A stretch of 64,000 nt of DNA from positions 186,001 to 250,000 of the forward strand of contig JALMLS010000520.1 of NCBI GenBank assembly GCA_038496445.1. Direction: 5' to 3'. The translations under genes and the position numbers were made by a program. Under the pieces are notes generated by a model that searched no databases, was not told where the DNA came from, and saw nothing but the letters and a program-made list of their open reading frames with translations. Positions within the stretch are counted from its first letter, which is position 1; each line of letters opens with the position of its first letter. This DNA is from Trichosphaerium sp. ATCC 40318. Its lineage: Eukaryota > Protista > Tubulinea. Below, in pieces: positions 1 to 64,000 of this stretch.

Positions 1-251
1 CACATGGCGTTTCCGCCCTGGCCAATATTGAATTGCATTTGATTTACAACCACTCCACCGGGCATATTGGCGCCATTGTGAAGGTTTGTGTGTAAGTATT
101 GTACAAAAGTGTTAATATTTGGTTGTTGATTAGCAGGTTGTTGTTCCGGCCGTTCAACCTCCTCTATAAATTCGCTGGCGCAAAATCGGCATCTTAAACC
201 GTCTGTATTGTTTGGTATTGCGTCCCTTTCACACTCATGGCAGTAATACAT
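1..251 (-). CDS. RNF115/RNF126-like E3 ubiquitin ligase, N-terminal part (runs off window)
   Basis: Minus strand from ATG 251 reads MYYCHECERDAIPNNTDGLRCRFCASEFIEEV, the CxxC...CxxC...FIEE zinc ribbon of the RNF115/126 family. The RING would lie outside the window. Confidence 0.75.
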   Translation of the reverse strand, partial: MYYCHECERDAIPNNTDGLRCRFCASEFIEEVERPEQQPANQQPNINTFVQYLHTNLHNGANMPGGVVVNQMQFNIGQGGNAM

Positions 252-509
252 TTAAATAAAATACACAGGGTTGTTTGCCACGTAATCCGTAATCAATAAA
301 CACGGGAAGAATAGCTGAGACTATTGTTAACTTAAACGTCACGTTGCAAAATGCAAGTTAGCTGTTTGGCTGCTCTAGCGGAAGAACGTAACTACACAAC
401 GTCCATGTACTGGTTAATTGGTGTAATCAAATAAGAGACTGGGTTTTTAGAGTTAGTCTTGATTTAGTCAAAATGATTTGTTGGTTGAGGTTTGTTTTTT
501 ATTCTCACC

Positions 510-2157
510 ATGTTACGCATCTCTACCATCGCCCGTCAAACTTCCAAGCCTGCACGCCGTCAAGCCCGCCATTATTCTTCAGGTTACATTTTCTACGCAG
601 TACTCGTTACTTACAATGCTTTAGAGCCAAGTAAAGTCGGTTTTATCGGTCTTGGCCAAATGGGCGCTAGAATGGCTGCCAATTTGCTAAAGAAAGGCAA
701 GAGCGTTGTAGTACGTTATTACACCTCGCAAAACTTTCCAAAATATTAACTGCTTAATACAGGGTTACGATATTAACGCACAAGCGCTTGAAGGATTAAA
801 AGAACACGGTACCGAACTCTCCAACGCTAAAAGTCTTTTTTTTTTAATTCCATTCAAACTTGGCCATACTTTGACGCCTATTTCGCCTGTAATGGCACCA
901 ACAAATTAGTGTAGCACACGCCATTAATTTACGCCGCTTTAGCGAGTTTTTTACGCATCTGTTTGCTTCATAACCGATTTTTATGAAAAAATATTAATCT
1001 ATTCTCTAGGAGGCACAGCTGCATCATCCCTTCGCGATTTTGCTGATTGTGATATTGTTGTTACAATGTTAACATCTAGTCCACATGTTAAAGCAGTTTA
1101 TTTGGAATCTGAAGATGCTCTTGTAAAAGTCCTCAAAAACAAAGCTTTGCTCATTGATGCTTCCACAATAGACCCTGGAGTAGCAAGAGCTGTTCATACA
1201 GCCATGGCAGATAAGGTACGACATTATTTCATTCACGTGTTGATATCAAGTCAACGTTACTCCCACATGCGCCTATGTGATACGTTTGTAAATGTAACGT
1301 GTCAAACAAGGAGAAATGACATTTTGTTTTCGATGCAAGATTTCCTTTTAAGTTTTAAGCTTTTGTGTTTATGTGTTGCCACTAGGGACACAAAATGGTT
1401 GACGCACCTGTTTCTGGTGGTGTACTAGGCGCAGAGAGTGGTACTTTGACGTTCATGTGTGGCGCACAAGATGCTGCTTTTGATCAAGCGAAACCAATCC
1501 TTGAACTTATGGGTAAAAATATTGTACACACAGGTGGTCCAGGAAACGGTCAAGGTACGTTCCTAGGGTTCTATATTGAAAGATTAGATAAATATTAACT
1601 TGACCTTTTTTTTATAGTGGCTAAAGTATGTAACAACTTGGCACTTGGTATTGAGATGGCTGGTATTGCTGAGGCAATGAACTTGGGTATAAAGCTTGGT
1701 ATGGATGCTAAGACGCTTGCTGGTATTTTCAATACATCATCAGCAAGATGCTGGAGTTCTGATACATACAACCCTGTACCAGGTGTTATTGATGTACGTC
1801 TCTAAACCTTTTTTTTTTTTCAAATTTATTTTTGTTGCTTCTTTGTTTGTTTTGAGCTTCTAGTGGCTGACGTTAATGAAATCAGGGTGTTCCAGCCAAT
1901 AAAGACTATGCTGGAGGTTTCGCTTCAAAGCTAATGGCAAAAGATCTTGGACTTGCAAACTCTGCTGCTAATGATAGTCAAGTACCTCTACCACTTGGTG
2001 GACAAGCACTACAAGTACGTAGAAGTTTAGGTGGGACAATTGATAAGTTACTCTCTAACGTTATTCGTTTCTTTAGGTTTATAACTTGCTCTCGAGCAAA
2101 GGATACGCCAACAAGGATTTTGGCTCTGTATATGACTTTCTATCTAAAACTGAATAA
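510..2157 (+). CDS. HIBADH: 3-hydroxyisobutyrate dehydrogenase, mitochondrial (multi-exon)
   Basis: Arg-rich presequence, [65 protein letters not shown]; last exon ends [14 protein letters not shown]. Confidence 0.95.
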
Positions 2158-2314
2158 ACAAGCTCCTATTTTTGATCCAACGAAGCCTTTGGTTGCCCCT
2201 TACGTGTTGACCACAATGTCCACGATTCACATTCGCCGATGGGTTTTGTTTTTACCGTAAAACGCTTAAAAGAAAGCAACTCGTCCGAACTTCTGTGTTT
2301 ATACTGGCTACGCA

Positions 2315-4305
2315 ATGCCTACGTTAGACTCTACGGATCATCCTACTATCCAGAATGCTGTTGGCAGCAACTTTACTGTACGGCTACTGGTTTGCTTGTT
2401 ATACTCTTATGTGACTCTCGTTTAGATCCACACTTCCTCTGTTGGTACGTTGCCTTGGAACATGACAAATTAACTGCAAACCGCTTTTTGTCTCCGAGAA
2501 CGACCCTGAACATTTCCTTCTTCGTCTACGTGTAAATAGGCCGTTTTATCTCATTTTAATCGTAGCGCGCTTGTATAAGAGCAATCCACCAGGAAAATGG
2601 GGATTCAGTGGGTTAGTTGGCGCTGTAACAGTTGGTAAGATGATTTGGGTGTTCGTTTGCATTTTTTTAACCCTTCTCGTAGTTACAAACAAACAAAACG
2701 CTTCCCACTATATCAAGTTGGTCAGCTTAACTGTACGTTATTTTAAAACCCAAAAAACGACACGTGAAAACAGAGAAACTGTGAAAGAAAAAAAAAAACT
2801 AACCAAAACGACGCAGAGTTTTCTTTCTTTTCTATTTTTTTTTTTTTCAAAATCACGTGCGCTGGTTACGTTTATTTTATGCTGTTGCTGTTAATTTGAT
2901 GCGATTGGTTGTTTTACAAGAGAAATTAGGCCACCAGCTCGCGTACTCCTTGTGTACTACAAGGTGTAGTGTAATGTAGCATGTTGGTTGTTTTTACGTT
3001 TATTTTTTTATTCAAATGCACTTGAGAACCTCCTGGTGATGTTTTCTCCTCTTTTATGCTTAACAAGTTCTTCTAGGATAATAGAGTCGTGTTCTCTCAA
3101 GAGATGTACAGTGGTTTTATTTATACTTCCGCTGCCGCTTTTTTCCACGTGTTCGAAACCGACGGTTGGGTAGCTGGCTTGTACGTGTTTTTTGGTTGTT
3201 CTTTTGGTTTGTAGACTTTCTTACACGCTAATTAATAGTTCTTTTGCGGATGCTGGTGAAGCTGCTGTTTTTCTTGAAAAAGTATCGTTTTGCAAGACCA
3301 TGATCGGGTTACCTACACCTAAAGGTGGTAAGAAAGGAAAGAAGGGTAGCAAGAAAGCAAGTAAAAAGGTACACGATTTTTGTTTGACTTTTTCTTCCTT
3401 TAGTTTCTATACCTTGAACTCCATCACGTGTTTAAAAATTGACCATTTGTTTATAGGCAAGTAAAGGCAAAAAAACGAAGAAAAAGGGTGGTTGGTTTAG
3501 TAAAAAAGATAAGAAAAAGGGAGGCAAGAAGGGTGCCGGATCTTTCTCACTTTCGGGACCACAAGTACGTTTTCTAACTCAATTTCTCTTGCAGTTTGTT
3601 TTAATCTTACATCAAAATCTTAGAACTTCAGACATGTTTCTCATGCAGGTTGGGACTCAGGAAAGGGTGTGTTCGAGATTAGGAACTTACCAGCAGAATG
3701 GAGAGAATGGTTCAACGTGCGTTTATTTTCTAAAGCAGTACAACGATACTTCGTTTCGTAACTAATAACTATTCCTTAGCAAGCTGGTATCAAAGATGAA
3801 GAACTCGAGAACCCAGAAATTGCAGGAGAAATCCACAAGATCCTTCTTGAAGGAGAAGGTGGTGGTCCTCCAGCAGCATCAGCGCCTCCACCAGCACCTC
3901 CTGGGTGCGTTATTTTCTTAGCTTTTTTCCCCATTATTGCAACCCTCTTCTAATGACCTATTCAGCCCAGCAGCGCCAGCCCCACCTCCACCTCCGCCAG
4001 CACCAGGAGCACCACCTCCACCAGGCTCTCCAGGACCACCAGGAGGAGCTCCACCAAAAGGCGCAGGAGCACCTCCACCGCCACCAACGTCTAACAGTGG
4101 CGGCGGCGGTGGCTTCCTTGCAGGTATTGCAGGCGGTGCTGCTACTTTGAAGGCTGTCTCTGATGCACCTCCACGCCCTCCTGTTCAGCAATCTGGTGGC
4201 GATGATATTGTATCCAGGCTACAAAATAGGATTTGTCAGTTGCGTGGTGCTATGGATTCCGATGAAGAAGAATCTTCAGGATCATGGGGATCAGACTCGG
4301 ATTAG
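2315..4305 (+). CDS. WASP: WASP family actin nucleation-promoting factor (WH1-basic-CRIB-polyPro-VCA)
   Basis: Spliced WH1 (ARLYKSNPPGKWGFSGLVGAV...FFHVFETDGWVAGL...FADAGEA), Lys-rich region, CRIB (LSGPQNFRHVSHAGWD), poly-proline, WH2 (FLAGIAGGAATLKAV), acidic tail with Trp (EEESSGSWGSDSD*). Confidence 0.92.
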
Positions 4306-4808
4306 ATTCTTTACTCATCGCAGGGTGACCCATAACTTTATCACCTCATATTATCATTCATATTTCTTAATAAAACCTTACAGCTGTATTGTTGTAAACA
4401 AGCGTTGGTTAATCTTTGCGATTCCTCTTTCTGTTCTAAAACAAAAACCATCTTCTGAAACTGCCTCTTGTAACCACAGTTTTAGAAGCTTTTCTTTCAG
4501 TACACATGGTTTACACCTCTACTTGGGTTATGATTGGTTCCACTCACCCTCTATCTAAATTTATGCCGTTAAGTACTTACTAAAGAAACTCACGTGCAAA
4601 CAAAGGAATTATAGAGTTGGTAAAAAAGCCGAATAAATGTTTAGTTGTTAACCGTTTGTATTTTATCGTTCGCTTGATCGAGATGCAAATATCTCTTTCA
4701 GCGCTAAATGAAGTTACTGACAACTACTTGTAAATGAAGATGTTTATTGCAAACTAGATTGTAATGTGTACTAATCAGCAGTTTTACAATATTTTGTAGT
4801 GAGTAAAA

Positions 4809-5183
4809 ATGTCGACACAGATACTCTTATTCACCATGTTGACTTTGTTAATTGGTGCGTGTAGACTTCTTAACAACCTACAAAGGTGGTTAATCCTATT
4901 CCACTAAACAAGTACGGCTCGGCACCTAGTCAACGACTACAATAATTTGTATACCATTTTCAAAGGTTCAATCACCAACGAGCACCATCAATTCATTCGC
5001 AATAATTCAGATGAATAGACTGCACTTGACAACGCCTTGAGCCCAACTTCTACCGTGACGACCGCATTGCCAACAACGTCTCCTACTACTTTACCTCAAA
5101 CTGCAATGGTCCAAACTAGTGTCATGATACCACTCCTCGCTGTTCACACGTTGTTAAGTATTCATTTACACCTAAAGTGGTAG
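4809..5183 (+). pseudogene. possible disrupted gene for a small secreted Thr-rich protein
   Basis: Signal-peptide-like MSTQILLFTMLTLLI followed by a GT donor; downstream frame has a Thr/Pro-rich stretch and hydrophobic tail but an in-frame TAG at 5016. Confidence 0.25.
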
Positions 5184-5232
5184 CTATGTGTACCTTTTGG
5201 ATTAGTTGATCAGCCGTTTTGTTGCAAAAGAA

Positions 5233-5292
5233 CATGAATATTAGTGAATATTATCTATATTCATATTATTCATTCATAACGGAAGAACATTA
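5233..5292 (-). repeat. dispersed ~60 bp repeat, inverted copy of 63926-63989
   Basis: Reverse complement TAATGTTCTTCCGTTATGAATGAATAATATGAAT...TATTCATG matches TAATGCCCTTCCGTTACGAATGAATAATATGAAT...TATTCATG at 63926. Confidence 0.7.
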
Positions 5293-5476
5293 CTCTATGT
5301 TGCGCCAGAAACAGTGTGTTAAGATAAGCACAGTTTCTGGTATGTCTACAAAAAAGTAGGTTCGTTAAATAAACGGGCCGAAAAACTACTCACGTAGCTA
5401 AAGAACAACACAGTTTAGTTTTGTGTTGTTTGTTCAATGAATCAACTCGGTTACTTAAAGTTCTATATATACCATT

Positions 5477-6743
5477 ATGGCAGCAAATAAATCGCGTGTT
5501 GATATCTTCAATGGTACTGTTTTGAATTATTACGTACTTTAGACGCTATTTGTAGCGCTGTAGAGCAATCTGTCGCTTTTTTCTGTTGTTTGGCCGTTTT
5601 AATTGTCTTATACAGCGCTACCATACGAGATGTTCTTAGATATTCTGTCTTTCGTGCCTATAAACAATCTTGGCATTCTAGCCACCGTTTCCAAACGGTG
5701 GTGCATTCCAACGTCTGATGACAGTATTTGGCGCCCACACTGTACATGTACGACCCTTTTTGCATTATTTTATCTAAACTCGGGTATTAGTGCCTATTGA
5801 CGCGTCTGTTGATGGATGGAAAGCTTGGTACAAAGTGCTGGTACCTTTTTATTCGTCTATCATTGATTTTCGGCTAAATCCTTTACGAAGACTCAACATG
5901 AGTTTGACACCTCAATAAACGCAGATCGCTTGATATTTGGAAGACCTAAGCGATGTCTAACCATTCGCAAAAATGATGATCAATATGATGCAACTGTCGC
6001 TATTGTAAAGCCTGTCATGAGATCAGGGCATAGTTATATTGAGTTTTATACTGCCACAGTACAAGATGAAATGTGGGTTGGTATTACAAATGATAGCAAT
6101 AAGCTTCAAAAGGTGAATCAAAAACAAATGTTTATCGTTTGATATTGTGTTTAATTCGATTTGGTGAATCAAAAACAGAAGAAAACGAAATCGAGTTTTT
6201 GTGCTTCTTTTTAACCACATCACGTGATGTCCTTTATTTAAATATCCTTTACTTACTCGATCAAGATTTTAGGCTGGGATCTAGTAAAACATCCAAACAC
6301 TATAACATTTGTCAGCAAGTTCGTCTCAATGGAAAAAGAACTGCAATGCCTGTGATACTGATTTTTTTTTCTAGTTCCTACAGAGCCACTTTTGAATGTA
6401 TGGGAGAAGCTTTTGAAGAGCCTTTTGATGAAAGATCAGTACCAGAGTATGGAAGTTTCGACAAAATAGGAGTACTTGCAGACTTAGATAGAAGAGAAGT
6501 AGTATTTTACCTCAATGGAACCTCGGTTGGTATGCCAATCTAACTACCCTTATAATATATTTTGATATTAATATGTTTGTTATCATCTCAGGAGTAGTTT
6601 CTATGCCAAAAAAGAAACAAGATGAAGAATGGAATTTCTTTACAATGACAGATGCTAAAGATGATTGTGTACAAATTATGAGCCCTCCAGGACCTAGAAT
6701 GAATACCAATACAACTGTATGGAAACCAAAAGCAATTGAATAA
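5477..6743 (+). CDS. F-box + SPRY-like domain protein (multi-exon)
   Basis: F-box ALPYEMFLDILSFV...LATVSKRW...DDSIWR; SPRY-like SGHSYIEF...MWVGIT...DKIGVLADLDRREVVFYLNG. Confidence 0.8.
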
Positions 6744-6869
6744 TAAACCACAGTGTACTGCATTATAGATCTAACCCATGTTTTATGTACTTCATTGCTC
6801 TGCCTTGAATTGCCAAAAACTCGAAGTCATTGTAAACAATTCAATGAAACACCGCATTACTCTTCTACG

Positions 6870-7103
6870 CCTCGCGTAATCACCCTGTCTTACTGTAACA
6901 AGCGATACAAGAACTAGAAGTACGATCAAGAGAATAGTTGTTTAATCATGTTTGGTTAACCTTGAAAGCCTCAGACTTCATTATGTCTTTAAGATTACAA
7001 CCAACCATATTTTGGGCAACAACACCTCGCGTGACTACCCTGTCTTACTGTAACAAGCGATACAAGAACTAGAAGTACGATCAAGAGAATAGTTGTTTTC
7101 ATC
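6870..7103. repeat. ~80 bp direct repeat, two copies (6870-6950, 7025-7103)
   Basis: CCTCGCGT...CCCTGTCTTACTGTAACAAGCGATACAAGAACTAGAAGTACGATCAAGAGAATAGTTGTTT occurs twice, 155 bp apart. Confidence 0.9.
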
Positions 7104-7356
7104 ATCGTTTGAGGAGATCTGCTGCATGTGAGAATTTGCGTGATATGTTTACCATATTCAAGCCATTGCACTTAATGTACGAGGTACAGTGGGACGAATA
7201 CTTTCTTGTTGTTACCAGGACTGTCTATAACTTGAACAAATACGAACATGATTGTAACCCATGCATAATAGCTATCCACGTGGACTCAAAAATGAACAAG
7301 TCAAAGACTGTCTTTGATTAAGTCGAAAACTGTTTGAGAGCCTTGATAACACTCCA

Positions 7357-8063
7357 ATGACTACAACCAATGAGGTACATATTGTAACACGCTATAAAAA
7401 GCTATTACTCTGTAAATACAGTTGACAACTTCTAAAACGCAGTGCTTTTTATTTCGGCTACCAGTCGAACTATTGCGGGATATTATAGATTTAAGCCCTG
7501 TAATTTATATAATGTGGCCAGAATTATGCAAAAAATCAGCGCTAGTAAGTGGTCGGTTTGATTCTGAGTTCAACAAACACAATAAATGGATATCTTGGAG
7601 TAAGTACATTACCTCGCCTAAAACTCAAAAGGATGGCTATGAAATTAGACGTGAGAGCTATTGGAAGAATGGTCTGCGTCATGGGGAGTGTAAACGATGG
7701 CGTTGGGGTAAATTAATGGAAGAGGTTTGCTATAGTAATGGGATAAAGGAAGGTGAATATACAGCATTTTTTGCGAATGGTAACTTGAAGTGTGTTTGTT
7801 TCTATGTCGATGGTAAGATTGATGGCGAGTATAAACATTGGCACAAGAATGGTAATATTAGAGAAGAGTATGTTTCTGTTTGTGGAAAGAGAGAAGGACA
7901 GCACAAGACGTGGTATCCAGAAGGTACATTGAAGTTTATTTGCGATTACAAGGATGGTAAGAAAGATGGAGAATTGAAAGAGTTTGATTCAGTTGGCCGG
8001 ATGCACGTGATGAAATATGTTGAGGGCTTTAAAACACAAAACGAAAAGTGTTGTCAAATGTAA
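7357..8063 (+). CDS. F-box-like + MORN-variant (YwqK-type) repeat protein
   Basis: Short exon MTTTNE, intron, then LFRLPVELLRDII (F-box-like) and about 5 repeats of type WHKNGNIREE...GKREG. Confidence 0.8.
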
Positions 8064-8160
8064 AGAAACTACTTGGGTATTAGATGATTAGTTGTTACAA
8101 AGGTGCTAGGTTAGTTAACGTGCACGTGTTCATAGTTCTATTTCAATCAGATCTTCTGAA

Positions 8161-8440
8161 CACTGTCAAGCTTTTGGGGCCATAGTTTTTTCCGAAAACA
8201 AAAATTCGAAAAAATAGAATTCGTAGAAAGATGCATAGCTAGGGCAGTCCACTAAACTAGAAAGCGCCTGGTTCACTTACGGTCGGGTCCTCGCTGTGCT
8301 CGGAACTAGAACCCGACCTTCGCTCACATATAGTGATCCATTGGTGGGTATAGGCATTCGGTTTTTGTATCGAATTCTATTTTTTCGAATTTTTTCTTTC
8401 GAAAAATTCGGAAAAAACGTGGGTACGAAGCTTTTACTGC
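8161..8440. mobile_element. MITE-like element with subterminal inverted repeats
   Basis: Perfect 24-bp IR AAAAATTCGAAAAAATAGAATTCG (8200-8223) / 8371-8394, extended imperfectly to AAGCTT at 8168 and 8428; internal hairpin GGTCGGGT...ACCCGACC; no coding capacity. Confidence 0.6.
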
Positions 8441-8598
8441 ATTCTCTCTGAAAGGCGTTGGCAATCAAGAGGAGCACTCGAAATTTGATTGTTGTATATT
8501 CTCTGTAATTAATAAACGCCTTGCTCCAGTTGAATGGGCTTAATGAGAAATTTGGATAAAATTAGTATCAGTTTTCGGCACAAGCGTGAGGTGCTGGT

Positions 8599-9993
8599 AT
8601 GGGCAATAAACAATCAATTGCTAAAGGGAGCACAACAAGTTCACTACTACTACAGCTGCCAAACGAAGTACTGGCTAGTATATTAATGCAGTGTGAGGTG
8701 AAACAGCTTAGTTCGACAATGCTTGTTAGTAAACACCTCAACGAGCTTGCAAACTATGTGGCAAAGCAAAAGGTGCGTATTGCGGTTGTGTTAACTTTGG
8801 GTCAACGCTTTTGGGCGATTAACTTGATTTAACTGCTGTTGAACCTAATTTTGGGTAGATACTGATAAAGAAACGCGAGAATACAGAAATCAAAGTTTGT
8901 TTTTTAGGAAGTGGAGGTACAGCCATCAAAAACCCTTGTGAAAATGACTAGTATTTAAACTACATATTCTTAGTGACTTTTTTGTAATAACTGGAAATCC
9001 AACTGCAAAGCCACGTGATTTCGAAAAGCACTTTTTTTTTTCACCATGTACGTACTGTCTTTTTTACATTTTGTTAGGTACAGGGAACAAGTCTGCGTTT
9101 ATTATACAATTTGTTGCCAATACATTTGCACGTGCATCTCGAATTATGTTATGTTATTCTAAATAGTTTATATAGCTAACTGAATATGACCCAACAATTG
9201 AAGACGTACGTTTTATTACTTTACGCCAGTGTCTTCGGCTAAAAAGATTGAACTTTTTTTTTATGCATCTTTAATTTCTTTGTCTGCCTATCGATTGGCT
9301 TCAGGTTTTTAACAACTTTGTAGTCTTACAGGTACAGTGGTGTAGTGGTAAACTGATTGAGTTGTTGACTTGAGTTTACTACTGAAGAAAGCACTTTGTG
9401 GTTGATGATATTGCTGTTATGTTTGATATTTTGGATACAGCAGGTCAAGAAGAGGTATATAAAGTGTTGTATTACAGCCTAATTTTTTTTTAGTTTAGTA
9501 GCATGAGATTACAATGGATTCTAGATTGCGAGTGTTTTGTTATAGGTTATTCTATAACAGGTATGGTTACGTTTAATGAATGCAAAAACGACTTGATCCC
9601 TCTTGTGTTGAGAATCAAAGACGTCAAAAACTTTGACAAGGTAACTCCATAATCAACTTAGTACTTACTACATCTGTACTTAACATAAAACTGAGATACC
9701 TGCAGTATTTATAGGAAACAAATGTGACCTGGAAAATAACCGAGAGGTTGACTATGCTGAAGGAAAAGGTAGCAAAACGCGCAGTAATATGTGAACTTCA
9801 AACTAAAACTTAACCTTTAGCGTTGGCTGATGAGTATGGTATACCGTTTTTTGAAACTTCAGCTAAGGATAGAATCAACATCGATGAGGTTATGATATGC
9901 GTTGCAAGAGAGTACTGGAAAAAGATGTTCAAAGAAGAACAAAAGCCAAAGAAAAAAAAGAAAAAAAAGTGGAAGAAGAGTTTGAAAAAGTAG
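8599..9993 (+). CDS. F-box - Ras-family GTPase fusion protein (multi-exon)
   Basis: Exon 1 MGNKQS...LLQLPNEVLASILMQC...LVSKHLNELA (F-box); spliced Ras domain IKVCFLGSGGTGNKS, TEYDPTIEDSYRK, DILDTAGQEEFSSMR, FIGNKCDL, FFETSAK; poly-Lys C-terminus. Confidence 0.85.
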
Positions 9994-10496
9994 TGCGTCA
10001 CTGCAACTATATCGCCATGTACTTATGTAAACCATTCTTGAAAGTGCCTGTGTTACTCACTGTAGTAAGCACCAGTTAATTTTGTACGACCAACTATCCT
10101 TTTTCATTGTGGGTTCCAAAAGCTGTCCATGACTAGTGACTATTACATCAATACTCAAGAGTCCAGTTAAAACTTGTTTCAACACAATCCTCATAGAAAG
10201 TTTGTCGATAGTAAAAAAGGGCTTCCTTGACAAAAGAGTATCCGCCTTGGCTTCTGCAAATTAACAGGTGATTTGAGCTGTATGGCACAGTCACATTTAC
10301 TATGTTGATACCATGCAATAACAAGTACATAAACTCTGTTCTTCCTGATTCTCTAGTGGCCAATCTCCCTACGTTATAGTCTCGCAATAAACGGGCAACA
10401 AGAAAAGTCTAGAAAGGTCAACAGAAAGTAACATTGTAGCCGAAGATACTGTGTTTGAACTTTTATTATAACAGAGGTTAACGTAAAAAGTTCCAC

Positions 10497-11317
10497 CTAT
10501 GAATGTTCTTTATAGATTATTCCCAATGACTCCACAAAGTCTTTTGTAAAACCATCCATTTCATGCACTGTAAGTGATTTCAGAGATTGTAAGTGTTTCA
10601 AACAATCCTGTTTAAACCCATGACAACGCACCACAGTTAGTTGTTCTAGGTTTGTTAAGCACTCAAAGTCAATATCTTTTGTATCACAACAAGATAAGTA
10701 TAAGTGTCTGACATTGGTCAAAGCTTTGATCCCTTCTTGCATTGATTGTCCAAAATAAAGTTCAACTGTATGGACATTACCAAGTTGCTCAAGCCATTCA
10801 TTCTTTGGAAAACTAAGGCTTATTGTATGAACATCTTTTAATGCCTTTAATCCTTCTATTGTAATAAAAGGACATCCAAAAATGTTGATTGTGTGAATAC
10901 CCTTGAGTGCCTTTAAAGAAACATCTGTTATGTTTGAGTTGTGCAAGTCAATGTGCTGAAATGTTTTTACTTCTTTTAGTAATGCAAATACACTTTCATC
11001 TGTAGCTCTAACTGGGCCCAAGCTGATGCTTTGAACTCCATAAAGACATGACAAGTTATCTTGAAGCGATGGACAAAAACGAAAACCAATCATTGTGTTT
11101 TCAAGCAAAGGACTTCCCTTGAGAACAATGCAGTCTGAGGTTCTTTCAAAAATATTTGATTGAAGCCAAGATTGTGTCGAATGATATCGTTGAACACGTG
11201 AGAGACTGTAGAAGCTAAAATACGTTGTTTTCTGTTTAAATAACGTAAAATATCAGTAAGTGTCTCTGGCGGAAGCTGACAAACTGAAGTCTTTGATTTC
11301 TGTTGGTTTGTTGCCAT
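10497..11317 (-). pseudogene. F-box + LRR gene with a 1-nt frameshift near 11138 (pseudogene or assembly error)
   Basis: ORF 11317-11090 (F-box QLPPETLTDIL...RHNLGFNQIFLKEP) and ORF 11108-10497 (GIHTINI/VHTISL LRRs) join as LKEP/SDCIVLKGSPLLENTM, collinear with LKQYQDILKIRQYEGIMKNT in the paralog at 54772. Confidence 0.75.
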
Positions 11318-12134
11318 ATTAACAATACGCTCTACTTGAGCTCAGCATCAAGTTAAGATATACGAGATTGAGAAATATGTAAGAGTTCATGAGGAGTTCG
11401 TGAGAACCCTCGTTAAGTCATATCAAGTCTAGATTAATAAACAGATTTCTCACAGTTTACTTGTGTTCACACCACTTAAGAATAGTACTGCGTCTATTCA
11501 TAACAATAATAAGGCTACAAGAAGGAATGTACGTTTCTAAAGATATTAAAAAGTAGTAGGCTTCAGCAAGATATTTCACTGAATCTCAGAGTCTCACTGA
11601 GTCGCTAAGAAGTCGACGTTAACCGGCAATCAGAACCTAGCCGTTAACTAGTTTGTAACCAGAAAACTAGGACCTTTAACACCCGCCGGACCACCTCTCA
11701 ACATGCTTCAATGTATTGCAGTAAATCAAATGTACTAGGCTCATCAGCTTAGATGGATTATTGAAAGCAAATTAGATCAGGAATACTGTAAAAAAACGGT
11801 TCTCCAAACGTTTTCTGGTCCAACCAAAATAGTTTATCGGCACTGTTATAGCATGGCTTGTTTTTCCTCATTGTGAAACGATGTAAATGTCAGTATTACC
11901 AACATGGTGTATTCAATCATTGATTGTAATTGAGTTTGTTTTTTTTGTGATGTATGTAAAGGTAGTATAGTATTGGTAACGATTGAGTTGATCTACAAGT
12001 TATCTAAACATTAGTAGCTGGAATAACAATCATTTAAAAAAATATCGTGAATTTACTAAGTAGGTAATGAACTACATGTTTCACGTGTCATTTAACATAC
12101 GAAATCAATACATCTTTTCTTTTATTTATTTTTT

Positions 12135-15100
12135 TTAACAGTCATTAATAACAGGTGTACCGGAATCACCTGTAGAAGCATGAAGTGTTTTTCTTATAGA
12201 TGCAAACAGCTGGCGTGAGTGTTCAAGCATCCATTGGAATATTGAAGGAGCACATACAATAGCACTTGAAAATCTCTCAGCATTGTCTTTGATTGAAGTA
12301 GAAATCAGTATTGTAGGTGCAATGGAAATTGATATTGCTCTAAAGTCCATTTGGTTTACTTTTTTATGCTTCTCCAAGTGTATCAAGAATCTGACTAGAT
12401 GGTGTAATGCTTTTTTACGTTCAGGTGAAAGTGATTCAAGTAGTCTTTTTACAGCAGAAGGCGCACTAAGTTGCTCACGATCTAATGTTTAAAAAGTTAA
12501 AAAAAAGCAAAAAAAAAAAAAAAAAGAAAACAGGTAGTCACGTGATTACGTACCAACGTCTTTTAATTTATTAAATATAGCCTAATAACAAACAATTAAT
12601 TTCAAGGATAAAATTCGAGTCAGTACCTCAGGTATGAGTGAATCGGGCATTTCCATCAGATATAGCTTCAACAAACCAACAAGATCGTATGGATCCTCAG
12701 CACTAAAGTTGACATCTTGTTCTAAAAACATCGAATAAGGGCACGCTCGTAAGTTAGTAAAAACAAATTCCTTAACGTTGCAAGAAAGACACGAAGTCTG
12801 CAAATAAAAAAAGGCAAAAAAATCATAGTTCACGAGAATTAAACGCACGTGTTTCTATTGATTGTTTCAATTGATAGATTCTAGGCCTATTTCCAGGTGT
12901 CCTTACAAGCCCCTCTAAATTAAATCCTTTCTTCACTAGAGCAGTACAGCAACCCTTAAAAAAAATAAATCACAAAAAAACACGCTGATAAAGACGACTC
13001 TGGAAGACTTCAAAACGTACCTCAACAACATGTGTTTTACCATCACGTAAGGCTCTTGAAATACTTTCTTCAAGGGTAACTCCAAAATACCTCTTCAACC
13101 TCGCATGTGGCCCACGTTTTTGTCCAAGTAAACTCGCAACACTTGACCTGTAACTTCGCCTCTTATTTCTCTTTTTCATCAGTAACCTCTGTGCAGCACC
13201 GCTGCCCAAAGTGCCACCTGGTGCTGGTGCTTTGACACTACCTTTTCTTCTTCGTCTTCTGGGTTGTTCTCCTGCAGGTATTTTTGGTCTTTCTGATGTT
13301 TTAAAGCCAAGTGTAAGTGTCAGAGTTCCTGTAACCATGTTGCTAACATGTCTTTCGTCGTTGCCAAGTTGAAACGTTTTCTCAATACACATTGTTCCAT
13401 CATTGGCCAAGAGCCTTGTCAAGTACCTATGAAAAGGATTTTAAGCAAGTATTTCTTGATAAGTAAAAAAATCATTTCTCAATGGAGAAAAACGTGCAAA
13501 CGTAAAAGTTCTTTTGGTCTCTCAACGTGCTGGACGTCGCACCAAACCAGAAAACCTTTTAACTGATAGATTAATTTACGTACTGTATTGTAAACTGTAC
13601 ACATCCTACAAAAGCAGGGCTATGAAATCGCGTCCAATCCATAACAGTTACCTTGAAGAACAGTTAAACAAGTACTTTTTTTTAATTGGATAAAATCCAT
13701 TAAACTATTATGGTGCTGACGCAACCACACTTTGAGATTATTCATTGTCTATTTGTGCTATGTAATTTAATTAATAGATTTAATACCTTTATCGTTGTGT
13801 CCTGTGTGACCATACTACGCAGTTGTTAGTTCACATGGAGTTTTTCTGTAAATACAAAATTGTCGAACATACCAATTCCAGTTCAGGTCATGCCATACTG
13901 CTGTTGGGCTTTTTACTTGAGGTTTTGATTTAAATGCTAAACTTGAGATATTTGATATTGTCATTAGGCACATTGGACTACATTGTCCGTCTGCTCAAAA
14001 AAGAAAAGTAAGATAAAAAAAGTACATTATCTGGGGTTTTTTTCGCACGTGTACTATGCTTAGAAGGACTGACATCGCTAACACAAACGTCATACACAGT
14101 CATATCTCCCCTCCAATCATCTGTCAATTCCATGAGTCCTTTACTTTGATCTGGTGCCCAAAGCAATGGTTTCATCAACCCAAACCTCATGAATTCTCCT
14201 AACGAGACATTAAAACAAAACATACTTGCACTTCTGAAGAGCAATTGAACGAACAAAATGTTGTCGTGCTCGTACTGAGTGCAAGCAACAGTCTTCGCAA
14301 TAGTTGGTTTTTTATCAACAAATACGTGACATGACGTTCACATGTTCAAAAAATATGTTGTTTTCGCACCTGGTTCGCTTACTGCCTTAACAAAATCAAA
14401 TTGATACAACGAAGCGTGTTTGTTAGGCTCTGTTTCTTCATAAACTAGAAGTGGATATCTAACATTGAGTCTTGGACGGAGAGCCTACCAACCGCGTTAG
14501 ATCGAATGATTGTTGACTTCTTTGTGTTTGATGGCGTACTTGGATAAGTTTTAGATGAGGTTCTTTACCCTGGTCATCCGAAAGGCTCGTTACAATACGA
14601 AGAAAAGGGTTGAAATTATTCTTTAAATTATACTTTTCAATATGAGTCTGTACATCTTTCCAGTCAGTGAGGATATACACTTCTGTACCATGATCTCGAA
14701 GAGTCCTTACTATACCTCTATAAACGTAGTATTAAATCAAGCGTTTTAAGGAGGTGTAAGGGCGTACTTGTTTTCGCTTATTTTGTGCTTATCTTGTACC
14801 CATAATAAAGAAGTATGCGCGAAAAAACGTTTAAATCGCGCTTCATCTCTTCTCGTTTTATGAAACTTATGCTCTCGTTTCTATTAATAAAAAAACATCA
14901 TTGTTAGTAACAATAGGATTAAATGATATCACGTGATACCTTGTCAAAAACAGAAAACAAATGTTTATGTTTTTTTGATGAAAGATCAGCAAGCTGAATA
15001 GAAGGTGCGTATATCATAGTTGGCACGTGTTGGAACCCACCCTCGTGTAATTTCTTTATAGCGAATTGTATGAACTGAGTTTTTTTATCCTCCGCGAACC

Positions 15101-15818
15101 CGGAACTCTTTGAAGTTACGAATACGCGTATACGCCCAGTACCGAGCAAGAAACTCAACCTAAAACATCAAATCAATTTATCAAAAAAAAACAAAAAGTA
15201 ACTTTTGTTCAACAAAACACGTTTTGACGTACTTATCAAGTATTAAACTCAAGTTCTTTAGTTTATGCGTTGTTATTATACTCAAGTCAAGACTTCTATC
15301 GATAAGATGAAAGAGAATAGGCCTCATGAAGCTTGAAATTTTAGGTTTTTGAGTTAAGACTAGAGTAAGCCCTGCTTTATCATTACTCTCAAGTTTCCGA
15401 ACCAAGTCATCTAAAGACTCATACGTAAGCATTTTAATAATAACCAAACCTCCACTTCCGTAGAGAGACAGAGAACTACTAAAAATAAAAAAGGCGTTTT
15501 TGCAGTGCTCAGCTGCCTCCAGTTTTATAAAACTCTAAAAAAGAACTTTGATAAAAGTATTTATTGAAAATAACACGTGATATGGAAAGACAGGCCTTTT
15601 TTTGAATTGTGTATTAAGGAAATGACAAAGTAAAGCGTTCACGTGCCTAACCGGGGATCTACTGCGTCTACTACAGGTAGTAGGATTTGTTTTGTAGAAA
15701 TAGAGCTTAGTTCGTCTAATACTACCTCCGGAAGTGTCTCTACTGATTGAGTGTGTAGTTTTGATAGCGAAGACTGCCTCAGGGCCGCAGCATTAGCTAA
15801 AGAACCCAAGGAAATCAT
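12135..15818 (-). CDS. C2-domain RhoGAP with long uncharacterised N-terminus (multi-exon)
   Basis: RhoGAP YFGVTLEE...EGLVRTPG...DPYDLVGLLKLYLMEMPDSLIP...NQMDFRAISISIAPTIL; C2-like VTVMDWTRFHSPAFVGCVQF...VTGTLTLTL. Start inferred. Confidence 0.8.
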
Positions 15819-16205
15819 GTTTCATAAACTCCAAACTGACAGTTTGCCTTAGTTGGTAGTTTTAAGTTTTTGTGATTGTTTTTACGCGTACGCTTATTTA
15901 GATGTAGTTACTATTGATATGGCACGTGCCAACTGTAGATGGATGGAGGGTTCAACAAATTGTACTGAAATACGTCGAAACAATACTACACGTGTGCTGC
16001 TTGAAGTAACGGTACAAGACACGCATTAGAACTAACAACCCCTTTGGTAACATTATTCGTTGTTTTGTGTTTGGCCAAAATTTCTCTTGAGTGTAATAAT
16101 CTCAGTCACTTGATTCACCTTGACAATCTACTTTCGCCTAACACCTTTTGACCACGCAAGCAGTTGTTGCATTTGGGAACTAAATTAGAGCCTGCCTAGT
16201 CCATC

Positions 16206-16814
16206 ATGGGTAAAAAAGCTACAAAAGAAGCTAAAAAACAAGATATAAACAGGCGCATAGAAGTAAAAGTACTTGGAGCAAGAGATACAGGGAAAACTGC
16301 TTTAGTAATGCGTTGTAGTGACTGGAATATCTTTTCTGAGCTAAAAACAGACTCTCTCATGCAGCCATCCGGTGATTGCTTTGGTTCTATAGACCATAAA
16401 GTAAATGGAGGCGTTTTAACAGTGATCGATACTGACTACGAGGAGAAAACTATCTCTACCATTCCCCGATTTGTTCAACAATACGATGCAATCATTTTAT
16501 GCTTTGATGCAAGAAATAAAGAAACCTTGAAGGAATTAAGAGATAGGTGGGTGCCTGAAGTGAATGAAAAGTATACTAAAGCTTTGGTATTCATTATTGC
16601 AACAATGTGTGATACTTATGGAGCAGGAGATGATTTAGACTTAGAAAAAAATGATGATTTAAAGTTTATTGTTGACTTTCTTTCTGAGTCTGGTCAACGT
16701 GGTCTTGTAAAGATTTATGGAAAAACAAGTGCTAAAGACAACACTAGGATTCATGAATTATATCAAGAAATATATGAGAAAGTCATGGAGTATCGACAAT
16801 CACATGAACAATGA
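16206..16814 (+). CDS. divergent intronless Rho/Ras-superfamily small GTPase
   Basis: G1 GARDTGKT, DAIILCFD, RWVPEV (Rho-like), G4-like ATMCD, G5 TSAK; G3 degenerate (IDTDYEE). Confidence 0.8.
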   Translation: MGKKATKEAKKQDINRRIEVKVLGARDTGKTALVMRCSDWNIFSELKTDSLMQPSGDCFGSIDHKVNGGVLTVIDTDYEEKTISTIPRFVQQYDAIILCFDARNKETLKELRDRWVPEVNEKYTKALVFIIATMCDTYGAGDDLDLEKNDDLKFIVDFLSESGQRGLVKIYGKTSAKDNTRIHELYQEIYEKVMEYRQSHEQ

Positions 16815-17067
16815 ATCCTCAACTTAATCTCAGCAAATGTTAGCTTAGCTGCTGTCCAATCTTATGCAACTCACTGTAATCTCATAACATCTAAAGCACT
16901 GTCTTATGAGTTAACAACAATAAAACATAAGAACGCAATGCGATGAACTGTACTGTACGCACGTGAGTATAATCAGGTTGTGAAGAAAATCAGTTTCCTC
17001 ATCAAAAGATATTGATAATGTTTTACTCGACGTAATGAGCTTTAGCTGGATGCTGGTGTGAGAAAAT

Positions 17068-19865
17068 CTATATTTCTGTATTTTTACAAGGCACAAATTG
17101 TGATGGTGCCATTACACCTGGGCCAATTGTCTTTTCTTGAGCGTCAAGAACTGGTTCTACTCCTTCAGCGTCCTTGAAATAAAAGTCCGACCTACAAAAC
17201 AGTAAATAGCATAGTTTGTTTATATGTTCAAAATCGTCACCTGTAGTGCATGAGCGTCGCTTGTAAAGTGTTTATATTACCATCCCACCAGTATGGTATT
17301 TGAACCAAGGTTATTCCTTGGGTTTAATTAGATGTATAAGAATATTAAAGCGTGCAATTTTGCAAAGAGATCAAGATGTGCTGTTTTACCTTGCTCAAGG
17401 CATTGTTGCAATTTTTCAGCATCTCGTCTTTGTCTTATTAGTGAATGCCCAAACTTTGCTGGGTTATCGAAATAATGCATTTCTCCTTGGTATTCTAAAG
17501 CAAGTCCCAAAGAAGGAATGAAAACATCTAAAGTTAACTTTCCTAAAACAGACATTAAATTTTTACAGTTTTTGCGAAATAACGTGCTAGGAGGCTACAA
17601 GTTATTTTCAAAATTTAATACCCTAAACTCTTAGGTCGTTGGTAAAAATAATATAGGTGTATTTTGTAAGTTAGAATTTGATGTACGGCACTTTGTCGAT
17701 CGAAAGAAAAAAAGTTGATTACTCACCGTATTTTGCTTTAACACCACAAAAGTACTCTTCTAAAATGTCCTCTGATGGAAAAGTTTCTTTTATACAAGTC
17801 ACCAACCAACTAGTAATATATTTAAGAGATCTTCAAGATTAAATTCAAAGACATACCGTTGCATAGCAGCCTTATTTGCTGAAAAAAAAAAAGAGAAATC
17901 CCACTTTTGAAACGGGTAAACTTCTTCCAAGATTTGTGGATACTGAGATATCATACCACTTCCACCGATAGAAGCAAGCTGTTTAATAGATATACGGTAC
18001 CTAGAAACACAAATTAATACGCAAATATTCAAGCAGTTCGTATACCTACCATGTATCAGGATCTTTAATGCCAAAACTTGCTTCAGCAAACTTAATAAAT
18101 CTTACAACATTCTTCTTTTTTGTCCAATGTCCTCTGGATCTATTGGAAACTTTATTAAATGGCTATCACGTGGATGCAAGTACCTTCTTTTAGGCTTTTT
18201 ATATTGTACAGGTGCCGATCCAATTGAACCTGGATGTTGTGTTGGCTGTTCTTCTTCTTGGCTTTTCGACAAATTAGCAAAAAGACAAGATTCTTCCTCG
18301 CTCAAACTCCTAAAAATAACGCACCCAAAGGCGTCTCTATCCCAAATAGTATCTGGATACGCCATTTCTAATACTGATTGGATTGACAACGCCGACCTAA
18401 CGTCATATTAGAGTGATTTTGTTACACTCTTTTACTTGTTTAGAATGTTACGCAAGACGGCATGTTCTATCTCTTCTGGTAATACAGTGTACCAATCTGA
18501 GATAGTTTTCACACGAGTGTCAACTGAAGCTTCTTCAAGTGCTTTTATAGCAATGCTTGAAAACTGGGATTGAAGCCTTACCAAACAAGCAAGTCAGCAA
18601 AAAGAACTGATTTGATTTTGATTAAAAAAAGCAGACTACAAAGACTGTATTTTAAAATCGCTTTCACGTACTCAAATTTCGCTTTTATCCATCTAAAATT
18701 TGGATATACTGCCTTCATTGCCTTGTATACTGATCCATGACTACAAACCGTTAATAAATACCAATACGATGGCATAAACAAAGCGTACTAAGATAGAATC
18801 GTACTGGCGTTATTACTTCTTAAATGGTTACTTGTCACGTTATACCATTGGTCTAGTGTGGATATATTCAAACAATTACTAATACGGTCTATTTCAGAAA
18901 GGTGGTTTTCCATTTTATGCCAATGACCACTCTTCAAGTATCTAACAAAAAGTCAACCTAAAGTTCCTTTTTTTTTCTTCTTTTTTGTGTTAGCTGCCAT
19001 GCCTCTTTACCTGAATTTTGAGTCTTCCCAGTCAAATGTTGGATATATAGACTCTAATGCAATCTGTATAGAACTATTGTACCTTGATCAAAGCGTGAGA
19101 AGAATTTCTAGCACTTTTTCGTTTTGTCGTCATACTGGTTTTTTACAATACTGCTACCGCCTTGTGCGAACACATCATCTCTTGACACATTGTACCAATC
19201 AGACATTGTTAAATACTCCAATTGTTCAGCGATATCATCAAATAATGCACGTTGATTATTCACATCAACCCATTGGCCATGCTTGGCACTAATCATGCAC
19301 GTAGTTAGAACACCATGTTACAACAGAAGATGAAGAAAAAAAACGGATTTTGTGATATCACATGATCTTTCACGTGCAAAAAGAAAACGTTGGCATACCG
19401 TATTCTCTTTTCTGACCATGGAAATTTTGGATATAGACGTTCAAGAGCTTGAGGATAAGATATTTTAAATCTTTCGAAAAAATCATTAGTTTGACACTTG
19501 ACACGTGAACTATGTCTTACTTGGCTAGGACATCACCCACAAGGCCTGTAATGACATTGGCATCAACATTGTACCAATCTTGACAGTGCTTAACACCTAA
19601 GATTCTAGCAACGTTATCAAACGCTGTAACTTGTTCTGAGTCATTTGGCTTCGTTTTTAGCCTCTTTGTTGGGCTATTTCGCGAGTTAGACGTTTATTTC
19701 AATACAAAAACGTACATCTGTTTCTTTTTCTTTGTTTTAGAGTATACGCGCGATTGTAGAACGTTCTCTACGTTGTGGAGGTGAGTACAAAACAAATGGC
19801 CTTTTCGAAGCCTGAAATTGATAACATAGAGATAGTATACGCATACTTGCAAGTATTGAGCTCAT
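17068..19865 (-). CDS. helical Trp-rich repeat protein with C-terminal PD-(D/E)xK-like (RAP/DUF559-type) domain; start approximate
   Basis: Repeats such as GQWVDVNNQRALFDDIAEQLEYLTMSDWYNVS and AMKAVYPNFRW; C-terminal LTLDVFIPSLGLALEYQGEMHY...RDAEKLQQCLEQGITLVQIPYWWD. Confidence 0.75.
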
Positions 19866-20019
19866 TAAACAATGTTACAATCAACGCATTAATTGTACAA
19901 CACCACACAGCTCTGCATAGCGCTATACAGCCAGTCTCGACGTACAACAAGTAGTTCTTGGCACTTGGAAGGCTTGTGTTTGATTATATGCTAGACAGCT
20001 GTTGACTGTTAGTACTGAC

Positions 20020-21273
20020 ATGGCTTTCGCGTGGCGCAACGCCACTTGCGTCGTTACTGGTGGTTCAAGGCATATCTACGACCTAACGTCACATAGTTGC
20101 TTACGTTAACCGTAGAGGAATAGGGAAAGCAATCAGCAAACATTTCATAAGCAAAGGAGCCAAAGTAGCCGGTACAATAGCCGTAGCTTTCATTTTTAAA
20201 CAAAATCAGCCGTTAATAATCTCATTAGTTATTGCACGCAATGTAAAGGCGTGTGAAGATGATAAAAACATACTGTACGTAAAAGGAGATGTTCGCGATT
20301 CAGAAAGCGTAAAGACAGCATACAAAGAGATAGAAACAAGCCTTGGCGTACCTACTATACTTGTAAACGCTGCAGGTACGTCCAAATTAACTGTAAAGTA
20401 CAAAACACGTCTCACACGCCAACAAAGGTATAAATATTAATGGATTGCTTATAAAATTAAAAGATGAAGATCTTCGAAGTGTCATTGATACAAACCTAAT
20501 TGGTGCTATCACAACATCACGTGTTGCATCTAGGTATATGATTAAAGCACGGGCTGGGAATATAATTAATATTGGAAGTACTGTGGGTGAGTTCTGTTCG
20601 CGTTTACCAAAAGACAGAAAGAAAACTTTGTAAATCTTCATTTTGTTTTAACACCATGTCAAGCATAAAGTCATCACTAACATCTATTACAGGTATCATG
20701 GGTAATGTCTTCTGACTATCGTTATTTCAATATCTTCATAAATCACGTGACAGTCATATTGTAGGTAATGCAGGTCAAACAGCATATGCTGCCTCAAAAG
20801 CTGGTCTTGTTGGTACTCTTACCTCTTGCTGTATCGTTTTAATTAAAATTAAGGTGTAACACGAAGTTTGGCACGTGAACTCAGTAGTAAGAATATTAGG
20901 TGTAACCTTGTAGCGCCTGGGTACGCAAAATCGGAACAAATCATAGTACTAACGATTGCTCTACTAGATTTATTGAAACAGACATGACAAAGGATATGAA
21001 TGATGCAAAACGTGCAAAGATATTAGAGTCACAATTGATTAAGCGGTTTGGTGAACCTGAGGTATACATAACAACTTTTTTTTTCTTGTTTTATTCCAGT
21101 TTTTAAAAACAAATTGCAATGAGTCGCTTTAAAGCCCTACTTCTTCAAAGTATTTCTATTTTCTTATGCTTATTTAGGAGGTTGCTGCAACTGTGGCGTT
21201 CTTAGTTGAATCACAGTACATTACTGGTCAGACAATAGTTATTGATGGTGGCCTGTCTATTGGCTGTACTTGA
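20020..21273 (+). CDS. short-chain dehydrogenase, 3-oxoacyl-ACP reductase (FabG/CBR4-like)
   Basis: VVTGGSRGIG, LVNAAG, IINIGS, AYAASKAG (YxxxK), CNLVAPGFIETDMT, YITGQTIVIDGG. Confidence 0.92.
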
Positions 21274-21548
21274 CGATACACAATCATCTGTACAAATTTT
21301 TTTTTCAAAACTGTCAGTGGCTGCTTTCACGGAGAATTCTAGCGTTGGTGTTGTAACCACATAAAATTAAAACGAATTTATGACAGCAGTAAAACCCTCA
21401 CTACAACTGGAAGAACGCATATTTTAAGGCTTCGAGAAGACCGATTTTACGTTGTCAAACCACGTGTACTTCTGAAGTAACTCAAAGACAGCCACTGTTT
21501 AAATTATCTTCATAGGTGGTTTGTATGGTAAGGGTTTATAATAAGTAT

Positions 21549-24500
21549 TTATTCAATTGCAGAGTATCTAAGTGACCTTCTACTTGTTGTTTTGTACACT
21601 GCGATATCGGCTAGTAGTTTGACATTTTCTTCATTCACTTCTACATTTTCTTTTTTTAGTTTGGCATTTTGCTCTAATAGTTTAGTGATTTGCGCATTTA
21701 GGTTGATTATCTTTTTCTCCAGTAGTTCGTTGTTGAGTTGTTCCGAATCCTTCAGCTTGGTGTCTGATTCCTTATGGACGCTGGCGCTTTCTTCCTTGAG
21801 CTTTGAGAGTTTTTCTGTTGATGGTACATCTTGCAAGATGGTGTTTTCTTCCTTCATCTTTGAAACATTTACTTTTAATGACTGATCTTGTATGCCTGGT
21901 TGGTCAACTTGGTCCAGTGTTGCAGCTGCCCATAATTGCCTTTACAGTATTAGTGCAATCGCTGATTTGTTTAGGTTCTTACCGTTCAGTTTTGAACTGC
22001 TCATCTTCGTCAGACAACTCATCCGACAATGAACCAGCATCTTCTGATTCTGAAAGATCCAATTTACTTGATGTCATTTTCACGTGTTCTATTAGTGTAT
22101 CGGTTAATTTATCCTTCCTTTTCCGTTTCCTAGGTTTTTTTACAACCTTCACAACATAGCGTGCAACTGCTTGAACATCTAAATAAAAATGTAAGAATCT
22201 TATTTGAAGATCTTTACCATTTACCTTGAGCGACAACCAACTCATCACGTGAATACTTGTCAACATTTTCTTTAACTGCTTGCCCCTTTTTGTTTATCAC
22301 TGCATAATGACTTTGGTATCCAGGTTTAATAGGTTTACCCATAAAGTTGTCGCTGTCTATAGGGTTTTCCGTTACCTACAGTACTATTAACAACGTCATC
22401 ACATTTAAAGTTGTGCATACAGGATACACATTCCCAGGAGTAACCAAACTCAGAATAAGTGTTTTTTCAGTTTTTGATGAGTCGTACAAGCAAGCGTATG
22501 TGATACTACTCTATTGTAAAAGTGTTAAAAAGGACTTGAAAGAAGTTGGTTAAGTACTGTAAAGTAGATTCCTTGTCCATAATATCCAGCATCCAATGAA
22601 CTTACAGTTCCAAATCCAGCTTTTACAATACTTGCAGCTGCTTCAGGAGTTGTCCCATGAACCATAAGCAGTACCGGCAACTAAGCAATTAGTCAAGAAA
22701 GATTGAGCTTAAAGATATTACCTGTTCTGAGTTGGTTGTCAAACTATTATCTTTCAGAGATGAAAACCTCTCAGCAATGCTGGCCTTTTGAGCATTGTCG
22801 CTCCAATCATTCTTACAAAATTTAGTAGGCAGTTCTCTAAAGTACATAAGCGCATTTAATTGAAACTGTGTGACCTATGAACAAGCTGCGAACGTACTGG
22901 TGCCTGTGTTTAAGTATTGTATTGTACATGCCAAAGTTTCGTGTCAAAACATCATTGCAAACAAGATGTGCTGATACAACACTCACTTGATCATATCCAT
23001 GCATTTTTGACATTTGTTCATGAAGAAACGCTAGTTCTCTCTTCTCAACAGTACCATTCTTGTCAAAAAGGTCTAACGTTCGGTAGTGTGTTGCCTTTTC
23101 GATAGTACCCCTTCAAGTATGTTAAGCGAGCAACAGGACACAAAAGTAAGTACTTGTTGTTTGACCTATCCCAGTTTTGTGCATACTCCAATCTCGGGTT
23201 CAAGTTCCACGACGGCTTACTTTGTAATCCTAACAGGGATTAGTTTTTAAACCAACGAGTATTGGTACCTGCTTCAACATCATTTAATGTTTGATTCGGA
23301 GAGATAGGGTGAATAGCATACTTGGTACAGTCACACTTTGAAGAACGATTAAGTGGTAACTTTATATGTGTTAGCAAACAAACTTGTATTAGATCAAGTA
23401 CCTGTTTGTTATCGCATTGCTTGACACAATAAGAGCACAAGAAACTATTAAACTGTCCGCCTACAAATTACCTATCAGCTGTATGTGTAAAATAATACTG
23501 ATACCTATATTTTGTTCCAAAGAGTTTATACACCATCCTTCTTCCGCACACAGTAGATCAAGATCATCGACACCAGTTTGTTTATTAGTAGTCCACATGT
23601 GTTCTGGTAAATCAAACAAAATACCTTCCATCAAGTCTCCTTGCTGAATCCAAAAGCTCTAAATACTCGCTTAGTTTTGAATATAGATTGAATAAACTGT
23701 GAAAAAAGCGTACCGAAGATTGGACAAATATGCGATTGTAAGTACAAATCAAGTTACAAATACCTTTCTTCATTGACAGTTGAAAATAAGAACGTGTTGG
23801 CTTTTTGTAAGATTAGGTGGACACTTCAATGACTGAACAGCGTACCAAATATTGTAACCACTTTGCAAGATTGCATCTCCATTGTGGATTACGTTTCATG
23901 TGAGCACATGATAGCCATATTGATCGACTTTCTTGTTGATCATTTGGAAAGTGCATTAATACAGTTTCAAACACCTTGGTATACGCAGGATCATTATCAA
24001 CAACAACATTTATAAATATGGTCTCAAAGCCGAATGTCTGTTTGCTCATAGTTCGTGAAAAAACATTGCTTGCGTTTGACAACAAGAGGAAAACTGAAGT
24101 TTTTTGAAGATGTGCTAAGAAACAATGTTAGTGTCTTTTCCTGGAACATATAGTATCACCTGCGTAAAGTAAAGGTGTCCACCCTTTGTTATCAACAGCT
24201 TCGATATCTGCTTTCGACGCAATTAACTGCTCAACAACTTTGCTGTGTCCGTGCATGGCTAACAAGTGTAAGAAATAAACTAATCAAAAAGGTACAAGCC
24301 TGCTATATGTAAAGCATTTTGTCCATCGTTGTTTGTAACCCCAACATCTGCTCCTGATTTTAGCAATAATTCAACAACATCAACATGACCATAGTATACT
24401 GTAAAGTGTGAGTAACATCCACTGTTTATGGCGCTGTACCTGCAACATGCAAAGGCGTAAATTGTTCTTTGTTTGCCGTATGAATATTTGCGTTGGCTTT

Positions 24501-24982
24501 GATCAATGAGGAAACAATAACAGTATGTCCAGTGGATGCTGCAAAGCGAGTAAGCTTTTGCAACAGTTTAAAAAAACAAAACGTACCTGCAAGATGTAAC
24601 GCCGTACATCCTTTGTCATTCGTAGCTTCAATGTTTGCTCCTGAGAGTAAACACATTGATACAACACTAGGCATACTACGAGCTAAAATGGGTTAATACA
24701 CAAAAACATCTAGAGACAAACCTGAATGCAGTAGAATATCATCGGCTGTCCCCTCTTTGCTTAGCTCCTTCTTGAGTTTATTGACTACAAGCAAGCTTAT
24801 GAATAAAACGAAGCTATCTTATTAACAGTACCTGTTGTAATATTCTTGTACAAGTAATGTTGTGAAAGCTTTAGTAACTCAGCCGAGAAAGCAAAATCAC
24901 CACTAATCTTTGCACGTGCGGGAAACGACCTTCGTATACTACCTATTATTACTCGCGGTTTTCCCTGGCAATGCATTGACAT
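21549..24982 (-). CDS. ankyrin-repeat PARP-family ADP-ribosyltransferase, copy 1 (4 ankyrin exons)
   Basis: Spliced exons give ankyrins, a Cys-containing middle region, then LLMVHGT (22651-22659)...GFG...AGYYGQGIYFT...YA..Y...LILSLVTPG...GYQSHY...RDELVV (E at 22241), a basic/acidic linker and a C-terminal coiled coil. Confidence 0.88.
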
Positions 24983-25662
24983 GAAGACGATAATCTCAAC
25001 TATGAGGTGTGGGTTCACAGCTGGCGCTTATTAATATTACTTTTCGTACACAAGACGGTTCGCTGTAAAAACAAATTAAAAAAACAACTTCGCTTTCATG
25101 ACTGCTTTAACCTGTGTCGTTGTATCTCTGAGTTTACTTTTTATTTCCCACGCGACAATAGCGCATTCTATGCGGCTATGACATTGTGGGAAGCTAATCT
25201 GCTTAAAACAGTAGCGACGAAGCCACTATGGCGAAGACATACTAGGAACTGGTACCGAATCAGGTAATCAGTCTGAAAACCTTTGTGAATAAACTAGCGT
25301 ATCACGTGATATGTGAAGGTCTGTTCGGAGCAAGCGTAGTAAATCTAAGTTCACGCCTAGGTGTTTTGGTGTTAAAGTCCGCCGGCATTTTTTTCGAACA
25401 AGCGGTTCGAAATATTGAAAACTTGGGAGCATTGGTTTGTTACGCTACGGTGCGTAGAATTAACTTGATATACTTCGCTACAACTAAGAATTTACAGACT
25501 TAGTTGTTCAAGCTAAAAGTCGTTAATAAATCACGTGTTCATTGGACAATAATCAGCTCTCACTGCGTATTATAGTACTTTAAAGATGTGGATATACTTT
25601 AAGCTATGACTTGGTTGTATGATACAGGTTTTTACTTTACAAGCATAGCGTATCTATTTGAG

Positions 25663-28600
25663 CTACTTCATGTTACTCTCAAGACTAGCAATTCTAGCTA
25701 ATAGTTTCATATTTTCTTCTTCTAGTTTAGCGATTCTATCAAGGTGCATGGCATTGCTTTTCTTCGTTTTGGCATTATCTTTCTGCAGTGTAGCATTTTT
25801 TTTCTCAAGTATTTTGTTGGCTTGTTTCAACTCCTTCAGTTTGGCGTTTGATTCCTTAGAGATGATGTTTTCTTCCTTCATCTTTGAAACTTTTACTTTT
25901 AATGACTGATTTTGTATGCTTGGTTGGTCAACCTTGTTCAAAGTTGCCGCTGCCCATAATTGTCTTTTGCAGTATTAGTACAATCACTGATTTGTTTATA
26001 TTCTTACCGTTTGGTTTTAGACTGATCATCTTCATCAGACAACTCATCCGACAATGAACCAATGCTTTCTGATTTTGAAATATCCTTCGATTTACTCAAT
26101 GCCATTTTCGCGTCTTCTAATGGGGTTTTGTTTGATTTTTGCTTTTTTTTGGTACTTTTTTTAATCAATCTCCGTTGTTTTGGTTTCTTTACAACTTTAA
26201 TAACATAGCGTGCAACTGCTTGAACATCTAAATAAAAATATAAGAATCTTATTTGAGAGATCTTTAACATGGCACCTTGAGCGACAACCAACTCATCACG
26301 TGAATAGCTATCAACATTTTCTTTCACTGCTTCTCCATTGTTGTTCACCACTGCATAATGACTTTGGTATCCAGGTTTAATAGGTTTACCCACAAGGTTG
26401 TCGCTGTCTATAGGGTTTTCCGTTACCTACAGTACTATTAACAACGTCATCACATTTAAAGTTGTGCGTACAGGATACACATTCCCAGGAGTAACCAAAC
26501 TCAGAATAAGTGTTTTTTCAGTTTTTGATGGGTCATAAGCGCAAGCGTATGTGATACTACTCTATTGTATAACTGTTAAAAAGGACTTGAAAGTAGTTGA
26601 TTGCGTACTGTAAAGTAGATTCCTTGTCCATAATATCCAGCATCCAATGAACTTACAGTTCCAAATCCAGCTTTTACAATACTTGCAGCTGCTTCAGGTG
26701 TTGTCCCATGAACCATTAGTAGTACCGGTAACTTAATAGACTAGTCAATTAACAAAGAGGTGTTACATGAATAAACATTACCTGTTCCGAATTGATTGTC
26801 TTATTGTTCAGAGATGAAAACTTCTTGGCAATACTGGCTTTTTTGGAATTCTTTTTCCACTCGTCTTTACAAAATAAAGTAGGCAGCTCCCTACAACGTA
26901 GTTAGTATTAAATGGAAAGTACATGTGAACATACTGGTGCCTGTGTTTAAGTATTGTATTGTACATGCCAAAGTTTCGTGTCAATACATCATTGCAAACA
27001 AGATGTGCTGATACAACACTCACTTGATCATATCCATGCATTTTTGACATTTGTTCATGAAGAAACGCTAGTTCTCTCTTCTCAACAGTACCATTGTTGT
27101 CGAAAAGGTCTAACGTTCTGTAATGCGTTGCTTTTTTAATGGTACCCCTACAAGTATGTTAAACGAGCAACAGGACACAAAAGCCGAGTACTTGTTGTTT
27201 GACCTATCCCAGTTTTGTGCATACTCCAATCTTGAGTTCAAGTTCCATGACGTCTTACTTTGTAATCCTAACAGGGATTAGTCAACATTTCGTCTTGAAA
27301 TCAAGGAGTACTGGTACCTGCTTCAACATCATTTAATGTTTGATTCGGGGAGATAGGATGAATAGCATACTTGTTACAGTCACATTTAGAAGAACGATTA
27401 AGTTTTACCTTGTACGTGTAAGATGAAAAACGTGTATGTTTGATTGATGTACATGTTTAGTATCAGGTTGCCGAGCGCAATAGCTACATAGGAATTTCTT
27501 AAACTGTCCGCCTATAAATATATCAGTATTTGTATTTTTAAAACATTACACGTGTTTTAGTACTAAAGAAATATACAGACCTATGTTTTTTTCCAAAGAG
27601 TTTATACACCATTCTTGTGCACACAGTCGATCAAGATCAGTAATACCAGTTTGTTTATTAGTAGTCCACATGCCTTCTGGTAAATCAAACAAAATACCTT
27701 CCATCAAGTCTCCTTGCTGAATCCAAAAGCTCTAAATACTCGCTTAGTTTTGAATATTGAATAAACTGTGAAAAAAGCGTACCGGAGCTTGGACAAATAT
27801 GCGATTGTAAGTACAAATCAAGTTACAAATACCTTTCTTCATTGACAGTTGAAAATAAGAACGTGTAGGCTTTTTGTAAGATTAGGTGGACACTTCAATG
27901 ACTGAACAGCGTACCAAATATTGTAACCACTTTGCAAGGTTGCATCTCCATTGTGGATTGCGTTTCATGTGAGCACATGATAGCCATATTGATCGGCTTT
28001 CTTGTTGATCATTTGGAAAGTGCAGCAAGAGAGTTTCAAACACCCTGATATAAGCAGGATCATTATCAACAACGTTCATGAATATGGTTTTAAAACCAAA
28101 CGTCTGTTTGCTCATAGTTCGTGAAACGACATTACTTTCATTGGATAATATGAGGAAAATAGAAGGTTTTTCAAGTTGCGCTAGCAACATGTTAATATAA
28201 TTGTTCGAGGCGAAGATGGCTTTACCAGAGTAAAGCAAAGGCGTCCATCCTTTGTTATCAACAGCTTCTATACTTGCGTTTGATGCAATTAGCTGTTCAA
28301 CAGATTTGCTGTGTCCATATATAGCTAGCACGTGTTAGAAATAAAACTAGTTGTAAGACCTACCAGCTAGATGTAAAGGTGTACGTCCGTCGCTGTTTAC
28401 AGATTCAATATTTGCCCGTGAGTTAATCAATAATTTAACAACATCAGTGTACCCATAACGTGCTGATAAACGTGAGTTACATTGCGATTTGTATGTTAAG
28501 TAATACCTGCATTGTGTAGAGCTGTCCAGCTTTCATTATTTATGGCATCAACACTCACTCCGGATTTGATCAATAATCCAACAACATCACAGTGCCCACG

Positions 28601-29909
28601 ACGTGCTGAGAATTATGAGTTATACATCAGAATTTAGAATATCAAGGTACGTACCTGAAACATGTAAAGCTGTCCACCCTTCGCTATCTACAGCGTGAAC
28701 ATCTGCATTTGCTTTGATCAACAATGCAACGATATCAGCGTGTCCAAGACACGCTACGGGTGAATTACATTTATAGTACGTCCACTAAAAGTACATACCT
28801 GCTTTGTGTAACGCTGTCCATTTATCTGCATCTACAGTATCGAGGTTCGCATTTGCTTGGACCAATTTCGCAATGACATTGGCATGTCCATGATGTGCTA
28901 AAAAGTGATGTAGGTACAAATTAACATCGGAAATCATACCTGCTTTGTGAAGTGCTGTGCACTTTTTATTGTCAGCAACATTAATATTTACATTCGCTTT
29001 GAGCAATAGCGCAACAATCTTAGTGTAACCCTGAGATGCTAAAATGTGTCAAATAGCAAAGATGTAGAAGAAAACCCGTACCTGCGTTGTGTAAAGCAGT
29101 ACATTTATGATTATCAGCAGAATGAATGTTCGCTCCTCCCTCGATTAATGATGCAACGACATTGGCATGTCCATGTTGTGCTAACACGTAAGTTATACTG
29201 TAGTCCACAACAACAACGTACCTGCGATATGCAAGGCTGTACACCCTTCTGTATCTGCGGTATCTAAGTTTACATTTCCTTGAATCAATAACGCAACAAT
29301 GTCAGTTTGTCCATGACGTGCTAAGAAGTATGAGTTACTTACATTGTATACAGTTGACAATAACATGCCTGCTTTATGTAAAGCTGTCCATTTTTCTTTA
29401 TCTACGGCATCAATATCCGCACTTGATTCAATCAATAATTCAACAATATCCGTTTGTCCGTGACGCGCTGAGAAGTGTGAGGAGGTACGCAAATACCACG
29501 ATAATGTACCTGCAAGATGTAACGCTGTACACCCTTGTGTATTTGTAGCTTCAATATTTGCGCCAGCTTGTAAACACATTGATAAAATATTATGCATGCC
29601 GCCACGTGCTAAATTGGGTTGATACACATTAACCTCCAATAGTATTTTGTACAAACCTGAATACAGTAAAATATCATTGGCTGTCTCGTGTTTACTTAGC
29701 TTCTTCTTGAGTTTGTTGACTAATAAATTTTAAGATATTACAAAGTTATCTCATATTAACAGTACCTGTTGTAATATTCTTGTACAAGTGACGTTTTTGT
29801 AGTTTTATTATTTCAGCTACGAAATTAAAGTTAGATCTTTGCACGTGCGATAACAAACTTGTTTAACACCTTTTATTGTTCGCGGTTTTTCTTCGTCACG
29901 ATTTGACAT
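25663..29909 (-). CDS. ankyrin-repeat PARP-family ADP-ribosyltransferase, copy 2 (10 ankyrin exons)
   Basis: Tandem paralog of 21549-24982; HGT at 26702-26710, GIYFT, RDELVV (E at 26292); ten 33-aa ankyrin exons between about 28230 and 29610. Confidence 0.88.
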
Positions 29910-30406
29910 TTCTGTTGCGGTCACGCAAGTTGATGATAAAAAATATTAAGCTTCACATTCTATTAACAAATTGTGAGGTCAAAACACTTTGAAAAATGAC
30001 GGCATTGAGTACTATGAGTGGCGAAATACTACAGCTTCACGTGTAGCACCAATATCAACACGTGTATTTCCGACTGAAACAACTGCCAGTACATCGATTA
30101 CTTTTTAACCACGTGACAACAGTAGTAGGTGTTTATGTTTACGAGTGACGCTGCAAGAGCAGTGTAATTGCAGAAGAAAAATCGCAATACCTACGTCGCA
30201 ATTCCCTCTGACAAGATATCGCTTGTACCAGTGAGAAACGACTCGGTTTACCATGCCTCTCGGAACCAGTTCATGTACTCAATCCTCCTTTGCTACTTTA
30301 GGAGCGGCCATAAAGCTGTACACCACTTTGAGTACGTGACCGAGACATAGCGTAGTCAAAATGGAGTCAATTTCAAAGCAAATCACGTAGTACTGCTATC
30401 TCAACC

Positions 30407-31461
30407 ATGCTTCTTCGATTGAACGCTCGTGCCGCTATCAGACCAACTACAAGCTATGCTCAAGGTAATTAGAGTCTTATTCGCTGTATAATGATTTATT
30501 GCAGATATAAAGCGTGTACAAGTGCGCAGCTACAATTTTAGCGCCGTTTTGCGCAATGAAGGCGAAACTGAATCAAAGGCAAGAAAACCGTCTATAACCA
30601 CTCCAACAGCTTCTTTATATTTTACAAAGCCAGTAGACTCCTTCAAACAAAATAACGTATTTGTAGGTCCACCCTTCCATGATTGACCCAAACACTCAAA
30701 GATTCGTCGCACAAAGAGCACTAGACGCCAGATCAAGAGTACGCTTTGTCATAACTTTACACTCTAGCGCTGGTTTTACCTCTAATACTTGCTTGTCCAG
30801 TGTGGATACCCTAATTGTCCAAACCCACGTATTGAAAAGAACACACTCCGCATTGGTGATAAATACGGTAGATTCCACGCCGGCGCGTACAAAATCAGAT
30901 GGTACGTTTCTCTTACAAGCCCTTACATACGCACCAAACAAAAAACACTCATTATTATCATTGCTTGCCTTTATACGCAAAAATACGGCTAAAACATGTC
31001 ACTCAAGCACCAGGATGCGCAATTCACGCTATTAAAAGTTTTTCCTTTGCATAAACCGTTTTTATTTTTCAGTTTGTTAGCGCAACTACCTCAACCGTGA
31101 AATATACAAAGAATTATTCACGTTGCTTGCAAAATGCTATTCTGCTTGAAAAAAAACAAAACAATTCTGACACAAAAGCTCGTTTGTCTTTCTTTGTACC
31201 AATTCTACCTTCGTTATGTTCATACAATATTATAGGTATAAACCGGACTGCAAGAAACTCATTTCAAAATTTGTAAAAGCAAGAAAACCAGAAAACATTA
31301 TCAAATCTGAAGATGATGTTGAGGGCTTTGACAAACTTAATGAAGAGGACCAAGCACTCGTAAGAGAACTCATCGATAACACTCAAGATGAGAGACAAAG
31401 AAGAGAAGAACGTATGCGTGCTATGCTCGGTGAAGATATGGATGATGATGAAGACGATTAG
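30407..31461 (+). CDS. stand-alone PARP-type zinc finger (zf-PARP) protein with presequence-like N-terminus and acidic tail
   Basis: Spliced: RFVAQRALDARSRCGYPNCPNPRIEKNTLRIG...RWYKPDC...DDVEGFDKLNEEDQALVRELI, matching the zf-PARP pattern. Upstream exons MLLRLNARAAIRPTTSYAQ... are inferred. Confidence 0.8.
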
Positions 31462-31671
31462 ATGTGTAATAAAGAGAAAAAAAAAATATAATAAGCGACA
31501 CATTCAGTTAAAAAACAAAAAACCATCAAAAAAAAAAGTTGTGTAAATCAGCCTGAGTTCACATGTTGAAACAGCCAATAAACAAGCTATGTACTACAGA
31601 GTATTAGAGTGCTTGTGACGTTACAATACTCGATTCTTTTAAGCAAATGAGTCACAAGTAAAAGAGCATCA

Positions 31672-32825
31672 CTACGCGTTTACATCGCCAAGCCAATACG
31701 TTTCTTCGGTCATAGCAGGATTTAGAAGGCGCTGACGGTTGAAAAACATTTTTATTTGGTTGAATAATTCTACAAAAGTGCTACATTTCACTTGTTACTC
31801 CTCGTCCTCGTACAGATTTAAACTATATATGTATACCAGTTATTTATTTAATATGCTGCTGTGCCAGCATTTCCTCTCTTTCTAATAGGGCGAACAATGT
31901 CATCCGATACAAATTCAACCTTGACAGGTTGAGACATGACGCGTCTAAACGATGTTAACACGAAGAATACAGGACAGAAAAAAGTAAAACATACTCCTCT
32001 TGAACTGTAACAACAGCTGGTACTGGTTCATCATTGTAAATAGGTTCTTGAGTTCCGAAGAAGCTATTAAGAGAAAAACAGTGAGAAAGGGACAATACAG
32101 CAAAGATCTTTTTTTTTATGGCTGCTGGGCCTTGAACGTACCTGTGTGTTAGGGCAGTGTGCATTCTTGAGCGAGTATGCACTGGTAGCTCGAATCTTTG
32201 AACATTTGCGTTTTTAACGACAGTAGATAAGATGTGTGGCATTTTGACAGTATTCGTTGTGGCAGTAGAGACAGCACTTGTAGGCGCAACATCATCTATT
32301 GGCGCAGCGACGGCGTTTGTAGGTACAATACTGCTTGTCGGTACATCTGTAGCTAATGAGGCTGAAGTAATGGCTTCGTAAACTTTTACTTCGTCAATGG
32401 GAACGCTCTATGGTAAGTATAAGCGCAAGAAACTAAAAGAAACAGAATTACGGCGGTTATTAGTTTTTAACACTTTCCTTTTTGCTATCTACTTTTAATA
32501 GTGGCGTTGTCTTGTGGACAGTCTTGTATACTACTTCTGAATTGCTTTAAGAGACGTGAGTAGGAATGTTCATGTAATAAGTAACGAACCTTTTATTGGA
32601 GCGTACGTAAGAGTGTGCGTCTCTGAATTGTAATTGTAATTGTACATTGTACTCTTCTAATTCGTCCAATCCAAGAGAAATAGCAGCCGTAGCAAAAATA
32701 AAAGGTATGCTTCTATTAACAAAGTAGAGACCTGAGAGTAAGTGTTATTTTAGCTTTCGTTTGTTTTAAATAATCAAATTCTAACCTGAAAGCCTTGAAG
32801 CAGCACCACGAACTACAAGCGACAT
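31672..32825 (-). CDS. hypothetical multi-exon protein (Ala/Thr/Pro-rich middle)
   Basis: Consistent GT-AG exon chain from MSLVVRGAASRLSG; no recognisable domain; 3' end uncertain. Confidence 0.45.
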
Positions 32826-33534
32826 TCACGAACAGTGGTAACTTATTTTGTTATTTATTGCTATCTCCTTTAAATATATGTGCGCGAAGTGAGTAGTACG
32901 ACGCTTGTTTACACTTGATTATAATAATGCTCTAAAAAGCGCAAGAAAACGGATTTCGCAAATCGGAGAAAATACTGCGTAAAAAACTTTTTGTTGTGTT
33001 TGTGGCAATGATCATTTATTACTCACAGAACGGAGGCACATTTAAACCCAATGTGGCGCATTTTGAGATGCTGGCAAATTGGTTCTAACCCTGTCATCAC
33101 CTTGTACAGTGATGTATGACATAACCAGCAAACTGCGCTAACACTGTATCTTGAGCATCAATAGAGACCGACCATCTTGTCGTAGCTTTTTAAATCTGGC
33201 AAGTCCTAAAAACCATCGCATCGCCCACGTTTCTTATATGGAGCAACTAGTGCTCGCCCTCAGTAAAGTAAAGTACTGTTGTGGTAGTGTTGTTTTTATG
33301 TTGAGATCCTCAAGGCGCTGAGTGAGCTAGCTGTTGTCTATTCTTTCTTGTAGTTACAATTAAACGTGTTTTTTGGACCCTCATGCGATTAAACAGAGCC
33401 ACGAAGTGTCTAGAACCATATCAGCAAGTGTTATAATGGAGTTCAGTAGTTCTATGAAACATTGAGGTAAACACCAACGATGTTTGTTTATAACTATGAA
33501 AAGCAGCGTACTGTATGTATAAATGGCCTTCATA

Positions 33535-33656
33535 GAGCCCAGCTCTATCATTAATAGAGGACCTTACCTGAGGGCAACTTAGGAAGTAATCACATCACTT
33601 CGTCTTGCAGTGACCTTACGGGCTTACAAAGTGTAAGGTTGCGAGAACATGGAAGT
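33535..33656 (+). ncRNA. candidate structured non-coding RNA
   Basis: Three consecutive hairpins (33543-33559, 33564-33589, 33597-33656) just downstream of TATAAAT at about 33518. Family not recognised. Confidence 0.25.
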
Positions 33657-34256
33657 TTCAAAAAAATATGCTTATTTACCTGAAGTTTATGACGTATGTC
33701 AATCGCCAAAAGCACTTGTGGGGCGCACCCATTGACTCACAACGCGTGATGTATGCGCAAGCGAATCGGTGCGTCTACTGCCCGTTCACCAACGTGCGCA
33801 ATCATGGCGAGTTTTTGAAGCCATCTCAACGGGTTAGTGACTGCGTTGCCTTGCTTATCAATAGCGGCTTGTTTACGCTGTCCGATTGGATCACAGTGTC
33901 AGCGTACAATTAATTGGTTACTATCACCTACGGTACCGTAGTAGCTCTACACCGTAAAAGAGGCGCAAAAGCGGTTGTTTGAGTAATGTTAACAATTACT
34001 GCCAAATGTACTGCATTGTGTCGCGTTGTCTAGTAACTGAGTAGCAGCGCTTATTTTCAACGCTTGATGCCATGTTAACATCTAAACCTCAGAAAATAGC
34101 GCTTTGAGTATACGTCTGCGCAACGTTACTAATCCAACACAAATAGGACGCACTCACCAAAGATATGCAGGTATTACTTATTTTGACTAACTGTTTTTTG
34201 CGGCGTTTTTCTCGGACTGTACATTCTAACCTAGTCTTAGACAAGCTACAACAACA

Positions 34257-35235
34257 ATGGTATCCCTCTTTTACCTTTTCCCAATACCCCATTAGCGCAA
34301 ATTCGCTCATTTATACTGTTTCCTGCCCGATTTCCGATGTTTTTAGCCACTCACACACATCTAGGGTAGAACAGGTAAAGCCGCACCAAAAGCAAACCCA
34401 CACGCCCGTAAAAAGGTTCCAAAGCGTCTTAAACTTCGACGTGGAAAATCCCACGGTGGTGGTCGTATCGGTATGTATTAATGCGAATTACGTGCGATAC
34501 GATGTATTTACAAGCTCAATAGGTAAAAACAGACGTCACCCTGGTGGTCGTGGTATGGCTGGTGGTCAACACCACTTGAGAACATGGGTGGACAAATAGT
34601 AAGTGATCTAGATGCTTGTTACGCAATTATTCTCGATTTTTTGTTTTTCTTGTATCAAAGTCGTTAGCGCGAAATTATGCATGGCCGTATCTAAACGCTG
34701 CTTAGCCATCCAGGTTACTTCGGTAAATTGGGTATGCGTAACTTCCACTGGAGAAAGAACACCAAATTTGCTCCAAGTGTCAACATAAACCAACTGTGGA
34801 ACAAATACGGTATGGAAAAGATGGAGGCTTTGTACACAGAAAACAAAGGCAAACCTGTCGCTGAACAAAAAGCCGCTATCATTGATGTTACACAATGGGT
34901 AAGCTCGTTTTTAAATACTAGAAAATAGAAAACAAGAGTGATAGAGCGCAAACAACGAAGCAATTTAAAAAAAAAACGACAAAAAAGCCTAAACGCTTCG
35001 TATTTGTTTTCTTTCTTTACTCGCCTCTACAAAATTTTATTTGTATAATTTTGACGCTGTCCGCACGATAAATAATATAGTTTCTTTATTGACGCGTTTA
35101 TTGTAGGGATACGCCAAAGTTACTGGTACTGGATCTCTCCCAGATGTCCCTATGATAGTTCTTGCCAAAGATTTCTCTGAAGGCGCTGTCCGCAAGATCA
35201 AAGAAAAAGGTGGTGCTTGTCTGCTTACCTGCTAA
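34257..35235 (+). CDS. RPL27A: 60S ribosomal protein L27a (uL15)
   Basis: [23 protein letters not shown]...[14 protein letters not shown]...[16 protein letters not shown]...[13 protein letters not shown]; first exon is the ATG alone. Confidence 0.95.
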
Positions 35236-35430
35236 TTTTTTTTGATTTCAAAATCAAACTTGTGAAAATAAAAAAAATCCACTACAAACCGCCGTAATGT
35301 AAATATTGTAAATGATTCATACAGAGAACTTGTGTCATGAAATGAAAGAATTTGTTTGAAAACGAAGAAATCGGACAAAAATCCGCGCGTCATTGTTTGG
35401 CGTTGACATTTGTACCTGTCAATTATTGTA

Positions 35431-37276
35431 ATGAGTCATTTGAATACTGCTCTTAGGTCGTGGGAGCCTGACAAGTCCTGGAAGCGATTGTATTCTCTTG
35501 GTTGGCACTAATTAGCTTCTATTGGTTGTTAATGTAATCTACAGACGTACACACAGAAGGAGAACCGCTGCGCATCATTTTTTTGGATGAAGAGTTGCCT
35601 GGAGATGGAATTCTCGATAAACGTCGCTACATGACTGAAAATATGGACTGGATACGTAAAGTAAACGTTTTTATTAGACACTGTCGTTTTACGCTAATTA
35701 CCTTAATAGGCCCTAATGAGAGAGCCTAGAGGTCACACAGGTACGCGAAACGCTATAGAAATCATTTAAATACAAAACAACAGTGAGATAAGCGCACATT
35801 TTGACAAAACTGAAAATTTTTTCTGTTCTTTTGTTGTCGGCTCAGCTTACAATTTCGCTACAAAGATATGTATGGCGCAATTATTACTGCTCCTGAAAAG
35901 AAAGATAGCGATTTTGGAGTGTTGTTTATGCACAACGAGTACGTCATTTTGGTTTGTCTTCAAAACTCTTTTTCTTTCCTCTGACACGTTACTAATTAAA
36001 GAGGCTATTCGACAATGTGTGGGCATGGGATAATAGGTACTATTTTAGTGCAAATCACGTGTTTTGCCGTTTTACTATGAATAGAACGTCACGTCTAAAG
36101 ATGTTCATCTAATTCTGATTTTCTTTTTATTAGCGTTGGTGTACACTCTCGTCACTACAGGTGTGTATCCTATTACGAAGAAATCTTTCAAGATTGATTC
36201 TCCTGCTGGTACCTTGTTACAATACAGAGTGGTTTATCAGTACTAAAGTGTTTACTACAGGTCTCATTAAAGCAGAATCCGTTGTTGAGGAAAGTAAAGT
36301 GACACGCGTCAAGTTTAAGAATGTACCTTCGTTTGTGTTCAAACCAAAATGCACTATTAAACCTCCTGTGGTATGTACTGAAATGTTATTTACAGTAATA
36401 GTTTGTTGCTGAAATATCTTTCATGTTGTTGAAAATATTGTTTCGTGTTTTTTTCTTATTTTGGATGTTATCTTCTAATGTTAACTAGGAATTTGGTACT
36501 GATGAACTGAGTTTTGATATCGTTTTTGGAGGAGCTTTCTATGCCTATGTTGATGTAACACCTCTCGGTTTGAGCCTAACACCTGAAAACGCAAGAAAAC
36601 TCTCAAGGTTAGGGTTTTCGCTTAAAAAACAGATAATGGCGTCTGAGCCATTAAAACATCCTTATGAGGTATGTCTTATTCCGACAAGAGCATGTACAAT
36701 TTAACGCTAGCTTGCTAGGACGACCTGGCATTCCTTTATGGAGTGATATTTTATAATCGAGTGTCCGAAAACCGGTATCGAGAAGTATGCATTTTCGCTG
36801 ATGGTCAAGTTGACAGAAGTCCCTGTGGTACCTTTTTTTTGTTTGACAACAAGTGGAATATAGACACTGGATTTGCAAAAAAGTACAAAAAAAGCAGGCA
36901 GTTTTGTCTTGATGTGCTTCTTGTTTGTGTCGTTTTCTTTTCGATTGCAAAGATCCACGTGCTTTGTATTAAAGTATTTCTAGGTACTGGTGTTAGCGGC
37001 TTGGTCGCTTTGTTGTGGCATAGGGGAGTGATAAGTGAATCTCAATCAGTTGTTGTAGAGAGTATTTTAGGCGGTAGTTTTGAGGTACTTTTACATTCCA
37101 AAAACCAAAAACCTTCCGCTAAAAACATCAAAAAGGGAGTTGCTTGCTCTGAAACTACTTTTGGCGAATATAAGGCAATTATTCCTGAGATATCTGGCTG
37201 TGCTGGGATCGTGGGCAAGAACGAGTGGTTTGTAGATCCTAATGATTATCTCAACGGCGGGTTTCTGCTGCAATAA
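35431..37276 (+). CDS. proline racemase / hydroxyproline epimerase family enzyme (L3HYPDH-like clade, Cys/Cys)
   Basis: DVHTEGEPLRII, LMREPRGHTDMYGA, FMHNEGYSTMCGHG, FGGAFYA, DLAFLYG, DGQVDRSPCGTG, DPNDYLNGGFLL. Confidence 0.92.
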
Positions 37277-37337
37277 AAAAACAAAATACAAGTAGTGCTA
37301 AACAAGTCAAGTGGATAGGCGAATCAAAAAAGATATC

Positions 37338-37411
37338 TAGTTCCGTCCGGGTTCGAACCGGAGACCTTCTGCGTGTTAAGCAGATGTGATAACCAACTAC
37401 ACCACGGAACT
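37338..37411 (-). tRNA. tRNA-Val(AAC)
   Basis: Exact reverse complement of 37529-37602; poly-T terminator downstream. Confidence 0.95.
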
Positions 37412-37528
37412 AATTCATGTAACATAAAGCCAAATTTGACGTACCGATTCAAAAAGTTGGCAAATGAAAATTAAAGCTTTATTTAGACCAAATCGCACCA
37501 AGCAGATTTTGTTTTTGTAACATGAATT

Positions 37529-37602
37529 AGTTCCGTGGTGTAGTTGGTTATCACATCTGCTTAACACGCAGAAGGTCTCCGGTTCGAACCCGGACGGAAC
37601 TA
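37529..37602 (+). tRNA. tRNA-Val(AAC)
   Basis: Acceptor AGTTCCG/CGGAACT, anticodon arm TCTGC-TTAACAC-GCAGA, T-loop TTCGAAC, T7 terminator. Confidence 0.95.
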
Positions 37603-38061
37603 GATATCTTTTTTTGCGTTGTATCTATCTATTGGTAGAAGCAATTTTTACTTCAATATTTCGTTTTGCTATGTGTTTTGCGTAATTTCTTTTTATTTTA
37701 CATTTACAGCGATCTACCACTTGGCAAGCCTATCATGTTTGTTCCTGGTGCTGGAGGGAAAAAAGTGGCGAATACTGTTGGTAATAAACTCATACCAACA
37801 GCTGCTACTACAAAAATTGCGAACTAAATTGGTTAGAACACTGTAGCGCGTTAATGGGTGAATTAACTCACTTTGCTTGGTAAACTGTTAGTTTGCTGCT
37901 GTTGTGGCTGAAAATCGTTAAACCATGGTTGTGGGTCTTCGTTACCGCTCATCTTGTTCAAATGTCGTGTCAGAACTTAAAAAACTTGATTTTTGATAAA
38001 ACTGGCTTAAGCTTCCGCTGTCGGTTGCTCGTTGAGTATTCTACCACATTTTAGCAATATT

Positions 38062-39651
38062 ATGGACGGTGGTACGTCGTTTTAGCGATTGATTCAAAGC
38101 CATTATTGATGTATCAAGTTAAACAGTGGATGCTATGATGAAAAACCGTAAACGATACAAGAAATCTACAACAAATGGCCATAAAAAAAAGGAGGACGTT
38201 CATAAACCAAAAAGGAGACGAAACAATACAGAAGTATCTGTTAGACCTATTTCATTCATTCTTGGGTTGTTTTTCATTGTTTATTTGACTATGTTCGCTC
38301 TTGTGAAGGTTCAAGAGAAAGGTTCGTTTGTAATTTTTCTACCACTTATCAAAATGTACTATACGTAACTACGATGAGTTATACAATAGTAATAGTCATA
38401 AATAAGCGACTTTTTAAATCATACACGTCACAATATAACTCCAATTAGGATCCAATGGTGTAAATGATGTTTTGTACGCTTACAACAACCTATCGTAGCC
38501 CTTTTTACACATTTTAATTTTATTTCTTTTTCAACAGCTTCGCTGGACATTTGACACTCTTTATCGCTGGTGTTGGCCTTGTACTATGTAGAGAAAGTAT
38601 AATTGGTACGTTTAAAAAACAAACAATCAAGATGAACCACGTGGTTTTCTCATTACAAAAAAACCCGCTAAAGAAGGCGTCAAACTCACTTACGTAACAA
38701 CCGGAGTTGTCTAAGGCGAAAACAATTTTTTTCCTGTTTTTTTTTTTTAATTGTTTTTTTAAATGTTTCTTAGGTATTGCCATTGCATTTGCAGCGTACC
38801 CACATATGTCATTCACGTATGATATTATATATTGGCTAGTATTAGATAAGTTCCCAATGGGACGTTGTATTTTTCTTGAAGATATTGAGTTACATACTAA
38901 CTGGTACGTCATCCTTCGTTCTGCCTACGCACTATTTTTTTTTTTTCAAAGTTTTTGTATTCTTTTTTTGTTTGGCGTGTTGCTGTGTTTTTTGATACTC
39001 ATGTTCTTTTGCTTGGTTTGGTATATACGCTAAAAATCTTTGTAAAATAGGTGGATGACATTACACTCAGTTTGGATGATGCCACTACTCTATGCTGTTC
39101 TTTATTTGGAGTATCCAACTTTTGAAATGACTTTACGCCAATTTGCGACAGCTACTGGGATTCAACTTATTTTCTCTGCATTGGTAAAATATAATACTAT
39201 TGGTAGTGAATCGGTAACTCATGTTCGTATCCTTCAACAAATTCACGTGTCGGCAATCAACAAATTTCAACTTGACACTCACTTTTTTCTTCTCAATTTT
39301 TCATTTTATTCCTTCGTTGATTTGTCATTTTTCTTGCCTTTTATGTATTTCTTAACTCGATGAGTTATTGGTGATGAGTATTGGGAACCACCTGATTTTT
39401 TTAAAAGCCATGATAGAGATGAAATGATACCTTACTTAATGTGGATATTTGTATTCGAATGTCTTTTACTCAATAGCGTTGCATGGGTATTTCTTAAGCT
39501 CTTGACGTCATTTTTATTTGAACAAAAGACAAATCCTACGTATCAACCGAAGGTACTAAATATTAAATTTTCTAACGTATTCGGTGACACCAACGTCGAT
39601 CAATTTAATGGAAAAAATTTCAACTTATATTTTTCCTTCATTGAAATCTGA
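38062..39651 (+). CDS. multi-pass integral membrane protein, unknown function (multi-exon)
   Basis: Basic N-terminus followed by about 6-7 hydrophobic segments across GT-AG-bounded exons. Confidence 0.6.
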
Positions 39652-40655
39652 GGCTTCTTTTATCGTTCTACACTACTCTATTTGCTGTGTATAGTGTTGA
39701 ACAATAATTTATTTCGTGATTACACATGTAAATTTCTTTGAAGGCACTGTTATGTTGTCTACGGAGGATGTGTTAGCATTCTGTTTGAAAATGTCTTTTT
39801 TTCTCTTAATTTAGTTTATTGTTCTGATGTGTCTTTTAGTCTTCGAAGAAACCAAATCCAGCTGATAAGAAGGGAAAGGCGTCATAGAGTTTCATTTTTT
39901 AATACCAAGGTAAAACAAGAATCAGGGATCTTTAATATGATGGTGATCATTGTAAAACTTGGAAAAATTCTTCGCTTTTCTGTTTTTACCAAAAAAAGGC
40001 TTTAGAACAAAAAAAGCTCAATTTGGGTTGTAAAAGAACAAAAATTATTGTTAGCACAATACCAATATATGTAAATTGCAATGACACAGGATTAATACCA
40101 AAAAAACCAAACCACTTACTGCGCAACTTTTTTTGTCGATGAAAGTCAGACTGGGTAAAAAAAAAAAGACCAGGTACGTACTGGATACACTCAGTGCTTT
40201 TAATTTATTTTTCTCCGATGTTACGAACGAAAAATGCTAGAATAACATTTTTACTATTGCTATTATTGTATTTATGAATAACAGAAATGAGTACCAATGA
40301 TCAAAACTGGACGTGTCAAAAAAATGAGAAAAGTTTTTTTATCTTTCCTTTTTCTTAGCAATACATCTCTTAGTTTATCTCAAACAACCCAACCTATGAG
40401 TTTAAGGTCATTTAAATGATGTTCTAGACTTACTATTTTTGAACTTAATCGTAGCTCTGGCGCTCAAATTGTAGAATAACAGCAAAAAAAAACCGCGCCA
40501 AGTTCTATCGTATTGAATGAGGTGTCACTTTTATAAAATGACTTGATGGCCTTAAGTAGGCATTTGAAAGAATACCCAAATTAAGAATCTCGTAACTAAA
40601 ACTACAAAAAGGCTTTTCTTGTAGAGTGTCGCAATACCTTGCGTTTTATAATCTA

Positions 40656-43581
40656 ATGTCTCTACCCTACGGCGTGCTCACCGTAGCGCTTGTGCTTTGC
40701 ATAGCTCATCCAGTTTTCTCCCATGAAGGCATTCACACCTGTATACACGATAAAATGGAGCGTCCAGAGATTAATTACGTGCAACAAGATCATTCTCACT
40801 GGAAACGTAACGTAGACAATATCGAACAAACTAGAGAAGCCTACTACAGCCAGCAGTTTCGTATGGAGCTTGTAACAGATTATGTGGACGTAAGCGTCGA
40901 TGCCAGTTGTACGATAATCGATACTGTTTGTTTTGCAACGAATACTACGCTAGTCATACGCTTAGCAAGGGTTATTAACTATTTTTGTAGTGGACCCAGC
41001 TTATACCCCCGAAACACTAAATTACCTGCTTACAGTACTGCTTCCTGAAGCACAGCAGCAATTAGAAGAGATCTTAAAGGTATGACGTTACATCTTTTGC
41101 ATTGTTTCCTAAATACCATTTTAGGTCCATGCGATACCACGTCTCGTGATAGGATCAGGAGGTTGTGGTAATGTCATTACAACCACACCAGCTCGATACT
41201 CAAATGTAAGTGCTTTTTTTGGCCAACTGACTTTTTTTTGACATTCTTCTTGTTTTAGCCTCCAGCAACGACTGACTATGATTTTATCATGTTCGTTACT
41301 GGTAGATCAACCAATCCAGGTGTTTTGGCTTTCGCAGCTCCATGTGATGTACGTACACTTCTATTATTCTGTTGGAAATAGCTTATATTGGTTAGACAGA
41401 CGCAGAAACTGGTAGACCGATCTCAGGGTTTCTGAATGTTGGTGGCGGTAGTGTAAGTCTAGACGCTGGTCAAAAGCAAGGACAAGTCGGTGTCATGGTT
41501 CACGAGATGTTACACGCTCTTGGATTCACTTCTGGTAGTTTTGGTTCTTCTCGTTGGGGTAGTTACAACGCAAATACTGGCAACTTTAGTACGTACTTCT
41601 ATTTTTTTGTTTGGTTTTTTTTTGAAGTGCTGATAGCTTTATTTAGCTCGGGAGTCTACCGGTAGTAACAAGTATGCAGAGATCAGCATTGCATCTGGAA
41701 CTACTACTAAAAATGTTCTAAAAATGAATACTCCCGAAGTTCTTAAAGTAGTGAGGGAACAGTTTGATTGCCCAACGCTTGATGGTGTATGTTAATTTTT
41801 TTGTAAAGAATCAACCTCGGCATAGCTAAATGTTACCCTTTGAATAGGCTGAATTAGAAGATCAAGGTGCAGGAGGTACAGCTGGTTCTCATTGGGAAAA
41901 ACGTTTGTTCCTTACCGAGACAATGGCTGGTTCAGCATCACGATTTCCAGTTCTCAGCAGGCTCACTCTGGCTGTTTTAAAGGTAAACCAAACATTTGTT
42001 ACTGAATATTCACTTATATTAATCAACTTTAGGATGCTGGTTGGTATGACCCTGATTTTACAAAAGCTAGGGTGCTTTCTTGGGGCCGTGGCATGGTACG
42101 CAAATAACGAACGAACTTTACTTTTCTGTTGTGCTTATGGGTCTTTCTTATTTCTAGGGATGTCAGTTTGCACTAAATGATTGTGGTTTATGGCCAAAAG
42201 TAGGTGACAGTGATCAAGGTGAAGGTATAGGTTGTGATAGTAAGAAGGTATGTTGTTTTACTTTTCTTTTTGTAGCAAGCTTATAAGGTTGTACAGGGCT
42301 TAACTGAGAACGATGCTCAATGTTCTCATGATCTCTTGGGGGCAGGTGTTTGTAATGTTGTAGATTTTACAAACCCTCTACCAGCTGAGTACCAGTACGT
42401 ACTCAACTTTCTGTTTGAGGTCATGATTTCACCCCGCTAACTTTTTTTTTCTCATTTAGACATTTCAGTGATCCTAACCGTGGAGGTTCACCTGATAACT
42501 CAGCCAATCTTGCAGACCATTGCACCTATATTCAAGTGTTTTCAAACCTTTATTGTCGTCCGAATACTACAGCAGAGTTTAAGTTTGAACTTGATGCTGG
42601 AGAGTCTAACGAGGAATTTGCAAGATGCTTTAGAAGTGACCTTGCTCCAAAGATTCTTGGTGTAGAACTAAGTCAATTTGAAAAATCACGTTGTTACAAT
42701 ACATCTTGTCAAAACAGTGATACACTTCGTGTACAAGTTGATAGTATTTGGTATGTCTGTACTGATGGCCTGAATGTCAATGTACGTTTGTGTAATATTA
42801 TGTGGCAACTGTTTGTTGTTACGTCTCGATGTTCTTCGTTTTTTGTTAATTTTTTTTACTTTTAGCCTGTTACAAGAGGTGGTTCTATCAAGTGTCCTAA
42901 TGGAGGTGCTATAAGGCTTTGCGGTCATGCAGAAAGTGATTTTGAGTGGCCTGAATTGTTAAGTGTCTCTCCTATAAAGGGACCACCTGGAACACTTGTT
43001 ACTCTTATTGGTACTAACTTCAAGGCTGATTTTATGCATGTTGAAGTAGCACGTAAAACAATGACTGATGTCGTTGTTTTCAACTCTACTCATATGCAAG
43101 CCAAGATTCCTGATAAATCCAACTTCAAGGATCCTACACGTGTTTTCACTAGTAATTCAGAGTATGTCGCTGTCCGAGATGGTTCAGGTGCGTTCAATGA
43201 AGTTTTTTTTCAAAACGAAGAAACAATATCAAAAAACAAAGTGTTGGTTGTTGATAAGCTCTTTAGTATTTCTGTTTTTTTTTGATTAACATTTTCAAAT
43301 AGGTAGAACTGCTCATATAGATAATGCTTTTGAAATTGACGTCGGTATTGGTGTACGTCACGTAGTGTTTTTTTGTGAAAAAAAAAGCTTCATCTTTAGT
43401 TTTGTTTTTGTTTTTTGTTGTTGGTTTTGACGTTTCTTAGGATTTACCTTGGTGGGTTATTCTCCTTTGTGTTGTTGGCGCTATTGTAGTACTATCTCTA
43501 ACATTCTTTATCATATACAAGATTATCAAATGTTGTATGCCTAAGAGACCAGACGGCAAGGAATCTCAATCTTTTAAATAA
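40656..43581 (+). CDS. leishmanolysin/GP63 (M8) metallopeptidase with IPT/TIG domain and C-terminal TM helix
   Basis: Signal peptide, HTCIHD pro-motif, VHEMLHALGF, ELEDQGAGGTAGSHWEKRLFLTETM, Cys-rich region, SVSPIKGPPGTLVTLIGTNF (IPT), LPWWVILLCVVGAIVVLSLTFLII. Confidence 0.92.
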
Positions 43582-44373
43582 ATTATGTAAGTTTTTTTCA
43601 AAAAATATGCAAAAACTCTTTGTGGTAATTAGTTATTTGAATAGCCTTTCCTAAATTTTAGACGTACTAAGTTTAAAGAGTTTGGGAACTTGACAAAGAA
43701 GGAATCTTATAAAGCAGAGATTGTAGGTTGCTCTTTGTTTCGAATATCGGAATATTTTGTTGTTGGTATCATAAAACTATGCCGGTTTGTTTTTTGAATG
43801 TGAGTGTTTTTGGAGAGAAAGAATTAAGGGTTACTATGACACTTTTATGTACAAAGTCGAACAAATTTTCGATAAACAAAACTATAAGCAACCATGTATC
43901 ATGTGCTTTTTTCTGGACGGTTGTTTTCGGTTCAGATTTTGTGGGATGGTCAGTTTTTTTTTGGTTGTGATGTTCTTTGATCAGCTACTGTTGAAGCAAT
44001 GTGTTGATATTTAAGACAATTCGTTATCCTATAAATAGTTAACGAACTTGTCATCATTAAAAACGTGCCCATTGAAAAAGTGCTTTTTTTTTTTCACACG
44101 TAAAACAATGTCACTACGTTGTAGTCTAACGGGCCAAGCGAGTAGTTGAATCAGTGGATACAATGTTAATTTATTAATAGTTATTTCAATGTCTTACGCT
44201 TGTGGTCACGCTCTATCTATTCTATCCACATGTAGGTAGTATACATTGGCGTTTTTTGGTCGAACCGTTTGTAGTATATAAAACTGCACAAGATTTTTTT
44301 GTGAATTAAATCATAGCTCTCAATGCACAACAATTATTTCGGAGCGTTTTTTTTTTCACTTCACAGCCTCTTC

Positions 44374-46944
44374 ATGATCATGGCCACATCTCATCACGTG
44401 CGTATTGTATTAATAGTAACCGTGTTATCCTTTAAATAACAGTAATATTGACACTAGTCTCATAGGTTATCGTAATAGTGATACTGCAGGCATTGTTATT
44501 TAGTTTCGCCTCTTCTCAACCTTGGAACGATTTACAAGCAAAAGTTGACGGATATATTTTATTACCTGGTGACCCTACATATGAATATATAAGGTATTTA
44601 TTAATATTACTACATCAGTTTATCCTTACGCTAATTTTTCGAATCCGTTTTTCCGCGTGAGTTGGGTCGCTTGTGTTTTTGTTAGTAATTTTGTTATTTT
44701 TAGATCTAAAGTACTCTCGTTACCGAACGATGTACCTCCAGATCAACCTAGAGCTATTATACAACCTTTATCAACGCAAGATGTTAGTGAAGTTATGAAG
44801 TTTGCCAAAAATCATAGTATTCCACAAGTAACAGCGCTTGCAGGCACGTGACTGTTTTGAGAATCACTTTTTTTTTTTACTCTTCCAGATTTTTTTTGTA
44901 ATTGTTTGCTTCTTTCGGCTTACTTCCGTTTTTTGATTTCCCTGTATAAAAAAATGAGCTAATAGTAGTGTTACCTCTTAGGTGGTCACTCTCCCGATGG
45001 TTTTTCGTTCCCTACCGATGGCATTCAAGTAGATTTTTCCCTTATGAAAAATTTTACTTTAGACACTATGAACAAGCACGCTACTATTCAACCAGGTAAG
45101 AACGAGTCGTTGTGGTTTGGTAATGGTGTAGCTAACTTGTTTACGTAGGTGTTTTTTCGGGTAACATCACAATCGCTCTCAATGGTACAGGGTTAGGTAT
45201 ACCCCAAGGAGATTGTCCAACAATAGGTCTTGGTACGAGAACATTTTCCAAAGTCACGTGCGCTTTTGGTTTTAATTTTTTTCTTTAGGCGGATTTTTAT
45301 CTTATGGAGGGTATGGAGCGCTCTCTCGAACACAAGGTCTAGGTATTGACGCTATTCTTGAGTATGAACTTGTTGTTGCGAATGGTACTGTTTTAATTGT
45401 CAACAGCACATTAAATACAGATTTATTCTTCGCTCTTCGTGGTGCGTTGCCAGCTTTTGGAATAGCCACGAGAATAAAAGTGAAGCTATTTGACATATCC
45501 GATTTTTTTGGCGGAATTCTCCTATACGACGTACCTGAAGCGAATGCTTCGTCTTTTCTCAAGGATTGGTATAATACGATAATGAATACAAGCGATCTTA
45601 TTGATGACCCAAATTTTATGACACGTGTCAATACGAGAAAAGCTTTTGGATTTCCTTCTTTTCTTAGAATGACAATTGCTATTATGTTCTTTGGTGATGA
45701 TTCTGATGCTTTAAAAAAACAGAGACTGATGCCTTTGATTGATATCGATAATATAGACTTTTATCCACAATATAGGGTACAAGGATTCGATGATTTAATG
45801 CCGGCAGATTACTACAATTTTCATCTTTGGAACTTTGAAAGCTTCTTGTCAAGTGTTCAGTTTTTTTCTAATCTTCAACCTTACTATCGACATGGTATGC
45901 TTTCAAATGAACGAATGAAGTCACCTGGTACTATAGATAGCGTTGTTGATATTTTCGTTTCTGGGTTTGATAGTACACAACCAGTGACGTTTGGTCAAGC
46001 TGGAGAACTGGGTATTGTTGGCGGACAAGTCACAAATATTCCTAAAAATGAAACATCTTTCTTTGCCAGAGATTTTGATTTCGTTTGGGGATGGTGGACT
46101 TCTTATAGGACTACCACAGAATTCGACGCTGGAAGACAATATTATGATGGATTGGCGTCATCTCTAACTACACTATCTCAGAACAGAGGGTTTTATGGTA
46201 ACCTCAATACAATCAAGTTCTCGAGGGAATTTGATGCTCTAGGTATGTGTCTCCCTACCTTCCTTCTTTAACAGACTCTTACTTATTCAGGCACTAATAT
46301 CCCTAAACTCGAATCGATTAAAGAAAAGTGGGACTCAGATAATATGTTTTCACGTACATGGGACATCACACCAGGTGTAGGATGTACGAAATGATTTTTT
46401 CTGTTCTTTTTATTACAACTTAATCATGTTTTTAAGTGCGTTGTGCGTCTTCTTGCAAGAGTACTCTCGTGTTTTATCCTCATTACTACTTTGGATTTAC
46501 GATATTCTTGAATCAGTCTATAGAGTTTGGCGACTTGGATATTAATAGTTTCCTCTCTGTTGATTTGTACAACCCAGAATTGGATAATATTTATTCAAGT
46601 ACTTATGAATACTGGGACGGATACTGGACACCTCACTATCACAACGGAACGTTAATAGTATGTGAACGATACAGAGTTAACTTAATGTCATTCTAACGTA
46701 AATAACGTAGCATTGGTCATACTATGATGGATCGCGATATGTTCTTTTAAAGAATGTGCACACCAGTACACCAAAAATAATTGTTTCGGTTAGTGGTGAT
46801 GCAGCCTCCCTCTGCGGCTCCTTGCCGTTGACATTCCCGGTATATGTTAGGATAGAAACTGGAACTGAACAATGCGTACATGCTACTTTTACCGATGGCC
46901 TTAATACACATTTTGCGTTCATGGCAGAAAACACGTGCGATTGA
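44374..46944 (+). CDS. secreted FAD-linked oxidoreductase (berberine-bridge-enzyme-like) with C-terminal extension
   Basis: Signal peptide, PRAIIQP...DVSEVMKFA, AGGHS, GDCPTIGLGGFLSYGGYG, DLFFALRG, GTNIPKLESIKEKWDSDNMF. Confidence 0.9.
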
Positions 46945-47249
46945 CCGGAAGATGGAATTTTTTTTTGTACTTTTAAATCAATGAGAATAAAACATAGCAG
47001 TTGTTGGACTTCTGCATCTAGAAATTAAATACAATTCAATTAACTAGCCAGTATTCATGTCAAGTATTAGTGACGTCTATTCTGTTACTAAATTGTTTAC
47101 AAGTCGGATGCCGGATGTGAACTTAAAAAGATATGACACGAAAAGGATGTGAAAGAAGTCATTATAAGAGTGCAAGAAATATACATTACTGAGAGCGAAT
47201 ATAATCTAGAATTTACGTGTAAGTGCTTTGCTCTTACGCTTAATTAGAA

Positions 47250-47321
47250 GTTCCCTTAGCTCAGAAGGGAGAGCGCCAGGCTTCATCCAGGCGGTCGTGA
47301 GATCGATACTTACAAAGTTCA
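47250..47321 (+). pseudogene. tRNA-like pseudogene/fragment
   Basis: D-arm GCTC-AGAAGGGA-GAGC, T-arm GTGAG-ATCGATA-CTTAC, A/B-box-like motifs; acceptor stem largely unpaired and anticodon arm CCAGG-CTTCAT-CCAGG defective. Confidence 0.55.
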
Positions 47322-47829
47322 TATTATTTTCGAGAATTGTGTTTATAGTGTACTTTACGGCAGCAAAGGCTTAGGTTTAGGAACCTTGACCTTCACACAT
47401 CAGAAAAAAACGTTTTATTTCATGGAAGCAGCAATTGAATAAGCCCGTACGATTGATACTTATTTTTCTGCTTTGCTAACACTCAGTTGTTGAGGAAATG
47501 TGTTATTGATGCTAAATACCTCCCATCTTTAATTCGGAGGCGATGTGGCATCTTAAAAATATCGTAAAAAAGTAAAACCTAAATCAACATTGGTTTTAGT
47601 CTCTTCATGTTTTGTCCTCATGCTGTGCTTAGCAAATCATATTGATTATCGCGGAAAAACGCAACCTATCACTTACATTTAATAACCAGTTCCATTTCAT
47701 TTCAAAACGAATTATCACGTGATAGACAAGACAAAAGAAATGTTGTTGGAAGTTCAGAAAATCTCTTGTTAGGCAATAGTCAAAACCGCTAGATATTTAT
47801 TGTGACAAGTACCATTAAATATTACATGA

Positions 47830-49833
47830 TGACAATGAGGTGGAGAAATACCATGCTCCAAATAGTTCTTCAATCGGAGTCTTGCTTTTTTTTTCCACTC
47901 GTATTAATTATTCAGCAATCACTGCCACACAAGCCAACAATAGTAAACACCCCTTGTTTCTACTCCTATGGTTCTGTATCAATGTAGACTGTTATGTGGA
48001 TGCCTTCCTGCGCGAAACAAGAGCCAAATGGCGGTACGCATGAGATTAAGATCAGGCATATTCCGAGCGCTTGTTGGTACGCTGAACTACAACTATATCT
48101 AATAACGGCAGTTTTGGTGTTTATTAACTCGTCAATCAGGTATTTTGAGCGCCGTTATATTCACGTTTTTCTTCCTCACTGTGGCGTTTGATGTATATTC
48201 AGTTAGCGTTTTCAGAAGTAGAGATCAGCTTCTCCAGGACACAATAGCTGTCACTGACGCCATAGCATCAGAAAGGGTATGGGCAACTATCGTTATTGGG
48301 ACTGATGGGCGTTTTGGAAAATCAACTTTTGGTACGAAATGCCAACAAACACGCTTATGTCACGTGATTATTTTCTTACGAACTAAGACCCTGTATTTAG
48401 CAAACCGTACTAGTGAAGTTGATAAGAAGCTGGAAAGACTAAGAAAGGATAGAGACAATACTCTAGGAAATTATGAACGGCTAAATACAGCAATTCAGGC
48501 ATACGATGACTCGGGCATTGTATTTCACCGTGACAAGGTAATAGAACGCCTAGTAGTTCTTTATATTGATGGCACTTAGGTCCTTAACCTTAGCATAAGC
48601 GGAGAGGCGTCGTTGAAATACTACACGACATTAAACAGGTTTTATTTCGATTTTTTGAGGAGAGATAGTTTCACCAATATTGAAGCTTCAAGCAGGCGTC
48701 TGTTAGCGCTTGTACGTATAAATATGGTATGTTTGTGATTTTTTTTCTAATTACTGCGGTGACGTCACTAAGAGATTTTTTCAGCTTCATGAATACTCCT
48801 CGGAAGAACGTGGAGCGTTAAGTTTCCTCATATTAAGCGGTAAACAATAGAATCTGATCAAAATATGGAATACATTTGACTTCTTGTTTAGGGTCTTACA
48901 GAGATGATAGCGTTTATTCTAATATAATACGTATTCTATCTAATAAAGACGCTATTCGTGAGGAACTAGAGTTATTATTAGAACATGATGATGAAGATTT
49001 ATACAACGAAATACTTGTAAGTCAACAGTCTTGTTTACTTTCTCGACTCATTTTTTTGAATAGAATAATTCAACAAATGTTCAAGCAACTAACATAACCG
49101 ATTCGATGAGAACAACTTTATTAGACGCCCATGTAAATAACGCATCTTTTAATCTTAATGTTGGTCATTGGTTCAATAATATGTCCATAGTTGTGGATAT
49201 GATGGAGCCTCTTCACAAACATATTTTGTACGTTTTACTTTTCTCTTTTTTTTCTCTTTTTTTTCTTTTTTTCTGGAATCACGTGGTAAAATATTGTTTT
49301 TATGTATGCGCCATAAATTTTGTAAAGAGATACTCAATTAGTTTTTGTAAAAACATGACTGATTGATTCTTATTTTTAGTGACAAACATGAAGCTTTGCT
49401 CCGAACGAATTTTATATACTTCGTTTTTGCGTTTGTCTTGGCCTTGATTGGTCTCATCATAGAAGTCATTGCGTGTACACTACTTATATACCTTGCTTGG
49501 CCAGTTCTTAAGTTATTTTGGACGATGGAAGGAAAAGCAAAAAAGTAAGAACTCGAAGATTTCATGTCATCTCCTGTTTCCGTACCTCTTTTCTTGTCTT
49601 TGTTAATCACGTTTAGGGTATCAAGTACAAAATCTTCTACAGCGAATAGTACAGACCATGTAATAGACGCTATGCCAACACCAGAAGTGACGCGAACTAT
49701 TAAGAAACATAACACATTAGAACTTGTTATCTCGGATTCTACTGATACAGAAATATCGTCATTACAACAACATACAATAGAAGAACAGGATATGGAAGAA
49801 CAAAGCTCTGAATTAACAACAATGGAGATGTAA
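47830..49833 (+). CDS. membrane protein with NIT (nitrate/nitrite-sensing)-like extracellular domain; start approximate
   Basis: TM, AIASERVWAT...SLKYYTTLN...LHEYSSEERGAL...HWFNNMSIVVDMM, second TM, acidic Ser/Thr-rich tail. Confidence 0.6.
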
Positions 49834-50208
49834 ACACTTCTTTGTTTGAAAAAAAACTGCCCTTGTCTTCAACAACTACCAATGATGATAGTCTGGACTT
49901 TTCAGAACCGATGGTAAAGCCACTAATGACTTTTCAACTCTGCAAACTCCCTAAAAGCCCAAATGTATTTTATAAACCAGATTTGTTCGATATGTTCCTC
50001 ATTGTCGAAGTTCCACGCGCTATGAACTCTTTTTTTGTTCGATTTTTTATTCTAGCTTTGTTACCATTACCCAGATAGAATCGATCAGGTGATGGATAAG
50101 CTAAACTTAGGATGATTGTGAATGTGTAAGCACTTTAATCCATCAGAAATATTTGATATTAAAGAGCTTCCATACTAGCTACTAGCAAATAGCTTTTTAC
50201 TCTGCTAC

Positions 50209-50939
50209 TTATGCTTTATTTACAGCTATTGTACTTATAGTGAGGTCTACAACGTTGCTTAGAATATGAGACCAGTGTTTAAACTTAGAGCAAGAAACCT
50301 CAGATAACCTCTTTTCCGTGTTGATCATAATAAATACTTGAAGAGGAAACACATCGGGAGAGCTATCATCACCAATATAAACTTCTGATAACTTGCCCTT
50401 AAGAGCTAGTGTATTTGGACGTACAAACATAAAGTGATAAAACTTTGCAGTATGTAAAGTAATAAATAAAATTGTAAACTAATGGTAACGTTCATCGTTT
50501 GTGCCTTGCAGAAATAATGTAAGTGATTTTCTTCAATATTGATTACTAGTGAAGAAAATAGTGTTCTTTGCTACCTTAACACCCGATACAATTAATACTT
50601 AAGCGAGGCTTTAGACATTCTTGTCAGGGTTTGTTGTTTTCATTGCAAGTCTGTTAAACTTAAATGTTATTTATATTTAAGGTGGTTTATTATACCACTC
50701 CCATCGACGTGAAAAACTATCTTTAAGTCAGTAATTTGAATGGGTATCATGTACCAAAAACAATGTTGGTCACGTGTAGTTTGAAGAAAACAACAGTCCC
50801 TCGTTTTCTTGAAATTGCTTGAACTGAAGTGTTGCATAAAAAGAAGGCAATTTAGTCTGTCTTTTGGTGAATGTATCGACAACTCAAGGTCTTTAGATTG
50901 CAGGTCGGACAGGAAGAGTTTACTATTGAACACAAGCAT
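50209..50939 (-). CDS. hypothetical protein (exon fragments; limits uncertain)
   Basis: Open minus-strand segments bounded by splice-like sites; no recognisable domain. Confidence 0.3.
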
Positions 50940-51024
50940 TGATCAACTTTGCTACTGTTCTTTTACGCATCGATTAGTGATGCAGAAAACAACAAAAAGC
51001 AGTTTGTAATTAGCTTGCTTCAAT

Positions 51025-51616
51025 TTATTGGATTTCAGCCTCAAGTAGGTCCTTTACTATCTGTTTTTCGTCCTCATATAGTTCCGCACCAGCTGCTTTC
51101 ACAGCAATTGCCCATGATTGCGCCCAAACTTCACCAAAGAAGGCTGCCAAACGCTTTGAGTATCCATACGTTTGTGCCAGCGTGCCATTACCTTCATTTT
51201 CACGCCATGATTTCATGCCACAAGCGTGTGCAGCTCGCCAAACCTTGTACTGATTTAGTACCACGTGATAAATAAAAAACAGAATGTGATACTTTGACTA
51301 CTAAAAGAAAAGGAATGTCATACCTTCGGATTACCAAAAGTGTCGAAAGTCTTTTGTAGTGCTACCGAAGCAACAGTGAACAATAAACCGGTTTCAGTGG
51401 AACCAATCCTAACAGTTAAGTTAAAACCCAAAGTCTGACTGTGTAGAACAAACGTACGCGTTGATAAGTTTTGTCTTTGTTCTGAGGATTTAAAAAGTGA
51501 TTTATAGCCTGGTGTATTGGGTTACTGCAGATTGACAAACTTTTTATAGCCAAACTCGATATAGCTTTTATCTCTTTGTCAATGTCTCTTTCAGTAAGTT
51601 TTATTTCCAGTGTCAT
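51025..51616 (-). CDS. small hypothetical protein (3 exons)
   Basis: MTLEIKLTERDIDKEIK.../IGSTETGLLFTVASVALQKTFDTFGNPK/YKVWRAAHACGMKSW...EAEIQ* joined by GT-AG introns. Confidence 0.6.
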
Positions 51617-52608
51617 TGTCTTGTAGTTGCTGATTTTATGACTATTTTACAGTTCGTGAACAGGTTCACAGTTCCTGTAGGAAGGTTTCTTTTCAAGAAC
51701 CAAGCGCGCTTACATTGGATAGAAGCAGATAGTTTTTATTTGTATTTTCACTCGTCTTGTTTAGTTCCTGTCTGTTTTATACAAAGAAGTTAATGCCATA
51801 AGAAGGCACCTACCAATGGTTTAACAGGTTGGTCATGTGCTATTTTTGTTAGTTCCTTTCAAAATGAACTAAATTTCCAACCTACCAGCTGAATATTTGT
51901 TACAGTTTCAATAGACCGTGGGAGATGAGCGCAGTATTTTTACCTACAGTACGATCAAACCACAGTGTTCAATACGCTAACAACGAATTAAAAAGGTTTG
52001 ATGTAGTACAAAGGTATCGCATTACCGCCAAACACGGTATGAATACCTCAAACACTGTTTGCTGTATGTCTTACTCCAAAAAATCAACGTACGTGTATAA
52101 CTTACTAGCGCTACGCTAGCGCCTACCCCACGCTAACAAAAGCCCTCTCGCAACATCCAAACACCAAGGCACGTGTAGTAACGCTAAAATCTCCAATAAC
52201 ACCACCAGGTGCTGTAGGCTTTGTAAACGCCGCCGGCGGGTGTCAAATATCAAAATAAAAATTGTTGGTTTGTTAAATCACGTGTTGAATTGATTGGCCC
52301 AATAACGTGGGTTTGAAACGGTTGGATTCGCTGGACAGGCTTGAGGGTCATGTTTAAAAATGTGAGATAAATTAAATCTCTTTTTTCGTAAACTTTGCCT
52401 TCTACAAAACCACGTGTTTTGAGCCCTTGAACATTTTTTGGAAAAGCCTTGCTTACCCTTGGAAATTACCAGTTTTAACTCACCATGGCCTCCAAAGCCA
52501 ATTTTTTTTCCACTAAACTAATCGAAAGTTGTGTTTCGGATAACGAGAAGCTTGTTTTTTTTATTTTCGTTAAGTCGATTCAAAACCTAGTGTCCAAAAA
52601 CAACAACA

Positions 52609-54521
52609 ATGGAAAGCCTCAGGTTTCCAATTAATTTGCAAACAGCTTATGAATACTATCTCCAAAAGCATAATGATGATTTTCAACACGTAAAATCAAA
52701 AGAAACACCCATACAGCGTGATATGTTTGATGCTGACGTCATTTCTGCGATTAATACCGTTCTTGCCTCAGCAGAAGCAGAAATGAAGTCCAAGTTAGCC
52801 GCAGTACTCTCAAACTTTACTAAGGCGCTCCCTCGCTCTACTGACAAGCACAAAGACTCGGTCGCTTCAGAGCAAACTAAAAACGTCTTGCGAACAACGT
52901 ACGTGCCACTCTTACCCACAGAATAAGTTATGACATAGCCATGGCACCTGTATCAAGGCGTTCGAACCAGCAAAGTTCAGTTTTCGTTGAACATCATTTT
53001 GTGTTAAACTAACTTTTTTAGACCAACAGCAATTGGCACGTGTTTATTAGACCTCCCAGTAGAAACTATGTGCTTGATTCTACAATACACATCTACGGCA
53101 AGGTACAGTGCTGCACAGACATGTAAATCATTCGCAGATATTATACATCATGTAATTGGCTATGTCACTGCAAAAGTAAAGCCACATGATGCACTTGCTA
53201 TTCGTCACTACAAAGGTAGGTTGTAACATCTTATACAACATATTTGTAGATAATGATTTGTATATTTACCTTTCTTCTAGGTGTGATGACAAACACTTTG
53301 ATAACTGTTGATGCCATGTACAACAATACAACACATTGGTTTTCAGGATGTAAAAAACTTGCCTTTCTTTATAGTTTAAAAGAAGTTCAACATCTTTCTG
53401 GTATTCACAGTATCGATGTTTCACATACAAATATATCACATGAATCCATCAAAGGGCTTGCTGGTGTACATACAATTAATCTTAAACATACTCCAGCGAC
53501 AAATGAAAGCATTGCGTATCTAAAGGGTGTACATACTATTAATCTTACTTCCACCAAAGTTTCTGATGTAAATGCCCTTCAAGGCGTTCACACATTAGTC
53601 CTCCGTTGTACTTGGATAGACGATGAAGGTATAAAGGAACTAAAAGGTGTACATACAATTGATCTTAGCAATTGTAGCTTTATATCAGATAAAGGTTTGA
53701 AAGGCCTTGTAGGAGTACATACAATTAATCTTCATGGAACCAATGTGAAAAACCAAGGTCTGGCTTACCTAAAGGGTGTACATAGTATTAATGTTAGTAG
53801 CTGCTCAAGTATATCAGATCAAGGTATAAGGGAACTAAAAGGTGTACACACCATTGACCTCTTTGATACCTCAGTATCAGATAAAGGTGTCAAAGCACTT
53901 GCTGGCGTTCATACCATTAACTTGAGTGGCACTAAAATAACAGATATAGGCATTCAAAAGCTTAAAGGAGTTCATATCATCGACCTGGCTGAAACTAAAG
54001 TCACTGATGAAGGAATAAAAGCACTCAAAGGTGTTCATAATATTAACCTGAGTGGGACATCAGTAGCAGATGAAGGTGTGAAAGCGCTTGCTGGTGTTCA
54101 TACTATTTACCTTAGTGGTACTAAAGTAACAGACAAACGCATTCATGCACTCAAAGGTGTTCACACAATTGATCTTTCCAATACTAGTATAACAGGTAAA
54201 ACTCTATCTTCATTGGCTGGTGTTCACACCATTGATCTTTCAAAATGTCCCATTGTTAATGGTCTATCAGCGCTCAAAGGTGTTCATACAATTTACTTGC
54301 AATATACAGACATTACAGACAACGATCTAAAAGCTTTAGCTGGTGTTCATACAATTGATCTAACTGGCTGCATTTCTGTTACAGATAAAGGCGCTATGGC
54401 ACTTGCTGGCAGTCTGCGTAAGATTTCAATTGTTGAATCTAAAATAGGTTATTATACATTAGATAAACTTCCATGTGTAGCGCTTTTTGATGGCCTTGGT
54501 GGCTGGGATACGAGAGTGTAG
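52609..54521 (+). CDS. F-box + LRR (GVHTIDLS-type, about 16 repeats) protein
   Basis: Exon 1 helical domain, exon 2 LLDLPVETMCLILQY...AQTCKSFADIIHHVIGY (F-box), exon 3 with 21/23-aa LRRs TDEGIKALKGVHTIxL. Confidence 0.88.
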
Positions 54522-54771
54522 TTAGAATCAAGCCCTACTTTGAAGAGCCTTAATTATGCTGCTCAATAAAGTTGTCAAACTACGAATATTTTTTATTCTT
54601 TTGTAAAAATCAATGTGAATACCATTCTGTTGTTCGAATCTTTTACAAATAAATGGTTAAGCTTTTGTAGGTTGTTCTAGAGTTGATTCATGTGGCAGTA
54701 AACTAGCGTTGACTCAGACTTTTTACAATATGAGAAAACACGTGAGCCCAAATAACGGACCACAACAAATC

Positions 54772-56106
54772 ATGAGTTTTTCTTGTTTATTAGTAGAAAG
54801 CGCACTAGAATATTATCGTAAGCGCCACGCTGAACGGTTCGGTAAAGTAATGGCAATACAACCCCAAACAGTCATGGCAAAGGTAGAAAGTGTAATTTCG
54901 AAGTTAAATATGAGTATTGCATCACAGCTCGATCAAGTTCTTTCAAAACTCTCAGATTCAATTGGTTCTACTCAAGCTAGCCAGTTAACACCTTCATCTA
55001 ACGTTGAATATCACAAGCACAAAAGAAAAGAGATGTACATTAAAAAAAAAGAGTGTAACAGTAAACAACCAATGCCACGTGAAGAACTGAATATTATCAC
55101 TTTTCTCCCACCTGAAGTTATTTCAAATATTCTAGAGTACACAGATCAAAAAGGTAGATTTTCTGTTGCTCAATCGTGTCGCCTTATGGCTGATCTCATT
55201 CATCATGTTGTTGGATATAAACATGTTTATCTCAAGCAATACCAAGATATTTTAAAGATAAGACAGTACGAGGGTATTATGAAAAACACCGTTATTCAGA
55301 TGGATGTGTGGTATATGAATGATGATTCAACAGTATATTCGTTACTATCAGGGTGTTGTAAACTACAACTATCAAGATATAACAGACATATTCTTGACGG
55401 TGATCTGCAAGAAATAGCAAGTGCAAACCAAGTTAGCTTTATGGATCTTTCCGGGGGATCCAGAAGTCTTACAGATGAAGGTATTAAAGCACTTGCTGGT
55501 ATTCATACAATTAACCTGCGAGAGTGTAAGTTTGTGACAGACGAAGGTGTTAAAGCGCTTGCTGGAGTTCATACCATTGACCTTAGCCACTGTATTCAAG
55601 TTACTGACGAAGGCATTAAAGCACTTGCTGGAGTACATACCATAAATCTGAATGATAACTATATGTTGACCGATGAAGGTATAAAAGCTCTTGTGGGTGT
55701 ACATACAATTAATCTAAGGAACTGTGAAAATGTATCTGATGAAGGTATTAAGATGTTAAAAGGTGTACACGAAATTAGCCTCAATTATACTTCAGTCACT
55801 GATGAAGGTGTCAAAGCACTTGCTGGCGTTCATGCTATTGACCTTTCCAATACATTTGTTACGGATGAAGGCATTAAAGCGCTTGCAGGAGTACATACAA
55901 TCCATATTATTGGTTGTGACAACGTGACAGATAAAGGTATCACTTCATTGAACGGTGTTCATACTATTAGTATTGGCAGAAACGTGACAGATAAAGGTGT
56001 TGAAGCATTGGAACGAGTTCATACCATTTTCTTTTCTCATGAAAATACCAACATATCAGCATTGTGTATTGCCAGGCTAAAAAAAGCCTCAGTGAATGTG
56101 ATTTAG
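54772..56106 (+). CDS. F-box + LRR (about 9 repeats) protein, tandem paralog of 52609-54521
   Basis: ITFLPPEVISNILEY...AQSCRLMADLIHHVVGY; repeats VTDEGIKALAGVHTI; N-terminal ALEYYRKRH matches AYEYYLQKH of the paralog. Start could be 54730. Confidence 0.88.
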   Translation: MSFSCLLVESALEYYRKRHAERFGKVMAIQPQTVMAKVESVISKLNMSIASQLDQVLSKLSDSIGSTQASQLTPSSNVEYHKHKRKEMYIKKKECNSKQPMPREELNIITFLPPEVISNILEYTDQKGRFSVAQSCRLMADLIHHVVGYKHVYLKQYQDILKIRQYEGIMKNTVIQMDVWYMNDDSTVYSLLSGCCKLQLSRYNRHILDGDLQEIASANQVSFMDLSGGSRSLTDEGIKALAGIHTINLRECKFVTDEGVKALAGVHTIDLSHCIQVTDEGIKALAGVHTINLNDNYMLTDEGIKALVGVHTINLRNCENVSDEGIKMLKGVHEISLNYTSVTDEGVKALAGVHAIDLSNTFVTDEGIKALAGVHTIHIIGCDNVTDKGITSLNGVHTISIGRNVTDKGVEALERVHTIFFSHENTNISALCIARLKKASVNVI

Positions 56107-56367
56107 GTACTGGCCCAACACTGACAATAAACGTGTTATTCAAGAAATCACGTGTTTTGTTTTACAAAAAAGTCGTCTTGTTTGCAGTTCAACAAGATTG
56201 AGCTTATGAATGATGGTCACATTTCAACTAATACAAGTATTTGGCCTACAAAGTCGCTCAAAGTCTACAACACGTGGACAAGCAGCTTTACACCTCAGTC
56301 GGGAAATACTAGCGCCTGCTTGACACATTCAACATCCATTTGGAGCGTTGGAAGAGATTTTAGTAAA

Positions 56368-57597
56368 ATGGACGAACCAAATCTGTGGCAGCTTCCTACT
56401 GAAGTTACTGTTTTAATATTGGACAACCTACACTTCTCAGACCTATATGCGTTTAGTTCTGTGAGTTTACACGCTTTATCTGTATTTAACATTGTACAAA
56501 GCATTGTCGTACGTTAATACTACATAAGAAACACGTTAACCGCGTCTGACAGTAGTTTTAGGTTTCAAAGAAAGTGTATAAAAGAAAGATATTACCAGGG
56601 GTTCATTCTCGCGTTGTGGGCATGTGTGTGCTCTCAAAAGGCGAGGTATAAGCGCATACCTTTTTTAATGGATGAAAGACGTTAACGAGTCAAGTTTAGA
56701 TCGTCGTTGTTGATCATAATGCTCACAAAATAGGAATCATTAAAGATGATAGATACACAACCTTGATAGACAGAAACACAAAACATACAACAGACGTCTA
56801 CAATGATGGACCTTTTAAACAAGCGTGTGCGTATCGTTTTGTTCTGTTCTGTTTCACGTGGGTTTGGCTCACTTTTGTTATTTTGTTGTAGGCTTGTATT
56901 ACCCCACAGGCTGTGTGGTTGACTCTGATGATAATGTTATTATTAGTGATAGATCCCATCATACAATAAGAAAGCTTGACTTGAAAAATCGAATCATATC
57001 AACAATAGCAGGGAAGCCATGTACACAAGGAAGTATTGAACGCAGCTGCTTGAGGTTTGCTAGTATTTGCAAGGGCATAAATGATAGTATACTCATATGT
57101 GATCAAGTTAATGGTGCCATTAGAAGCATGAATGCTGAAGGCCAAATTAATACCGTAGCTGACATAAAAAGAGGTGATTTTGACTACACCAAGTTTCAGT
57201 CTTCTATTCCATATCCACGACGTATTGCTTTTTGTCCCCGAACTGGTGATATGTAAGTTAATATATGTATTTTCGCTTATGAAGTTATAGATACTTTGCA
57301 GTTGCCAAACTTGTTATAAAACTGAGTAATGGGAAGCAAACACTTATTTATAAACACAATTTACCAATATTTGGGATTGCTGTGGAAAGAACGGGTGATG
57401 TGTTGTTTGGATCTGGACGAGATAAGGGAGATAAGGCTAAACAAGATTGCATATTTAGAGTATACACAAGGATGAAAGGGTATCCAGTACTCCCTCTGAC
57501 CTTATCCAATCCAATAGAGAACGTTTCAGGGTTGTATTATTATGATGGTATTCTGTATGTTGGCGCAGGTGAAGAAGCCTGTACAATAAAGCTGTAG
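56368..57597 (+). CDS. F-box + NHL/beta-propeller repeat protein (multi-exon)
   Basis: MDEPNLWQLPTEVTVLILDNL (F-box); GLYYPTGCVVDSDDNVIISDRSHHTIRKLDL...ISTIAG (NHL). Confidence 0.82.
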
Positions 57598-58884
57598 AGT
57601 GGTTTGTACATGCGAAAGGATAAAAAATAAAGAACTTTATTGCGGTATTGGGTTTTGGTTCTACTTGCACTTGTATCTCTGATCTCACAGGTAAGTTGTT
57701 ATGTAAGTCTTCTGCCGTAAAGTATTTCATAGCACCTAACTGTAAACTCTGTACGCTTAGTTAATTCTTGCGGCGCTATCAAAACGATAGAAAATGGCGA
57801 CATCTTCAACACCAATAGTACAACCAGCTTGAAATTCGAATCACTAGTGCCACTGCTGGTTCCCATGCATACCTACTTACCATAGACAGGGTTGACAAAG
57901 CAAAGGTCCGTACATAGTCTGAGTTTTTTCTTTTTTTTTGTGATCGACAAGCTCTCTAATTGTTTTTGGTTGTTCAGGTTCAGACAACAAACCTACCACT
58001 CATAGGTAAGTCTTTTACCTGCTTCTGACCAGCTTGACTCACGTGGTAAAAAAATCCCGAGAAACAAATGGTGCGAGTTTCATTTTTAAACTATAAGCAG
58101 CATAGAGGATGTACGCTCAGATATTGACAACTCACCAATTTGCTTTTATTCTTTTGAACGTTAGTCCTAACATTTGTGTTGTAGCGCTCGCATTGGTTAT
58201 TAAATTACGTCTTGATAGATAAAAATAATAAGGTAAGATTTGCTAAAAAAACCTCAGGTTTATTTTCTACACGCAAAGAAGTCTAAGTTGTCATGATTTT
58301 ACCCTCTGTTTAACACAATTTTCCACAAAACGCTTCAAAATAACCAAATTATTTTTTCATGTACATGTGCGTTCGTGGAACGTGGCTACATGTAATAAAT
58401 CCAATAATATCTTTCGTCGTGGCCATTTTTTGCCTTTTTTAACTAGAAATGTGAAACGTCAAGGTCTTTTATGGCGATCACGTTTTTTTTTTGTTTTATG
58501 TAACTTTCTTTTGCGAACGTTGTATCCTTCCACAATTACAATTGGTGAATACAAAAAGTCAAATATCGCGTGACAATCTAAATACAACTAAAAACCGTTC
58601 GTAATTTTCAAAACGGACCATTGTTGCGAAAACTACACATTCTGACACTGTCTTTTTGATTTTTGAAAAAAAAACACGTGCATGTCATCTGGCGTTTGGT
58701 TTGTCAATACTTAAATTTACATTGTCGCTGCAGCATTTTTAGTGTAAAACAAAAGTAATAATCGACAAAAACCCACCTACCAACCAAAAAGACAGTGTCA
58801 GAATGTCGTTTGCAAATTACGGCTTCACAATACGATAGTTCTATTCTCAATAAATTCTTACTTTTCTTTTTCTTTAGAAAGGAA

Positions 58885-60516
58885 ATGTCTTCTTCTTCTT
58901 TGAGTTTACTTGATCTCCCACATGAAATTCAACAAGAAATCTGTACATTCAACATGGAAACTTTCACAAAATTTCATACTTTATCAAAGAACGCAGCAAT
59001 CAATACACATTTCGATGAATCTCTACAACGCAAGGGAAAATGGATCAGATGGTACAAAACAGGAAAAGTACAGTCCATTGAATATTCGAAAAACGGGCTA
59101 AACCAAGAATGGTATCAGAATGGTCAAATAAAAGAACAATGGAAGGTAGTTAATGGCAAAAGGCATGGTAATTCCAAAATGTGGTATGACAATGGACAAC
59201 TTGAAGCACAGTGCACGTTTGTTAAAGGCACGCAACTTTGTGAAACTAAAGAGTGGTATAAAAATGGGAACATTAATGCACAAAGTATGTGGGTTGATGG
59301 TAAACTAAGTGGTGATGTGAAAGTATGGTATGATAACAAACAACTTTCTTCGTGGGAGATTTATTTGGATGGTAAGAGAAACGGTGAAGCCAATTGGTGG
59401 TATGAAAATGGGCGACGTAATACACAAACAATGTGGGTTAACGACAAGCGAAACGGTGAAGCCAAGGAGTGGTATGAAAATGGACAACTTAAGGCACAAT
59501 CCATGTGGGTTGATGACAGACAACATGGTCAATGCAAAGTATGGCATGAAAATGGACGAATTAAGTCACAAGCCATGTGGGTGGATGGCAAGTTACATGG
59601 TGAATCTAAGCAATGGTATGAAAATGGACAACTTAAGGCACAAGCCACGATGGATGACAAACAATGTGGTGAATCTAAGCAATGGTATGAAAATGGACAA
59701 CTTCAGGCACAAGCCATGTGGGTTGATGGTAAACAACATGGTCAACATAAAGACTGGTATGTAAACGGACAACTTAAGTCACAAGCCATGTGGATTGATG
59801 ACAAGAGACAAGGCGAAGTTAAGGGATGGTATGAAAATGGACAAGTTCAGGGACAAGTGATGATGGCTGAAAACAAACGACATGGTGAATGCAAATTATG
59901 GTATAAAAACGGAAAACTCCAGCAAACAAGCATGTGGATAGATGGCAAGAAACACGGTGAAATCAACGAGTGGTATGAAAACGGACAACTTAAGGAACAA
60001 GCAAATATGGTTTACAATAAACGGAATGGAGAATTCAAAAGCTGGTACGACAATGGAAAACTGAAGATACACAGCTTGTGGGTTGATGGTAAACAAAACG
60101 GAGTTACCAAAGAGTGGTATGGAACTGGTCAACTATTTCGACAAAGCACATGGGTAGATAATAAGAAACATGGCGAAACCCATGAGTGGTATAAAAATGG
60201 CCAACTTATGACCCAAAGCATGTGGACTGATGGGAAATTATATGGTACAATGAAACAGTGGAGTGAAGATGGAAAACCAACGGAAGAAGACGATAAACAA
60301 ATCAAGAGATGGTTTAGTAGTCGAAAAACCAAGAAACAAAATCGCTTTGGTATTACCTACAACAAAAACAAGAAAAGAAGCAGCAGTTTAATGATAAGAT
60401 CATTCAACACAATATTGTTCCCTTTCCATATCTTACGTCGTTTTGTGTGGGCATGGTTGAGGTACTTTTCAAGTGCATTTTATTCGTCAATGATGTTTTG
60501 GTCAAAAAAGAAATAA
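58885..60516 (+). CDS. F-box-like + MORN-variant repeat protein (about 18 x 24 aa)
   Basis: SLLDLPHEIQQEIC then WYENGQLKAQxMWVDGKxHGExK repeats; basic/hydrophobic C-terminus. Confidence 0.88.
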   Translation: MSSSSLSLLDLPHEIQQEICTFNMETFTKFHTLSKNAAINTHFDESLQRKGKWIRWYKTGKVQSIEYSKNGLNQEWYQNGQIKEQWKVVNGKRHGNSKMWYDNGQLEAQCTFVKGTQLCETKEWYKNGNINAQSMWVDGKLSGDVKVWYDNKQLSSWEIYLDGKRNGEANWWYENGRRNTQTMWVNDKRNGEAKEWYENGQLKAQSMWVDDRQHGQCKVWHENGRIKSQAMWVDGKLHGESKQWYENGQLKAQATMDDKQCGESKQWYENGQLQAQAMWVDGKQHGQHKDWYVNGQLKSQAMWIDDKRQGEVKGWYENGQVQGQVMMAENKRHGECKLWYKNGKLQQTSMWIDGKKHGEINEWYENGQLKEQANMVYNKRNGEFKSWYDNGKLKIHSLWVDGKQNGVTKEWYGTGQLFRQSTWVDNKKHGETHEWYKNGQLMTQSMWTDGKLYGTMKQWSEDGKPTEEDDKQIKRWFSSRKTKKQNRFGITYNKNKKRSSSLMIRSFNTILFPFHILRRFVWAWLRYFSSAFYSSMMFWSKKK

Positions 60517-61894
60517 CAGATAATCGCAAGGTGTAGTTAAAAAAACAATAAACAAAAAAATCATTTCATTCAAGAATTTATATTATTGTTGAAGTCGTCT
60601 TTCTACCATTACTGATGTGAAAATGAAGCATGTGGATGTCGTGTATATGCACAAAACCTAAACGTTATAGCTAATGAAATTGAACAGACTGGATCGCTAT
60701 TGTAAAACCTCAAGGATCCTCAATAGTACAGCCGCAAATTTGTTTCATGTTGAAAAAATGTTTTTTTTTGCATGCTTGTTTGGGGAACTGAAAAGAAGAA
60801 TGAAAGACAATGTTTTACTCCAAACCTAGACATTTTATCCAATACCCACTGCAAAAAGTAGTAAAGGCAGTTTACTGCTTTGCTTTTGGACCGTTTTTAT
60901 CTCAACTCTTACCCAGACCGATATTTTTGTAGCTATCACGTGATGGAACGATGAAACGGCAAAACTACCCTAACAGCGTAGCCCGATTACATGGTACCTT
61001 GGTTTAGTGGCTCACTTAGTATAACTTTGACATTCCATGACGTTCTCTTATTACTTTTTATTGCGTTTGTTGGAGGTGTAAACTATTTTTCCGAAGAATT
61101 GTTTTGATTTAGCCGAAATGGTAGTTTTTTCGCAATTTCTGTCGGGTACTATGAAATACCGCTAACTGCACTTATATGGAGCATAATTTTAAAAATACAT
61201 TAGAAGTAAGTGATTTGTTGGCAGTAGTATGTGATTCCGTGTCAGCTCGTGTTTTAGTGTTTCTCCTTCACAGAAAACCCAATTATTCTGTGTTGTTATT
61301 AAAACAACTATCTAGACTGCCTGCATCGTTTGATAGTTCACATACAAGTATGTTTTGGGCGTTGTCGGATAGAAGTAGCGGCATATTGATTCACAATGGT
61401 GCTATTTATTACGACTTAAAACTGTTCATTGTAAACAAAGCACTTGATATAAAACACAAATGGAACGTTATAGAAAATTTGTAGCTAGAGAAAACAAGGT
61501 TATTAACAAACAAAGAGCAAATCACGTGATATTGTATTTTCATAATACACAGATGCCTGCTACGCCTTTATGTTCTATAAAGAAGAAGCCATTCAAGAGA
61601 AGGTATCAGCTAGAACAAGGATTTTCAATGTACAGACAAAACGCTGTAGCGTGTGAATATAAGTTTCCGGCAGCTTTTTGCTTTGGTGACGACATCGAAA
61701 AAGTTAAACCGATCGTCACGTGTAACAAAAAGATAATACCGAGACTACGAAAAAAGAAGATAATAATACAACAACAGTGTGCAAATCAAATGAAATTGAA
61801 CTACATACTAAACTAAACTGAACAAAAAATACCTTGTAATAAATAATAAATAATATGTACCATAACTAATAAATCCAAGTAAAACATCATCCTT

Positions 61895-61969
61895 GACACC
61901 TTTCAGCGCTTTGGTGCTTTCATTTGAAATACTCCTATAAACAGAAACATCAATCGCATGAACACCAGC
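61895..61969 (-). pseudogene. isolated remnant of a GVHxIDxS LRR unit
   Basis: AGVHAIDVSVYRSISNESTKALKGV matches the LRRs at 53.4-56.0 kb; flanks are unrelated. Confidence 0.6.
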
Positions 61970-62058
61970 AAACATGACAAGAACGATGTAGTATAAACCA
62001 AAAAAAAAAAAACAAAGACGATTTCTAAAACAAGAGGATTCTTTATTGAGATAACGGT

Positions 62059-62916
62059 TTAGATCCACACTTTGAAATCATCAAAGAAAGCAGTATCGGT
62101 TGTAGGAGACCACCATCTGCTATCACTTGCACTTCCTCCTCTGTACGTGTTAAAGATCAAGTTGTTAATCTTCACATTTGATTTTCCAGATTTTCTGTAA
62201 AGAATGTTCCTCCTCTCCAATTCAAGTCTTCCGTTGACATACATTTTCAAAATACCGTTTCTACTTCCCGGTGTGTTGAGCTTTATGTATTGTTTGATCG
62301 TGTACCATTTGTTCTTTTCTAGTCCTCTCATAATCTCGATCTCAACACCACACTTGTTGATATCGCGATCAGGGAAATAAGTGTAAGCAACAAGCCTGAC
62401 AGGTTTACCAGCACCGGATTGCCTCCACATTAATCGAACAGAGAAGCCGTTGTCAATGTTGTTTCTATTCTTCGTACATCCAGAAGGAATAGCACCATTA
62501 CCACTTAGAGCAGAGCCGCCCAATCCAGGTAGCTTTCCACCGTACGCCCATACAAAGCCTGAGTCGAATTTAACTTTGTATTCAAGTGTTGCTTCTGTGA
62601 CATCGCTAAATTGTTTGTCGAACAAGAATCCGCCGTTGTGACCTCCTGCTGAATTTTTGAGGTACTGAGTGCGTATCTGTTTGTTGATGATAGCAGTTTG
62701 ATGAGGCCACGTGACACCGTTTCCGTCTAAGCCCCTGATTGCGCCAGAAGTTCTCGCTCTGATTGGACCGAAATCATTTGTTGCTTTTTGGATAGTGTAT
62801 CGGTAGTTACGAGTGTGGTGGTTGAAATCTTCGTTTATTACAAGACTTGCGGCGTAAGATAAAGCGAAGAGCGTTAACGCTATCGATAAGAGTTGGGAAA
62901 AGCGTATAGCTTTCAT
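62059..62916 (-). CDS. secreted polysaccharide lyase family 14 (alginate/glucuronan lyase-like), intronless
   Basis: Signal peptide MKAIRFSQLLSIALTLFALSYAA; PL14 motifs TLEYKVKFDSGFVWAYGGKLPGL, GFSVRLMWR, WYTIKQYIKLNTPG...NGILKMYVNG, FNTYRGG. Confidence 0.88.
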   Translation of the reverse strand: MKAIRFSQLLSIALTLFALSYAASLVINEDFNHHTRNYRYTIQKATNDFGPIRARTSGAIRGLDGNGVTWPHQTAIINKQIRTQYLKNSAGGHNGGFLFDKQFSDVTEATLEYKVKFDSGFVWAYGGKLPGLGGSALSGNGAIPSGCTKNRNNIDNGFSVRLMWRQSGAGKPVRLVAYTYFPDRDINKCGVEIEIMRGLEKNKWYTIKQYIKLNTPGSRNGILKMYVNGRLELERRNILYRKSGKSNVKINNLIFNTYRGGSASDSRWWSPTTDTAFFDDFKVWI

Positions 62917-63925
62917 GTTGCGTTGCTTGTGTTGTTGTTGTGACAATGGTTTAATATGGTATGGCTTAGTTTGTTCTCCATTCACAATTTCTTGCGCTAG
63001 TCGTCTAAGTTTGGTATTGTACTAGCGCCCAGTATTGGAATGGTTGGAAGATAGTTCAAGTTGTACAAGCAACTGTCGCAAAAGACACGTGATCAAGATT
63101 GAAACAGCAAAAAAGTTTACCAAACGATAAAGTTAAATTGTGCGTAGCGCTATTCTACAAAACTCATCAGCTCCATTAGTAATCATGCCATAAATACTAC
63201 AACGAACAAAGAACGGCTTATACTGCGCTGCTATTATACTAGCGATTGAATTTTCCTCGGGAAAAGAACCCGACTTTCGTTCACATCATGACACCTAAAT
63301 GAACTACAAAAGTAAGCTAGATGCCCTAATACAAAAGCGGAGGAATACTTACTACGACAAATGTGCTCTAAAATGAAAAAGAAACTAACAACATTTCCAG
63401 TTAGGAGTCAGACTCTATAAATACACGTGACAGATTGTTCTTTTACTTTATGAATAGGGTCGCTTTATTTAGCAACAAACAATCCAAAAGGTTTTGTCGT
63501 GACGTCACAACTACAATTTTAGCTATGTAGTGTTAATAATTAAAATACTCCAACCCAATGAAGATGGATTTTACGTTAAAATACTCGGGCAATTTATCCC
63601 GAGCACGATGGAGATTTTTAGCGATTTTTCATTTCGTCTTTGATTTTTCTTCCTGATAGTAATTTCACCAAAGACTTTCAATGTACTCCTAGTCAAGGGT
63701 AGAAGCGCTATTTACAGTACCTAGTTGTAAACCAATAGGTACACTTGTGAATTAAATACAAATGAAACTATGCATATTGCCAGGCTTCGACAAACCCTAA
63801 ACTCAAAAACTTGTATAAAAGAGCTTACTTACAAGCGTATAGCTTGTAGAGCCATGCCTACAATTTAAAAAAATGACGCTATACAATTACAAACACATGT
63901 TTTTCGATGTGTCACATTGGTATTC

Positions 63926-63989
63926 TAATGCCCTTCCGTTACGAATGAATAATATGAATTATTGTATTCAAATACAGCCAGTATTCATG
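63926..63989 (+). repeat. dispersed repeat (copies at 5233-5292 inverted, partial at about 47046-47059)
   Basis: Shared CTTCCGTTA.GAATGAATAATATGAAT with 5233-5292 and AGCCAGTATTCATG with 47046-47059. Confidence 0.65.
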
Positions 63990-64000
63990 AGTATAAACAG

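Follow-up and report, generated by a model that had tools for sequence, protein, structure and literature searches.

An F-box–Ras/Rap-type GTPase fusion gene with a lengthened P-loop in Trichosphaerium sp. ATCC 40318

Small GTPases joined to ubiquitin-ligase docking modules

According to the N. fowleri genome paper (Herman et al. 2021), Ras-superfamily GTPases of Naegleria carry the F-box more often than any other additional domain (PMC8296547 supplement, which also cites RhoBTB). The F-box fusions of this genus involve Rab-like, Rho, Ran and G-alpha proteins, while Ras is found there with BTB and not with an F-box (PMC8296547), and the authors infer GTPase-dependent ubiquitination for the GTPases that carry F-box or BTB domains (PMC8296547 supplement). 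A euglenozoan protein, TbFRP, combines FYVE, F-box and Ras-like GTPase domains (PMC3593210), and the fusion of ARF-family proteins to F-box or BTB domains has been described as a recurrent recruitment into ubiquitin circuits (10.1101/2020.10.31.363457). Among animal proteins, the SCF substrate receptor FBXO4 (Fbx4) binds TRF1 via a GTPase-like domain (PMC7086354).

The gene described here occupies positions 8599-9993 (+) of the window, by which we mean the whole 64,000-nt stretch analyzed (positions 186,001 to 250,000 of contig JALMLS010000520.1, assembly GCA_038496445.1). It is a real, spliced protein-coding gene whose product is a 259-residue F-box protein with a Ras/Rap-type G domain as its sole further domain. 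With moderate confidence, we favor the reading that this protein acts as a membrane-held SCF substrate receptor recruiting proteins that recognize Ras or Rap.

Like the Naegleria fusions, the gene places an N-terminal F-box directly upstream of a Ras-superfamily G domain, and we liken it to those genes, which are lineage-specific, multi-copy and subject to birth-and-death evolution. Unlike the Rab-like, Rho and Ran types of Naegleria, its G domain appears to be of the Ras/Rap type (YDPTIEDSYRK; exons 7 and 9 are nearest to Rap1, M-Ras and KRas). With the F-box exon as query, a full HMMER search against 1.84 billion representatives returned two matches, a protein of 2511 aa and P0002, a complete ORF of 244 aa from an MMETSP marine-protist transcript. 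Since neither is traceable to Naegleria in this library, which is without taxonomy, the fusion in the window is probably independent of those in Naegleria. The 2511-aa match was set aside as an unrelated plant-type F-box/LRR/FBD protein. A Naegleria gruberi F-box-Rab-like sequence contains MGNKQPS a few residues past its annotated start (PMC8296547 supplementary file 10); its resemblance to the MGNKQS start of the window protein and the MGNKQQ start of P0002 may be a coincidence or may reflect a recurrent myristoylated start.

With TbFRP, the window protein shares an F-box placed before a Ras-like G domain in one polypeptide, together with membrane targeting, predicted for the window protein, by an extra device and not by a CaaX motif. 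TbFRP, a protein of 64 kDa, is anchored by a PI3P-binding FYVE domain, whereas the window protein lacks FYVE and is predicted to rely instead on a myristoylation-type start and a polybasic tail. The GTPase-like domain of FBXO4 is devoid of G motifs, whereas the window protein retains G2-G5. RhoBTB, which works with Cul3, and Rab40, which works with Cul5 through a SOCS box, likewise fuse a small GTPase domain to a cullin-ligase docking module; they differ from the window protein in that module (BTB or SOCS box), in the cullin and in the GTPase subfamily.

The preliminary description of this DNA drew a parallel to RhoBTB/Cul3 and Rab40/Cul5, with Cul1 as the cullin presumed here, and counted an architecture already described as a family against its own reading. 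To a large extent this is the case: the combination of an F-box with a small GTPase is already published for Naegleria (PMC8296547), Euglenozoa (PMC3593210) and the ARF family (10.1101/2020.10.31.363457), and given these fusions the Cul1-using parallel is not new in kind. The window gene is a further example of an F-box–GTPase fusion, and the concept is not new. The gene is set apart by an F-box that is paired with a Ras/Rap-type domain in a protein lacking FYVE, by the myristoylation-type start with a basic tail, and by a one-residue insertion in the P-loop with all other G motifs intact. A myristoylation-type start is uncommon in the Ras family, and for Rheb it was reported as new in 2018 (PMC5869587). 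Our literature search found no paper on an F-box together with a pseudoGTPase.

Gene structure, domains and neighboring genes

The gene model, obtained by three-frame translation and splice-site reading, comprises nine exons on the plus strand with a spliced coding sequence of 780 nt (259 codons and a stop) and no internal stop. The locus is eukaryotic DNA of 36-37% G+C with short introns, seven of them GT-AG and one, intron 3, GC-AG. Exon 1 (8599-8772) encodes the MGNKQS start, an N-myristoylation-type motif, and the F-box at residues 17-52; an in-frame stop lies four codons 5' of the ATG at 8599, and MGNKQS is therefore the likely N-terminus. Exons 2 to 4 were assigned by direct reading. Exon 2 (8859-8916) holds a short linker, strand β1 and the first half of the P-loop (…KVCFLGSGG), exon 3 (9078-9127) the second half of the P-loop (TGNKS, with an extra Asn) and helix α1, and exon 4 (9176-9205) the switch I/effector loop (LTEYDPTIED), which corresponds to YDPILED of P0002. 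Exon 5 (9324-9331) is an 8-nt micro-exon, TCTTACAG, with GT-AG flanks, which supplies Ser-Tyr-Arg, and YDPTIED|SYR|K is assembled from exons 4, 5 and 6. The remaining exons encode β2/β3 and G3 (DTAGQEE; exon 6, 9388-9454), the end of switch II with α2 to α3 (exon 7, 9494-9640), β5 and G4 (GNKCD; exon 8, 9696-9768), and G5 (ETSAK), α5 and the polybasic tail without CaaX, followed by the stop (exon 9, 9821-9993). A tblastn search with all exons found no second copy of the gene in the 64-kb window.

Two introns deserve comment. Both ends of intron 2 bear the heptamer GGTACAG (8916-8922 and 9077-9083), so that any cut inside it yields an identical mRNA and the spliced product is unambiguous. Intron 3 (9128-9175, 48 nt, GCACGT…ATATAG) contains in-frame stops and begins with a weak GC donor, and no canonical GT donor that maintains the frame was found for it. 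GGTACAG occurs also at the intron 5 donor (9331-9337). Three of the eight donors are of the GTAC type (GTACAG twice, GTACGT once), and from its third letter on, the GC donor GCACGT resembles them. The preliminary description had placed the junction of exons 1 and 2 at 8772/8860; the donor at 8772 stands, and exon 2 begins at 8859, one position earlier.

Domain searches were run exon by exon. Exon 1 matches the Pfam F-box families PF00646 (E 4.6e-7, 29.9 bits against a cut-off of 20.5) and PF12937 (E 1.1e-6, 28.8 bits against 24.3). The F-box is preceded by 16 residues only, the whole extension before the G domain measures 65 residues, and in the nine-exon frame the Ras domain begins about 10 residues after the F-box. 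Exons 6, 7, 8 and 9 match the Ras profile PF00071 colinearly, at profile positions 39-60 (E 0.002), 61-101, 105-128 (E 3e-4) and 130-159; their scores of 18.2, 15.7, 20.9 and 21.0 bits each lie below the cut-off of 21.6 and are those of single-exon pieces of the domain. In comparison with solved structures (PDB), exon 7 matched Rap1A, Rap1B and M-Ras best, and exon 9 matched KRas4B, its polylysine region included; the F-box exon, searched against the PDB as a single sequence, gave chance matches to Lac repressor only. FYVE, BTB and SOCS box domains were not found in the exons of the gene with Pfam.

In the conceptual product, the G motifs begin at residues 75 (GSGGTGNKS), 98 (YDPTIED), 123 (DTAGQ), 186 (NKCD) and 216 (SAK). 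A pattern search detected no canonical P-loop, GxxxxGK[ST], in the protein; the P-loop GSGGTGNKS, which spans intron 2, has an Asn inserted between Gly and Lys and is one residue too long, and no alternative donor or acceptor gives back the canonical form. G2-G5 are canonical: YDPTIEDSY with the conserved Thr, DTAGQ with the Gln61-equivalent kept, NKCD and SAK. Judged from its sequence, the G domain is of the Ras/Rap type with a G1 that is one residue too long. The MGNKQS start conforms to the M-G-x-x-x-S/T rule for N-myristoylation, and the C-terminus (…KKSLKK) contains 15 Lys/Arg among its last 24 residues, with neither a Cys nor a CaaX motif. K-Ras4B/Rap1 and the window protein have in common the effector loop, DTAGQEE, NKCD, SAK and a polylysine region at the C-terminus; unlike K-Ras4B/Rap1, the window protein has no CaaX Cys and adds one P-loop residue and a 65-residue F-box extension with an MG start. 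All the sequence features listed in the preliminary description (MGNKQS, the F-box, YDPTIEDSYRK, DTAGQEE, the long P-loop and the Cys-less end) are present at 8599-9993.

F-box receptors with differing binding domains are abundant in the window. In a convergent neighbor at 11317-10497 (-), an F-box exon (PF12937, E 3e-7) precedes an LRR region (LRR_4, E 1.5e-8); the stop of this neighbor lies 503 nt from that of the F-box–Ras gene. Just upstream of the latter, at 7422-8063 (+), a 213-aa ORF carries MORN repeats (PF07661, E 1e-12); its N-terminus, LPVELLRDIIDL, looks F-box-like by eye, with no Pfam call at E 0.001. Further F-box/LRR genes lie at 53253-56517 (+), among them a 422-aa LRR ORF and a 465-aa ORF that combines an F-box-like motif (E 4e-5) with LRR_6 repeats of the 'GVHTIDLS' type, and another F-box-like stretch is located at 56383-56472 (+).

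Transcripts, the paralogue and the relative P0002

Only one public run, X1, holds DNA of this locus; it consists of assembled contigs whose kind is not on record, and since these contigs skip introns, the run behaves as RNA. One of them, a contig of 787 nt, is about 90% identical to the F-box–Ras gene and represents the mRNA of a paralogue. Its first 128 letters reach upstream of 8700, past the start codon, after which it aligns on 8700-8772 with a junction exactly at 8772, the end of exon 1. Between 8772 and 8886 it has 39 letters where the window gene has 27, so the linker of the paralogue is four codons longer, in frame. The next pieces are 8886-8914, 9076-9126, 9177-9204, the eight letters TCATACAG, which are the paralogue's equivalent of micro-exon 5 between its equivalents of exons 4 and 6, and 9401-9454. 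The join 8914/9076 becomes 8916/9078, with GT..AG, when the cut is shifted by two, and the contig also has the equivalent of the exon 3/4 junction, which in the window gene crosses the GC-AG intron 3. After 9454 follow exactly 223 unaligned letters, the sum of exons 7 and 8 plus 3 nt, and then 9824-9961. The piece 9076-9126 aligns without gaps, and the extra P-loop residue is thus common to the paralogue in length.

In this close paralogue, the F-box and Ras exons are joined on one spliced RNA with the modeled junctions. The expectation that both parts share a transcript is thereby borne out in the paralogue, at about 90% identity, and not at the exact locus, where no transcript crosses 8772/8859. 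That no contig of the exact locus in run X1 spans this junction is what speaks for a wrong gene model, in which the F-box exon and the Ras exons would belong to separate genes. We consider such a split extremely improbable: both parts stand on the paralogue mRNA contig, P0002 carries the two domains in one complete transcript ORF, and a Ras-only product would be without an available start codon. The Ras part has no start of its own, and on tracing back none is met before residue 30, inside exon 1; as no Met separates the exon 1 region from the G domain, translation cannot yield the Ras part by itself. Exon 9 adds a signature of coding constraint on the plus frame, as third codon positions account for 9 of its 13 listed differences from the paralogue (p 0.009), and the ratio of synonymous to non-synonymous changes is 9 to 4.

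In run X1, one small assembly, no sense transcript of the window locus itself was seen and no exact sense contig covers exons 1-6, but one small run of assembled contigs cannot prove absence of expression. The exact contigs of the locus in this run are a 3' contig at 9939-10150+ and a spliced contig of 369 nt, 100% identical, made up of 9496-9644, 9700-9802 and 9845-9961 with CT..AC joints. The latter corresponds to an antisense transcript over exons 7-9 (9496-9961, minus strand) with GT-AG introns at 9699-9645 (55 nt) and 9844-9803 (42 nt), whose minus-strand donor and acceptor sequences are good. A reading of the CT..AC joints as sense introns was rejected, given the good minus-strand GT-AG introns and the break that it would cause in the Ras sense frame. 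No long minus-strand reading frame was found in the 369-nt contig, and the antisense RNA may represent an extended 3' UTR belonging to the convergent F-box-LRR gene that ends at 10497.

These data also bear on the possibility that the window copy is silent or decaying and still open merely through its youth, the 90% paralogue elsewhere being the expressed gene. Such a state would agree with the missing exact sense contig over exons 1-6 in run X1, the antisense-spliced transcript over exons 7-9, the GC donor of intron 3 and the non-canonical P-loop. The limited size of the run, however, deprives the first of these of the power to prove absence, and the P-loop length is common to the expressed paralogue. 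Moreover, all nine exons are open, the 8-nt micro-exon included, all eight splice-site pairs are kept, and 4 non-synonymous changes among 13 differences are hard to reconcile with one neutral lineage (p 0.02). We therefore judge a silent copy unlikely, and the reading of the locus as a real, protein-coding gene is retained in what follows.

P0002 is the sole match of similar length and the sole one with the same layout among the 1.84 billion representatives. P0002 starts with MGNKQ (MGNKQQ) and continues with an F-box (E 2e-6), a Ras domain (E 4e-10; 39.9 bits, above the Pfam cut-off) and a poly-K tail. MAFFT put the short exon pieces in wrong places on P0002, and exon-wise BLASTP was used: exons 1, 8 (on P0002 residues 161-185) and 9 align colinearly at 51%, 48% and 41% identity, and exons 2, 4 and 7 also lie in order. 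Compared with solved structures, the G domain of P0002 is closest to Rap2A, Ras, M-Ras and KRas among the matches listed, and the best 60 of 388 PDB matches are all Ras/Rap/M-Ras/Rheb-type chains. FBXO4 is not among these best 60 of 388, and no sequence relationship to it beyond the F-box was detected. A structure search in the Atlas placed P0002 on KRas/RSR1 (TM 0.6), and a feature search there, based on language-model features, placed it nearest to FBXO4 clusters at 0.83, which is under the 0.9 level and serves as a lead only. AlphaFold modeling of P0002 as a single sequence gave a pLDDT of 40, too poor to use. A word search with P0002 retrieved P0002 alone, and a metagenome scan with exon 1 yielded no relative.

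The G domain of P0002 is degenerate, having lost the P-loop and helix α1 segment and all of G3, G4 and G5. At residues 70-90, about 18 residues are missing, equivalent to window exon 3 with the P-loop Lys/Ser and helix α1; this gap reflects either a genuine deletion, in a pseudo-GTPase, or an alternatively spliced form. At the level of sequence, the family conserves its layout (MG start, F-box, Ras fold, basic tail) and not its nucleotide chemistry.

Proposed function and significance

On the reading that we favor, based on domain logic and the FBXO4 precedent, the F-box would dock on Skp1 of a Skp1-Cul1 ligase, and an N-terminal myristate together with the C-terminal polybasic patch would anchor the protein at the acidic inner membrane leaflet. 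Anchoring by myristate and a polybasic patch is well known for other proteins. The Ras fold, about 10 residues after the F-box, would expose the conserved switch I/effector face, to which Ras- and Rap-recognizing proteins (effectors, GAPs and GEFs) might bind and so become ubiquitinated. The suggestion in the preliminary description of an SCF adaptor that binds through its Ras fold is reasonable as a putative mechanism. The observations point in different directions as to nucleotide: intact NKxD and SAK motifs, which contact guanine only, argue that nucleotide is still bound by the window copy in spite of the inserted Asn, and the degenerate P0002 argues that nucleotide binding is dispensable in the family. 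With the P-loop lengthened, nucleotide binding may be lost, and hence any GTP-dependent shape of the effector face.

Alternatively, the protein could be a signaling GTPase whose F-box governs its own abundance, through SCF self-ubiquitination and turnover, or provides simple localization, and does not deliver substrates. Self-turnover has been proposed for TbFRP, whose F-box was associated with fast proteolysis and a dynamic pool of the protein (PMC3593210), and the window copy retains G2-G5 and the Gln61-equivalent as a working switch would. Yet the same copy carries the P-loop insertion, and P0002 keeps the F-box, the MGNKQ start and the poly-K tail but lost its G motifs, which together suggest that the conserved part is the scaffold and not the switch chemistry. 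Self-regulation of this kind is possible in our view, and we hold it doubtful.

A different target is also conceivable for the substrate receptor, namely that an expanding set of F-box-tagged GTPase look-alikes acts as decoy or guard receptors, luring bacterial or viral effectors of Ras, Rap and Rac to the proteasome. The effector loop shows the canonical Ras sequence instead of a variable surface, and the sole measured comparison, that of exon 9 with the paralogue, is indicative of purifying selection; there is no direct evidence for a decoy role and no sign of diversifying selection. We thus find this role improbable, even though other F-box genes in the window carry LRR domains, the family has birth-and-death features (a 90% paralogue and degenerate relatives), and roles where organism and environment meet have been suggested for the F-box Rab-like genes of Naegleria (PMC8296547).

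For the membrane-held SCF receptor that we favor, a bolder and rather unlikely version is a nucleotide-gated, membrane-resident E3 receptor within a family of switchable or decoy degraders, possibly directed against pathogen effectors that target small GTPases. If this were true, GTP would still be bound despite the long P-loop, and Ras/Rap effectors or regulators would be offered to SCF by the GTP-loaded protein alone, so that the timing of ubiquitination at the membrane would be set directly by a switch of the Ras type.

Fusions of GTPases to cullin-docking modules arose repeatedly, as illustrated by RhoBTB, Rab40, FBXO4 and the Naegleria, euglenozoan and ARF-family cases. FBXO4 apart, we know of no F-box–GTPase fusion with a known target. 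The window copy stands at an intermediate stage, with a canonical effector loop and guanine-contact motifs, the P-loop as the sole altered motif and close relatives that are fully degenerate, which makes this a convenient family for asking whether such proteins are GTP-gated ligases or nucleotide-free scaffolds.

Follow-up and report, generated by a model that had tools for sequence, protein, structure and literature searches.

Ankyrin repeats have been joined to PARP catalytic domains in at least two known origins, the tankyrases (PARP5a/5b, Clade 4) and Clade 1A. Tankyrases are confined to animals (PMC2964712), and Clade 1A supplies the precedent in Amoebozoa for more than one origin of ankyrin-PARP fusions (PMC2964712, PMC4245714). 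Here we describe a locus in Trichosphaerium sp. ATCC 40318 that adds an undescribed combination, in which ankyrins are followed by a new Cys-containing region predicted to be helical, a divergent PARP domain with His-Tyr-Glu, and a leucine-zipper tail.

Two tandem genes with short introns

Two minus-strand paralogs, which we call genes A and B, lie head-to-tail and fill positions 21549–29909 of the window, a 64,000-nucleotide stretch of contig JALMLS010000520.1 (Table 1). The original prediction had placed two paralogs exactly there, and the outer limits agree, 21549 being the last base of the gene A stop codon and 29909 the first of the gene B ATG. GC content is 36–40%, and the window holds many F-box, MORN, and LRR genes; it also contains a 308-aa ORF (62059–62985) for a bacterial-type polysaccharide lyase. 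The GC content, the short introns, and the F-box/MORN genes agree with the published description of the Trichosphaerium genome. The final models combine hand tracing, transfer between paralogs, and RNA joints. Two dynamic-programming models were rejected, a shortest path with the fewest introns that kept open introns as exon and a version with cheap introns that shrank to a 46-aa artefact. Reading frames are unbroken in both final models, 41/43 introns are GT-AG, and median intron length across the two genes is 45 nt. All gene A splice sites are conserved with respect to gene B except the intron-1 acceptor, whose AG is gone, so that 54 nt are retained in frame in the predicted 5′ end. The order of parts is common to both (ankyrin array, middle region, PARP domain, basic-then-acidic linker, and coiled coil), and the spliced models contain every part originally proposed: ankyrins, a Cys-containing middle, a PARP domain, and a C-terminal coiled coil. 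Both are genuine protein-coding genes, tandemly duplicated, of a short-intron eukaryote. ORF-based annotation misses them, a point of relevance to gene calling in short-intron protists. A neighboring zinc-finger ORF (30789–30989), searched alone, gave no zf-PARP match.

Table 1. Coordinates of genes A and B and of their parts within the window
Feature	Position	Strand	Description
Gene B	25663..29909	(-)	26 exons, 1029 aa; ATG at 29909, TAG 25665-25663; in-frame model
Gene B N-terminal capping half-repeat	29657..29719	(-)	exon 3; both junctions in run X2 contigs
Gene B ankyrin array	28226..29608	(-)	ten 99-nt exons, one repeat each; phase-1 introns of 39-49 nt; one GC donor
Gene B middle region	27192..28180	(-)	exons 14-19, ~250 aa, predicted helical
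Gene B Cys-rich insert	27318..27511	(-)	exons 17-18, 50 aa, CxxC ... CxC; both exons spliced into RNA contig
Gene B PARP domain	26187..27147	(-)	exons 20-25, residues ~630-869
Gene B linker	26008..26186	(-)	NLS-like Lys/Arg cluster, then acidic Ser-rich patch
Gene B last exon	25663..25963	(-)	conserved KLWAA motif and coiled coil; four-heptad leucine zipper at end
Gene A	21549..24982	(-)	19 exons, 873 aa; ATG at 24982, TAA 21551-21549; alignment transfer from B
Gene A N-terminal capping half-repeat	24722-24784	(-)	
Gene A ankyrin array	24160..24682	(-)	four exons: 96, 99, 99, 99 nt; one GC donor
Gene A middle region	23154-24114	(-)	counterpart of B exons 14-19
Gene A Cys-rich insert	23269-23460	(-)	
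Gene A PARP domain	22140..23110	(-)	exons 13-18
Gene A last-exon counterpart	21549-21939	(-)	

Gene B is expressed. Spliced RNA contigs confirm 15/25 of its junctions, and the joints carry GT..AG-type ends, with 0–2 mismatches per exon over 1.6 kb. Five confirmed junctions lie in the 5′ part (29870/29816, 29766/29719, 29657/29608, 28507/28462, and 27915/27869) and ten in the 3′ part (27581/27511 through 26008/25963), and the acceptor at 27731 is confirmed as well. The same contigs set three details of the model: the 63-nt exon at 29657–29719, the exon start at 27869, and the end of exon 19 at 27192. The exon borders 29369/29467, 28364/28462, and 28507/28606 are the exact ends of RNA pieces. 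The splicing originally proposed is thus borne out by RNA at most gene B junctions, whereas the 5′ part of gene A (23960–25559) has zero RNA depth in both of two small runs. Bases specific to gene A occur at 26340, 26346, and 26985 in RNA contigs on gene B's 3′ exons, at depths of 83–180 compared to 28.8 for gene B. Finally, many RNA contigs with less than 90% identity are stacked on the PARP exons at depths of 390–880, indicating many expressed paralogs.

The PARP domain and its relatives

Genes A and B probably encode ADP-ribosyltransferases of PARP type, and their sequences make both candidate active enzymes. The VHGT, GYYGQGIYFT, and RDELVV motifs from which the domain had been recognized are present, split along with the rest of the domain across six exons. 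The anticipated His-Tyr-Glu triad is in place (His743, codon 26710–26708; Tyr774, 26617–26615; and Glu851, 26294–26292, in gene B; His565, Tyr596, and Glu673 in gene A): HGT and GxGxYF align with the PARP12 His and Tyr, and DELVV aligns with PARP4 DEFVVY, which holds the catalytic Glu. Across most of the domain, gene A is 92–99% identical to gene B. A family HMM matches both spliced proteins over HMM positions 7–255 (E = 3e-85 for gene B and 2.8e-83 for gene A).

Pfam membership and fold of the two proteins rest on relatives that are 40–60% identical, together with exon-wise matches. The relatives P0001 and P0002 exceed the PF00644 cutoff (30.9 and 36.5 bits, respectively; cutoff 26.7), as the prediction of a PARP domain would have it. 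Gene B exon 22 alone (PF00644 positions 51–90, 18.5 bits) falls below it, which a length of 44 aa would lead one to expect. An AlphaFold2 model of P0001 folds as a PARP, with pLDDT of 80–95 across the PARP part, and a Foldseek search of this model against the PDB returns PARP3, tankyrase 1/2, PARP4, PARP12, and PARP10 (E ~1e-10, target TM 0.65–0.76). PDB matches of the 44-aa exon to TAL effectors (E = 1e-37) were discarded as an artefact in which ~17 weak repeat matches were summed over a chance LPVL..HG.TPE likeness. By profile, the nearest solved relatives are PARP12 (E = 7.7e-9), PARP10, PARP4 (E = 5e-5, C-terminal half), and ZAP, and PARP15, PARP14, and PARP1 are also matched among solved structures. 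When solved structures were searched with the family profiles, neither the best 60 of 69 matches at E up to 1 nor the 57 matches at E up to 10 included a tankyrase chain. Neither the exons nor full-length P0001 matched SAM, WGR (PF05406), or PRD (PF02877).

The PARP subfamily to which both genes belong is a small, protist-specific, and previously undescribed branch, with ~40 sequences among 5.8 billion, none of them named. Genes A and B group with P0001 and P0002 (support 100/99), which share with them the middle region, PARP domain, linker, and coiled coil. Residues 419–1029 of gene B align to P0001 (E = 1e-126), and on the transcript contig L001 an ankyrin ORF lies immediately upstream of P0001, indicating that the architecture recurs. 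One member (P0019) comes from Trichosphaerium MMETSP0405. The motifs PGYQSHY and PGN are invariant across the subfamily; Gln replaces the catalytic His in some members, so not every sequence in the subfamily is canonical. Relatives are located on eukaryote-like contigs and transcripts. Two exhaustive-search matches (P0003 and P0004) were rejected as unrelated and internally repetitive. The sole match of the family profile among 2.9 million viral contigs (L004) was rejected as spurious, as it is a high-GC contig without an ORF at the match.

Repeat arrays, accessory regions, and divergence

The locus is a clean, RNA-supported case of an ankyrin array made of symmetric single-repeat exons. Individual ankyrin exons pass the Pfam Ank and Ank_4 cutoffs, and because they are symmetric phase-1 cassettes, repeats can be gained or lost in frame. 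Nucleotide identity among ankyrin exons is 50–73% (none above 73% within gene B), indicating that these exons are old. Recent tandem duplication of exon-intron units was rejected, as similarity among the introns that separate ankyrin exons (normalised score 0.09) barely exceeds that of other introns (−0.03). Orthology between the A and B arrays is clear only for the last repeat (81%) and the first (83%), and high-entropy positions coincide with those generally variable in ankyrin repeats.

The middle region has no known domain, and its exons have no Pfam match. P0001 and P0002 have retained it, the P0001 AlphaFold model shows it as helices with low pLDDT, and an atlas search returned sub-threshold leads (score ≤0.67) to PARP_reg-containing clusters. 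The Cys-rich insert within it has no Pfam match either and is missing from P0001 and P0002 in the alignment. Downstream of the PARP domain, the gene B linker (19 K+R and 10 D+E in 63 aa) has a basic-then-acidic layout that is common to gene A, P0001, and P0002. The last exon has weak Pfam matches to bZIP_2, KASH_CCD, and other coiled-coil families, and all four proteins have a C-terminal Pro-free heptad stretch.

The two halves of the duplicate pair have had different histories, the effector half being patchily homogenised and the repeat half having diverged separately. Over the 3′ 2.5 kb, genes A and B are 84% identical including introns, and overall identity is 88.2% in exons and 87.4% in introns. 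Since exon identity is not above intron identity, some of what looks like conservation must come from gene conversion and not from selection. This conversion has affected the 3′ halves in patches, and dS reaches 0.67 for the ankyrins versus 0.20 for the PARP domain. The pair is under purifying selection, with pairwise dN/dS of 0.22 in the middle region, 0.29 in the PARP domain, and 0.35 in the aligned ankyrins, where just two repeats are orthologous. The original description of these genes as diversifying finds no support in these results, given dN/dS of 0.22–0.35, old ankyrin exons, and variable positions generic to ankyrins.

Proposed function and comparison with known systems

We favor, with a probability of roughly 0.7, the interpretation that genes A and B are members of a protist PARP branch that encode self-associating, target-recruiting ADP-ribosyltransferases. 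The ankyrin repeats, ten in gene B and four in gene A, would bind target proteins, and the PARP domain would use NAD+ to modify these proteins or the enzyme itself, by mono- or poly-ADP-ribosylation. Sequence composition suggests that the C-terminal leucine zipper may dimerise or oligomerise the enzyme, standing in for the tankyrase SAM domain, and that the Lys/Arg cluster downstream of the catalytic domain may mediate nuclear import. In the cell, the enzymes could serve routine regulation or take part in conflict with viruses or bacteria.

A specific version of the latter, in which a variable ankyrin sensor detects a viral or bacterial factor and triggers an oligomerising ADP-ribosylating effector, would make these genes diversifying innate-immune receptors, which we consider possible but doubtful. 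It would fit the differing number of repeats (10 versus 4), ankyrin arrays far more diverged than the rest of the genes and orthologous just at their first and last repeats, cassette exons that permit in-frame change, and the many expressed paralogs indicated by RNA contigs. The nearest solved relatives (PARP12, ZAP, PARP10, PARP14, PARP15, and PARP4) also suggest an affinity to vertebrate antiviral PARP clades, and a study of PARP evolution reportedly found that PARP4, 9, 13, 14, and 15 evolve fast in host-virus conflict. Trichosphaerium, moreover, shows heavy gene exchange with giant viruses (PMC10521059). However, dN/dS is below 1 everywhere, the aligned ankyrins included (two copies analysed), the variable ankyrin positions are generic, and the exons are old. 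The proteins are without an NTPase switch or a death-type domain, and the NLS-like basic cluster equally fits a regulatory enzyme. Somewhat more speculative still is the broader proposal that the locus belongs to an extensive amoebal family whose members pair a conserved PARP/coiled-coil effector, homogenised by gene conversion, with exchangeable repeat sensors. Such a family would use ADP-ribosylation in innate defence against intracellular bacteria or giant viruses, with phase-1 cassettes letting arrays grow, shrink, and shuffle. If true, protists would have a counterpart of the vertebrate antiviral PARPs that works without an NTPase switch.

Other explanations concern the status and ancestry of the genes. 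Gene A could be a decaying or silent duplicate, leaving gene B alone functional, as the lost intron-1 acceptor with its 54-nt read-through, six fewer ankyrin repeats, and zero RNA depth over 23960–25559 in both runs might suggest. We regard this as improbable, because the frame is intact in all 19 exons, all other splice sites are kept, dN/dS is 0.2–0.35, gene-A bases occur in RNA contigs, and the runs are small. It is very unlikely that the two genes are amoebal counterparts of orthodox tankyrases or of Clade 1A PARPs, with housekeeping functions. The ankyrin-then-PARP order and His-Tyr-Glu are in common with these proteins, the top structural matches of the P0001 model include tankyrase catalytic domains, and the weak atlas lead (≤0.67) points to PARPs with a helical regulatory domain, but the structural likeness is generic to PARPs, and searches of the exons and of full-length P0001 detect no SAM, WGR, or PRD. 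For tankyrases in particular, repeat numbers of 10 and 4 instead of 15–18 and the lack of a tankyrase chain among the listed profile matches to solved structures, at E up to 10, argue against such a relationship. Least probable of all is acquisition from a giant virus. Giant viruses commonly carry ankyrin arrays, and many genes in the window encode F-box, MORN, or LRR domains. Trichosphaerium genes with domains of these three kinds have been attributed largely to giant-virus transfer (PMC10521059). Nonetheless, the only match in the scan of viral contigs was spurious, each gene has 18–25 spliceosomal introns, and the relatives are on eukaryote-like contigs and transcripts.

Target-recruiting, self-associating enzymes of a protist PARP branch would resemble several known systems in part. 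With NLR/STAND receptors, genes A and B share a layout of repeat array, effector, and oligomerisation module, and their family is apparently lineage-expanded. In contrast to those receptors, they have no central NTPase switch (NACHT/NB-ARC had no Pfam match in the tested exons, P0001, or P0002), and no positive selection was detected in the pair. Among vertebrate PARPs, PARP4 shares His-Tyr-Glu and a PGY-x-S motif with them, whereas PARP12 has Ile at the catalytic Glu position in the alignment and genes A and B keep Glu. The accessory domains of PARP12, ZAP/PARP13, PARP10, PARP14/15, and PARP4 (CCCH, WWE, macro, BRCT, and vWA) are all absent from genes A and B, whose family is further set apart from these proteins by its own invariant PGYQSHY and PGN motifs.

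Clade 1A proteins with ankyrin-WGR-PRD-PARP architecture (Dictyostelium ADPRT3 and C. elegans PME-5) are, like genes A and B, ankyrin-PARP fusions outside the tankyrase clade. Genes A and B differ from them in having a coiled-coil tail and no detectable WGR or PRD, and it is PARP12, PARP10, and PARP4, not PARP1/PARP2, that give the best scores for their catalytic domain. Tankyrases have in common with them N-terminal ankyrins, a C-terminal His-Tyr-Glu PARP domain, and a separate self-association module, and by this analogy the working logic is likely the same, namely to recruit, oligomerise, and ADP-ribosylate. The differences from tankyrases are nevertheless substantial: genes A and B have no SAM, carry the coiled coil after rather than before the catalytic domain, have 10 (B) or 4 (A) repeats plus a capping half-repeat instead of 15–18, include a Cys-containing middle region of ~250 aa that is predicted to be helical, and have a catalytic domain that is not tankyrase-like by sequence profile. 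The original judgement that these are not canonical tankyrases, based on the lack of a recognizable SAM and the position of the coiled coil, therefore holds and is strengthened by profiles that return no tankyrase among the listed matches. Amoebozoa are natural hosts of giant viruses, and if the family proves large and infection-responsive, the link between ADP-ribosylation and host-parasite conflict would extend to them; otherwise, the locus is still of use as a system that resembles tankyrase but has another kind of oligomerisation module.

Gene models and transcript support

The window is eukaryotic, with a GC content of 36–40%, and its ORF listing between 20.5 and 31 kb contains only short minus-strand pieces with ankyrin, PARP-like, and coiled-coil peptides. 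Self-comparison of the window reveals two tandem copies, whose 3′ 2.5 kb are 84% identical with introns included; no further copy is found within the 64 kb. We traced gene B by hand from three-frame translation, transferred its model to gene A, and corrected both with RNA. The resulting models (see table) uphold the original prediction of two head-to-tail paralogs, as well as its claim that the PARP domain is split among exons and hidden in the ORFs. Their 43 introns have a median length of 45 nt (range 39–69 nt), with GT-AG boundaries in 41/43 and GC-AG boundaries in 2/43.

RNA evidence comes from contigs of two public runs with near-identical sequence, aligned over positions 23960–29950. A single 1621-nt contig follows gene B between 27731 and 25654, has 0–2 mismatches per exon, and omits exactly the modelled introns, with GT..AG-type ends on the gene strand at all joints. 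Contigs of the second run support introns 1–3 and several 99-nt ankyrin exons, including one with a GC donor; in all, RNA confirms 15 of the 25 gene B junctions. RNA also added two gene B exons (a 63-nt exon at 29657–29719 and one starting at 27869) and placed the exon-19 donor at 27192, 12 nt downstream of the first-modelled site. The donor of exon 15 is placed at 27783 by inference: the reading frame survives only with an exon length of 87 nt, GTACGC is a donor hexamer used elsewhere in the gene, and a contig begins within this exon at 27811.

The 5′ part of gene A has zero RNA depth among these contigs, and its intron 1 lacks an AG acceptor; 54 nt remain in frame. On the 3′ exons of gene B, some contigs carrying gene-A bases are deeper than the transcript of B itself, which makes expression of an A-like transcript probable. 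One RNA contig otherwise identical to gene B has the gene A base at all three of positions 26178, 27096, and 27102, which could reflect gene conversion that varies among strains or a chimeric assembly.

Features of the gene pair and of other ORFs in the window
Feature	Window position	Strand	Gene B residues	Description
Gene B	29909–25663	−	1–1029	26 exons, 1029 aa
Gene A	24982–21549	−		19 exons, 873 aa
N-terminus			1–51	Short, basic, plus capping half-repeat
Ankyrins			52–381	10 repeats
Middle region			382–630	Cys-rich insert at ~550–599
PARP domain			about 630–869	Six exons; VHGT, GYYGQGIYFT, PGYQSHY, DELVV
Linker			870–930	Lys/Arg cluster, then acidic Ser-rich patch
Tail			931–1029	KLWAA motif, then Pro-free heptad-rich tail with four-heptad leucine zipper at end
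Single-exon ORFs	7422–8063, 53253–56106, 58795–60516	+		Long; F-box-like N-termini plus MORN repeats or LRR arrays
GTPase-like ORF	16206–16814	+		202 aa; resembles small Ras/Rab-like GTPase
ORF next to gene pair	30789–30989 (region 30407–31461)	+		CxxxxC ... LRIG ... H
Lyase ORF	62059–62985	−		Intronless, 308 aa; PL14-type polysaccharide lyase (PF21294)

Composition, intron size, and F-box/MORN/LRR genes of the window agree with the published Trichosphaerium draft genome (GC 37.7%, mean intron 75 bp), a paper without mention of PARP or ankyrin genes, and the long single-exon ORFs fit the F-box and MORN enrichment reported there (PMC10521059). The lyase ORF has 65% identity to proteins from Bacteroidota, Cyclobacteriaceae among them, and is a candidate for gene transfer from bacteria into a eukaryotic contig. 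The ORF next to the gene pair, searched alone and unspliced, has no Pfam match to zf-PARP; the gene there probably needs splicing before a domain match.

Architecture and relatives

The predicted order of ankyrins, middle region, PARP domain, and coiled coil holds in the spliced models and recurs in relatives. Each gene B ankyrin repeat occupies one 99-nt exon, and introns 1–13 are all phase 1. Taken singly, ankyrin exons pass the Pfam cutoffs of Ank and Ank_4, with matches that start at profile position 11, indicating one repeat per exon in a shifted register. The Cys-rich insert (CxxC ... CxC) corresponds to exons 17–18, and the middle region is predicted to be helical, at low confidence, in an AlphaFold2 model of the relative P0001. 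Gene A has the same layout with four ankyrin repeats.

Homology was searched with single exons and via relatives. Exon 22 alone matches Pfam PARP (profile positions 51–90, E 0.0015), and an exhaustive search of exon 20 (70 aa) against 1.84 billion representatives gave only P0001 and P0002 as true relatives. Both exceed the PF00644 cutoff and have the middle region, PARP domain, linker, KLWAA motif, and coiled coil in common with gene B, whose residues 419–1029 match P0001 at E 1e-126; an ankyrin ORF lies directly upstream of P0001 on its contig, a recurrence of the complete architecture. Searching with a profile yielded 35 relatives, most of them without a name, in transcriptomes and eukaryote-like metagenomic contigs, one coming from Trichosphaerium sp. 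ATCC 40318, while the viral contigs scanned held no real relative. The family HMM matches genes A and B at E 1e-83 to 1e-85, and in the tree A and B are sisters grouped with P0001 and P0002 (support 100/99). P0001 residues 1–425, modelled with AlphaFold2 (pLDDT 80–95 over the PARP part), match the catalytic domains of solved PARP structures (E about 1e-10), in agreement with the predicted ADP-ribosyltransferase fold. The exon peptide around LPVLLMVHGTTPEAAASIV (26609–26740, minus strand) shows a chance likeness to the TAL-effector repeat core; its PDB matches, with misleading E-values of 1e-37 obtained by summing, were rejected.

In X1, a tiny public RNA run, 22/25 aligned contigs fall below 95% identity and are heaped on conserved PARP exons, which indicates many expressed family members. 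Depth there reaches 390–880 at 26560–26759 and 26960–27159 (two conserved PARP exons), from paralogs below 90% identity, and paralog variants at 26648–26686 correspond to neither gene A nor gene B. The catalytic HGT is replaced by QGT, Gln for His, in several family members (P0005, P0007, and P0008; alignment A1), which may be inactive or bind NAD+ differently; P0005 has two PARP-like domains.

Evolution of the pair and proposed mechanism

Genes A and B are equally similar overall in exons (88.2%) and introns (87.4%). Their alignment is a mosaic in which blocks of 92–99% identity, running across exons and introns and including stretches of complete identity as long as 110 nt, alternate with blocks of 55–70%; this pattern in the 3′ halves bears the signature of patchy gene conversion. 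Among the ankyrins, only the first (83%) and last (81%) repeats are orthologous between the genes. The remaining ankyrin exons are 44–73% identical among themselves and the introns between them are unrelated; the repeats are old, and the difference of 10 versus 4 is not a recent tandem expansion.

The original prediction put the genes forward as candidate diversifying immune receptors, a reasonable hypothesis, neither supported nor refuted by our tests, that we consider unlikely. The most variable repeat positions do include the usual ankyrin binding-surface positions, but such sites vary in ankyrin arrays generally and give no evidence of an arms race. The dN/dS between A and B is 0.35 in aligned ankyrins, 0.22 in the middle region, 0.29 in PARP, and 0.48 in the tail, indicating purifying constraint in every region, with no sign of diversifying selection in any of the four; the "diversifying" part of the claim is not supported by these values. 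Most likely, the proteins follow the logic of a tankyrase with other components: ankyrins would recruit targets, the coiled coil would take the place of SAM in self-association, and the His-Tyr-Glu PARP would modify the target or the enzyme itself.

Across all solved chains, family profiles match PARP12 (E 7.7e-9), PARP10 (E about 3e-6), PARP4 (E 1.2e-5; C-terminal half 5e-5), and ZAP (E 3.5e-5), and more weakly PARP15, PARP14, PARP1, PARP16, and PARP2. Tankyrase is absent from the best 60 of 69 matches (E up to 1) and from all 57 (E up to 10). The His and Tyr of the pair align with PARP12, and the Glu of DELVV with the catalytic Glu of PARP4 (DEFVVY). Pfam found no SAM, WGR, or PRD in the window exons or P0001, and identity with either tankyrases (Clade 4, ankyrin-SAM-PARP) or Clade 1A (ankyrin-WGR-PRD-PARPs) is accordingly rejected; for tankyrases this agrees with the original prediction that the genes are not canonical members. 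Fusion of ankyrins with PARP arose independently several times (PMC2964712, PMC4245714); our literature search found no paper on such a family in amoebae, and the A/B pair is a further, different instance of the combination. Its working logic probably resembles that of tankyrase, with the self-association performed there by SAM proposed to fall here to the coiled coil.
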